Assembly (NCBI GenBank): GCA_048884785.1
Contig: JBHLQM010000055.1
Coordinates: forward strand, 1 to 24,768
DNA length: 24,768 nucleotides
Reading direction: 5' to 3'
Origin: Candidatus Thorarchaeota archaeon
GTDB taxonomy: Archaea > Asgardarchaeota > Thorarchaeia > Thorarchaeales > Thorarchaeaceae
Shown here: piece by piece, positions 1-24,768 of the stretch
Layout of the letters: each line of letters begins with the position of its first letter
How positions within the stretch are numbered: the first letter of the stretch is position 1
Program-made: the position numbers and the translations under genes
The notes under the pieces: model-generated
The model's database searches: none
Told to the model about the DNA's origin: nothing
What the model saw: the letters and a program-made list of their open reading frames with translations, nothing else

Positions 1-1917
1 GGAGATCCAATTCCCGATGCAAACATAACTGCTCTATTCGAAGGAACCACCTACAGTTTTGCCTATATCGGAGCGGGTCTGTATTCAACATCAGTAATGC
101 CTGTTAATATCACTGGTCTTTACACAGTAACCGTGACTATTTCAGAAACCGGCTTTGAATTGACATCATTGCAGCTCAATCTGACTATTCTTGCTACTAC
201 TCAGATTATTGCTAATATCAATCCCAGTGTATACGAAACTGAAGAGCTAGTACTTACCATTGATTTCGTCGATTCAGTTTATGACACTCCAATAGATTGG
301 GCGAGCGTTAATTTAACGCTTCAAGGAGTGGTTTATGTCGCCGAGTTTACTGGAGGCCATTTTGTTGTCAGAATCAACATGACATTCTCTCCGAATCTCT
401 ACCCTGCTACAATAAGAGCCTCAGCAAGTGGTTGTCGTAGCGCTCAAGTAGGGATCTCCATTGAAGTGCTGGAAAAGAGATATGTCTACCTAACGATTAG
501 CGACATAATAGGTGCGACTGAAGGAAGCCAAATCTCAATTGAAACAACTCTACGCGATACTGCAACTGATAACATTATTCCATTTGTCACAATTCGTTTC
601 CAGGTATGGGTCTATTTTGAGAATGATACATTACTCTACTTTGAGGGCACAGATTCAACAAATGAAGTTGGGGTGGCTCTCTGGCCATTTACAATCCCAA
701 GAGGTCTGGATAGCGCAGTGGATAGATTGGAAATCAGGGTATCCTATAACGCGCCTTTAGACACTTGGGATGCGGAGGCATTTTCAATTGTACCTGTTGG
801 ACAGGACCTTATTTCCTCACTCATCTCATTCTTTGTCTATGGGGTTGGGTTCTACATCATTGTGGCATTTGTATTTGTAGGCATTATTGCTGGCGCCTAT
901 AATAAAACAGTGAAGCCAAAGAAGAAAGCCTCAAGAATTGCGCTGGATCAGCAGCTGCGCATCTTCAATGACCTAGATTCAATGCAGCATTTCATGGCGG
1001 TATACCTCAATCGCGGAACCTGCGTATTTTACCATCCATTCAAGGAATTGAGAATTCAAGCTGATCTGATTAGCGGATTTATTGCCGCTGTGACAAGTGT
1101 TTACGGAGAAATCAAAGGTGATGGCGTACAGGGCACTCTGGAGGAAATCCATTACCAGGGACTCAGATTGAATAGTTACAGCGGAAGGTATGTTTTGGGC
1201 ATCTTGATTCTTGAGAAAGAAATATCCCCGATACTTCGAGATAGACTCCAATTCTTTGTCGAGATGTTTGAGAATGAGTATGATACTCATCTGCAGCAAT
1301 GGACAGGTGTGATGGATTGCTTCGACCCAGAGTGGATTGTTTCAAACCTAATTACTGCATTTAGCTACGACTGGGTTATACATAATACGATTGAAGAAAC
1401 TGCTAAGATGAACAGAACGGAAAGGAAGATTTTCAATTATATTAAAGCATCACTCAATGGAAAGAGAGAGTTTCTTATCAAGGACTACCTAGACCCAGTA
1501 GCGAAGATGCTAGGTACTTCAAAGGCAGAAACATTAGATTCATTCCTCAAGATGCAAGAGAAAGGCATTATTCACCCAATTAGTGTGGCAACAATACTTC
1601 TAAGACAGGGACTTGGGCTACCGGGTGTAGATGAACTTTCAGAAGAGGAAGTGCAGATTCCTCAAGAGGAGCTCGTATATGAGGAAATCGAAGAGGAAGA
1701 GCAAATCGAAGTAACAGAAGAACCTCCTGCAGTTGATGAACAAGAAACCTCTGAGGAAGAATTAGAACCGCCTCCGGACATAGAAAAAGAAGCCCCTATT
1801 GAAGAGCAGAAAAAAGAGAAGGAAAAACCAAAGAAGAAGGAAATAGACCCCAAAGATGCATTTGTGGCTGAAGTAGAATCATTGCTTAAGAAAGAAAAAG
1901 AAGATGAATCTGACTAG
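1..1917 (+). CDS. Large single-pass membrane protein, 5'-partial: extracellular Ig-like/beta-sandwich repeats, TM helix, cytoplasmic longin-like domain, winged-helix-like segment, acidic tail
   Basis: Frame is open from base 1 (GDPIPDANITALFEGTTYSF...), so the ATG at 97 is internal. The N-part is Thr/Ser/Val-rich and beta-like with several N-x-S/T sequons. A hydrophobic helix (FFVYGVGFYIIVAFVFVGIIAGAY, ~829-900) is followed by KTVKPKKK. Then come GTCVFYHPF..QADLISGFIAAVTSVYGEI..LEEIHYQG..FVEMFENEY (longin-like pattern) and a Glu-rich tail. Confidence 0.85.
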   Translation, partial: GDPIPDANITALFEGTTYSFAYIGAGLYSTSVMPVNITGLYTVTVTISETGFELTSLQLNLTILATTQIIANINPSVYETEELVLTIDFVDSVYDTPIDWASVNLTLQGVVYVAEFTGGHFVVRINMTFSPNLYPATIRASASGCRSAQVGISIEVLEKRYVYLTISDIIGATEGSQISIETTLRDTATDNIIPFVTIRFQVWVYFENDTLLYFEGTDSTNEVGVALWPFTIPRGLDSAVDRLEIRVSYNAPLDTWDAEAFSIVPVGQDLISSLISFFVYGVGFYIIVAFVFVGIIAGAYNKTVKPKKKASRIALDQQLRIFNDLDSMQHFMAVYLNRGTCVFYHPFKELRIQADLISGFIAAVTSVYGEIKGDGVQGTLEEIHYQGLRLNSYSGRYVLGILILEKEISPILRDRLQFFVEMFENEYDTHLQQWTGVMDCFDPEWIVSNLITAFSYDWVIHNTIEETAKMNRTERKIFNYIKASLNGKREFLIKDYLDPVAKMLGTSKAETLDSFLKMQEKGIIHPISVATILLRQGLGLPGVDELSEEEVQIPQEELVYEEIEEEEQIEVTEEPPAVDEQETSEEELEPPPDIEKEAPIEEQKKEKEKPKKKEIDPKDAFVAEVESLLKKEKEDESD

Positions 1918-1975
1918 CTAGGAGCAAAGAACACTTATCAAGTGGTCTAGTAGCCAAAAGGACGAGGCCTGTAAA

Positions 1976-2374
1976 TTGCCATGGGACATTGAAAATTATT
2001 ACATCGTTGATGGACGTGTCCTGAGTGTAGAAATAGCGATTCCACTAATGGAATTCCTGTATACCAGTATCGATGACGTAAGAGAAGCATGGCTCGATAT
2101 GCTCAAGGAATTCGTATCTGAGGAACCGGGCGTTGAAATGTCATGGGAAATGCAGCCCAGAGATAAAGATGCGTTAGTAACGATTAGAATTGCCAAGCAA
2201 GGCAATCTTGAGGTCTTTACCGCGAAGGAAGCCAAAGGCGCACTCGGAGCCGTCGATGCCCTATTCGATAGGGAGAATCCGAAGAAAGAAGCTGCCAAAG
2301 GAAAACCTAAGTCTTCACCAAAAGCTGCAAAAGTGCAACCAAAAAAATCCAAGACCCAAAAACGGAAAGATTAG
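1976..2374 (+). CDS. Hypothetical protein with Lys-rich C-terminal tail
   Basis: 132-aa ORF with a TTG start and GAGG upstream. It fills the gap between neighbours and has a protein-like composition. No family recognised. Confidence 0.7.
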   Translation: MPWDIENYYIVDGRVLSVEIAIPLMEFLYTSIDDVREAWLDMLKEFVSEEPGVEMSWEMQPRDKDALVTIRIAKQGNLEVFTAKEAKGALGAVDALFDRENPKKEAAKGKPKSSPKAAKVQPKKSKTQKRKD

Positions 2375-2383
2375 TCCCACTTC

Positions 2384-3646
2384 TTATTTGCTCAATATCA
2401 GGTTAATATTTGATCCGTTCTCAATTATTGCTGTCCTGGCATTAGTCCCTGCATTCAAGAGGGCCAGCTCAAATCCTTCTTGGGGATCACGCACCCCTAT
2501 ACATTGAAGCCTTTCTGATACCAGTGACTCTCTGAGCCTCGAGCAAAGAATGATGTTTCGAGACTCTAATGTCTTCAACAGAATTTTGGAGCGTTCCATC
2601 CCATTTCTAAAATTTGTTGCAGCAATGGTTTCGAGCTCGGCTGGCGTTCGAGCAGAAGCTACACCCTCAATGAAACCTTCAGGACCAGCCCCATAGGCAC
2701 ACTCTGCAATAAGAAGAATAGTTCCCCCCGTTCTTGTTGCGCAAAAGCCTGCGTGCAAACACTCTATAGCATCATACAGCGTTGCATCTATCCCCTTGCC
2801 TCCTGTTCCTACAATGGCAATATCTGAACGCCGATCTATTCTCACTGAACTTAATTCTCGTGATACGCTAATAGCCGATTCCCAAGATGAGCTGGAAGGA
2901 CCAACAACAGTTTGAGCGATATTCCCCATATTATCCTGAATTGTGTTGATTGAAAGATCAGGGGCACAGAATTCGGCCACAGATGCTATGGTCCTACCAA
3001 CAGGACCATGAATGTAGAAAAGTTCGCTGCTCTCAACAGTCATAAGTTTGTGAATTTGTGCTGCCGTCTTCTGCCCACTTATTCCTAGAGCAATTGATGT
3101 TAATCCTCCAGTAGCGCCTGTAAGAATACTAGGCGCAACAGTGCTAAGGACAATACGAAGTGATGCGTCACTATATGCTTTGTTTAGCCAAACTGGGATA
3201 TCGTGGTCTGGTGCATCACCAAGATATCTAAGAGAACTCTCTCGCTGTTCCTCATGGATCATTAGCTGCACACCTAGAGAAGCCGGAGTTCCTAGGATTG
3301 GCATTAGACTATCCAAATCACTTCTGAAAGCCTCTGGAAGAATAAGTACTAGCGAGATCGCAGTCGGATCAATAGATGCCAACTCAAAGGCAGAAATAAT
3401 GGCTTCGAGTTGTGTTTTGGGATCAGCAAAACGTTCTGGATGGTCCATGACTATGGTCGTGTTTCTGCTACTCTTTGCGTTTCGTAGAATTCTGCTCAGC
3501 AGACCTGAGTTCTCAATCTTTCTGTAGATCTCGGTTCTTATGTCGGTGTGTTCCACAACGATCTTGGGCTGGATATAATCGCATTTTTCGAATCTACCTG
3601 TATCTAAGGGTAGAAATCCATCACCATAAGCAAATTCGATTCTCAT
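2384..3646 (-). CDS. Lactate racemase LarA-domain protein, catalytically degenerate
   Basis: LarA-like layout: N-terminal IEFAYG, YLGD..IPVWLNKAY..A.L.I, TGATGGLTSIALGI, DIAIVGTGG..IDATLY, GGTILLIAEC.YG.G. The canonical DxTR, H-x-x-A-G-x-S-G-G-x-K and YQxxK residues are substituted. Confidence 0.8.
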   Translation of the reverse strand: MRIEFAYGDGFLPLDTGRFEKCDYIQPKIVVEHTDIRTEIYRKIENSGLLSRILRNAKSSRNTTIVMDHPERFADPKTQLEAIISAFELASIDPTAISLVLILPEAFRSDLDSLMPILGTPASLGVQLMIHEEQRESSLRYLGDAPDHDIPVWLNKAYSDASLRIVLSTVAPSILTGATGGLTSIALGISGQKTAAQIHKLMTVESSELFYIHGPVGRTIASVAEFCAPDLSINTIQDNMGNIAQTVVGPSSSSWESAISVSRELSSVRIDRRSDIAIVGTGGKGIDATLYDAIECLHAGFCATRTGGTILLIAECAYGAGPEGFIEGVASARTPAELETIAATNFRNGMERSKILLKTLESRNIILCSRLRESLVSERLQCIGVRDPQEGFELALLNAGTNARTAIIENGSNINLILSK

Positions 3647-3753
3647 ATCTCCGTCCCGACTTTCGTGGTGTTGCTGGTACTTAAGCCTGTAAGAAACTGA
3701 TTTTAGCCAAACTACTTATCTCTCTCGATTATACTTAGCAGGCTGAATAGACA

Positions 3754-4512
3754 ATGAAACGCATTGATCAAATCTTCGGATTGCTGATACTCGGTACGCT
3801 CGTTTATTGGATATTCATTATGGCTTTTCCGGAATCTGTTGGACCTCTTGTTGGACTATATTATTGGATTCAAAGTTTATCCATTCTAGTTGGATATCCT
3901 GGTGCATTTCTTGTTTCTCTTATTGGTAATGTCACAATCTTGATTCCATTTCCATATATTGCTGTGATTTTCCTTCTTGGAGGCGCGAAGGCAGGATTGG
4001 GAGGCCCCTTCTTCTTTGACCCTTGGCTGCTCGGTATTATTGGAGGCATCGGAGCTACAATCGGTGAAATGACAGGCTACCTCTTGGGGAGAGTTGGTTC
4101 TGGTCTTGTGAATCGTGATCAGAGTGGAGGATTTCTCAGATTTGCTCAAAAATACCCCAGAGCAACGCCTGTCGTTCTATGGTTTCTTGCATTGACACCG
4201 TTCCCAGATGATGTATTAGTTATTCCACTTGGCATAGCAAAATACCCATGGAGAAAGGTGCTGATTCCTCAACTGATTGGAAAAACCATGTTCCTTTCGA
4301 TTATAGCTTGGGCGGGTCATCTTGGTCTATATTGGATTGAATCAATTATAATTGGAGACCCAACGAATCCAGTGACCAAATCACTAGAGGTGATAGCACT
4401 TTTACTTCTTATTATTAGCATATATCTGGTCATTAGGTTTGATTGGTCAAGACTAACTAAACGTGGTATACCAAAGGAGCAAATTCCTCAGAATACAGAT
4501 GGCAATGCCTAA
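3754..4512 (+). CDS. DedA/VTT (SNARE-associated Golgi protein-like) membrane protein
   Basis: Multi-TM protein with motifs LIPFPY, GIGATIGEMTGYLLGRVG and ALTPFPDDVLVIPLGIAKYPWRKVLIPQLIGK, which are typical of VTT domains. Confidence 0.85.
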   Translation: MKRIDQIFGLLILGTLVYWIFIMAFPESVGPLVGLYYWIQSLSILVGYPGAFLVSLIGNVTILIPFPYIAVIFLLGGAKAGLGGPFFFDPWLLGIIGGIGATIGEMTGYLLGRVGSGLVNRDQSGGFLRFAQKYPRATPVVLWFLALTPFPDDVLVIPLGIAKYPWRKVLIPQLIGKTMFLSIIAWAGHLGLYWIESIIIGDPTNPVTKSLEVIALLLLIISIYLVIRFDWSRLTKRGIPKEQIPQNTDGNA

Positions 4513-4533
4513 TTCATGGTGTGGTTCAGCAAA

Positions 4534-5478
4534 TCATGAATCCCCGAATCCTTCGAACATGCTAGCTCCCATCTTTGTGAGTTTTACGAATCCATCTTGA
4601 AGCATTTGTCCAATGGTGCCAAGATTCAGGCCTTTTCTGAGTGAGGGAGGTACCGTAATCATCCCAACATCGTTCATTTCTACAAGCAGCTTTATGAAAA
4701 CAGGGAGGCGGTAAAGCGCTAGTACGCCAATGCATCGTGTGAAAGCACGCTTCAAGCCCTCGACTAAACCCTCTTTGGGATTGCCATACTCATGGATAGC
4801 ACCCTCGATTTCTCGAAACGTACAGCACAATGTTTGAGCCTCCTCATTAGGATTGTCCATGAAATGTCCGGGAGCCTTTAGACTAAATGGGTTTCTGATG
4901 AAACCATCAATCTTGAGTCGTGGTTCTTCTTCTGGAATACTCCACCATGATGCAAGATGCTGGTCTGATAAAGGCTGCAAATCAAGTCCCTTATCAAGCT
5001 CCGATGTTTTCAGATTTTGGTCAGGAAGAAATGAGTGCCATCCGGGGACAACGCGAAGACCAGGGCCATCATCTCCAGGAATGCCTAGATCTATTTTCCT
5101 GGTGCAATAATGGATTAAATCATATATGGCGTATCTTCCATCTCCATCAAGATAAATGAAAATGGGTTCGTAGTCTGCTTCGTGCGCAGGTACTGACTGG
5201 TAGTCCCAGACATACAGGTACTGTAAGCATGTTCTCTTTCTGTGTTCATCCCAAACAACTCTTCCATGAACATTAACAAACTTCGTTTCCTTTAATGCGG
5301 CAACGGTATCATCTGGTATGTATTTGCCTAGAGTGGCTACTAGAGTCTTATCGCCGGTAAGGGCACCGGACACCGGAGGAAGGTGCTTCTTTAGCAAGGG
5401 TTCGTCAAAAAAAGCATGGAGACCTGGATTGCATTCTGTGAATGTCATCGAGGAGGCTTTGATGTTCGGGCGTATCAT
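4534..5478 (-). CDS. Hypothetical protein with Vps62/NPP1(NLP)-like motifs
   Basis: The ORF is open from 5643, but that start overlaps the DUF35 gene. ATG 5478 is preferred (TTTTATGG ~25 nt upstream); the start is uncertain. Motifs are QYLYVW..HEADYEPIFIYLD..YDLIHY..VVPGWHSF. Confidence 0.7.
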   Translation of the reverse strand: MIRPNIKASSMTFTECNPGLHAFFDEPLLKKHLPPVSGALTGDKTLVATLGKYIPDDTVAALKETKFVNVHGRVVWDEHRKRTCLQYLYVWDYQSVPAHEADYEPIFIYLDGDGRYAIYDLIHYCTRKIDLGIPGDDGPGLRVVPGWHSFLPDQNLKTSELDKGLDLQPLSDQHLASWWSIPEEEPRLKIDGFIRNPFSLKAPGHFMDNPNEEAQTLCCTFREIEGAIHEYGNPKEGLVEGLKRAFTRCIGVLALYRLPVFIKLLVEMNDVGMITVPPSLRKGLNLGTIGQMLQDGFVKLTKMGASMFEGFGDS

Positions 5479-5599
5479 ATGTCCAAATCGCTTGTCAACC
5501 ATAAAATCACAAGGCATTGAACAGTTAAGAGGGATTCGATGTAAAATTACTGAATATCCGAAATCAAGCCGCTGTTTTAGAACGGCTTGATTTCTCAAT

Positions 5600-5989
5600 T
5601 CAGGCTGGTCTGAATGCAAGGTAGATATTGCCTGTTTCTCCATGTTCGTAGTCGAGAATTACTGGTGTTCCAAGAACCACTTCACTGGGATTATTCACAT
5701 CAAAGCCTTTCAAACGACATGTTACTCTGGATCCTTCGTTTAGCTCCACGATGCCAATGAAGTATGGAGCTTCAGCTTGGAAAGCTTCAGGTGCAACATG
5801 AATGACTGTAAAGGAAACGAGTTTCCCATTTCCGCTGACTTTTGCCCATTCCAGTTTTGTGCTGCCACAACTATAGCAGGTCCCAGATGGAAGAGCAATT
5901 ATTGCACCGCAATCAGCGCATTTGTAGGCATGAAAATTCTCTTCTCGAATGTACTTCTTGTAGGCATCGATAGATGGTTTCTCGCTCAC
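5600..5989 (-). CDS. DUF35 family Zn-ribbon/OB-fold protein (thiolase partner)
   Basis: CADCG...CYSCG zinc ribbon plus SGNGKLVSFTVIH..APYFIGIVELNEG OB-fold. Its GTG start overlaps the thiolase TGA (GTGA). Confidence 0.93.
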   Translation of the reverse strand: MSEKPSIDAYKKYIREENFHAYKCADCGAIIALPSGTCYSCGSTKLEWAKVSGNGKLVSFTVIHVAPEAFQAEAPYFIGIVELNEGSRVTCRLKGFDVNNPSEVVLGTPVILDYEHGETGNIYLAFRPA

Positions 5990-7158
5990 GTGTCAGCCCT
6001 CCTTAGAATATTGACTACGCAAGTTGCGCCTGTACCGCCGAAGTTATGAACAATTGCAGAGTTGTGATTGGGAACTTGATTGGGGCCTGCTTCACCTAGA
6101 AGTTCCTTGTATGCAACATATATCTGTTTGACTCCAGTTGCTCCTACTGGATGACCAACTGCCTTCAGTCCGCCCATAGGATTGATAGGCCTGTCCCCGT
6201 CAATCTCGGTACGACCGTCACGAATCGCCTTCGCGCCTTCACCCGGTTTAAAGAATCCAATATCCTCGCTCGCTATTATTTCAGCTATAGTGAAACAATC
6301 ATGTACTATTGCAAAATCGATGTCTTTTGCTGTTAATCCAGCCATGTCGTATGCAGCCCTGCTTGCATTTACTGTGGCTTCAAATGAAGTCAGTTGCTTT
6401 CTATCACTAAGATTCATTGATGCTGAAGCCTGCCCCGACCCTGTAATTTTGATTGGGAGATCGGTATACTGTTTTGCTTTATCATTTGATGTGAGCACCA
6501 ATGCCGCAGCCCCATCAGAAATTGGAGAACAATCAAAGAGCTTGAGTGGCCAAGCAACATATCGAGGAGTCATTGCCTTCTCAAGAGTAATCTCCTTTTG
6601 GAATTGGGCCAATGGATTTGTCGCTGCGTTTTTATGAGCCTTAACTGCCACCCGTGCCATGTCTTCCTCGCTAGTACCATATTTCTGCATATGAGCAACG
6701 GCTGCGATTGCAAACACACCAGGAAATGTGAGACCTACGGAAGACTCGAATTCATCATCCGCTGCTGCCGCCAAAGCCTCAGTAACCCGGTTTGTGGACA
6801 CTGATGTCATCTTTTCTGCTCCTGCGACCAAAACAGTATCATAGAGACCTGATTCTATGGCCATTATTCCAGCTCTGAGTGCTGTTGCACCTGAAGCGCA
6901 TGCAGCTTCATGTCTGGTTGCTGGAAGTCCTTTTAGTCCTGCATAGTCGACAAGAAGAGGAGCAGTATGACCTTGATGAATCAACATTTCAGGGATGAAC
7001 GAACCGATGAAAGCCGCTTGGATATCCTTTTTGGGAATGCCTACATCAGTTGTGGCTTTAGTTACAGCCTCGGCAAACATCTCTCTCATGCTGATTCCAG
7101 TAAGTGCACCAAACTTCGTCTGGGCACCACTAACAATATTTGTGTTTTTCAGAGGCAA
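5986..7158 (-). CDS. Thiolase (archaeal/SCP2-type acetyl-CoA acyltransferase)
   Basis: Motifs EAACASG, GAEKM, NPLAQF, PLKLFDCSPISDGAAA, VHDCFTIAE, GHPVGATG and HNFGG. The likely start is TTG 7158 (GAGG upstream) rather than 7242. Confidence 0.95.
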   Translation of the reverse strand: MPLKNTNIVSGAQTKFGALTGISMREMFAEAVTKATTDVGIPKKDIQAAFIGSFIPEMLIHQGHTAPLLVDYAGLKGLPATRHEAACASGATALRAGIMAIESGLYDTVLVAGAEKMTSVSTNRVTEALAAAADDEFESSVGLTFPGVFAIAAVAHMQKYGTSEEDMARVAVKAHKNAATNPLAQFQKEITLEKAMTPRYVAWPLKLFDCSPISDGAAALVLTSNDKAKQYTDLPIKITGSGQASASMNLSDRKQLTSFEATVNASRAAYDMAGLTAKDIDFAIVHDCFTIAEIIASEDIGFFKPGEGAKAIRDGRTEIDGDRPINPMGGLKAVGHPVGATGVKQIYVAYKELLGEAGPNQVPNHNSAIVHNFGGTGATCVVNILRRADT

Positions 7159-7188
7159 CTCGCCATTTCCCTCATCTGAATGAATGAT

Positions 7189-7251
7189 TCGCCGGTTAAT
7201 TAAGGATATAAAAAGCTCGCCGGTTCCGGCTAATGGTGACATTTAGTCCGG
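7189..7251. promoter_or_regulatory. Divergent promoter region with putative operator repeats
   Basis: TCGCCGGTT direct repeat (7189-7197, 7217-7225) flanks an AT-rich block that reads TTTTTATAT on the minus strand. An imperfect inverted repeat CCGGCTAATG-GTGA-CATTTAGTCCGG lies at 7226-7251. Confidence 0.4.
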
Positions 7252-7314
7252 CATTCACTCTCCGAAGCTGTTAAATTGAGGAACACACGGAAACTTATGG
7301 TGAGTTGACAAGTC

Positions 7315-8517
7315 ATGGACTTCGCACTATCTGAGAAGGAAAAGAAGCTTTTTGAAAGAGCGGTTGAATTCACACGTGAGCACATAACACCAAGGGCTCA
7401 CGATCTGGAGAAACGGAATGATTTCCCAAAAGATGTTGTCCAGAAAGCCTATGAAGCAGGTCTAATGAACCTGCATATACCAACTAAAGCTGGGGGGCCA
7501 GGACTCTCACTCCTTGATGAAACCTTGGTTTCAGAAGCAACGGGGTATGGATGTGCTGGTATAGCAACCTCAATTATGTGCAATAATTTGGCATTCGCTC
7601 CTCTAGTCATAGCAGCCACAACAGAGCAGTTGAAAACATATGTAGAACCTCTTATTACAGGGAAAGAGGCAAAATTTGGAGCTTTTTGTCTAACTGAGAG
7701 AAAGGCTGGTTCAGATGCTGGGGCTGTTGCGACACGTGCCTCTAGAGATGGAGACGAGTATGTAATCAATGGACTCAAATGTTTCATCACCAATGCACCT
7801 CAAGCATCACTCTTTACCGTCTTTGCGTCCACTCAGCCTGAATTGAAGAGCAAGGGATTATCCGTCTTTATGGTGCCCAAAGGTAAAGGAGTAAAGATAG
7901 GGTATGTCGAGAATAAGCTGGGCCAGCTTAACTCAGTACAGAGTGAGGTGATTTTTGATGATGTTCGTGTACCGAAGGAGTGTCTTGTTGGAAAAGAGGG
8001 AGAGGGATTCAAGATAGCAATGAAGACCCTAGACAAAACACGAGCAGGAATTGCTGCGATTGCAACTGGTGTAGCACAGCGCGCCTTAGATGAAGCAGCA
8101 AAATTTGCCAACATAAGACATCAATTTGGTCAGCCAATTGGTAGCTTTCAGGGAATTGGATTCATGCTTGCAGACATGGGTGCAAGAGTGTTTGCATCTA
8201 GACATATAACCCGATATGCCGCTTGGATGGCAGATCAAGATATTAGAAATACGAAGGAATCTGCATTTGCGAAATTCTTTGCTTCAGATGCCGCAATGCA
8301 GAATGCAATCGATGCAGTTCAAATCATGGGCGGCTATGGATATCTCTCAGAATACCCTGCTGAGAAGCTCATGCGCGATGCAAAGCTTCTGCAAATATAT
8401 GAAGGAACAAATCAGGTACAGCGCCTAGTTGCCAGTGGCGTGATTCTGAAGGAAGGCGAAAATCTCGATACAGGATTTCACGTCAAGTATGATGGCAGAG
8501 ATGCCCCAATAATGTAG
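7315..8517 (+). CDS. Acyl-CoA dehydrogenase
   Basis: Motifs AFCLTERKAGSD, YVINGLKCFITNA, ENKLG, R.QFGQPIGSFQG, AVQIMGGYGY and MRDAKLLQIYEGTNQVQR (catalytic Glu in YEGT). Confidence 0.96.
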   Translation: MDFALSEKEKKLFERAVEFTREHITPRAHDLEKRNDFPKDVVQKAYEAGLMNLHIPTKAGGPGLSLLDETLVSEATGYGCAGIATSIMCNNLAFAPLVIAATTEQLKTYVEPLITGKEAKFGAFCLTERKAGSDAGAVATRASRDGDEYVINGLKCFITNAPQASLFTVFASTQPELKSKGLSVFMVPKGKGVKIGYVENKLGQLNSVQSEVIFDDVRVPKECLVGKEGEGFKIAMKTLDKTRAGIAAIATGVAQRALDEAAKFANIRHQFGQPIGSFQGIGFMLADMGARVFASRHITRYAAWMADQDIRNTKESAFAKFFASDAAMQNAIDAVQIMGGYGYLSEYPAEKLMRDAKLLQIYEGTNQVQRLVASGVILKEGENLDTGFHVKYDGRDAPIM

Positions 8518-8557
8518 GATTCGATGAGGCTGCGTGCACTCTGCAGCCACTCAATCC
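8517..8557 (+). terminator. Stem-loop directly after the acyl-CoA dehydrogenase stop
   Basis: GGCTGC (8528-8533) pairs with GCAGCC (8543-8548), with outer GGATT/AATCC. No poly-U follows, so terminator versus stabiliser is unresolved. Confidence 0.35.
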
Positions 8558-8693
8558 GCCTGAAAGAAATCAATGCCAATACAGAACAGTCAAATAAAAT
8601 TGGAGGTTTCTTTGCAGAGAAATCTTCATAGAGCTACGTACTTAAGATGGAATTTCTCGTGTCGAGTTATCATTGATAGGAGTCGGATAATCG

Positions 8694-9443
8694 TTGCAAG
8701 ACAACGAAACAATTCATACCATAAAGAATCGTAGAGCAATCAGGGATTATGATACATCAAGAGATGTTCCTGATGAGGTGATCTACAAAATTATTGAGGT
8801 TGGAGGATACGCTCCAAGCGCAGAAAATCAGCAGCCGTGGCGTGTTATTGTGGTGCGCGACAAAGGACTTCAGGAGTTCATTGGTCAGGCTGCTGTCGAT
8901 AGGACCATAATGCTCTTCGGAAGGGCAACTCCCCGAGAGGAACTTGAGAGACGCCTGAGCTATATCCAGTCCAAGTCAAGTCTTGAAAGAACAATTGACA
9001 TTTTAATAACAGGAGAACGGTTCGAATATATTAAAGGAAAACCGGAATCAAACGGAGCACCAGTGCTTCTTGTCCTGGCGGTTGACCAGACCCATGTGGG
9101 AAATTCTCAACCAACATTGAGAGGTACTGGAGGAGTCTATGGATGGTCAGGTCCTAGGCATGCTGTGATAGCTGGTTCCATGATGATGCAGAATATGGCT
9201 TTGGCAGCAGCATCACTGGGTATTGGGAGCTGTGTATCATCTGTTCAACTGGACCACTTTGATGACGTTGGAGCAATATCTGAAAAACTAGGTATTCCGT
9301 TTCCGCATTGGGTCCCCATTCTATGTCTAACACTTGGATACCCATTAGCTGAGCGTACTCTAGGTCCTCCCCGTCAGCCGCCAGAGGAAATTGCATTTCT
9401 GAATTCGTGGGGCAACCCATTCACTAAGGAGGCAAGTGAGTGA
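8694..9443 (+). CDS. Nitroreductase family protein (FMN-binding)
   Basis: Motifs IKNRRAIRDY, APSAENQQPW, QNMALAAASLGIGSC and LTLGYP..R. TTG start with GGAG upstream. Confidence 0.92.
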   Translation: MQDNETIHTIKNRRAIRDYDTSRDVPDEVIYKIIEVGGYAPSAENQQPWRVIVVRDKGLQEFIGQAAVDRTIMLFGRATPREELERRLSYIQSKSSLERTIDILITGERFEYIKGKPESNGAPVLLVLAVDQTHVGNSQPTLRGTGGVYGWSGPRHAVIAGSMMMQNMALAAASLGIGSCVSSVQLDHFDDVGAISEKLGIPFPHWVPILCLTLGYPLAERTLGPPRQPPEEIAFLNSWGNPFTKEASE

Positions 9444-9988
9444 ACGATTTGGAAATACTTCGGACTGCATTTGTCGCATTTCTGGACGGCCTTTGGTGGG
9501 GTCTCCGAGATAATGTAGGGCCACTGTCAATGTATGAAGGATATGAAGGTGGATTCAGACAACTTGGCATTGAACTAGCAGATCAGATAGGAGGCAGTGG
9601 ACCAGAGGAAGCAGCTGGAATTGCATCCGAAATAATGAACGCAATGGGCCTTGAAACCGAAGCGCGAGGTACCGAGGTGTTTGTCAGGAAATGTCCAATC
9701 TGGAATCGAATTAAGGAGAGAGGACTGGAATTTGCATTTCATGTAGAAGAAATATGCTGGAAACCTATGCTTGAGGGTATAGGGGAAAAAACAGCGACGA
9801 CACCTAAAGTGATTACATCCTTGCGGCTAAATCATATTGCCATGTCAAAGATAACATACAAAAAAAGCAAGGCAAAAACTGCTTTTGAAAACGGAAATCT
9901 TTCCCAAGATGAGTTTGATAAGGAAATGGCAAAGCTGTCAAGTGAGGAATCGAAGATACCTCAGGCTGGTCAATACAAATTTGAGTAG
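9440..9988 (+). CDS. Hypothetical protein, V4R/ATC-hydrolase-like domain with SHOCT-like C-terminal helix pair
   Basis: GTG start overlaps the nitroreductase stop (GTGA). Motifs DGLWW, VRKCPIW and HVEEICWKPMLEG; C-terminal AKTAFENGNLSQDEFDKEMAKL. Confidence 0.75.
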   Translation: MNDLEILRTAFVAFLDGLWWGLRDNVGPLSMYEGYEGGFRQLGIELADQIGGSGPEEAAGIASEIMNAMGLETEARGTEVFVRKCPIWNRIKERGLEFAFHVEEICWKPMLEGIGEKTATTPKVITSLRLNHIAMSKITYKKSKAKTAFENGNLSQDEFDKEMAKLSSEESKIPQAGQYKFE

Positions 9989-10035
9989 GTGGCTTCGAAA
10001 AGCTAGATAGCAGTCCCTAAGGAGGCAAATAAATC

Positions 10036-11301
10036 ATGGAGTCCCTAGAAAAAGCAGGACTTGCAGTCAACTACAACAAGCTAAAAGAAACAAAACCGGA
10101 TTCTCTGCCATCTGAAGTACATATCTGGGATGAAACGCTAAGAGATGGCGAGCAAACACCAGGTGTTGCACTCACAATAGATGAGAAGATAGAGATTGCA
10201 AAACTTCTAGATGACATCGGAGTGTCGATAGTAGCTGTTGGATTTCCAGCCGTTTCAAAGGAAGAGAAGAGGTCTGTGACTGCCGTGGCCAAAGAGGGTC
10301 TCAAGAACGCCATAGTGGCAGCTCCCGCGAGAGCTGTTATATCTGATATTGATGCGTGCATTGACGCAGGAGTCAGCGAAGTTCCAATCTTCATTGCAAC
10401 TTCAGATTTCAGACTCAAGTATCAGTTGAGGATGACCCGAGAAGAGATGCTCGAGAGACTAGCTCAATGTGTTGAATATGGAAAGGATCATGGCCTAATT
10501 GTTGATTACATCGCAGAGGACTCAACCAGGAGTGACATCGATTTTCTGTGTACTGCCTATAGGCAGGCAATTGATGCAGGCGCCGACAAGATTTGTGTGG
10601 CAGATACAGTCGGGTTTGTGCGACCTCGCGTTATGACGCATATTATGCAGAGCATAAAATCCCAGCTCTGGGGAAGCAGCAAATACAAGGTTCCAATTGC
10701 AGTTCATTGTCACAATGATTTTGGTCTTGCCAATGCCAATACACTTGCTGCAATCGAACAGGGAGCGACCTATGCACACGTCTGTGTGAATGGATATGGC
10801 GAGAGAGCAGGAAATGCAGCACTTGAGGAAGTTGTGACTGCATTAGAGGAGCTTTATGGTGTGAAGACAGGGATAGAAACTGAGAAGATGTATCGGCTAT
10901 CAAAATTGGTTGAAAGACACTTTGTAATTCCACTTCCTCTCCATAAGGCGATTTCAGGAGATAACGCATTCACCCATTCAAGCGGTATTCACTCACATGG
11001 ACAACTTACTCACTCCATGACATATGAGCCAATCAACCCCCTAACAGTTGGACGAAGAAGAGAGTTTCATCTTGGTAAGTTTATTGGAAGACACTTTGTT
11101 GAGTATCTCTTGAGAATGGGAGGTATCAATGCGTCACCTGAACAAACTAGAGAAATCACCGAACGAATCAAGAAGACACATGAGGATTTGAAGAAACATC
11201 AATCGAAGGAGTCATTTGACAAAATCAAGTCTGAGTTGAGGGCCTTGAGAACCGGGGTCTCTGAGAGAGAGTTCTGGGAGATTGTCTTCAGCGTTATCTG
11301 A
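10036..11301 (+). CDS. DRE-TIM 2-oxoacid acetyl-CoA synthase (homocitrate/isopropylmalate/citramalate synthase family), no C-terminal regulatory domain
   Basis: Motifs DETLRDGEQTPG, ADTVG, HCHNDFGLANAN, NGYGERAGNA and HSSGIH..TYEP. GGAGG SD upstream. Confidence 0.92.
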   Translation: MESLEKAGLAVNYNKLKETKPDSLPSEVHIWDETLRDGEQTPGVALTIDEKIEIAKLLDDIGVSIVAVGFPAVSKEEKRSVTAVAKEGLKNAIVAAPARAVISDIDACIDAGVSEVPIFIATSDFRLKYQLRMTREEMLERLAQCVEYGKDHGLIVDYIAEDSTRSDIDFLCTAYRQAIDAGADKICVADTVGFVRPRVMTHIMQSIKSQLWGSSKYKVPIAVHCHNDFGLANANTLAAIEQGATYAHVCVNGYGERAGNAALEEVVTALEELYGVKTGIETEKMYRLSKLVERHFVIPLPLHKAISGDNAFTHSSGIHSHGQLTHSMTYEPINPLTVGRRREFHLGKFIGRHFVEYLLRMGGINASPEQTREITERIKKTHEDLKKHQSKESFDKIKSELRALRTGVSEREFWEIVFSVI

Positions 11302-11303
11302 AT

Positions 11304-12029
11304 CTATCTTAAGGATCTATCATGCAGTTGCCGTTGTACTACTCCTATATCCATTAGAAGCACTCCCAGAATAAAGGAGATTCCAAAAATCAGCAAAGAG
11401 GTTATGTCCGTTAACCATCTATGATTCAAGAAATAGTAGGCAACTTCAACCACCAGAATCAATGTTGCGAATAGAAGAGACAAATAGATGCCCGCCTTGA
11501 ACAGATTCGTTGCAGATGTGGCTTTACGCGAATACTCCAAAAACTTGGAAGAGTCCTCACCCTTGATATGCACGAAATGCCCATTTGCCACTTGCTCCTT
11601 CACGAAGTCCTCTAATCTTCCATAATCAACTCTCTCTTCTCTGAGCTCGATGAAGGTGCCACGTAGGAATTTTAGCGCAGCTCCACCACTGAGTAGGGCA
11701 AGTACGATCATGACAACTACGTAGACTACAAGTTGCCAGAATATGAAGAGCGAAATTATCATTACAGTTACTACCAAAAGAAAGAGCAAATCCGTGATTC
11801 CACCTGCACTCTCGACACTACCAGAAAATATACCACCAACTCTTCTAATGAGGGATACATTGACCCATGTTTGATAGAGGTGAGCATCCTCTTCAGGGGC
11901 AAGGTGTTTTTTGAGCGATTCCTCAACATCACTCTTCCTCCCTCCATATACAGAAATAAAGAAGTCTGGATCGAGGGTACTTGAGTAGTCATTAGATACA
12001 TGGCTATCATCTGAATCTGGCGCAGCCAT
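11304..12029 (-). CDS. Hypothetical membrane protein (~4 TM)
   Basis: Two hydrophobic helix pairs. ATG 12029 has GGAGGA upstream and is preferred over GTG 12047. Confidence 0.75.
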   Translation of the reverse strand: MAAPDSDDSHVSNDYSSTLDPDFFISVYGGRKSDVEESLKKHLAPEEDAHLYQTWVNVSLIRRVGGIFSGSVESAGGITDLLFLLVVTVMIISLFIFWQLVVYVVVMIVLALLSGGAALKFLRGTFIELREERVDYGRLEDFVKEQVANGHFVHIKGEDSSKFLEYSRKATSATNLFKAGIYLSLLFATLILVVEVAYYFLNHRWLTDITSLLIFGISFILGVLLMDIGVVQRQLHDRSLR

Positions 12030-12270
12030 CCTTTGTCCTCCTGACACACAACCATCTATTCAATGAAGCTAGAGCAATATAACACCTCCGAGAAAGACCT
12101 GTATTCATGTGGCATTCGTCAGAATTGTTACGTTGCTTCTCCTAGCTGTTTGAAAGTAACGATTTCATGCAGTGCACTTCCCTCTTCTTCATATATGGTG
12201 CCTCAATTTTGCACCATAAATAAATGGTAGAAACCAACATTCTTTACTAAGCTGGACAGTAGGCTGGAAT

Positions 12271-12981
12271 ATGCCCGACATCTTTGGACAAATAATGAAG
12301 GATGCAAGCGAAGGAGGAAAGGCCATCCATCGAATTGAGAGAGATGATGGCTATACGACCGAATCGGAAGGAACGCAGTATTTGTGCGATATTGCTGACT
12401 GGCCAGAATCAGAGCGTTCAGCATTACTACATGCGGTCGGACCAGTTCTAGATGTTGGCTGCGGTGCGGGACGTGTGGGTATGTATCTAGAGAAAAACGG
12501 CATACAGTACACAGGCATAGACATATCACCTATGGCCATAGAGGTGTGCAAGAAACGTGGTTTGAAAGATGTTCACGTGATGTCTGCTGAAAGGATCACT
12601 TTAGGGAAATCTGATTTTAGAACGATTATTCTCTTCGGAAACAACTTCGGGGTGCTTGGTGAACAAGCAAAGATCGTGGATATGCTCAAGTCACTCCATC
12701 AAATATCAACACCAGATGCCATTATTCTAGCTGAAACAAGAGATGTCGTTGCCACTGATAATCCACAGCACTTTGCATATCATATGAGAAATAGACAAAA
12801 TGGATTACCAGTTGGGCAAGTTCAAATACGGATTCATTATCAGGAACAAGTAGGCTCATGGTGGAAATTGCTAATGTGCAGCTCGGGCGATATGGATAGA
12901 TTAGCTAATGAAGCCGGATGGTACCTAGAGAGAACATTCGGTCCAAGCAGCCTTTATGTTGGACTCTTGAGAAAGAGGTAG
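12271..12981 (+). CDS. Class I SAM-dependent methyltransferase
   Basis: Motif I VLDVGCGAGR, motif TGIDISP, FRTIILFGNNFG and an N-terminal ERDDG. Confidence 0.92.
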   Translation: MPDIFGQIMKDASEGGKAIHRIERDDGYTTESEGTQYLCDIADWPESERSALLHAVGPVLDVGCGAGRVGMYLEKNGIQYTGIDISPMAIEVCKKRGLKDVHVMSAERITLGKSDFRTIILFGNNFGVLGEQAKIVDMLKSLHQISTPDAIILAETRDVVATDNPQHFAYHMRNRQNGLPVGQVQIRIHYQEQVGSWWKLLMCSSGDMDRLANEAGWYLERTFGPSSLYVGLLRKR

Positions 12982-12986
12982 AAGAT

Positions 12987-13517
12987 ATGACAGTATATGC
13001 CTTAGGAAACAAAGAACCCGAGATTGCAAAAACCGCCTATGTTCATCCAAAAGCTTCAGTGATTGGTGACGTAAAGCTTGGCGAGAGAGTGTTTGTGGCA
13101 CCAATGGCATCTATAAGAGGTGATATCGGTCGCATTGAGATAGGAGATGAATCAAACGTTCAAGATGGGGCCGTAATCCATTCTACGGAATTGCATCCCA
13201 CCATCATCGGAAGACGTGTAAACATTGGTCATAATGCCTCAATACATGCGAAGCACATTGCGGATAATGTGGCAATTGGAATGGGAGCCGTTGTTATGCT
13301 GGAGTGTGAAATAGCCGAGGGAGTCATGATAGCAAACTCTGCTCTTCTTCATCCAAAAACCAAGACTGAGCCATACAAGATTTACGCAGGAGTTCCTGCG
13401 AAATACCTAAGAGACCTAACAGATAATGACCCCGCCCGCCGGGCAATTGATAATTATCTGGACACTTATGTGAACAATACACGAAGATACCCGAAAGAGC
13501 TACGAGAGATTAGATGA
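12987..13517 (+). CDS. Gamma-class carbonic anhydrase family protein
   Basis: Hexapeptide repeats, IRGD, SNVQDGAVIH..IGHNASIH (three His ligands) and AGVPAK. Start ATG 12987 follows GAGG. Confidence 0.92.
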   Translation: MTVYALGNKEPEIAKTAYVHPKASVIGDVKLGERVFVAPMASIRGDIGRIEIGDESNVQDGAVIHSTELHPTIIGRRVNIGHNASIHAKHIADNVAIGMGAVVMLECEIAEGVMIANSALLHPKTKTEPYKIYAGVPAKYLRDLTDNDPARRAIDNYLDTYVNNTRRYPKELREIR

Positions 13518-14180
13518 TCCATCTTCATTGTATCGCTTGATGAAATCATGGATAATCTTCTTGAGACTCGCTATGAGTTCCGGCTCGTTTCTATTCTCGT
13601 ACCAGTACTCATCAAGAGGGTTGACAACAAGTATCAGCTCATCGAACTCATTGGTGTTCTTATCCACTGTCGCATGAAGAGTTGTCTTGAGTATACCTAA
13701 TCTAGAAACTGAGGCAAGCGCCGGTAGAATTGGGACCAATATAATATAGCAAATCATTGCAATGAGCATTATGAACTGAGAAGGAGTGTCGGATCCAGAA
13801 ACAGAAACTGTGAGAATAAACCATGCCAACAATATTGGAATGGCACCACCGAGTATGGCACTAACAAGCGTTTTCCATGAAACCCCCGACCGTACGAAGC
13901 GGAAGTTGTATTTATTTGAGGTGCCATTGAGAGAGATTTTTCTCATTTTGAATCTGGTTGTCACAAGCCCCAGACAGGCATAAGATATGACAAGAGCAAC
14001 CATGGTGAAAAGCTCAAGGCTAGATCTAAAAGTCCAAACAGCAAAGAGAATAATGGCTAAAACCACTGCCAGATAGGGCCAAATGCCTTCAACAGGATAG
14101 AAGAAATAATTTCCAATTTCCCGAGCTTCAGGTTCTGTTGTGACACTTGGTTCACGTCGTTTTCTCCGACTTCTAGACAT
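13500..14180 (-). CDS. Hypothetical membrane protein (~4 TM) with Arg-rich N-terminus
   Basis: Start ATG 14180 (MSRSRRKRR), four hydrophobic segments. The 3' end overlaps the gamma-CA gene by 18 nt. Confidence 0.75.
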   Translation of the reverse strand: MSRSRRKRREPSVTTEPEAREIGNYFFYPVEGIWPYLAVVLAIILFAVWTFRSSLELFTMVALVISYACLGLVTTRFKMRKISLNGTSNKYNFRFVRSGVSWKTLVSAILGGAIPILLAWFILTVSVSGSDTPSQFIMLIAMICYIILVPILPALASVSRLGILKTTLHATVDKNTNEFDELILVVNPLDEYWYENRNEPELIASLKKIIHDFIKRYNEDGSSNLS

Positions 14181-14280
14181 AGGACGAATACGATAGCTAC
14201 CCCTTGATATACACTTCCACCTGAAAAGGTAGAGCTTATAGCATCTTTCTGATAGTGGAATCCGGGAGTGAATACAATAG

Positions 14281-14658
14281 ATGCCAGAAAACACCTTTGA
14301 CTACTACTGCTATGTTTGCGGTCACAAGAACCAGTTGACAATGGATGTACCAATAGCCCCAGTCATTCTCAAGCATAAAATAAGATGCAGCAATTGTGAA
14401 GACACTACACACATCCTTGTAACAACATGCTCACACTGCAAGGAAAACGTCAAGTATTTTCTGTCAGACATTGATTTCCCAGAGGAGATTCATCGACTCG
14501 CCTCGGCATATGTCGGTCTAATAAAAGGAATCAAAGATGGTCTTGGCGATTATGTGGATGAATTCAAAGTCCCTATTCCGAAGAGATGGACCGCAAAATT
14601 GGACTGTTCTTGTGGGAAACAGTACTCTGCAGAACTACCATTACCTGCCGAATTATGA
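14281..14658 (+). CDS. Small multi-cysteine (double zinc-ribbon-like) protein
   Basis: CYVC, CSNC, CSHC and CSCG in 125 aa; GGAG upstream. Confidence 0.8.
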   Translation: MPENTFDYYCYVCGHKNQLTMDVPIAPVILKHKIRCSNCEDTTHILVTTCSHCKENVKYFLSDIDFPEEIHRLASAYVGLIKGIKDGLGDYVDEFKVPIPKRWTAKLDCSCGKQYSAELPLPAEL

Positions 14659-14687
14659 TATTGCAGTTTTCACCCAAAGGAGTAGTT

Positions 14688-15134
14688 CTACGAGCTATTG
14701 ATTCTAATCCTATAGTTTAGGTTGACAGGACATTTCATTGAATTCGCAACAATACAATACTCGTGCGCCCTTTGAGCTACCTTCTCCATTTTGGAGATAT
14801 TTTCCTCAGACTCGACAAGAATCTCTACATCCAGTGTAATTTTCTCAAAGACCCACCCGTGTTCACCTTTCATGAGAGTACCTGTTCCCTTTACTTGGAA
14901 ATCAAGAAATTCGACATGATATCGATTGGCAACGCCATGTATACTGGCTCCAAAACATGACACTGCTGAACCCAGGAATAGATCCTCAGGCGAATACATG
15001 TCTGAAGGACTCTCTGGCCAAAAGTCAAGTGGGGTAGCTATCTCCAATACAGGTTTTCCAGCCGCCTGAAGGGACACTATCTTCTCACGAACCCATCTGC
15101 TTTTCAACTCATATCTATGCTCTTCTAGAGTCAT
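14688..15134 (-). CDS. OsmC/Ohr family protein
   Basis: SPEDLFLGSAVSCF and AHEYCIVANSM carry the two OsmC-family cysteines. Start ATG 15134 is preferred over TTG 15224. Confidence 0.9.
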   Translation of the reverse strand: MTLEEHRYELKSRWVREKIVSLQAAGKPVLEIATPLDFWPESPSDMYSPEDLFLGSAVSCFGASIHGVANRYHVEFLDFQVKGTGTLMKGEHGWVFEKITLDVEILVESEENISKMEKVAQRAHEYCIVANSMKCPVNLNYRIRINSS

Positions 15135-15285
15135 CGTATCATCGTTCAGTTGTTCCAAAATACAACAAAAATGGCTTCCGCTATGGATTGTTTGAAAACT
15201 ATTTGGAGTCCAAAACTCAAGCAAATAGGCAGTTTCGTTGATACTTATGGTAGACCTTATTAGGAAGAAGATATCATCCTCATAC

Positions 15286-15381
15286 GGTAGTCAGGTGGCT
15301 AGTGGGGCAAACTACTTCTGTAACATGCCCTCATAACTCCCCCCTCCTACCAGTTGGCCCTATTGGCACTGACTACCACCT
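15286..15381 (+). ncRNA. Candidate structured non-coding element (long hairpin with C-rich loop)
   Basis: Arms 15286-15313 and 15352-15377 pair over ~25 bp including three G-U pairs on the + strand. It lies in a 455-nt gene-free gap. Confidence 0.45.
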
Positions 15382-15533
15382 AGTTTCTGCTTCTAGTTCT
15401 GAGAACCATTCGGTATTTCGATATGCCAAATCAAAAATCGCGCCATTTCACTAAAACAATGGTAGACTGGAACCCTGATTAGACCCGGTAGCAACATTCT
15501 CTGATGACGAAGTCAGTTTCGGCATTAAACCAG

Positions 15534-15590
15534 ATTTATATCATTGATTGATAGCTAAGGATAATTCAAGTTTCAAAGGAGGTTTCAGTC
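15534..15590 (+). promoter_or_regulatory. Putative TATA box and Shine-Dalgarno for the prenol kinase-IPK operon
   Basis: TTTATAT at ~15535 and AAGGAGGT shortly before ATG 15591. Confidence 0.5.
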
Positions 15591-16400
15591 ATGGTATTCA
15601 ATCCTTTAGGTCCAGGGCTAGAATTGGTATGGGATATTGTGGCATTCGTCATATCTCTGATCCTGATTTTGCTACTTGTCCAAATCAATGCGGCCATTGA
15701 AAAAAGCGGAAAGCTATCAACAGACGTTACTCGCAAGGTCATACACATCTTTGCAGCACCAGTGTGGGTACTATCGTGGCTCCTCTTCTCGGGTGGAGTA
15801 TTCAGCCGTTGGTTGGCACTTATTGTACCCTTATTCTTCGTGCTACAATTCGTAGCGATTGGCACTGGGAAGATGAAGAATGAAGACTTCGTGAGATCAA
15901 TGTCAAGGAGCGGGGACCCCAAGGAGCTTCTTGGAGGGACCCTTTACTATGCATTCTTGATGATAGTCTTTGCAATCCTATGGTTCTATGTCCCTGCTTC
16001 TGGGAATCTTAGTCAGGCAACACCCCTTGCACTGATTGCCTTTGGATGTCTAGCTGGAGGAGATGGTCTGGCTGATGTTATTGGCCGAAAATATGGTGGC
16101 GAGCGAAAGTTTGGGATTGGTGGAGCGCAGAGGACTGTTGCGGGCTCGATTGGGATGTTTATCGGTTCATTCCTGTTTAGCATCGTGTTGGTTTTCTTCT
16201 TCTCATTTGAAGCAACAGCATTTGCGATAGCAAATATGGTGATACCTATCTTGATTATCAGCATCGTTGCAACGATTGTAGAGGCTCTATCACCAAAGGG
16301 CCTCGATAATTGGACAGTTCCAATCTCAGTTATCATCATGATCCTGCTATTGCCAATTCTCGGATTTGCATGGGCATTCCCTGCCCAAACACTATTCTGA
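15591..16400 (+). CDS. CTP-dependent prenol kinase (farnesol/phytol/dolichol kinase family)
   Basis: Multi-TM protein with motifs DVTRKVIHI, VRSMSRSGDPKELLGGTLYY, GGDGLADVIGRKYG, RTVAGS and GLDNWTVP, resembling plant FOLK/VTE5 motifs. Confidence 0.88.
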   Translation: MVFNPLGPGLELVWDIVAFVISLILILLLVQINAAIEKSGKLSTDVTRKVIHIFAAPVWVLSWLLFSGGVFSRWLALIVPLFFVLQFVAIGTGKMKNEDFVRSMSRSGDPKELLGGTLYYAFLMIVFAILWFYVPASGNLSQATPLALIAFGCLAGGDGLADVIGRKYGGERKFGIGGAQRTVAGSIGMFIGSFLFSIVLVFFFSFEATAFAIANMVIPILIISIVATIVEALSPKGLDNWTVPISVIIMILLLPILGFAWAFPAQTLF

Positions 16401-16416
16401 GAAGGTGAAACCTCCA

Positions 16417-17235
16417 ATGAACCGAGAAGTGACTGTAATTAAACTCGGGGGATCCTTGCTGACTGACAAAACCAAACCGTATACATACAGAAAGGAAGTT
16501 CTCGAGTCTGTAGCTCATGAGATAAGAGAGTGCATCGATGCCAAACTAATAGATCGTCTGGTTCTTTTGCATGGCGTGGGCTCATACGGTCACCCTCCGG
16601 TTCTTGAACACAAACTCTACAAAGGATTTCTCGGAGAGGAGCAGTTACTGCCCCTCTCTAAGACTCAGGAAGAGGTTGGAGAGTTTCGCCATATCATTGT
16701 GAGAGAGTTTCAAAAAGCCGGAGTACCAATCTGCCTGATGTATCCTTCTTCAATGATGAAATCTGATACAATGCATATCACGCACCATTTCCTTGATCCA
16801 GTGAAGGGATTCCTTTCAGTTGGCATGGTTCCATTAATGGGCGGTGATATACTCATCGACAGTGCAATGGGATGGAGTGTTGCCAGTGGCGACCAAATGG
16901 CTGCGATTGTCGCGGCTGAGCTGAGAGCCAAACACTTGATCTTCGTTTCGGACGTGAAAGGAATCTATGATTCTGACCCCAAAGTAGATCCAGATGCCCA
17001 TCTAATAGAGAGCATAGACCTCAGCAATTTGGAGGCGGCACTATCAAGAATGGGGAAATCAGGTGTAGTTGATGCAAGTGGAGCGATGAAGGGGAAGCTC
17101 AAATCGATTGAGCCGCTGAAGCAATACATCAAGGAAGGTATGGATGTTGCTCTACTGTCATTGATGGAACCAGGTGTTCTGAAAGGTTACTTGGAAGGAC
17201 ATGATGTTCCAGCGACTAGGATTGTAGTGAAATAA
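16417..17235 (+). CDS. ipk: Isopentenyl phosphate kinase (amino acid kinase fold)
   Basis: Motifs VIKLGGSLLTDK, LHGVGSYGH (IPK-type His), VPLMGGD, SGDQ, SDVKGIYDSDP and DASGAMKGK. Start ATG 16417 follows GGTGA. Confidence 0.88.
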   Translation: MNREVTVIKLGGSLLTDKTKPYTYRKEVLESVAHEIRECIDAKLIDRLVLLHGVGSYGHPPVLEHKLYKGFLGEEQLLPLSKTQEEVGEFRHIIVREFQKAGVPICLMYPSSMMKSDTMHITHHFLDPVKGFLSVGMVPLMGGDILIDSAMGWSVASGDQMAAIVAAELRAKHLIFVSDVKGIYDSDPKVDPDAHLIESIDLSNLEAALSRMGKSGVVDASGAMKGKLKSIEPLKQYIKEGMDVALLSLMEPGVLKGYLEGHDVPATRIVVK

Positions 17236-17242
17236 TAGGAGA

Positions 17243-17268
17243 AAGCCATAGGACGATTCCTATAGCTT
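17243..17268. terminator. Hairpin between the convergent ipk and vWA genes
   Basis: On the minus strand AAGCUAUAGGA-AUCG-UCCUAUGGCUU forms an 11-bp stem with one G-U pair. Confidence 0.5.
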
Positions 17269-17280
17269 GCATGCATGAAA

Positions 17281-18165
17281 TTACTTTGATTTCTTTCTTA
17301 ACTGTCTAACAGCTTCGCGAACATCTTCTTCACTAATCTCTTGCTCTTCTAGAGCATAGTCGGCTTTGGCGCCTGCTGCTGCAGGAGCAGACTTCACTGC
17401 ACGTCTTGTGTACCCCTTTGCCTTTAATGTAGATGCTAATTCAGCCATCTTCTCTTCAGAAATTTCCTCATCTGAAGTGAAGACCTCGATATTGGTTCCT
17501 AGTTCCTTTAGAATCTCCTGCTGGATACCTATCTTGTCAATCTCTTCTACTGCGATTCCAGTGATCAGACTGACAAGCGTTTCAGCTTCAGCTAGTGGGA
17601 AGAAGTTCCCTTGAGTGATTTCAGCGATCTTCTTGAAGGTGGCAATTGCATTCTCGTAATTCTCTATTTCTGGATAGCAGCCAACAGTGTGAAATACAAT
17701 TCCCTTATCAAAGGCGACTTGAGCCTCTGTTTCCCACTCAATTCCATCTGGTGAGCCACTTTGCCATCGATCTTGTGGTTCAACTCCGTGAGGTGGTGCA
17801 TCTGCAACAAGGACAATGACCTTGGCGGCGTCCCGAAGGAATTCCATCCTATTCGCAACATTCATCGCGGTAGAAACTGCTTCAGGAGCGTCACCTCCAC
17901 CAGAGGCTTGCATCTGCTTCACATTCTCCTCTATTTTGTGAGTATCAGAGGTGAGTTCAAATTTCTGTGTCACCCATGTCGCTTCTTCGGGAGGATGATC
18001 TCTATATGCAACAAGACCTACACGAAGCCTATGACAGAGCTCTTCTTTCTTGATTGTACGGATAATCTCTAGAATCTTTGACTTCGTCTGTTCGATATAG
18101 GGACCCATCGAACCAGTATTGTCTACAACAAACACCAGATCCAATTGTCCTAACCTTTCTGACAT
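17281..18165 (-). CDS. Stand-alone vWA domain protein with acidic helical C-terminus
   Basis: MIDAS motif DLVFVVDNTGSM, plus VGLVAYRDH, GGGDAPEAV and VLVADAPPHG. Start ATG 18165 (GAGG upstream); 18180 is possible. Confidence 0.9.
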   Translation of the reverse strand: MSERLGQLDLVFVVDNTGSMGPYIEQTKSKILEIIRTIKKEELCHRLRVGLVAYRDHPPEEATWVTQKFELTSDTHKIEENVKQMQASGGGDAPEAVSTAMNVANRMEFLRDAAKVIVLVADAPPHGVEPQDRWQSGSPDGIEWETEAQVAFDKGIVFHTVGCYPEIENYENAIATFKKIAEITQGNFFPLAEAETLVSLITGIAVEEIDKIGIQQEILKELGTNIEVFTSDEEISEEKMAELASTLKAKGYTRRAVKSAPAAAGAKADYALEEQEISEEDVREAVRQLRKKSK

Positions 18166-18294
18166 TGCTATGAACCTCAATAATTATCGGTCTGTCGTCA
18201 TGAGAGAATATAAGTTTCTGTAGTCTTGAAACTAGCATCAATTATATATCATCCAGACTTGGTGAGGAGCAATCTCCATTATAAGAGGGATTTC

Positions 18295-19611
18295 ATGACA
18301 TCGACAAAGATTGCTGTTATTGGTGCCGGTAGTCTTAATTTCGGTCTTGGAACCTGCGGAAGCATATTCAATTCTGAAGTTCTAGATGGAGCCCAAGTTT
18401 GTTTGCATGACATTAATGCAGAAAATCTGGAATTGGCAAGAGAAGCATGTCAGGCAAAGATTGATCATGATAATCTGAATTTTTCTCTAGAAGCCACAAT
18501 AGATCGTGCAGAGTGTCTGAAAGGAACAGAGTTCATAGTAAATTCCATTGAAGTAGGTCCAAGATTCTATTGGTGGGAGCTAGATAAGAAGATTCCATGG
18601 AAGTATGGAAGCACTCAGGTATTTGGTGAGAATGGAGGACCTGGAGGGATGTTCCATTCGTTGCGCGTAATCCCGCCAATATTAGACATTTGCCAAGACA
18701 TCACGAGAATCTGTCCAAATGCGACTCTCATCAACTACTCAAACCCAATGTCAAGAATTTGCTTGGCAATAAAGAGAAAATTCCCCAACTTGAAGACCAT
18801 TGGTCTCTGTCACGAAATCGCAGCAGTTGAGTATATGCTTCCAAAGGTTCTGAAACTACCCTTGGAGGAAGTGGATTTGTGGTGCGGCGGATTGAATCAT
18901 ATGGGAGCTATCATAAAGGCCAAACATAGGGACACTAATGAAGATTTGATACCTACGATTAGGGAGGAGGGTATTAAATTCTTGAGAAGATGGAGATGGA
19001 GTGTTTCATCAAGATTGCATTATCCAGTTGATTTGACTCTGCACATACTTGACAAGTATGGATATGTGCCCTATACCAATGATTCACATTATGGAGAGTA
19101 TATTGGTTGGGCAAAAGATGTTGTCAACATGAGGGGAATCAAGAATTTCTACTTTCTCTACAGACAAACCCTGCGTTACAGAGGTTTTCAGATTCGAAGG
19201 AAAATTAGTAGAAGAAAGGGATATGAATTAGTGAAACCTGATAATGAACGAGCTATCCCAATTATTGAGGGGATTCTTACAGACAGCAATCACCATGAAC
19301 TTTCTGTTAATCTACCAAATGATGGTATAATATCCAATCTCCCCAAAGATTCAATCGTTGAGTGCCCAGCTATTGTTAGTAAATCAGGAGTGCAGGGGAT
19401 CCCGCTTGGAGAATATCCAGCACCACTTGTTGAGCTATTAAGGGATGAAGTAAGTGTTCAAGATTTAGTCGTTAACGCCATTCTCAATAAGTCAAGAGAG
19501 GATGCTGTACGAGCCCTTGAAGCGGATCCGAACTTCCCCCGCAAGGACTTAATCAACTCCTTTCTCGATGAAATGACCGAACTTCAGAAGGAATGGGTTG
19601 TTTTGAATTGA
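18295..19611 (+). CDS. Glycoside hydrolase family 4 (NAD+/Mn2+-dependent alpha-galactosidase/glucosidase-like)
   Basis: Motifs KIAVIGAGS, GENGGPGG..SLRVIP, INYSNPM, GLCHE, GLNH and NLPKDSIVECPA. Start ATG 18295. Confidence 0.92.
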   Translation: MTSTKIAVIGAGSLNFGLGTCGSIFNSEVLDGAQVCLHDINAENLELAREACQAKIDHDNLNFSLEATIDRAECLKGTEFIVNSIEVGPRFYWWELDKKIPWKYGSTQVFGENGGPGGMFHSLRVIPPILDICQDITRICPNATLINYSNPMSRICLAIKRKFPNLKTIGLCHEIAAVEYMLPKVLKLPLEEVDLWCGGLNHMGAIIKAKHRDTNEDLIPTIREEGIKFLRRWRWSVSSRLHYPVDLTLHILDKYGYVPYTNDSHYGEYIGWAKDVVNMRGIKNFYFLYRQTLRYRGFQIRRKISRRKGYELVKPDNERAIPIIEGILTDSNHHELSVNLPNDGIISNLPKDSIVECPAIVSKSGVQGIPLGEYPAPLVELLRDEVSVQDLVVNAILNKSREDAVRALEADPNFPRKDLINSFLDEMTELQKEWVVLN

Positions 19612-19674
19612 TGTTAGAGGAATTCAGAAAGAACCTTTAGTCCCGATGCAATCGTACAGCGAAAGGTGTGAAGC

Positions 19675-20361
19675 TTGGAGAAAATCAAAGAGAACCCTAT
19701 TCTAGACCTCATCCTGATGCATTTTGTGTTTGCTATACCGACAGCACTTATTCTAGCAATCTTCCAAGATGTAGCAATAGGTGCGAGATTACTTGTTGTT
19801 GTTGTTCTCTACAATGTACTCCTACCTCTTTGGGCATATCTCAGAGATCATAAGGAATGGCTAGAGGTTTGGATATTCGTATTCCCAATCAGTCTACTCA
19901 TGGTTTTTCCAGACTGGTTTTTGGCTCTACAGCTTGATGTATTATCATTCCCGGCGGATGGATTTCCAATGATTGGTGCAGTTCCAATCTACATGGCAGG
20001 ACTTTGGGCGATACCACTTTTTTTGATTGTGTATGCTGGACTTTTAGTAAGAAGCAAAGGAGTTCCAATGACCACTCTTTCAATATTGATTATGTCACTT
20101 CTCTTATTCGTGGGTTCGGAGGCCACACTGTGGATGTTGGGTTCTTGGTATGCACATGATGTTCTCATGATTGGAAATGTTGCCATTTACATCATTATTC
20201 CCGAGCTGCTTCTAGGTCTCTCGACATACATAGGATATCTAATAACTCGGAAAATGGGCATTGTGCATAGACTGGTAATGGCATTCATCATCATGGTCAT
20301 GTATATTGGTAATGCAAGTTTCTTCTACTTCATTATCGAGAGATTGATACTTGCAGCATAG
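19675..20361 (+). CDS. Hypothetical multi-pass membrane protein (possibly DUF6989-like)
   Basis: About 7 TM helices and a conserved-looking VFPDWFL..FPADG..IGAVPIYMAGLWAIP segment. The DUF assignment is from memory only. Confidence 0.75.
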   Translation: MEKIKENPILDLILMHFVFAIPTALILAIFQDVAIGARLLVVVVLYNVLLPLWAYLRDHKEWLEVWIFVFPISLLMVFPDWFLALQLDVLSFPADGFPMIGAVPIYMAGLWAIPLFLIVYAGLLVRSKGVPMTTLSILIMSLLLFVGSEATLWMLGSWYAHDVLMIGNVAIYIIIPELLLGLSTYIGYLITRKMGIVHRLVMAFIIMVMYIGNASFFYFIIERLILAA

Positions 20362-20363
20362 CA

Positions 20364-22034
20364 TTACTCTCGGAAATGATTAACAATTGGCATCTTCCAT
20401 CCAATACCGAAAGACTTCTTGGTAATGCGAATACATGGAGGGGCTTGCCATCTCTTGTACTCTGAAAGGCGAACTCGCCTGTACACATCTTCAACTATGT
20501 CTGCAGGATATCCCATTGCCAGTAGCTCTTTCTTGCCTCTTCGATTTGCAACAATCTCATCAACCATAGGACTGACAATATCAAAATCAAATGGATCAAA
20601 TTGGTTTTCTCTGAGCTCTGCGGAGGGGCGCTTCTTAATGGAACCTTCAGGGATTATTTGTCTATCAGCCTTTTTATTCACATATTCTGCAAGCTTGTAT
20701 ACTTCGAGCTTGCTTACATCACCAATGACTCCAACTCCTCCGGTCATATCTCCATATAGTGTACAATATCCAAGAGCAATTTCTGTCTTATTCCCTGTGT
20801 TGAGTACGAGAATTCCCAAATCCTTCAATCGATTTGAGATATCCATGAGAATGTTGCCTCTCACTCTAGGTTGTATATTCTCGTCTGCTACAGGATCATC
20901 TTGCTGAATACTTACGCCGAAATGAGCTCGAAGTTCCTCAAGTGGTGGCCATAATGAGTCATGGTAACTATTCACAATATCCTGTATTGGAACTTGAAGA
21001 TACTTTATTCCTAGATTCTGAGCCAATTCCTCAGCATCTGTCATACTATGACCGCTTGAAAATCTCGATGGCATTGATACGCCAATTACGTTCTCAGTAC
21101 CTAATGCATCCGCGGCGATGCATGCTGTTAGAGCTGAATCAATTCCTCCACTGAGTCCAAGTATAGCTTTCTTGAATCCTGTCTTTCTGAAATAATCACG
21201 AATTCCCAAGACAAGAGCACTATACATCTCATCTTCTTGATCATACCTCGGTTTGGGTAGGGGTTCTCCGAATCCCGTATCCAAATCGAATTCAGTAAAT
21301 ATCAGATCTTCTTCGAATTGCTTCCCAAGTGCGATGATTCTCCCCTTTGCATCTGCTCCAATACTTCTGCCATCAAATACTAATTCATCTTGGCCTCCGA
21401 CAAGATTGACTAGGAATAGCGGTACTCGGTTTTTCTTTGCTTTCTCAACTACCAAACGCTGTCGTTCAAATTGCTTACCAACATGGAATGGAGAAGAAGA
21501 GATATTGATGACAAGTTGTGCGCCTCGAAGGCATAGAAGCTCAGTGATTTTCTCTTCATAGGTAGTATCCCAAAGGTCTTCGCAAATCTCTACTCCTAAA
21601 TTAATGGTCATATTTCCGATTCGAATAGCTATGGGAGCGATTTCTTCTGATTTGCCCTGTTCAAAGTAGCGTTCCTCATCAAACACATCATACGTTGGCA
21701 AAAGGACCTTGTGAATAATATGGAGTAGCTCTCCATCTGCGTACACTGCCGCAGCATTGTATAGGGACCCTTTCTTATCGATATCAACAAAGCCAACGAT
21801 GGCGACAATACCTTTTGATTTCCGTGAAACAGACCTCATAGCTTTCCTATTTGCTTTAATGAATGCACTCTCATGAAGAAGGTCTTGTGGAGGATATCCT
21901 GTGATCACCATCTCAGGAAAAGCAACAATGTCTGCACCTTGTTCTCTAGCCGTTCCAATCCAATTGATGACTTTTGATAAATTACCTTCTACATCACCAA
22001 CTGTCGAGTTAACTTGAGCCATGGCCACCTTCAT
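20364..22034 (-). CDS. nadE: Glutamine-dependent NAD+ synthetase
   Basis: Nitrilase domain with the E-K-C triad (FPEM, HKVLLPTYDVFDE, EICEDLW) fused to a synthetase domain (GLSGGIDS, ENIQPRVRG, TGNKTE, YCTLYGD, PSAELR). Confidence 0.96.
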   Translation of the reverse strand: MKVAMAQVNSTVGDVEGNLSKVINWIGTAREQGADIVAFPEMVITGYPPQDLLHESAFIKANRKAMRSVSRKSKGIVAIVGFVDIDKKGSLYNAAAVYADGELLHIIHKVLLPTYDVFDEERYFEQGKSEEIAPIAIRIGNMTINLGVEICEDLWDTTYEEKITELLCLRGAQLVINISSSPFHVGKQFERQRLVVEKAKKNRVPLFLVNLVGGQDELVFDGRSIGADAKGRIIALGKQFEEDLIFTEFDLDTGFGEPLPKPRYDQEDEMYSALVLGIRDYFRKTGFKKAILGLSGGIDSALTACIAADALGTENVIGVSMPSRFSSGHSMTDAEELAQNLGIKYLQVPIQDIVNSYHDSLWPPLEELRAHFGVSIQQDDPVADENIQPRVRGNILMDISNRLKDLGILVLNTGNKTEIALGYCTLYGDMTGGVGVIGDVSKLEVYKLAEYVNKKADRQIIPEGSIKKRPSAELRENQFDPFDFDIVSPMVDEIVANRRGKKELLAMGYPADIVEDVYRRVRLSEYKRWQAPPCIRITKKSFGIGWKMPIVNHFRE

Positions 22035-22293
22035 GAAAGATCACGCCTTGTAACGCCTAAAACATCGAGTAAAGGCTTTTGCTCCAAGAGTTGAAGGCAA
22101 AAGATGCCGGTAAATCCGATACTTGGCAGGAGTTACCTTATTCATATATTCCATCCCAATCTTCAAATTGCTATAATAATCTCCTTTTTGAGAAGCAATT
22201 ACATTCGTTAGAATAACCAAGTACAACCGCAGAGAGGTAAAAACGCTGATATTATCAAATTCACTCAAACCATCATCAGATCATGTTTCACTA

Positions 22294-24159
22294 GTGATTT
22301 CCATTTTCTTGCTATTGACGCTGATGATTCCTCTTACGGGTACAGAATCATCCTTTATTCAGCACGAATTCAATCCTCAGAATGAGATGCTTCCAGCAAG
22401 CCCTGTGTATGCAAATGAAATTGCAGAAGAAGTATACATGAAAGTTACACAGACTTCCTATTCGGATTTAGTAAAGGGATTCTCGGATTTGGGACCCAAG
22501 CTTTACGCAACCCCTGGGAATGATGATGCTCGGGATTGGATTATTGACAAACTTTCAAGCCTCACAAACAACAAAGTAGTGGGTCAGGTTGTGGGAGCTT
22601 TTGAGAATGTAGTGGGTCGACTGAAAGGGACAGCCGGTAGTTCAGGTCCTGTGGTGATGGTAGGTGCACACTACGACACCATTGATATCTCTGCAGGCGC
22701 AAATGATGATGGTTCAGGCGTAGCTACAACACTTGAATTAGCTCGAGTTCTCTCCCAATATTCGTGGCCGCTTGACATCTACTTTGGATTTTGGAATCGC
22801 GAAGAATCAGGGCTTCATGGTTCACGAGATTTCGCAAATAACTTCAGCGATTCAGGGATAGACATGCTAATCTATTACAACATAGACATGCTGTTAGTGC
22901 CTTCAGTGAGTGTTTCCTTGGATCGTCGTGTCTATATGGCCTATTTATCTGAATTTGGAGCCAAGTATCAAGATTCTCAATTTTGGGCAGAACTGACTCG
23001 TGCTGTGGGAAATAACTATGATTCGGCAATAACCAATCCTATCCCCTCATCTGATTTTGCCTCATGGGACTACTCTGATCACCGTCCGTTTCAAGAAGCC
23101 GGATATAAGGGAGTGATTTTCGCCCATGAAACAGGAGGAAATAGAGATGTAGCATACCACACTGAAAATGATGTTTGGTCAAACCCCCTCTACAGATATG
23201 ATGTTGGAGCTGCCGCTACCGCAAGCATTGGGGCAGCACTGGCATTTTCCCTCTCTAGAATTGAGAATCAACCTTTCTATGAAAGATACCAATTCACTCT
23301 TTCCGCAGGCAGTAGCCAGACAATTCTTATTCCCATGTCACTCAAAACAGAGATTGGTGTTACTTCTACGGTGTCAGGAGGAGGGTCAATACGAGCCCGC
23401 ATCATAAGTCCGTTTGGCCAGGAAATTGGCTCTGAGATTCTAGGTAACGCTAACGGTCAGTCATCATTACGGTTTGCTGAAAATACCTCCTTTTTTGGTC
23501 TACACGGAGTTGAAATTACCAATGTTGAATCTCGAACGACTACTTTTGAGGTTGTAATAGATTATGACACGGATATTGAAGGCGACGACATCCCTGACAG
23601 CACTCAAGAGTGGTATAGCAATTACCAAGATGATTCGGATGATGATGGAATAGGCGATGATGATGAGGATGATATGGGTCCAGATCCCATGAACTCTGAC
23701 CGCGATGGAGATAACCTTTCGGACTACGAAGAGAGGTATATCTATGGGACAGCCATTAACAATAACGATACTGATGGAGACCTTATGCCTGATGGATGGG
23801 AGGTCCAGATGGGACTTAATCCCTTGCTCAAAGATGGAAATAGGGATCCTGATTTCGATGGACTTTTGAATATTGACGAATATCGGCACGGTACGCTTTA
23901 CAACAACAGTGATACTGATTCGGATTTAATGCTGGATGGCTGGGAAGTTCTCCATGGACTCAATCCATTAATTGATGATGCGAATCAAGATCCTGATGGA
24001 GATACATTAAGCAACCTGTATGAGTATCGAGCAGGGTATGACCCGATGGTATATGATGGCCCGATGGCTTCTGTCATTCCAATCACTTTCGGCACAGTGG
24101 TGGTTCTCATAGCAGCTATAGGATGGTACGCTCGAAGCAGATTCAAGGGAAGAGCATAG
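22294..24159 (+). CDS. Membrane-anchored M28 family metallopeptidase with acidic Ca-binding-type repeats
   Basis: Signal-like N-terminus; metal-ligand motifs GAHYD, GANDDGSG, NREESGL, NIDM, SDH and YHT; DxDGD repeats; C-terminal TM plus basic tail. The true start may lie slightly upstream. Confidence 0.9.
   Translation: MISIFLLLTLMIPLTGTESSFIQHEFNPQNEMLPASPVYANEIAEEVYMKVTQTSYSDLVKGFSDLGPKLYATPGNDDARDWIIDKLSSLTNNKVVGQVVGAFENVVGRLKGTAGSSGPVVMVGAHYDTIDISAGANDDGSGVATTLELARVLSQYSWPLDIYFGFWNREESGLHGSRDFANNFSDSGIDMLIYYNIDMLLVPSVSVSLDRRVYMAYLSEFGAKYQDSQFWAELTRAVGNNYDSAITNPIPSSDFASWDYSDHRPFQEAGYKGVIFAHETGGNRDVAYHTENDVWSNPLYRYDVGAAATASIGAALAFSLSRIENQPFYERYQFTLSAGSSQTILIPMSLKTEIGVTSTVSGGGSIRARIISPFGQEIGSEILGNANGQSSLRFAENTSFFGLHGVEITNVESRTTTFEVVIDYDTDIEGDDIPDSTQEWYSNYQDDSDDDGIGDDDEDDMGPDPMNSDRDGDNLSDYEERYIYGTAINNNDTDGDLMPDGWEVQMGLNPLLKDGNRDPDFDGLLNIDEYRHGTLYNNSDTDSDLMLDGWEVLHGLNPLIDDANQDPDGDTLSNLYEYRAGYDPMVYDGPMASVIPITFGTVVVLIAAIGWYARSRFKGRA
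23560..24060 (+). repeat. Protein-level tandem DxDxDxxxDxxExxxGxNP repeats (thrombospondin type-3-like)
   Basis: Units include DRDGDNLSDYEE, DTDGDLMPDGWEVQMGLNPL, DPDFDGLLNIDEYRHGT, DTDSDLMLDGWEVLHGLNPL and DPDGDTLSNLYEYRAGYDP. Confidence 0.8.
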
Positions 24160-24205
24160 AAACGCTCAATGAATATGTCCATTTCAGATAGATACTACCA
24201 CCAAA

Positions 24206-24768
24206 TCATCTCTTCTCTTGAGCAATTGTGTCTCTCAGCAGGTTAGCCGCATTTCTATAATGTTGCTTGGCACTCTCAAAACTCGCAGAATCCTTGGGAT
24301 CGAACTCAACGATGATTTCCTTGAATATCTCCTTGTGTGAGGAGATACTTGGCTGAAGGCCATGAATGGAGAGCAAAGATTCCGATGCATGATTTCTGAC
24401 CAAATAGTCAGGGTCAAGCATCGAATCATAAAGTGCCTCGATGACCTCTGGTGCATTATATTCACGAAGTAGAATTGCTGCGTACATTCGAAATGTCCAG
24501 TGTGAGCCTTTTTTCAAAACAAGTAGAATGTATTTCATATACTCTGATGTTTCTTCAATAGTATTTAGTGCATGGGCTATTTCTATCAGAGCTCTTGGTC
24601 CAGCATTCTGTAGCTCCTGCTTTAAGTCTGGTATTGATGATATCGCCTTTAATTCACGTAGACCCATGGGCGCCCAGTAGCTACCCTCCTTCATTGACTG
24701 AACCAACATCTCAATTGCCTTTTCTCTCTCTTCACCCTTTAGCCACTTCACAGAAGATGTGTCTATCC
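24206..24768 (-). CDS. HEAT-repeat (PBS lyase-like) protein, probably 5'-partial
   Basis: Motifs RMYAAILLRE..PEVIEALYDSMLDPDYLVRNHASESL. The frame stays open from GTG 24751 to the window edge (IDTSSVKWLKG). Confidence 0.8.
   Translation of the reverse strand, partial: IDTSSVKWLKGEEREKAIEMLVQSMKEGSYWAPMGLRELKAISSIPDLKQELQNAGPRALIEIAHALNTIEETSEYMKYILLVLKKGSHWTFRMYAAILLREYNAPEVIEALYDSMLDPDYLVRNHASESLLSIHGLQPSISSHKEIFKEIIVEFDPKDSASFESAKQHYRNAANLLRDTIAQEKR

Follow-up and report, generated by a model that had tools for sequence, protein, structure and literature searches.

A probable small RNA gene of a multi-copy thorarchaeal family, with a covarying stem and a constant C-rich loop

Introduction

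RsaE/RoxS of the Firmicutes is a stand-alone small RNA of about 100 nt, and its exposed C-rich stretches are thought to pair with G-rich ribosome binding sites. RsaE carries UCCC motifs in two hairpin loops together with a Rho-independent terminator, and it is conserved across a whole order. Asgard archaea are the closest known prokaryotic relatives of eukaryotes, and to our knowledge their non-coding RNAs are almost unexplored. In the Alphaproteobacteria, the cuckoo RNAs (CcsR1-4 / alpha-r14 group) consist of 2 to 4 adjacent short hairpins, each of which has CCUCCUCCC in its loop, and their stems are variable (PMC4615179). Among the archaea, sRNA41 of Methanosarcina mazei is an intergenic small RNA that has been proposed to mask ribosome binding sites (PMC5867862).

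The locus analyzed here lies on a 24,768-nucleotide stretch of DNA from Candidatus Thorarchaeota archaeon, the whole of which is called the window below. Like the cuckoo RNAs, the RNA of the window belongs to a set of multi-copy small RNAs with a fixed C-rich loop motif that resembles an anti-Shine-Dalgarno sequence, with free stems and with varied genomic contexts. It differs from them in that it forms one long rod with a loop of 40-55 nt, in which there are two different motifs, UGCCCUCA and CUCCCCCCUCCUACCA, and not the motif of the cuckoo RNAs. In addition, the thorarchaeal family is archaeal, is found in one order only among the genomes searched, and has neither sequence homology with the cuckoo RNAs nor a match to them in Rfam. 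That is, the thorarchaeal family is not a member of the cuckoo RNAs, and at most it works alike.

With RsaE/RoxS the RNA has in common the probable length of about 100 nt, the predicted stand-alone gene, the exposed C-rich stretches and the order-wide conservation, but there was no Rfam match to RsaE, and the RNA of the window is a single rod and loop behind a putative archaeal promoter. It resembles sRNA41 as an archaeal intergenic small RNA, and masking of ribosome binding sites is the action proposed for sRNA41; however, sRNA41 comes from another phylum and is encoded by a single gene, not by a set of paralogues, and its targets and regulation are known. Homology between the two, judged without the sequence of sRNA41, is unlikely. 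The Y RNAs, finally, are also about 100 nt long and hold their 5' and 3' ends in a long stem around a pyrimidine-rich internal loop. Unlike them, the thorarchaeal RNA has no TROVE protein in its own genome, no match to Y_RNA in Rfam and no conserved bulged Ro-binding helix, the last because its stem sequence varies freely. The Y RNA reading was rejected, the TROVE domain PF05731 giving 0 matches in the window's own genome, which is 91% complete and in which the positive controls were matched.

Results and discussion

Predicted structure of the RNA

The first-pass annotation had described a long G-U-rich stem at this place, and the minimum free energy (MFE) fold bears this out. The plus strand of 15286-15381 folds at -35.05 kcal/mol, compared to a mean of -26.0 for dinucleotide shuffles (z -2.47), and equal or better folding was reached by 2 of the 200 shuffles. 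The minus strand of the same segment was unremarkable, with a z of only -1.19. In the MFE fold, 15286-15377 (+) is a 20-bp interrupted rod that closes an unpaired, C-rich loop of about 40 nt. The parts of the RNA and of its surroundings are as follows.

15258..15265, +: TATA-like promoter box TTATTAGG, in the context CCTTATTAGGAA; ends 21 nt 5' of the first stem base
15286..15294, +: 5' strand of the outer helix, GGUAGUCAG; partner in the MFE fold 15369-15377; the RNA probably begins here
15298..15308, +: 5' strand of the middle helix, GCUAGUGGGGC; pairs with 15357-15367; aligns to P1 of the family model
15310..15313, +: 5' strand AACU of the innermost 4-bp helix, weak and not conserved; pairs with 15352-15355
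15314..15351, +: unpaired loop, with the core AUGCCCUCA (15325-15333) and CUCCCCCCUCCUACCA (15337-15352)
15352..15355, +: 3' strand AGUU of the innermost helix (MFE fold, orthologue alignment)
15357..15367, +: 3' strand of the middle helix, GCCCUAUUGGC (MFE fold, orthologue alignment)
15369..15377, +: 3' strand of the outer helix, CUGACUACC (MFE fold, orthologue alignment)
15378..15400, +: single-stranded tail ACCU, then pyrimidine-rich sequence with short T runs; the RNA probably ends or is terminated in this zone

A small internal loop separates the outer helix from the middle helix, and a 1x1 mismatch separates the middle helix from the innermost one. Read from the sequence, the middle helix has exactly three G-U pairs on the plus strand. 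The 38-nt loop of the window copy contains CUCAUAACUCCCCCCUCCUACC, which is unpaired in the MFE fold, and the loop is unpaired also in the MFE folds of most orthologues. The loop is almost without G, which keeps it from folding on itself, and the stem holds it out as a single strand. An open reading frame of 50 codons with a GTG start (window 15302-15454, +) overlaps the RNA; it is very unlikely to be coding, since the orthologues lose all similarity directly 3' of the stem.

Copies, types and distribution of the family

The window's own assembly has four copies of the RNA, on contigs C55 (the window), C41, C117 and C20. Two of the further copies have the loop in common with the window but not the stem, and the fourth was found by a covariance model, which detected the four copies with E values from 2e-27 to 7e-11. 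We ran a loop pattern (ATGCCCTCA, 1-16 bases, CTCCCCCCTCC, with at most one mismatch) over 400 genomes of the phylum. The pattern matched 80 of the 85 genomes of the window's family (16 genera) and the one sampled genome of the sister family in the same order. Among about 310 genomes of other Asgard families it matched none, apart from one doubtful match (G116) that was not upheld by the covariance-model search. A reversed control pattern gave almost no matches in the same 400 genomes. The covariance model of all types agreed with this distribution: among 80 genomes of 32 other families only the sister-family genome was matched, and no homologue was found in the 79 genomes of 31 families outside the order. 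There are about 180 pattern matches in total and 1 to 7 copies per genome; the genomes surveyed are for the most part incomplete metagenome bins.

The copies fall into orthologous types, which differ in the stem and in the spacer between the two C-rich motifs. The spacer ranges from 3 to 14 nt among the paralogue types, between which only the C-rich motifs stay fixed. Type A, to which the window belongs, is a rod of 20-25 bp around one open loop. Types B, C and D are closed by a helix P1 of 13-14 bp. Inside it stands a short hairpin, UUUCGU/ACGAAA, whose loop carries UGCCCUCA; in the internal loop, CUCCCCCCUCCUACCA occupies the 3' side.

Several copies have features of their own. The type-B paralogue G000:C41:11726-11920 (-), which corresponds to about 1470-1660 on the minus strand of L003, is longer than the window copy. 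It has a BRE/TATA-like sequence AAAGGTTAATAAG about 95 nt upstream of P1 and, between this box and P1, a covarying 5' hairpin, AGGUAGGUGUG...ACUUACCU. The 5' strand of P1 recurs in the loop of this hairpin, GUGGGAAC, which could compete with it for the 3' strand, UUCCCAC. The locus G000:C24:7725-7805 (-) (L059) was a weak match of the first model (E 0.72) and was missed by the second; it retains CAAUUACG and CCAACCACGAUUCCCGC and has lost the C-rich run, and it may be a decayed fifth copy.

Two further copies, L024:1406-1605 (G318, type A) and L029:1438-1559 (G323, type B), have an insert of 30 nt in the invariant loop. The insert reads AGG...hairpin, with AUUAC...GGGGAA in the hairpin loop, and is placed between CCUC(C) and (C)UACCA; deleting exactly 30 nt restores the invariant loop sequence in both copies. 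Its hairpin covaries, with GCGGG/CCCGC in one and UCAGG/CCUGA in the other. Judged by sequence, the insert looks like a possible mini-intron in a non-tRNA gene. The bulge-helix-bulge motif of tRNA-type introns is defined by two 3-nt bulges with a 4-bp helix between them at the exon-intron junctions. The folds of L024 and L029 have one helix, one bulge of 5-6 nt and one hairpin, and no canonical motif of this kind.

Covariation of the stem and assignment of the strand

A search for homologues and for covariation was among the checks that the first-pass annotation had proposed, and both were found. In the alignment of 15 type-A orthologues from several genera, 88.8% of the cells of the main register are paired and 12 of the 24 pairs show compensatory changes. 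None of 500 shuffles matched these values, and when the partner strand was slid, 25-54% of the cells were paired. The signal is carried by the two outer helices: the outer helix is 96% paired with compensatory changes in 5 of its 9 pairs, and the middle helix is 92% paired with such changes in 6 of 11. The stem of the annotation was upheld in these two helices and not in its innermost part, AACU/AGUU, where only 63% of the cells are paired.

In type B (18 copies, MAFFT alignment A2), 97.3% of the cells are paired and 9 of the 13 P1 pairs are compensatory. Again 0 of 500 shuffles came up to these values, and a shift of the partner strand by 1-3 columns left 33-54% of the cells paired. About 50 consecutive bases of the type-B loop are invariant in the 18 copies from many genera, whereas P1 differs in almost every species; the invariant stretch includes positions that are not C-rich. 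When all types were taken together, 16 of 19 pairs were compensatory, in an alignment that was fitted to the covariance model and leans towards the structure of that model. The loop core AUGCCCUCA ... CUCCCCCCUCCUACCA is invariant in the alignments A1, A2 and A4. That is, the closing stem is different in nearly every species and yet is kept paired, with at least half of its pairs compensatory, around a constant loop. The shuffle control overstates significance for related sequences, and the slid-partner control and the asymmetry described below are more robust.

The three G-U pairs had been taken as a sign of selection at the level of RNA, and the orthologues agree with this. In the stem cells, G-U/U-G occurs 43 times and A-C/C-A 4 times; in the model-independent alignment the numbers are 19 and 3. 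The large excess of G-U over A-C shows that the helix is maintained on the strand with the C-rich loop, which is the plus strand of the window. We also considered folding energy as a criterion for the strand and rejected it as uninformative (means of -33.6 kcal/mol for the plus and -34.7 kcal/mol for the minus strand), because the G-rich complement of the loop folds on itself.

The annotation had also drawn a second, mutually exclusive register, AGGUGG-UAGU with ACUA-CCACCU. This register can be drawn in the window but has no support from the orthologues: it is paired in 73.2% of the cells, compared to 71.8% in shuffled columns, and 95 of 500 shuffles were as high. Orthologues whose 5' side reads AGGCGG, for example, still have CCACCAAC on the 3' side.

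Promoter and probable ends of the transcript

A TATA-like octamer precedes the first stem base in 14 of 16 type-A orthologues, which come from several genera; its end lies 21-23 nt 5' of that base. The octamer is exactly TTATTAGG in 11 of the type-A orthologues and usually lies inside CTTATTAGGAA. The archaeal TATA box lies about 26 nt before the start site. Taken together, the position of the box and this promoter geometry suggest that transcription would start at or beside G15286. A/T-rich boxes are present also upstream of types C and D and of the type-B copies with the extra 5' hairpin.

On the other side, the similarity of the orthologues stops within a few bases 3' of the stem, and a pyrimidine-rich sequence with short T runs follows. 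Nearly all copies of types B and C have ACC as the tail, which is variable in type A (ACCU, AACU, AACC, ACCC). In the window, the termination signals 3' of the stem are weak, with T runs of three only. One 220-nt contig of a relative covers 15247-15378; it comes from a sequencing run of unspecified type and has no bearing on expression. A second run, presumed to be of RNA, gave no sequence for this place.

The promoter box CCTTATTAGG (window 15250-15270), a near-palindrome, has the RNA gene on one side and the divergent OsmC-like gene on the other, and in some orthologues the OsmC frame comes to about 9 nt from the box. One box may serve both directions, in which case expression of the RNA could be linked with that of a gene for oxidative or osmotic stress.

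Genomic context

Type A adjoins a divergent OsmC-like gene. Across genera only this upstream gene, on the opposite strand, is kept, and the downstream genes differ. Type B is flanked by a radical-SAM gene on one side and by a PhzF-like or TldD gene on the other, and type C adjoins a 460-residue protein of unknown kind. Every paralogue type thus has its own syntenic slot across genera, beside unrelated housekeeping genes. Neighbours that are unrelated and specific to the type indicate that the RNA is neither the leader of one gene family nor a mobile repeat.

The RNA had been placed between a divergent osmC and a prenol kinase operon. The OsmC-like gene upstream was confirmed, and the downstream operon was confirmed only in part. 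The downstream pair (window 15591-17235, +), whose genes overlap by 35 nt, consists of a 269-residue protein without a Pfam match and a 289-residue protein of the amino-acid-kinase family; for the first of these genes the name of the operon was not borne out. We take the amino-acid-kinase family to be the fold of isopentenyl phosphate kinases. The gene beside the RNA has AGGAGG 8 nt before its ATG.

Relation to the ribosome and search for targets

The loop contains the anti-Shine-Dalgarno core CCUCC, and it has CCUCCUAC in common with the 3' end of the 16S rRNA of a family member, GGAUCACCUCCUAC. On the 3' side of the stem, the tail is often CACCU(C), and CACCU is also present in this 16S 3' end. 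The annotation had taken the loop to be complementary to GGAGG, spacer and AUG together. The CCUCC core and the sequence common to 16S rRNA stand, but the spacer of 3 to 14 nt across the family does not agree with a complement of the whole site.

Shine-Dalgarno sites are in use in the genome of the window. Of the -20 to -1 regions in front of long ORFs (first ATG), 7.7% contain GGAGG, compared to 1.3% of controls, a sixfold enrichment with a peak at -12 to -16. In a genome-wide search, ten-base complements of the loop occurred at about chance level and gave no specific target. Wobble-tolerant 9-mer sites lay before a start codon in 38 of 177 cases, none of them convincing. The best site, a perfect complement of 11 nt on contig C65, falls within a reading frame rather than at a ribosome binding site.

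Duplex energies of the loop with the 16S rRNA of its own genome (contig C29, where the gene is cut at the contig end) were within the range of shuffled 16S. The idea of an rRNA guide was rejected, as the complementarity to 16S rRNA did not go beyond chance; a search for 23S rRNA in two genomes gave none. In the 16S rRNA gene of L075 (G313:C2), GUAGCGG of the last helix is followed by hairpin-rich non-16S sequence and not by GAAGCUGCGGAUGGAUCACCUCCU as in G335; an intron or an insertion close to the 16S 3' end is a possible cause.

Comparison with known RNA classes

The first-pass annotation had recognised no known RNA family, and this agrees with the catalogue. A cmscan with the 4227 models of Rfam 15 gave no match over the RNA in a 901-nt stretch, even with E values up to 10, and nothing reached the gathering threshold in the whole window or in eight 10-kb loci with other copies. 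ARAGORN found 0 tRNA or tmRNA genes in the window. We found no paper on the family or on small RNAs of its lineage. The thorarchaeal family is absent from Rfam 15 and belongs to no known family, although it resembles a known kind of regulator.

Several classes were considered and rejected. A tRNA-like acceptor end was rejected by inspection, as the ACCA of the loop has no pairable T arm or acceptor stem 5' of it. An archaeal H/ACA guide RNA is recognised by a K-turn or K-loop in its upper stem and by an ACA box that follows the pseudouridylation pocket at a distance of about 14-16 nt. In the present family, inspection showed ACC/AAC of the tail at about 35 nt from the inner hairpin and no tandem G-A pairs, and no H/ACA model of Rfam was matched. 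C/D and K-turn readings were excluded by inspection and by Rfam. Miniature inverted-repeat elements have conserved terminal inverted repeats and many near-identical copies at non-syntenic sites. Here the arms differ and the interior is fixed, and the four diverged copies are each syntenic across genera.

Interpretation

We think, with a probability of about 0.9, that the hairpin at 15286-15377 is a real RNA gene of a multi-copy family. It would be a stand-alone gene from 15286 to about 15385 (+) for a small non-coding RNA of probably 95-100 nt, transcribed from its own TATA box and ending shortly 3' of the stem. The long G-U-rich closing rod would present a single-stranded loop of about 40 nt with the motifs UGCCCUCA and CUCCCCCCUCCUACCA, the stem serving only as scaffold and stabiliser. 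The loop, by the stretches CUCCCCCCUCC or UGCCCUCA, might then pair in trans with G-rich, Shine-Dalgarno-like stretches of mRNAs and so mask their ribosome binding sites. Masking of this kind has been described for sRNA41 (PMC5867862) and proposed for the cuckoo RNAs (PMC4615179). We put the chance that such pairing is the mechanism at about even. Three options had been offered at first, namely a trans-acting anti-Shine-Dalgarno RNA, a switch and a small repeated element, and it is the first that fits best, with its target and transcript putative.

The failure to find a specific target and the invariance of about 50 nt count against anti-Shine-Dalgarno pairing, and they make a protein or RNP partner a serious rival. 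According to this explanation, the RNA gene is the same, but its invariant loop would serve a protein or RNP as platform or decoy, for instance an RNA-binding protein of the KH or Sm-like type, or a factor whose normal target is the 16S 3' end. About 50 invariant bases in type B, every position of the loop being kept across genera while the stem changes freely, are more than a pairing seed needs, so that on this point a protein or RNP partner fits at least as well. The two similar C-rich motifs in each RNA, CCUCCUAC as a sequence common to the loop and the 16S 3' end, and the lack of a convincing mRNA target are also in keeping with it. On the other hand, no partner gene is linked to any copy, the neighbours being unrelated housekeeping genes, and the Ro60/TROVE partner is absent from the 91% complete genome. 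In addition, it is only the C-rich motifs that are fixed between paralogue types, and this is how a pairing seed is expected to look. We consider a protein or RNP partner possible but less likely than pairing with mRNAs. It is unlikely, in our opinion, that the family is a mimic of the 16S rRNA 3' end specific to the Asgard lineage, which with CCUCCUAC in the loop and CACCU in the tail would compete for Shine-Dalgarno sites or for factors of the 16S 3' end. We know of no regulator of this type described in archaea.

The remaining explanations have to account for the covariation and for the neighbours of the copies. A cis-acting switch or leader of osmC or of the downstream operon, working through two mutually exclusive registers, seems quite improbable to us. 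The second register can be drawn in the window, and the nearly palindromic TATA-like box beside the divergent osmC start would allow for shared regulation; but the pairing of that register in the orthologues is close to that of the shuffles, so that the switch of the annotation lacks comparative support. Moreover, the paralogues adjoin unrelated genes, type A keeps only the upstream OsmC gene, on the other strand, with varying genes downstream, and a loop almost without G has no ligand pocket on its own. Still less credible is a reading without any RNA on the plus strand, that is, a DNA-level element (a protein site with an inverted repeat, a G-quadruplex or i-motif, or a miniature mobile repeat) or a mini-ORF on the minus strand behind GGAGG. 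The element is multi-copy, and its minus strand does read GGAGGGGGGAG followed by ATG or TTG, with at least four G tracts. However, a cruciform or a minus-strand RNA would not tolerate G-U and A-C at 43 to 4, and the TATA-like box lies at promoter distance on the plus strand. Variable arms around a fixed interior are the opposite of terminal inverted repeats, and the copies are syntenic across genera, each of the four diverged paralogues in its own slot; hence the small repeated element, in the sense of a mobile repeat, was not sustained. The mini-ORF would have 11 to 21 codons, its peptides are not conserved, and it runs into the covarying stem, where the changes are paired and not synonymous.

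An RNA family that extends through the order and has strong comparative support provides a concrete handle on post-transcriptional control in an uncultured lineage, and its seed alignment is suitable for Rfam. If the family were a mimic of the 16S 3' end, it would stand for a global control of translation initiation or ribosome maturation that is tuned by paralogues. If, instead, the loop is an anti-Shine-Dalgarno decoy, bacteria and archaea would have reached the same regulatory solution independently.

Follow-up and report, generated by a model that had tools for sequence, protein, structure and literature searches.

A conserved gene pair in Thorarchaeota, a VTE5/FOLK-like membrane kinase and a distinct isopentenyl phosphate kinase paralogue, as a candidate prenol salvage operon

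Results

A two-gene locus in a Thorarchaeota genome

We analysed a window of 24,768 nt, by which we mean the whole stretch of DNA under study, from a Candidatus Thorarchaeota metagenome-assembled genome (MAG). It contains two adjacent ORFs, here named PK and IPK2 (IPK, isopentenyl phosphate kinase), together with candidate expression signals read from the sequence:

15535-15541, + strand: putative TATA-like element, TTTATAT, ~50 nt 5' of the PK start
15576-15583, + strand: Shine-Dalgarno-like AAGGAGGT, 7 nt ahead of the PK ATG
15591-16400, + strand: PK ("type A" prenol kinase) gene, ORF of 269 aa, predicted integral-membrane kinase of the VTE5/FOLK/dolichol-kinase (polyprenol kinase) superfamily
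16403-16408, + strand: Shine-Dalgarno-like AGGTGA, within the PK/IPK2 gap
16417-17235, + strand: IPK2 gene, ORF of 272 aa, ATG start at 16417 and stop at 17235
17243-17268, + strand: hairpin after the IPK2 stop, -11.1 kcal/mol, z -1.83, with 12 of 200 shuffles equally stable

The ORFs are co-oriented, and 16 nt separate the PK stop codon (TGA, 16398-16400) from the IPK2 ATG, exactly the arrangement and spacing given in the preliminary description of this DNA. A longer IPK2 frame started by TTG from 16366 is unlikely because it runs into PK. The TATA and Shine-Dalgarno elements that had been ascribed to the pair were found again on reading the sequence. The closing hairpin of the same description is also present, in the 45-nt gap between IPK2 and a convergent vWA gene, but in view of the shuffles its stability alone is not beyond chance and it counts as weak evidence. 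As had been noted before, no mevalonate-pathway genes were identified among the genes of the window. A search of sequencing runs listed DNA from sediment, estuary and soil metagenomes, and no RNA run.

PK resembles plant and algal phytol kinases

PK was assigned to its family through homology to named proteins; the curated models gave no family match in searches of Pfam-A and NCBIfam (E up to 10 or 0.01). This reflects the coverage of the models more than non-membership; just 18% of one similar atlas cluster carries PF01148. Plant and algal phytol kinases match PK with E ~1e-28 and 34-36% identity over ~240 residues, the named matches being those of Marchantia, Malania ('phytol kinase 2'), Riccia and a diatom. 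PK has the motif SMSRSGDPKELL in common with these proteins, and shares the motifs SMSRSGD.KELL and GDG.AD.IGR with plant phytol kinases. In the alignment, G157, D158, G159, A161, G165 and R166 of PK are invariant or almost so. The orthologues of PK carry the names dolichol kinase, phytol kinase and DAG/polyprenol kinase, and the same names stand on the atlas clusters. Taken with the identity to named phytol kinases, the presence of SMSRSGDPKELL upholds the earlier reading of PK as a VTE5/FOLK-like membrane kinase with a plant-type motif. The label 'plant-like' rests on the pairwise scores and the common motif, because the tree distances do not discriminate: PK falls in a separate prokaryotic clade, apart from the plant kinases, and the type-A proteins are 4.1 from the plant kinases and 4.35 from the type-B kinases described below, which is no clear preference.

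The AlphaFold2 model of PK (pLDDT 91.7) has ~8 helices. Among natural proteins it is matched best by CarS (5GUF, over residues 141-268) and CdsA (4Q2E, over residues 55-268; Foldseek E 0.14), which represent the cytidylyltransferase-like fold expected in the C-terminal half of such kinases. Both reach a Z of 7.3, which is only middling, and designed helical proteins reach an equal Z against the PK model. A Foldseek search with the model returned nothing at E <= 0.001, and a sequence search of the PDB with PK gave chance matches only. By its homology to named proteins PK is a VTE5/FOLK-kind membrane kinase, which by its family would phosphorylate an isoprenoid alcohol with CTP (PMC10849223).

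Among Thor genomes we also found a more widespread type-B paralogue of PK, in which SMSRSGDPKELL is missing. One Asgard genome encodes the type-B kinase as a fusion with a DUF92/VTE6-family domain, a parallel two-step design that matches plant VTE5 followed by VTE6. In the assembly studied here PK is the sole kinase of its superfamily that was found and might cover the type-B role too, and two VTE6-family genes (DUF92, PF01940; C6 and C84) lie elsewhere in the genome.

IPK2 keeps the IPK active site and has clade-specific residues near the alkyl pocket

Against the NCBIfam model NF040647 (cut-off 120) IPK2 reaches 163.8 bits, and it matches PF00696 at E 2e-33. Solved IPKs match it at E 3e-33 and weaker, 8U0K being the best. 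The gene 3' of PK thus codes for an IPK of the amino-acid-kinase fold, and not for a DUF92/VTE6 membrane protein as second-step kinase of the locus. K9, H59 (in HGVGSYGH), D144 and K227 are kept in IPK2 and across 73 IPKs, and the Lys/His motifs that had been described as intact, K9 and the catalytic H59, are indeed so; the role of the active-site His in phosphate- and phosphonate-directed kinases has been described (PMC8500459, PMC3857490). Canonical IPKs phosphorylate isopentenyl phosphate as the last step of the mevalonate pathway; IPK2 may do so too, and in the IPK tree it belongs to a paralogous, PK-linked clade distinct from the canonical IPK1 (below).

The preliminary description had also called for a pocket widened for long chains. 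The chain-length positions R1-R4, defined as in PMC8500459 and located in IPK2 with the help of PDB alignments, are L/T/I/V and not small or Ala-like, and R2 is Thr in many canonical Asgard IPK1s as well. In that study, wild-type IPKs converted alkyl phosphates of at least 10 atoms poorly or not at all, and GP and FP were accepted by mutant variants (PMC8500459). With these residues in the pocket, and with two VTE6-family genes elsewhere in the genome, the widened pocket is not borne out. The IPK2 clade has residues of its own, namely V155 at R4 (Ile in all others), V87 at R2+4 (Met in the others), V62 and G142, indicating a remodelled IPK2 site near the alkyl pocket.

IPK2 is a clade separate from the canonical IPK1

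In the IPK tree the PK-linked IPKs form one clade of 35 linked and 1 unlinked sequences (SH-aLRT 97), split with a support of 100 from Thor IPK1 and likewise of 100 from the housekeeping Chloroflexia IPKs; 3 of the 10 Chloroflexia rows added for the last comparison are wrong frames with long branches and are to be disregarded. The IPK of the window is 50-78% identical to its linked orthologues and only 25-30% identical to Thor IPK1. As IPK1 is also present in all 16 other Thor-family genomes that carry PK, the earlier suggestion that the linked IPK is a distinct paralogue is well founded. In one relative (L046), IPK1 is fused to an IDI2-like FMN_dh domain, and a 637-aa frame of the same length from a Hermod-labelled genome (L154) groups with this fusion. 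These observations are consistent with IPK1 as the probable mevalonate-pathway enzyme in related genomes, and with IPK2 as a deep paralogue that would not be the housekeeping enzyme. The absence of mevalonate genes around IPK2 had been read as a sign of a special IPK, but it is not diagnostic, since canonical Thor IPK1 itself adjoins glmS and not mvk. We also considered the housekeeping IPKs of Chloroflexia, including a link to the characterised Roseiflexus enzyme, as PK-linked enzymes and rejected them, because they form a separate clade and only 1 of the 31 Chloroflexia genomes carries the PK-IPK pair.

In the MAG studied here, which is 91% complete, the PK-linked IPK is the only IPK copy found. 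The whole HerA-like/IPK1/glmS block is missing from it, and the neighbourhood of type B is missing too. Since the entire conserved neighbourhood of IPK1 is gone, the missing IPK1 is likely due to an assembly gap. A sole IPK had been put forward as one of several findings that would speak against the salvage proposal; the copy is indeed the only one here, but with two IPKs in all 16 relatives that have PK and the whole IPK1 block missing from this MAG, we dropped it as an objection to a paralogue. In a Chloroflexia genome that uses the mevalonate pathway (G160), the linked IPK is again the only one found. In both of these genomes the linked IPK may also, or instead, carry out the housekeeping conversion of IP to IPP.

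PK and IPK2 are linked across three phyla

An IPK lies directly 3' of the type-A PK in 16 of the 17 Thor-family genomes with PK, and in the remaining one it lies 3.3 kb off, behind an insertion that left an N-terminal fragment of the IPK. Eighty named loci were gathered with a PK profile from Thor, Hermod-labelled and other Asgard MAGs, Thermoplasmata, Aciduliprofundum and Chloroflexota; in 74 of them the IPK is directly 3' and on the same strand, while no other neighbour occurs at more than 27. The pairing proposed from this single locus is thus conserved over three phyla. At 15 of the 80 loci, a LinD-like gene and an ECF S-component are located immediately upstream in the same orientation. 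Fused PK-IPK proteins were not found in a search of proteins of 472-2000 aa, which counts as weak evidence, and three long PK-domain representatives (P0207, P0144, P0259) gave no Pfam domain and no AA_kinase.

Six of the eight Thor-family genomes without PK have IPK1 only. IPK2 is dispensable in a third of the related genomes. Within one family a genome has either both PK and IPK2 or neither, which makes the pair an accessory module. In a Chloroflexota genome (G163) the PK-linked IPK coexists with a resident IPK, and the pair moved together into Chloroflexota that already had one. From this distribution, the pair appears to be inherited and transferred as one unit in archaea and some bacteria.

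Discussion

We propose, with a probability of roughly 0.55, that PK and IPK2 form an accessory operon by which free isoprenoid alcohols, phosphorylated twice in succession, re-enter the pool of diphosphates. As expected from its family, PK would phosphorylate a prenol that partitions into the membrane to give the prenyl monophosphate; the soluble IPK2 would then convert the monophosphate to the diphosphate with ATP, as its family and its linkage to PK suggest. IPK1 would serve the mevalonate pathway in the relatives while IPK2 travels with PK. The substrates, nucleotide donors and physiological role of the pair are all predictions of this kind. Because the IPK2 pocket is fairly bulky and plant FOLK and IPK act on C5 alcohols, short prenols (isopentenol, dimethylallyl alcohol, perhaps geraniol) are favoured by about two to one over farnesol, geranylgeraniol and phytol. 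Of the salvage scheme in the preliminary description, the two-step route from alcohol to diphosphate stands as the most economical reading, but its widened pocket for long chains does not.

A long-chain version of the salvage, with farnesol, geranylgeraniol or phytol as the substrate of PK and with IPK2 as the source of FPP, GGPP or phytyl-PP for ether lipids, seems unlikely to us. The characterised relatives of PK, namely VTE5, FOLK and PfPolK, do take C15-C20 alcohols as substrates (PMC10849223), the AlphaFold2 model shows PK as an integral membrane protein, and the IPK2 clade has smaller residues at R4 (Val for Ile) and R2+4 (Val for Met) as well as Gly142. Geranylgeraniol kinase and GGP kinase activities are also known from Sulfolobus, with no gene given in the reviews PMC9385802 and PMC10849223. 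Against these points stand the L/T/I/V residues of R1-R4 together with the poor activity of wild-type IPKs on long alkyl phosphates (PMC8500459), and the Thr at R2 that many canonical Asgard IPK1s share. With two VTE6-family genes in this genome and the type B-DUF92 fusion in a relative, long chains have a candidate second kinase of their own. That IPK2 is by nature a prenyl-phosphate kinase whose chain preference is relaxed or shifted to longer chains (GP, FP or GGP) is doubtful for now.

The adjacency of the two genes could also mean co-regulated isoprenoid metabolism and not sequential catalysis. PK would then recycle a dolichol or polyprenol carrier of glycosylation, and IPK2 would be a second mevalonate IPK that is merely co-regulated with it. 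The frequent automatic annotation of PK orthologues as 'dolichol kinase' agrees with this, as do the score of IPK2 above the IPK equivalog cut-off with all catalytic residues kept, and the fact that no other IPK was found in this MAG or in the mevalonate-using G160. We nevertheless regard such uncoupled roles as improbable, because the two genes remain side by side in three phyla although all their other neighbours differ, come and go as a pair within one family, and were transferred jointly into a Chloroflexota genome with a resident IPK (G163), and because PK has the plant phytol/farnesol-kinase motif that type B lacks. A substrate that is no prenol at all, for example with PK as a CTP-dependent kinase of DAG- or archaeol-type lipids and IPK2 as a phosphate or phosphonate kinase of the FomA kind, is very improbable. 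The superfamily of PK does include CTP-dependent DAG kinases, NCBI names orthologues 'diacylglycerol/polyprenol kinase family', and the fosfomycin kinase FomA belongs to the His-bearing subgroup of amino-acid kinases; yet IPK2 reaches only 34 bits on the FomA model (cut-off 550) against 163.8 bits as an IPK, the named proteins most similar to PK are phytol kinases, and no phosphonate or glycerolipid genes linked to the pair were found.

The proposed PK-IPK2 operon has counterparts among known systems. Arabidopsis farnesol kinase and IPK, expressed in yeast, make DMAPP and IPP from prenol and isoprenol (PMC11873216), and this engineered FOLK/AtFKI and IPK pathway uses the same two families in the same order as PK-IPK2. 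It was assembled from two unlinked plant genes and its activity was shown, whereas PK-IPK2 occurs in nature as a conserved operon of prokaryotes, has an IPK paralogue of its own and a separate PK clade, and has a predicted activity. In plants and cyanobacteria, VTE5 followed by VTE6 likewise turns an alcohol first into its monophosphate and then into its diphosphate, and VTE5 belongs to the superfamily of PK (PMC10849223), but the second enzyme of PK-IPK2 is predicted to be soluble and of the amino-acid-kinase fold, unlike the DUF92/VTE6 membrane protein. With the canonical archaeal IPKs of M. jannaschii, T. acidophilum and M. thermautotrophicus (3K4O, 3LKK, 3LL9), IPK2 shares the family and the catalytic residues, and it differs from canonical IPK1 in its separate clade, the identity of 25-30%, the changes at V62, V87, G142 and V155, and the tie to PK. 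The Sulfolobus activities (1996, cited in PMC9385802 and PMC10849223) are an archaeal two-step phosphorylation of prenols like the one proposed here; in these two reviews that system is known as activities with no gene given, while PK-IPK2 is known as genes.

Measurements in archaea, plants and animals have shown prenol salvage by way of the monophosphate and then the diphosphate, and the known genes are those of a few first-step kinases, with VTE6 the only second-step kinase named in PMC10849223; the same 2024 paper describes prenol-salvage enzymes as unidentified in animals and other organisms. Our literature search found no published description of the PK-IPK pair. A module linked over three phyla with its own IPK paralogue is a candidate for a whole natural pathway that can be put to direct test. 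If IPK2 does have a relaxed or longer-chain preference, the pair would be the first full prenol salvage route outside plant VTE5/VTE6 to be defined by its genes. In nature the pair would correspond to the isopentenol utilisation pathways engineered in isoprenoid biotechnology (PMC11873216), and could provide matched enzyme pairs for isopentenol-pathway engineering. For annotation, it follows that an 'IPK' in a MAG is not necessarily a mevalonate-pathway enzyme. If the reading with a relaxed or longer-chain IPK2 is true, PK-IPK2 would be a mobile module through which scavenged terpene alcohols feed isoprenoid synthesis in Asgard archaea, Thermoplasmatota and Chloroflexota, and in some Thor genomes the LinD-like enzyme and ECF-type uptake component encoded upstream would act alongside it. 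For Asgard biology, the pair points to recycling or scavenging as a possible source of part of the isoprenoid lipids.

Gene content of the locus and identity of the two kinases

The source MAG of the window (its contig C55) is 3.6 Mb long (completeness 91.3%, contamination 5.4%), and the nearest protein relatives of the window carry Thorarchaeota or Promethearchaeota labels, i.e., Asgard archaea. The region 15591-17235 holds two genes in the same direction, a VTE5/FOLK-like membrane kinase gene (PK type A) and then an isopentenyl phosphate kinase gene (IPK2), as follows:

15591-16400, + strand: PK type A, 269 aa, with a TTTATAT element and a AAGGAGGT ribosome-binding site ahead
16417-17235, + strand: IPK2, 272 aa, ATG start preceded by AGGTGA
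17243-17268: modest hairpin within the 45-nt gap before a convergent vWA gene

The PK TGA is separated from the IPK2 ATG (16417) by 16 nt, and the preliminary description of a closely spaced pair with TATA and SD elements was thus accurate. The closing hairpin that it also listed is present but adds little, because 12 of 200 shuffled sequences fold equally well. The pair is surrounded by genes for OsmC, vWA, a GH4 glycosidase, a DUF6989 membrane protein and NAD synthase, and no mevalonate-pathway gene was identified among these neighbours in the window. Elsewhere, on the minus strand (4534-8517), a trio comprising a thiolase (5986-7242), a DUF35/ChsH2-type OB-fold protein (5600-5989) and a family-less 369-aa protein (4534-5643) adjoins an acyl-CoA dehydrogenase; it resembles the archaeal thiolase/DUF35 arrangement, with a third gene not recognisable as HMG-CoA synthase.

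Sequence comparisons identify the downstream gene as an IPK: its score against the NCBIfam equivalog model NF040647 is 163.8 bits (cut-off 120), it matches PF00696 and all solved IPKs (best 8U0K, E 3e-33), and it retains K9, G11, G12, H59, D144 and K227, which are invariant across 73 aligned IPKs and include the Lys and His motifs previously reported as intact. PK type A is a membrane protein of the polyprenol-kinase superfamily. It matches no Pfam or NCBIfam model, and its orthologues are variously labelled dolichol kinase, phytol kinase, phosphatidate cytidylyltransferase or DAG/polyprenol kinase family. An exhaustive phmmer search returned 1492 relatives, many of the top distant ones being proteins of 300-400 aa that match in their C-terminal part; those checked by name proved to be 'phytol kinase' or 'probable phytol kinase 2' proteins of plants and algae, which are 34-36% identical to PK and have in common with it the SMSRSGD.KELL motif, as the plant-type resemblance noted earlier implied, and the GDG.AD.IGR loop. 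The AlphaFold2 model is all-helical and confident (pLDDT 91.7), and the natural structures that it resembles most are CarS and CdsA, membrane enzymes that use CTP (Z 7.3); since designed helical proteins reach the same level, the fold evidence is consistent with the assignment, not decisive. Most Thor genomes also hold a paralogue (type B) that is ~30% identical to PK type A, lacks the motif and never adjoins an IPK.

The PK-linked IPK is a paralogue of a canonical IPK

Among 151 Asgard genomes, many hold two IPKs. All 16 other Thor-family carriers of PK have the canonical IPK1 elsewhere (~180-209 bits) in addition to the PK-linked copy (~150-181 bits). The IPK2 of the window is 50-78% identical to linked orthologues vs 25-30% to Thor IPK1, and a maximum-likelihood tree groups the linked IPKs in one clade (35 linked and one unlinked, from G019, a PK-less Thor-family genome; SH-aLRT 97) and Thor IPK1 in a separate one with support 100. 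On these sequence relationships the PK-linked IPK is a paralogue, as had been guessed. IPK1 is probably the pathway enzyme: at one locus (L046:406-2316, minus strand) it is fused in a single frame to a C-terminal IDI2-like FMN_dh domain; a 637-aa frame of the same length from a Hermod-labelled genome groups with this fusion in the tree. Several IPK frames of 630-655 aa from the Asgard survey equal the fusion in length, and in another family (L045) an IPK is extended at its N-terminus by ~190 unexplained aa.

Thor-family IPK1 belongs to a conserved block, with a gene for a 1238-aa HerA-like ATPase on one side and glmS on the other (L146, L148, L149, L048-L065), and not to a mevalonate cluster. 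The lack of mevalonate neighbours that the preliminary description had stressed for IPK2 is therefore not diagnostic.

IPK2 is the only IPK copy in the assembly of the window's genome (G000). However, neither the HerA-like gene nor the glmS orthologue, which flank IPK1 in every relative, was found in G000 (its glmS is a paralogue only, 34.5% identical), nor were the type-B kinase and its neighbours. With whole blocks absent, gaps in assembly or binning are a more likely cause than loss of the genes.

The pair is conserved, accessory and probably mobile

In a survey of 41 relatives, type-A PK was found in 17 Thor-family genomes including that of the window, with an IPK directly after it in 16. 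In the 17th (G017), PK and IPK2 are split by a 3-kb insertion, with a 47-residue IPK fragment beside PK. This remnant is the IPK N-terminus, and the insert (G017:C22:64000-76000, local 4000-7290), whose three or four small ORFs belong to no known family, may be a mobile element. Outside the Thor family, the pair was found in a second family of the same order and, with the gene order reversed, in another Asgard family. A PK profile scan of GTDB species genomes gave 80 named loci, and in 74 the IPK lies immediately downstream on the same strand; the remaining six comprise one with an IPK 3.3 kb off, one with a short match only and four with none, one of these at a contig end. The carriers, a few of whose bins have odd taxonomic labels, include archaeal MAGs labelled Thorarchaeota, Hermodarchaeota, other Promethearchaeota, Thermoplasmata and Aciduliprofundum, as well as Chloroflexota (Caldilineaceae, Ardenticatenaceae, Chloroflexia). 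The most frequent other gene family near the pair reaches at most 27 of the 80 loci. At 15 of the 80 (e.g., L067, L072, L081, L084, L086, L101, L127), co-oriented genes for a LinD-like protein (linalool dehydratase/isomerase family, PF18566) and an ECF S-component lie a short way upstream, in some loci no more than 100-200 nt away, and are a further lead; in G000 they are unlinked to the pair (C38:21207-22895).

PK-IPK2 behaves as an accessory, mobile unit. Its presence and absence are intermixed inside single genera, and the eight Thor-family genomes without type-A PK comprise six with IPK1 only, G019 with its lone IPK2-clade gene, and one incomplete genome (60%). Thermoplasmata, Aciduliprofundum and Hermod-labelled carriers have both IPK1 and the linked copy. 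Chloroflexota carriers are mevalonate users, with HMGR present and IspH not found in them. The housekeeping IPKs of Chloroflexia group in a separate clade (support 100) and the linked IPKs of two Chloroflexota carriers, G160 and G163, nest within the archaeal linked clade, so the pair, found in 1 of 31 genomes of class Chloroflexia, apparently reached these bacteria by transfer of both genes together. Both kinds of IPK occur in G163 and only the linked kind in G160, a hint that IPK2 might be capable of the IP to IPP step.

Substrate chain length

The preliminary description proposed salvage of long-chain alcohols through an IPK pocket widened for them. The alkyl pocket of the T. acidophilum enzyme is formed by Y70, V73, V130 and I140 (PMC8500459), and we placed these positions (R1-R4) on IPK2 via PDB alignments, an inferred mapping under which the variants 7N9D and 7LNW depart from 7LNT exactly at the columns taken as R2 and R4, and 8U0K displays the Thr at R2 and R3 described for the Thermococcus enzyme (PMC8500459). 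R1-R4 read L(I)/T(A)/I,M,V,L/V(I) in the linked clade and I,V,L/I/V/I in Thor IPK1, and Thr at R2 is frequent in other Asgard IPK1s too. Wild-type IPKs show poor or no conversion of alkyl phosphates of at least 10 atoms, and it was mutant variants that accepted GP and FP (PMC8500459). Taken together, a pocket widened for long chains is not evident. Near the site, the linked clade consistently carries a set of signature residues (V54, V62, Q84, V87, R91, G142, V155, S221), so some specialisation of IPK2 is likely.

A parallel to the type A-IPK2 pair is found in another Asgard family, where a 530-aa frame (L032:628-2217, minus strand, in G028) pairs a type-B domain (residues ~17-229) with a VTE6-like second kinase, the DUF92/VTE6-family domain (267-514); the two enzyme families of the plant phytol phosphorylation pathway are thus naturally fused. 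G000 itself has two VTE6-family (DUF92) genes (C6:2341-3138, minus strand; C84:8303-9097, plus strand). They are 72% identical, and a PfkB-family kinase gene lies beside each; they may be true duplicates or may reflect strain heterogeneity, given the MAG contamination of 5.4%.

Proposed function

Arabidopsis farnesol kinase phosphorylates C5 prenols efficiently and, together with IPK in yeast, yields DMAPP and IPP from prenol and isoprenol (PMC11873216). The natural operon matches this engineered pathway in both its enzyme families and their order. For PK-IPK2 we favour, at a probability of roughly 55%, a two-step module for salvage or recycling of free isoprenoid alcohols, more probably short-chain than long-chain ones. 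Neither the enzyme families nor the two-step logic is new, and full-text searches pairing IPK with a phytol, farnesol or dolichol kinase turned up engineering papers only, with no account of the operon or of an IPK paralogue clade. What is new is a natural, mobile and conserved pairing with a dedicated IPK paralogue, by which its carriers may salvage or recycle free isoprenoid alcohols.
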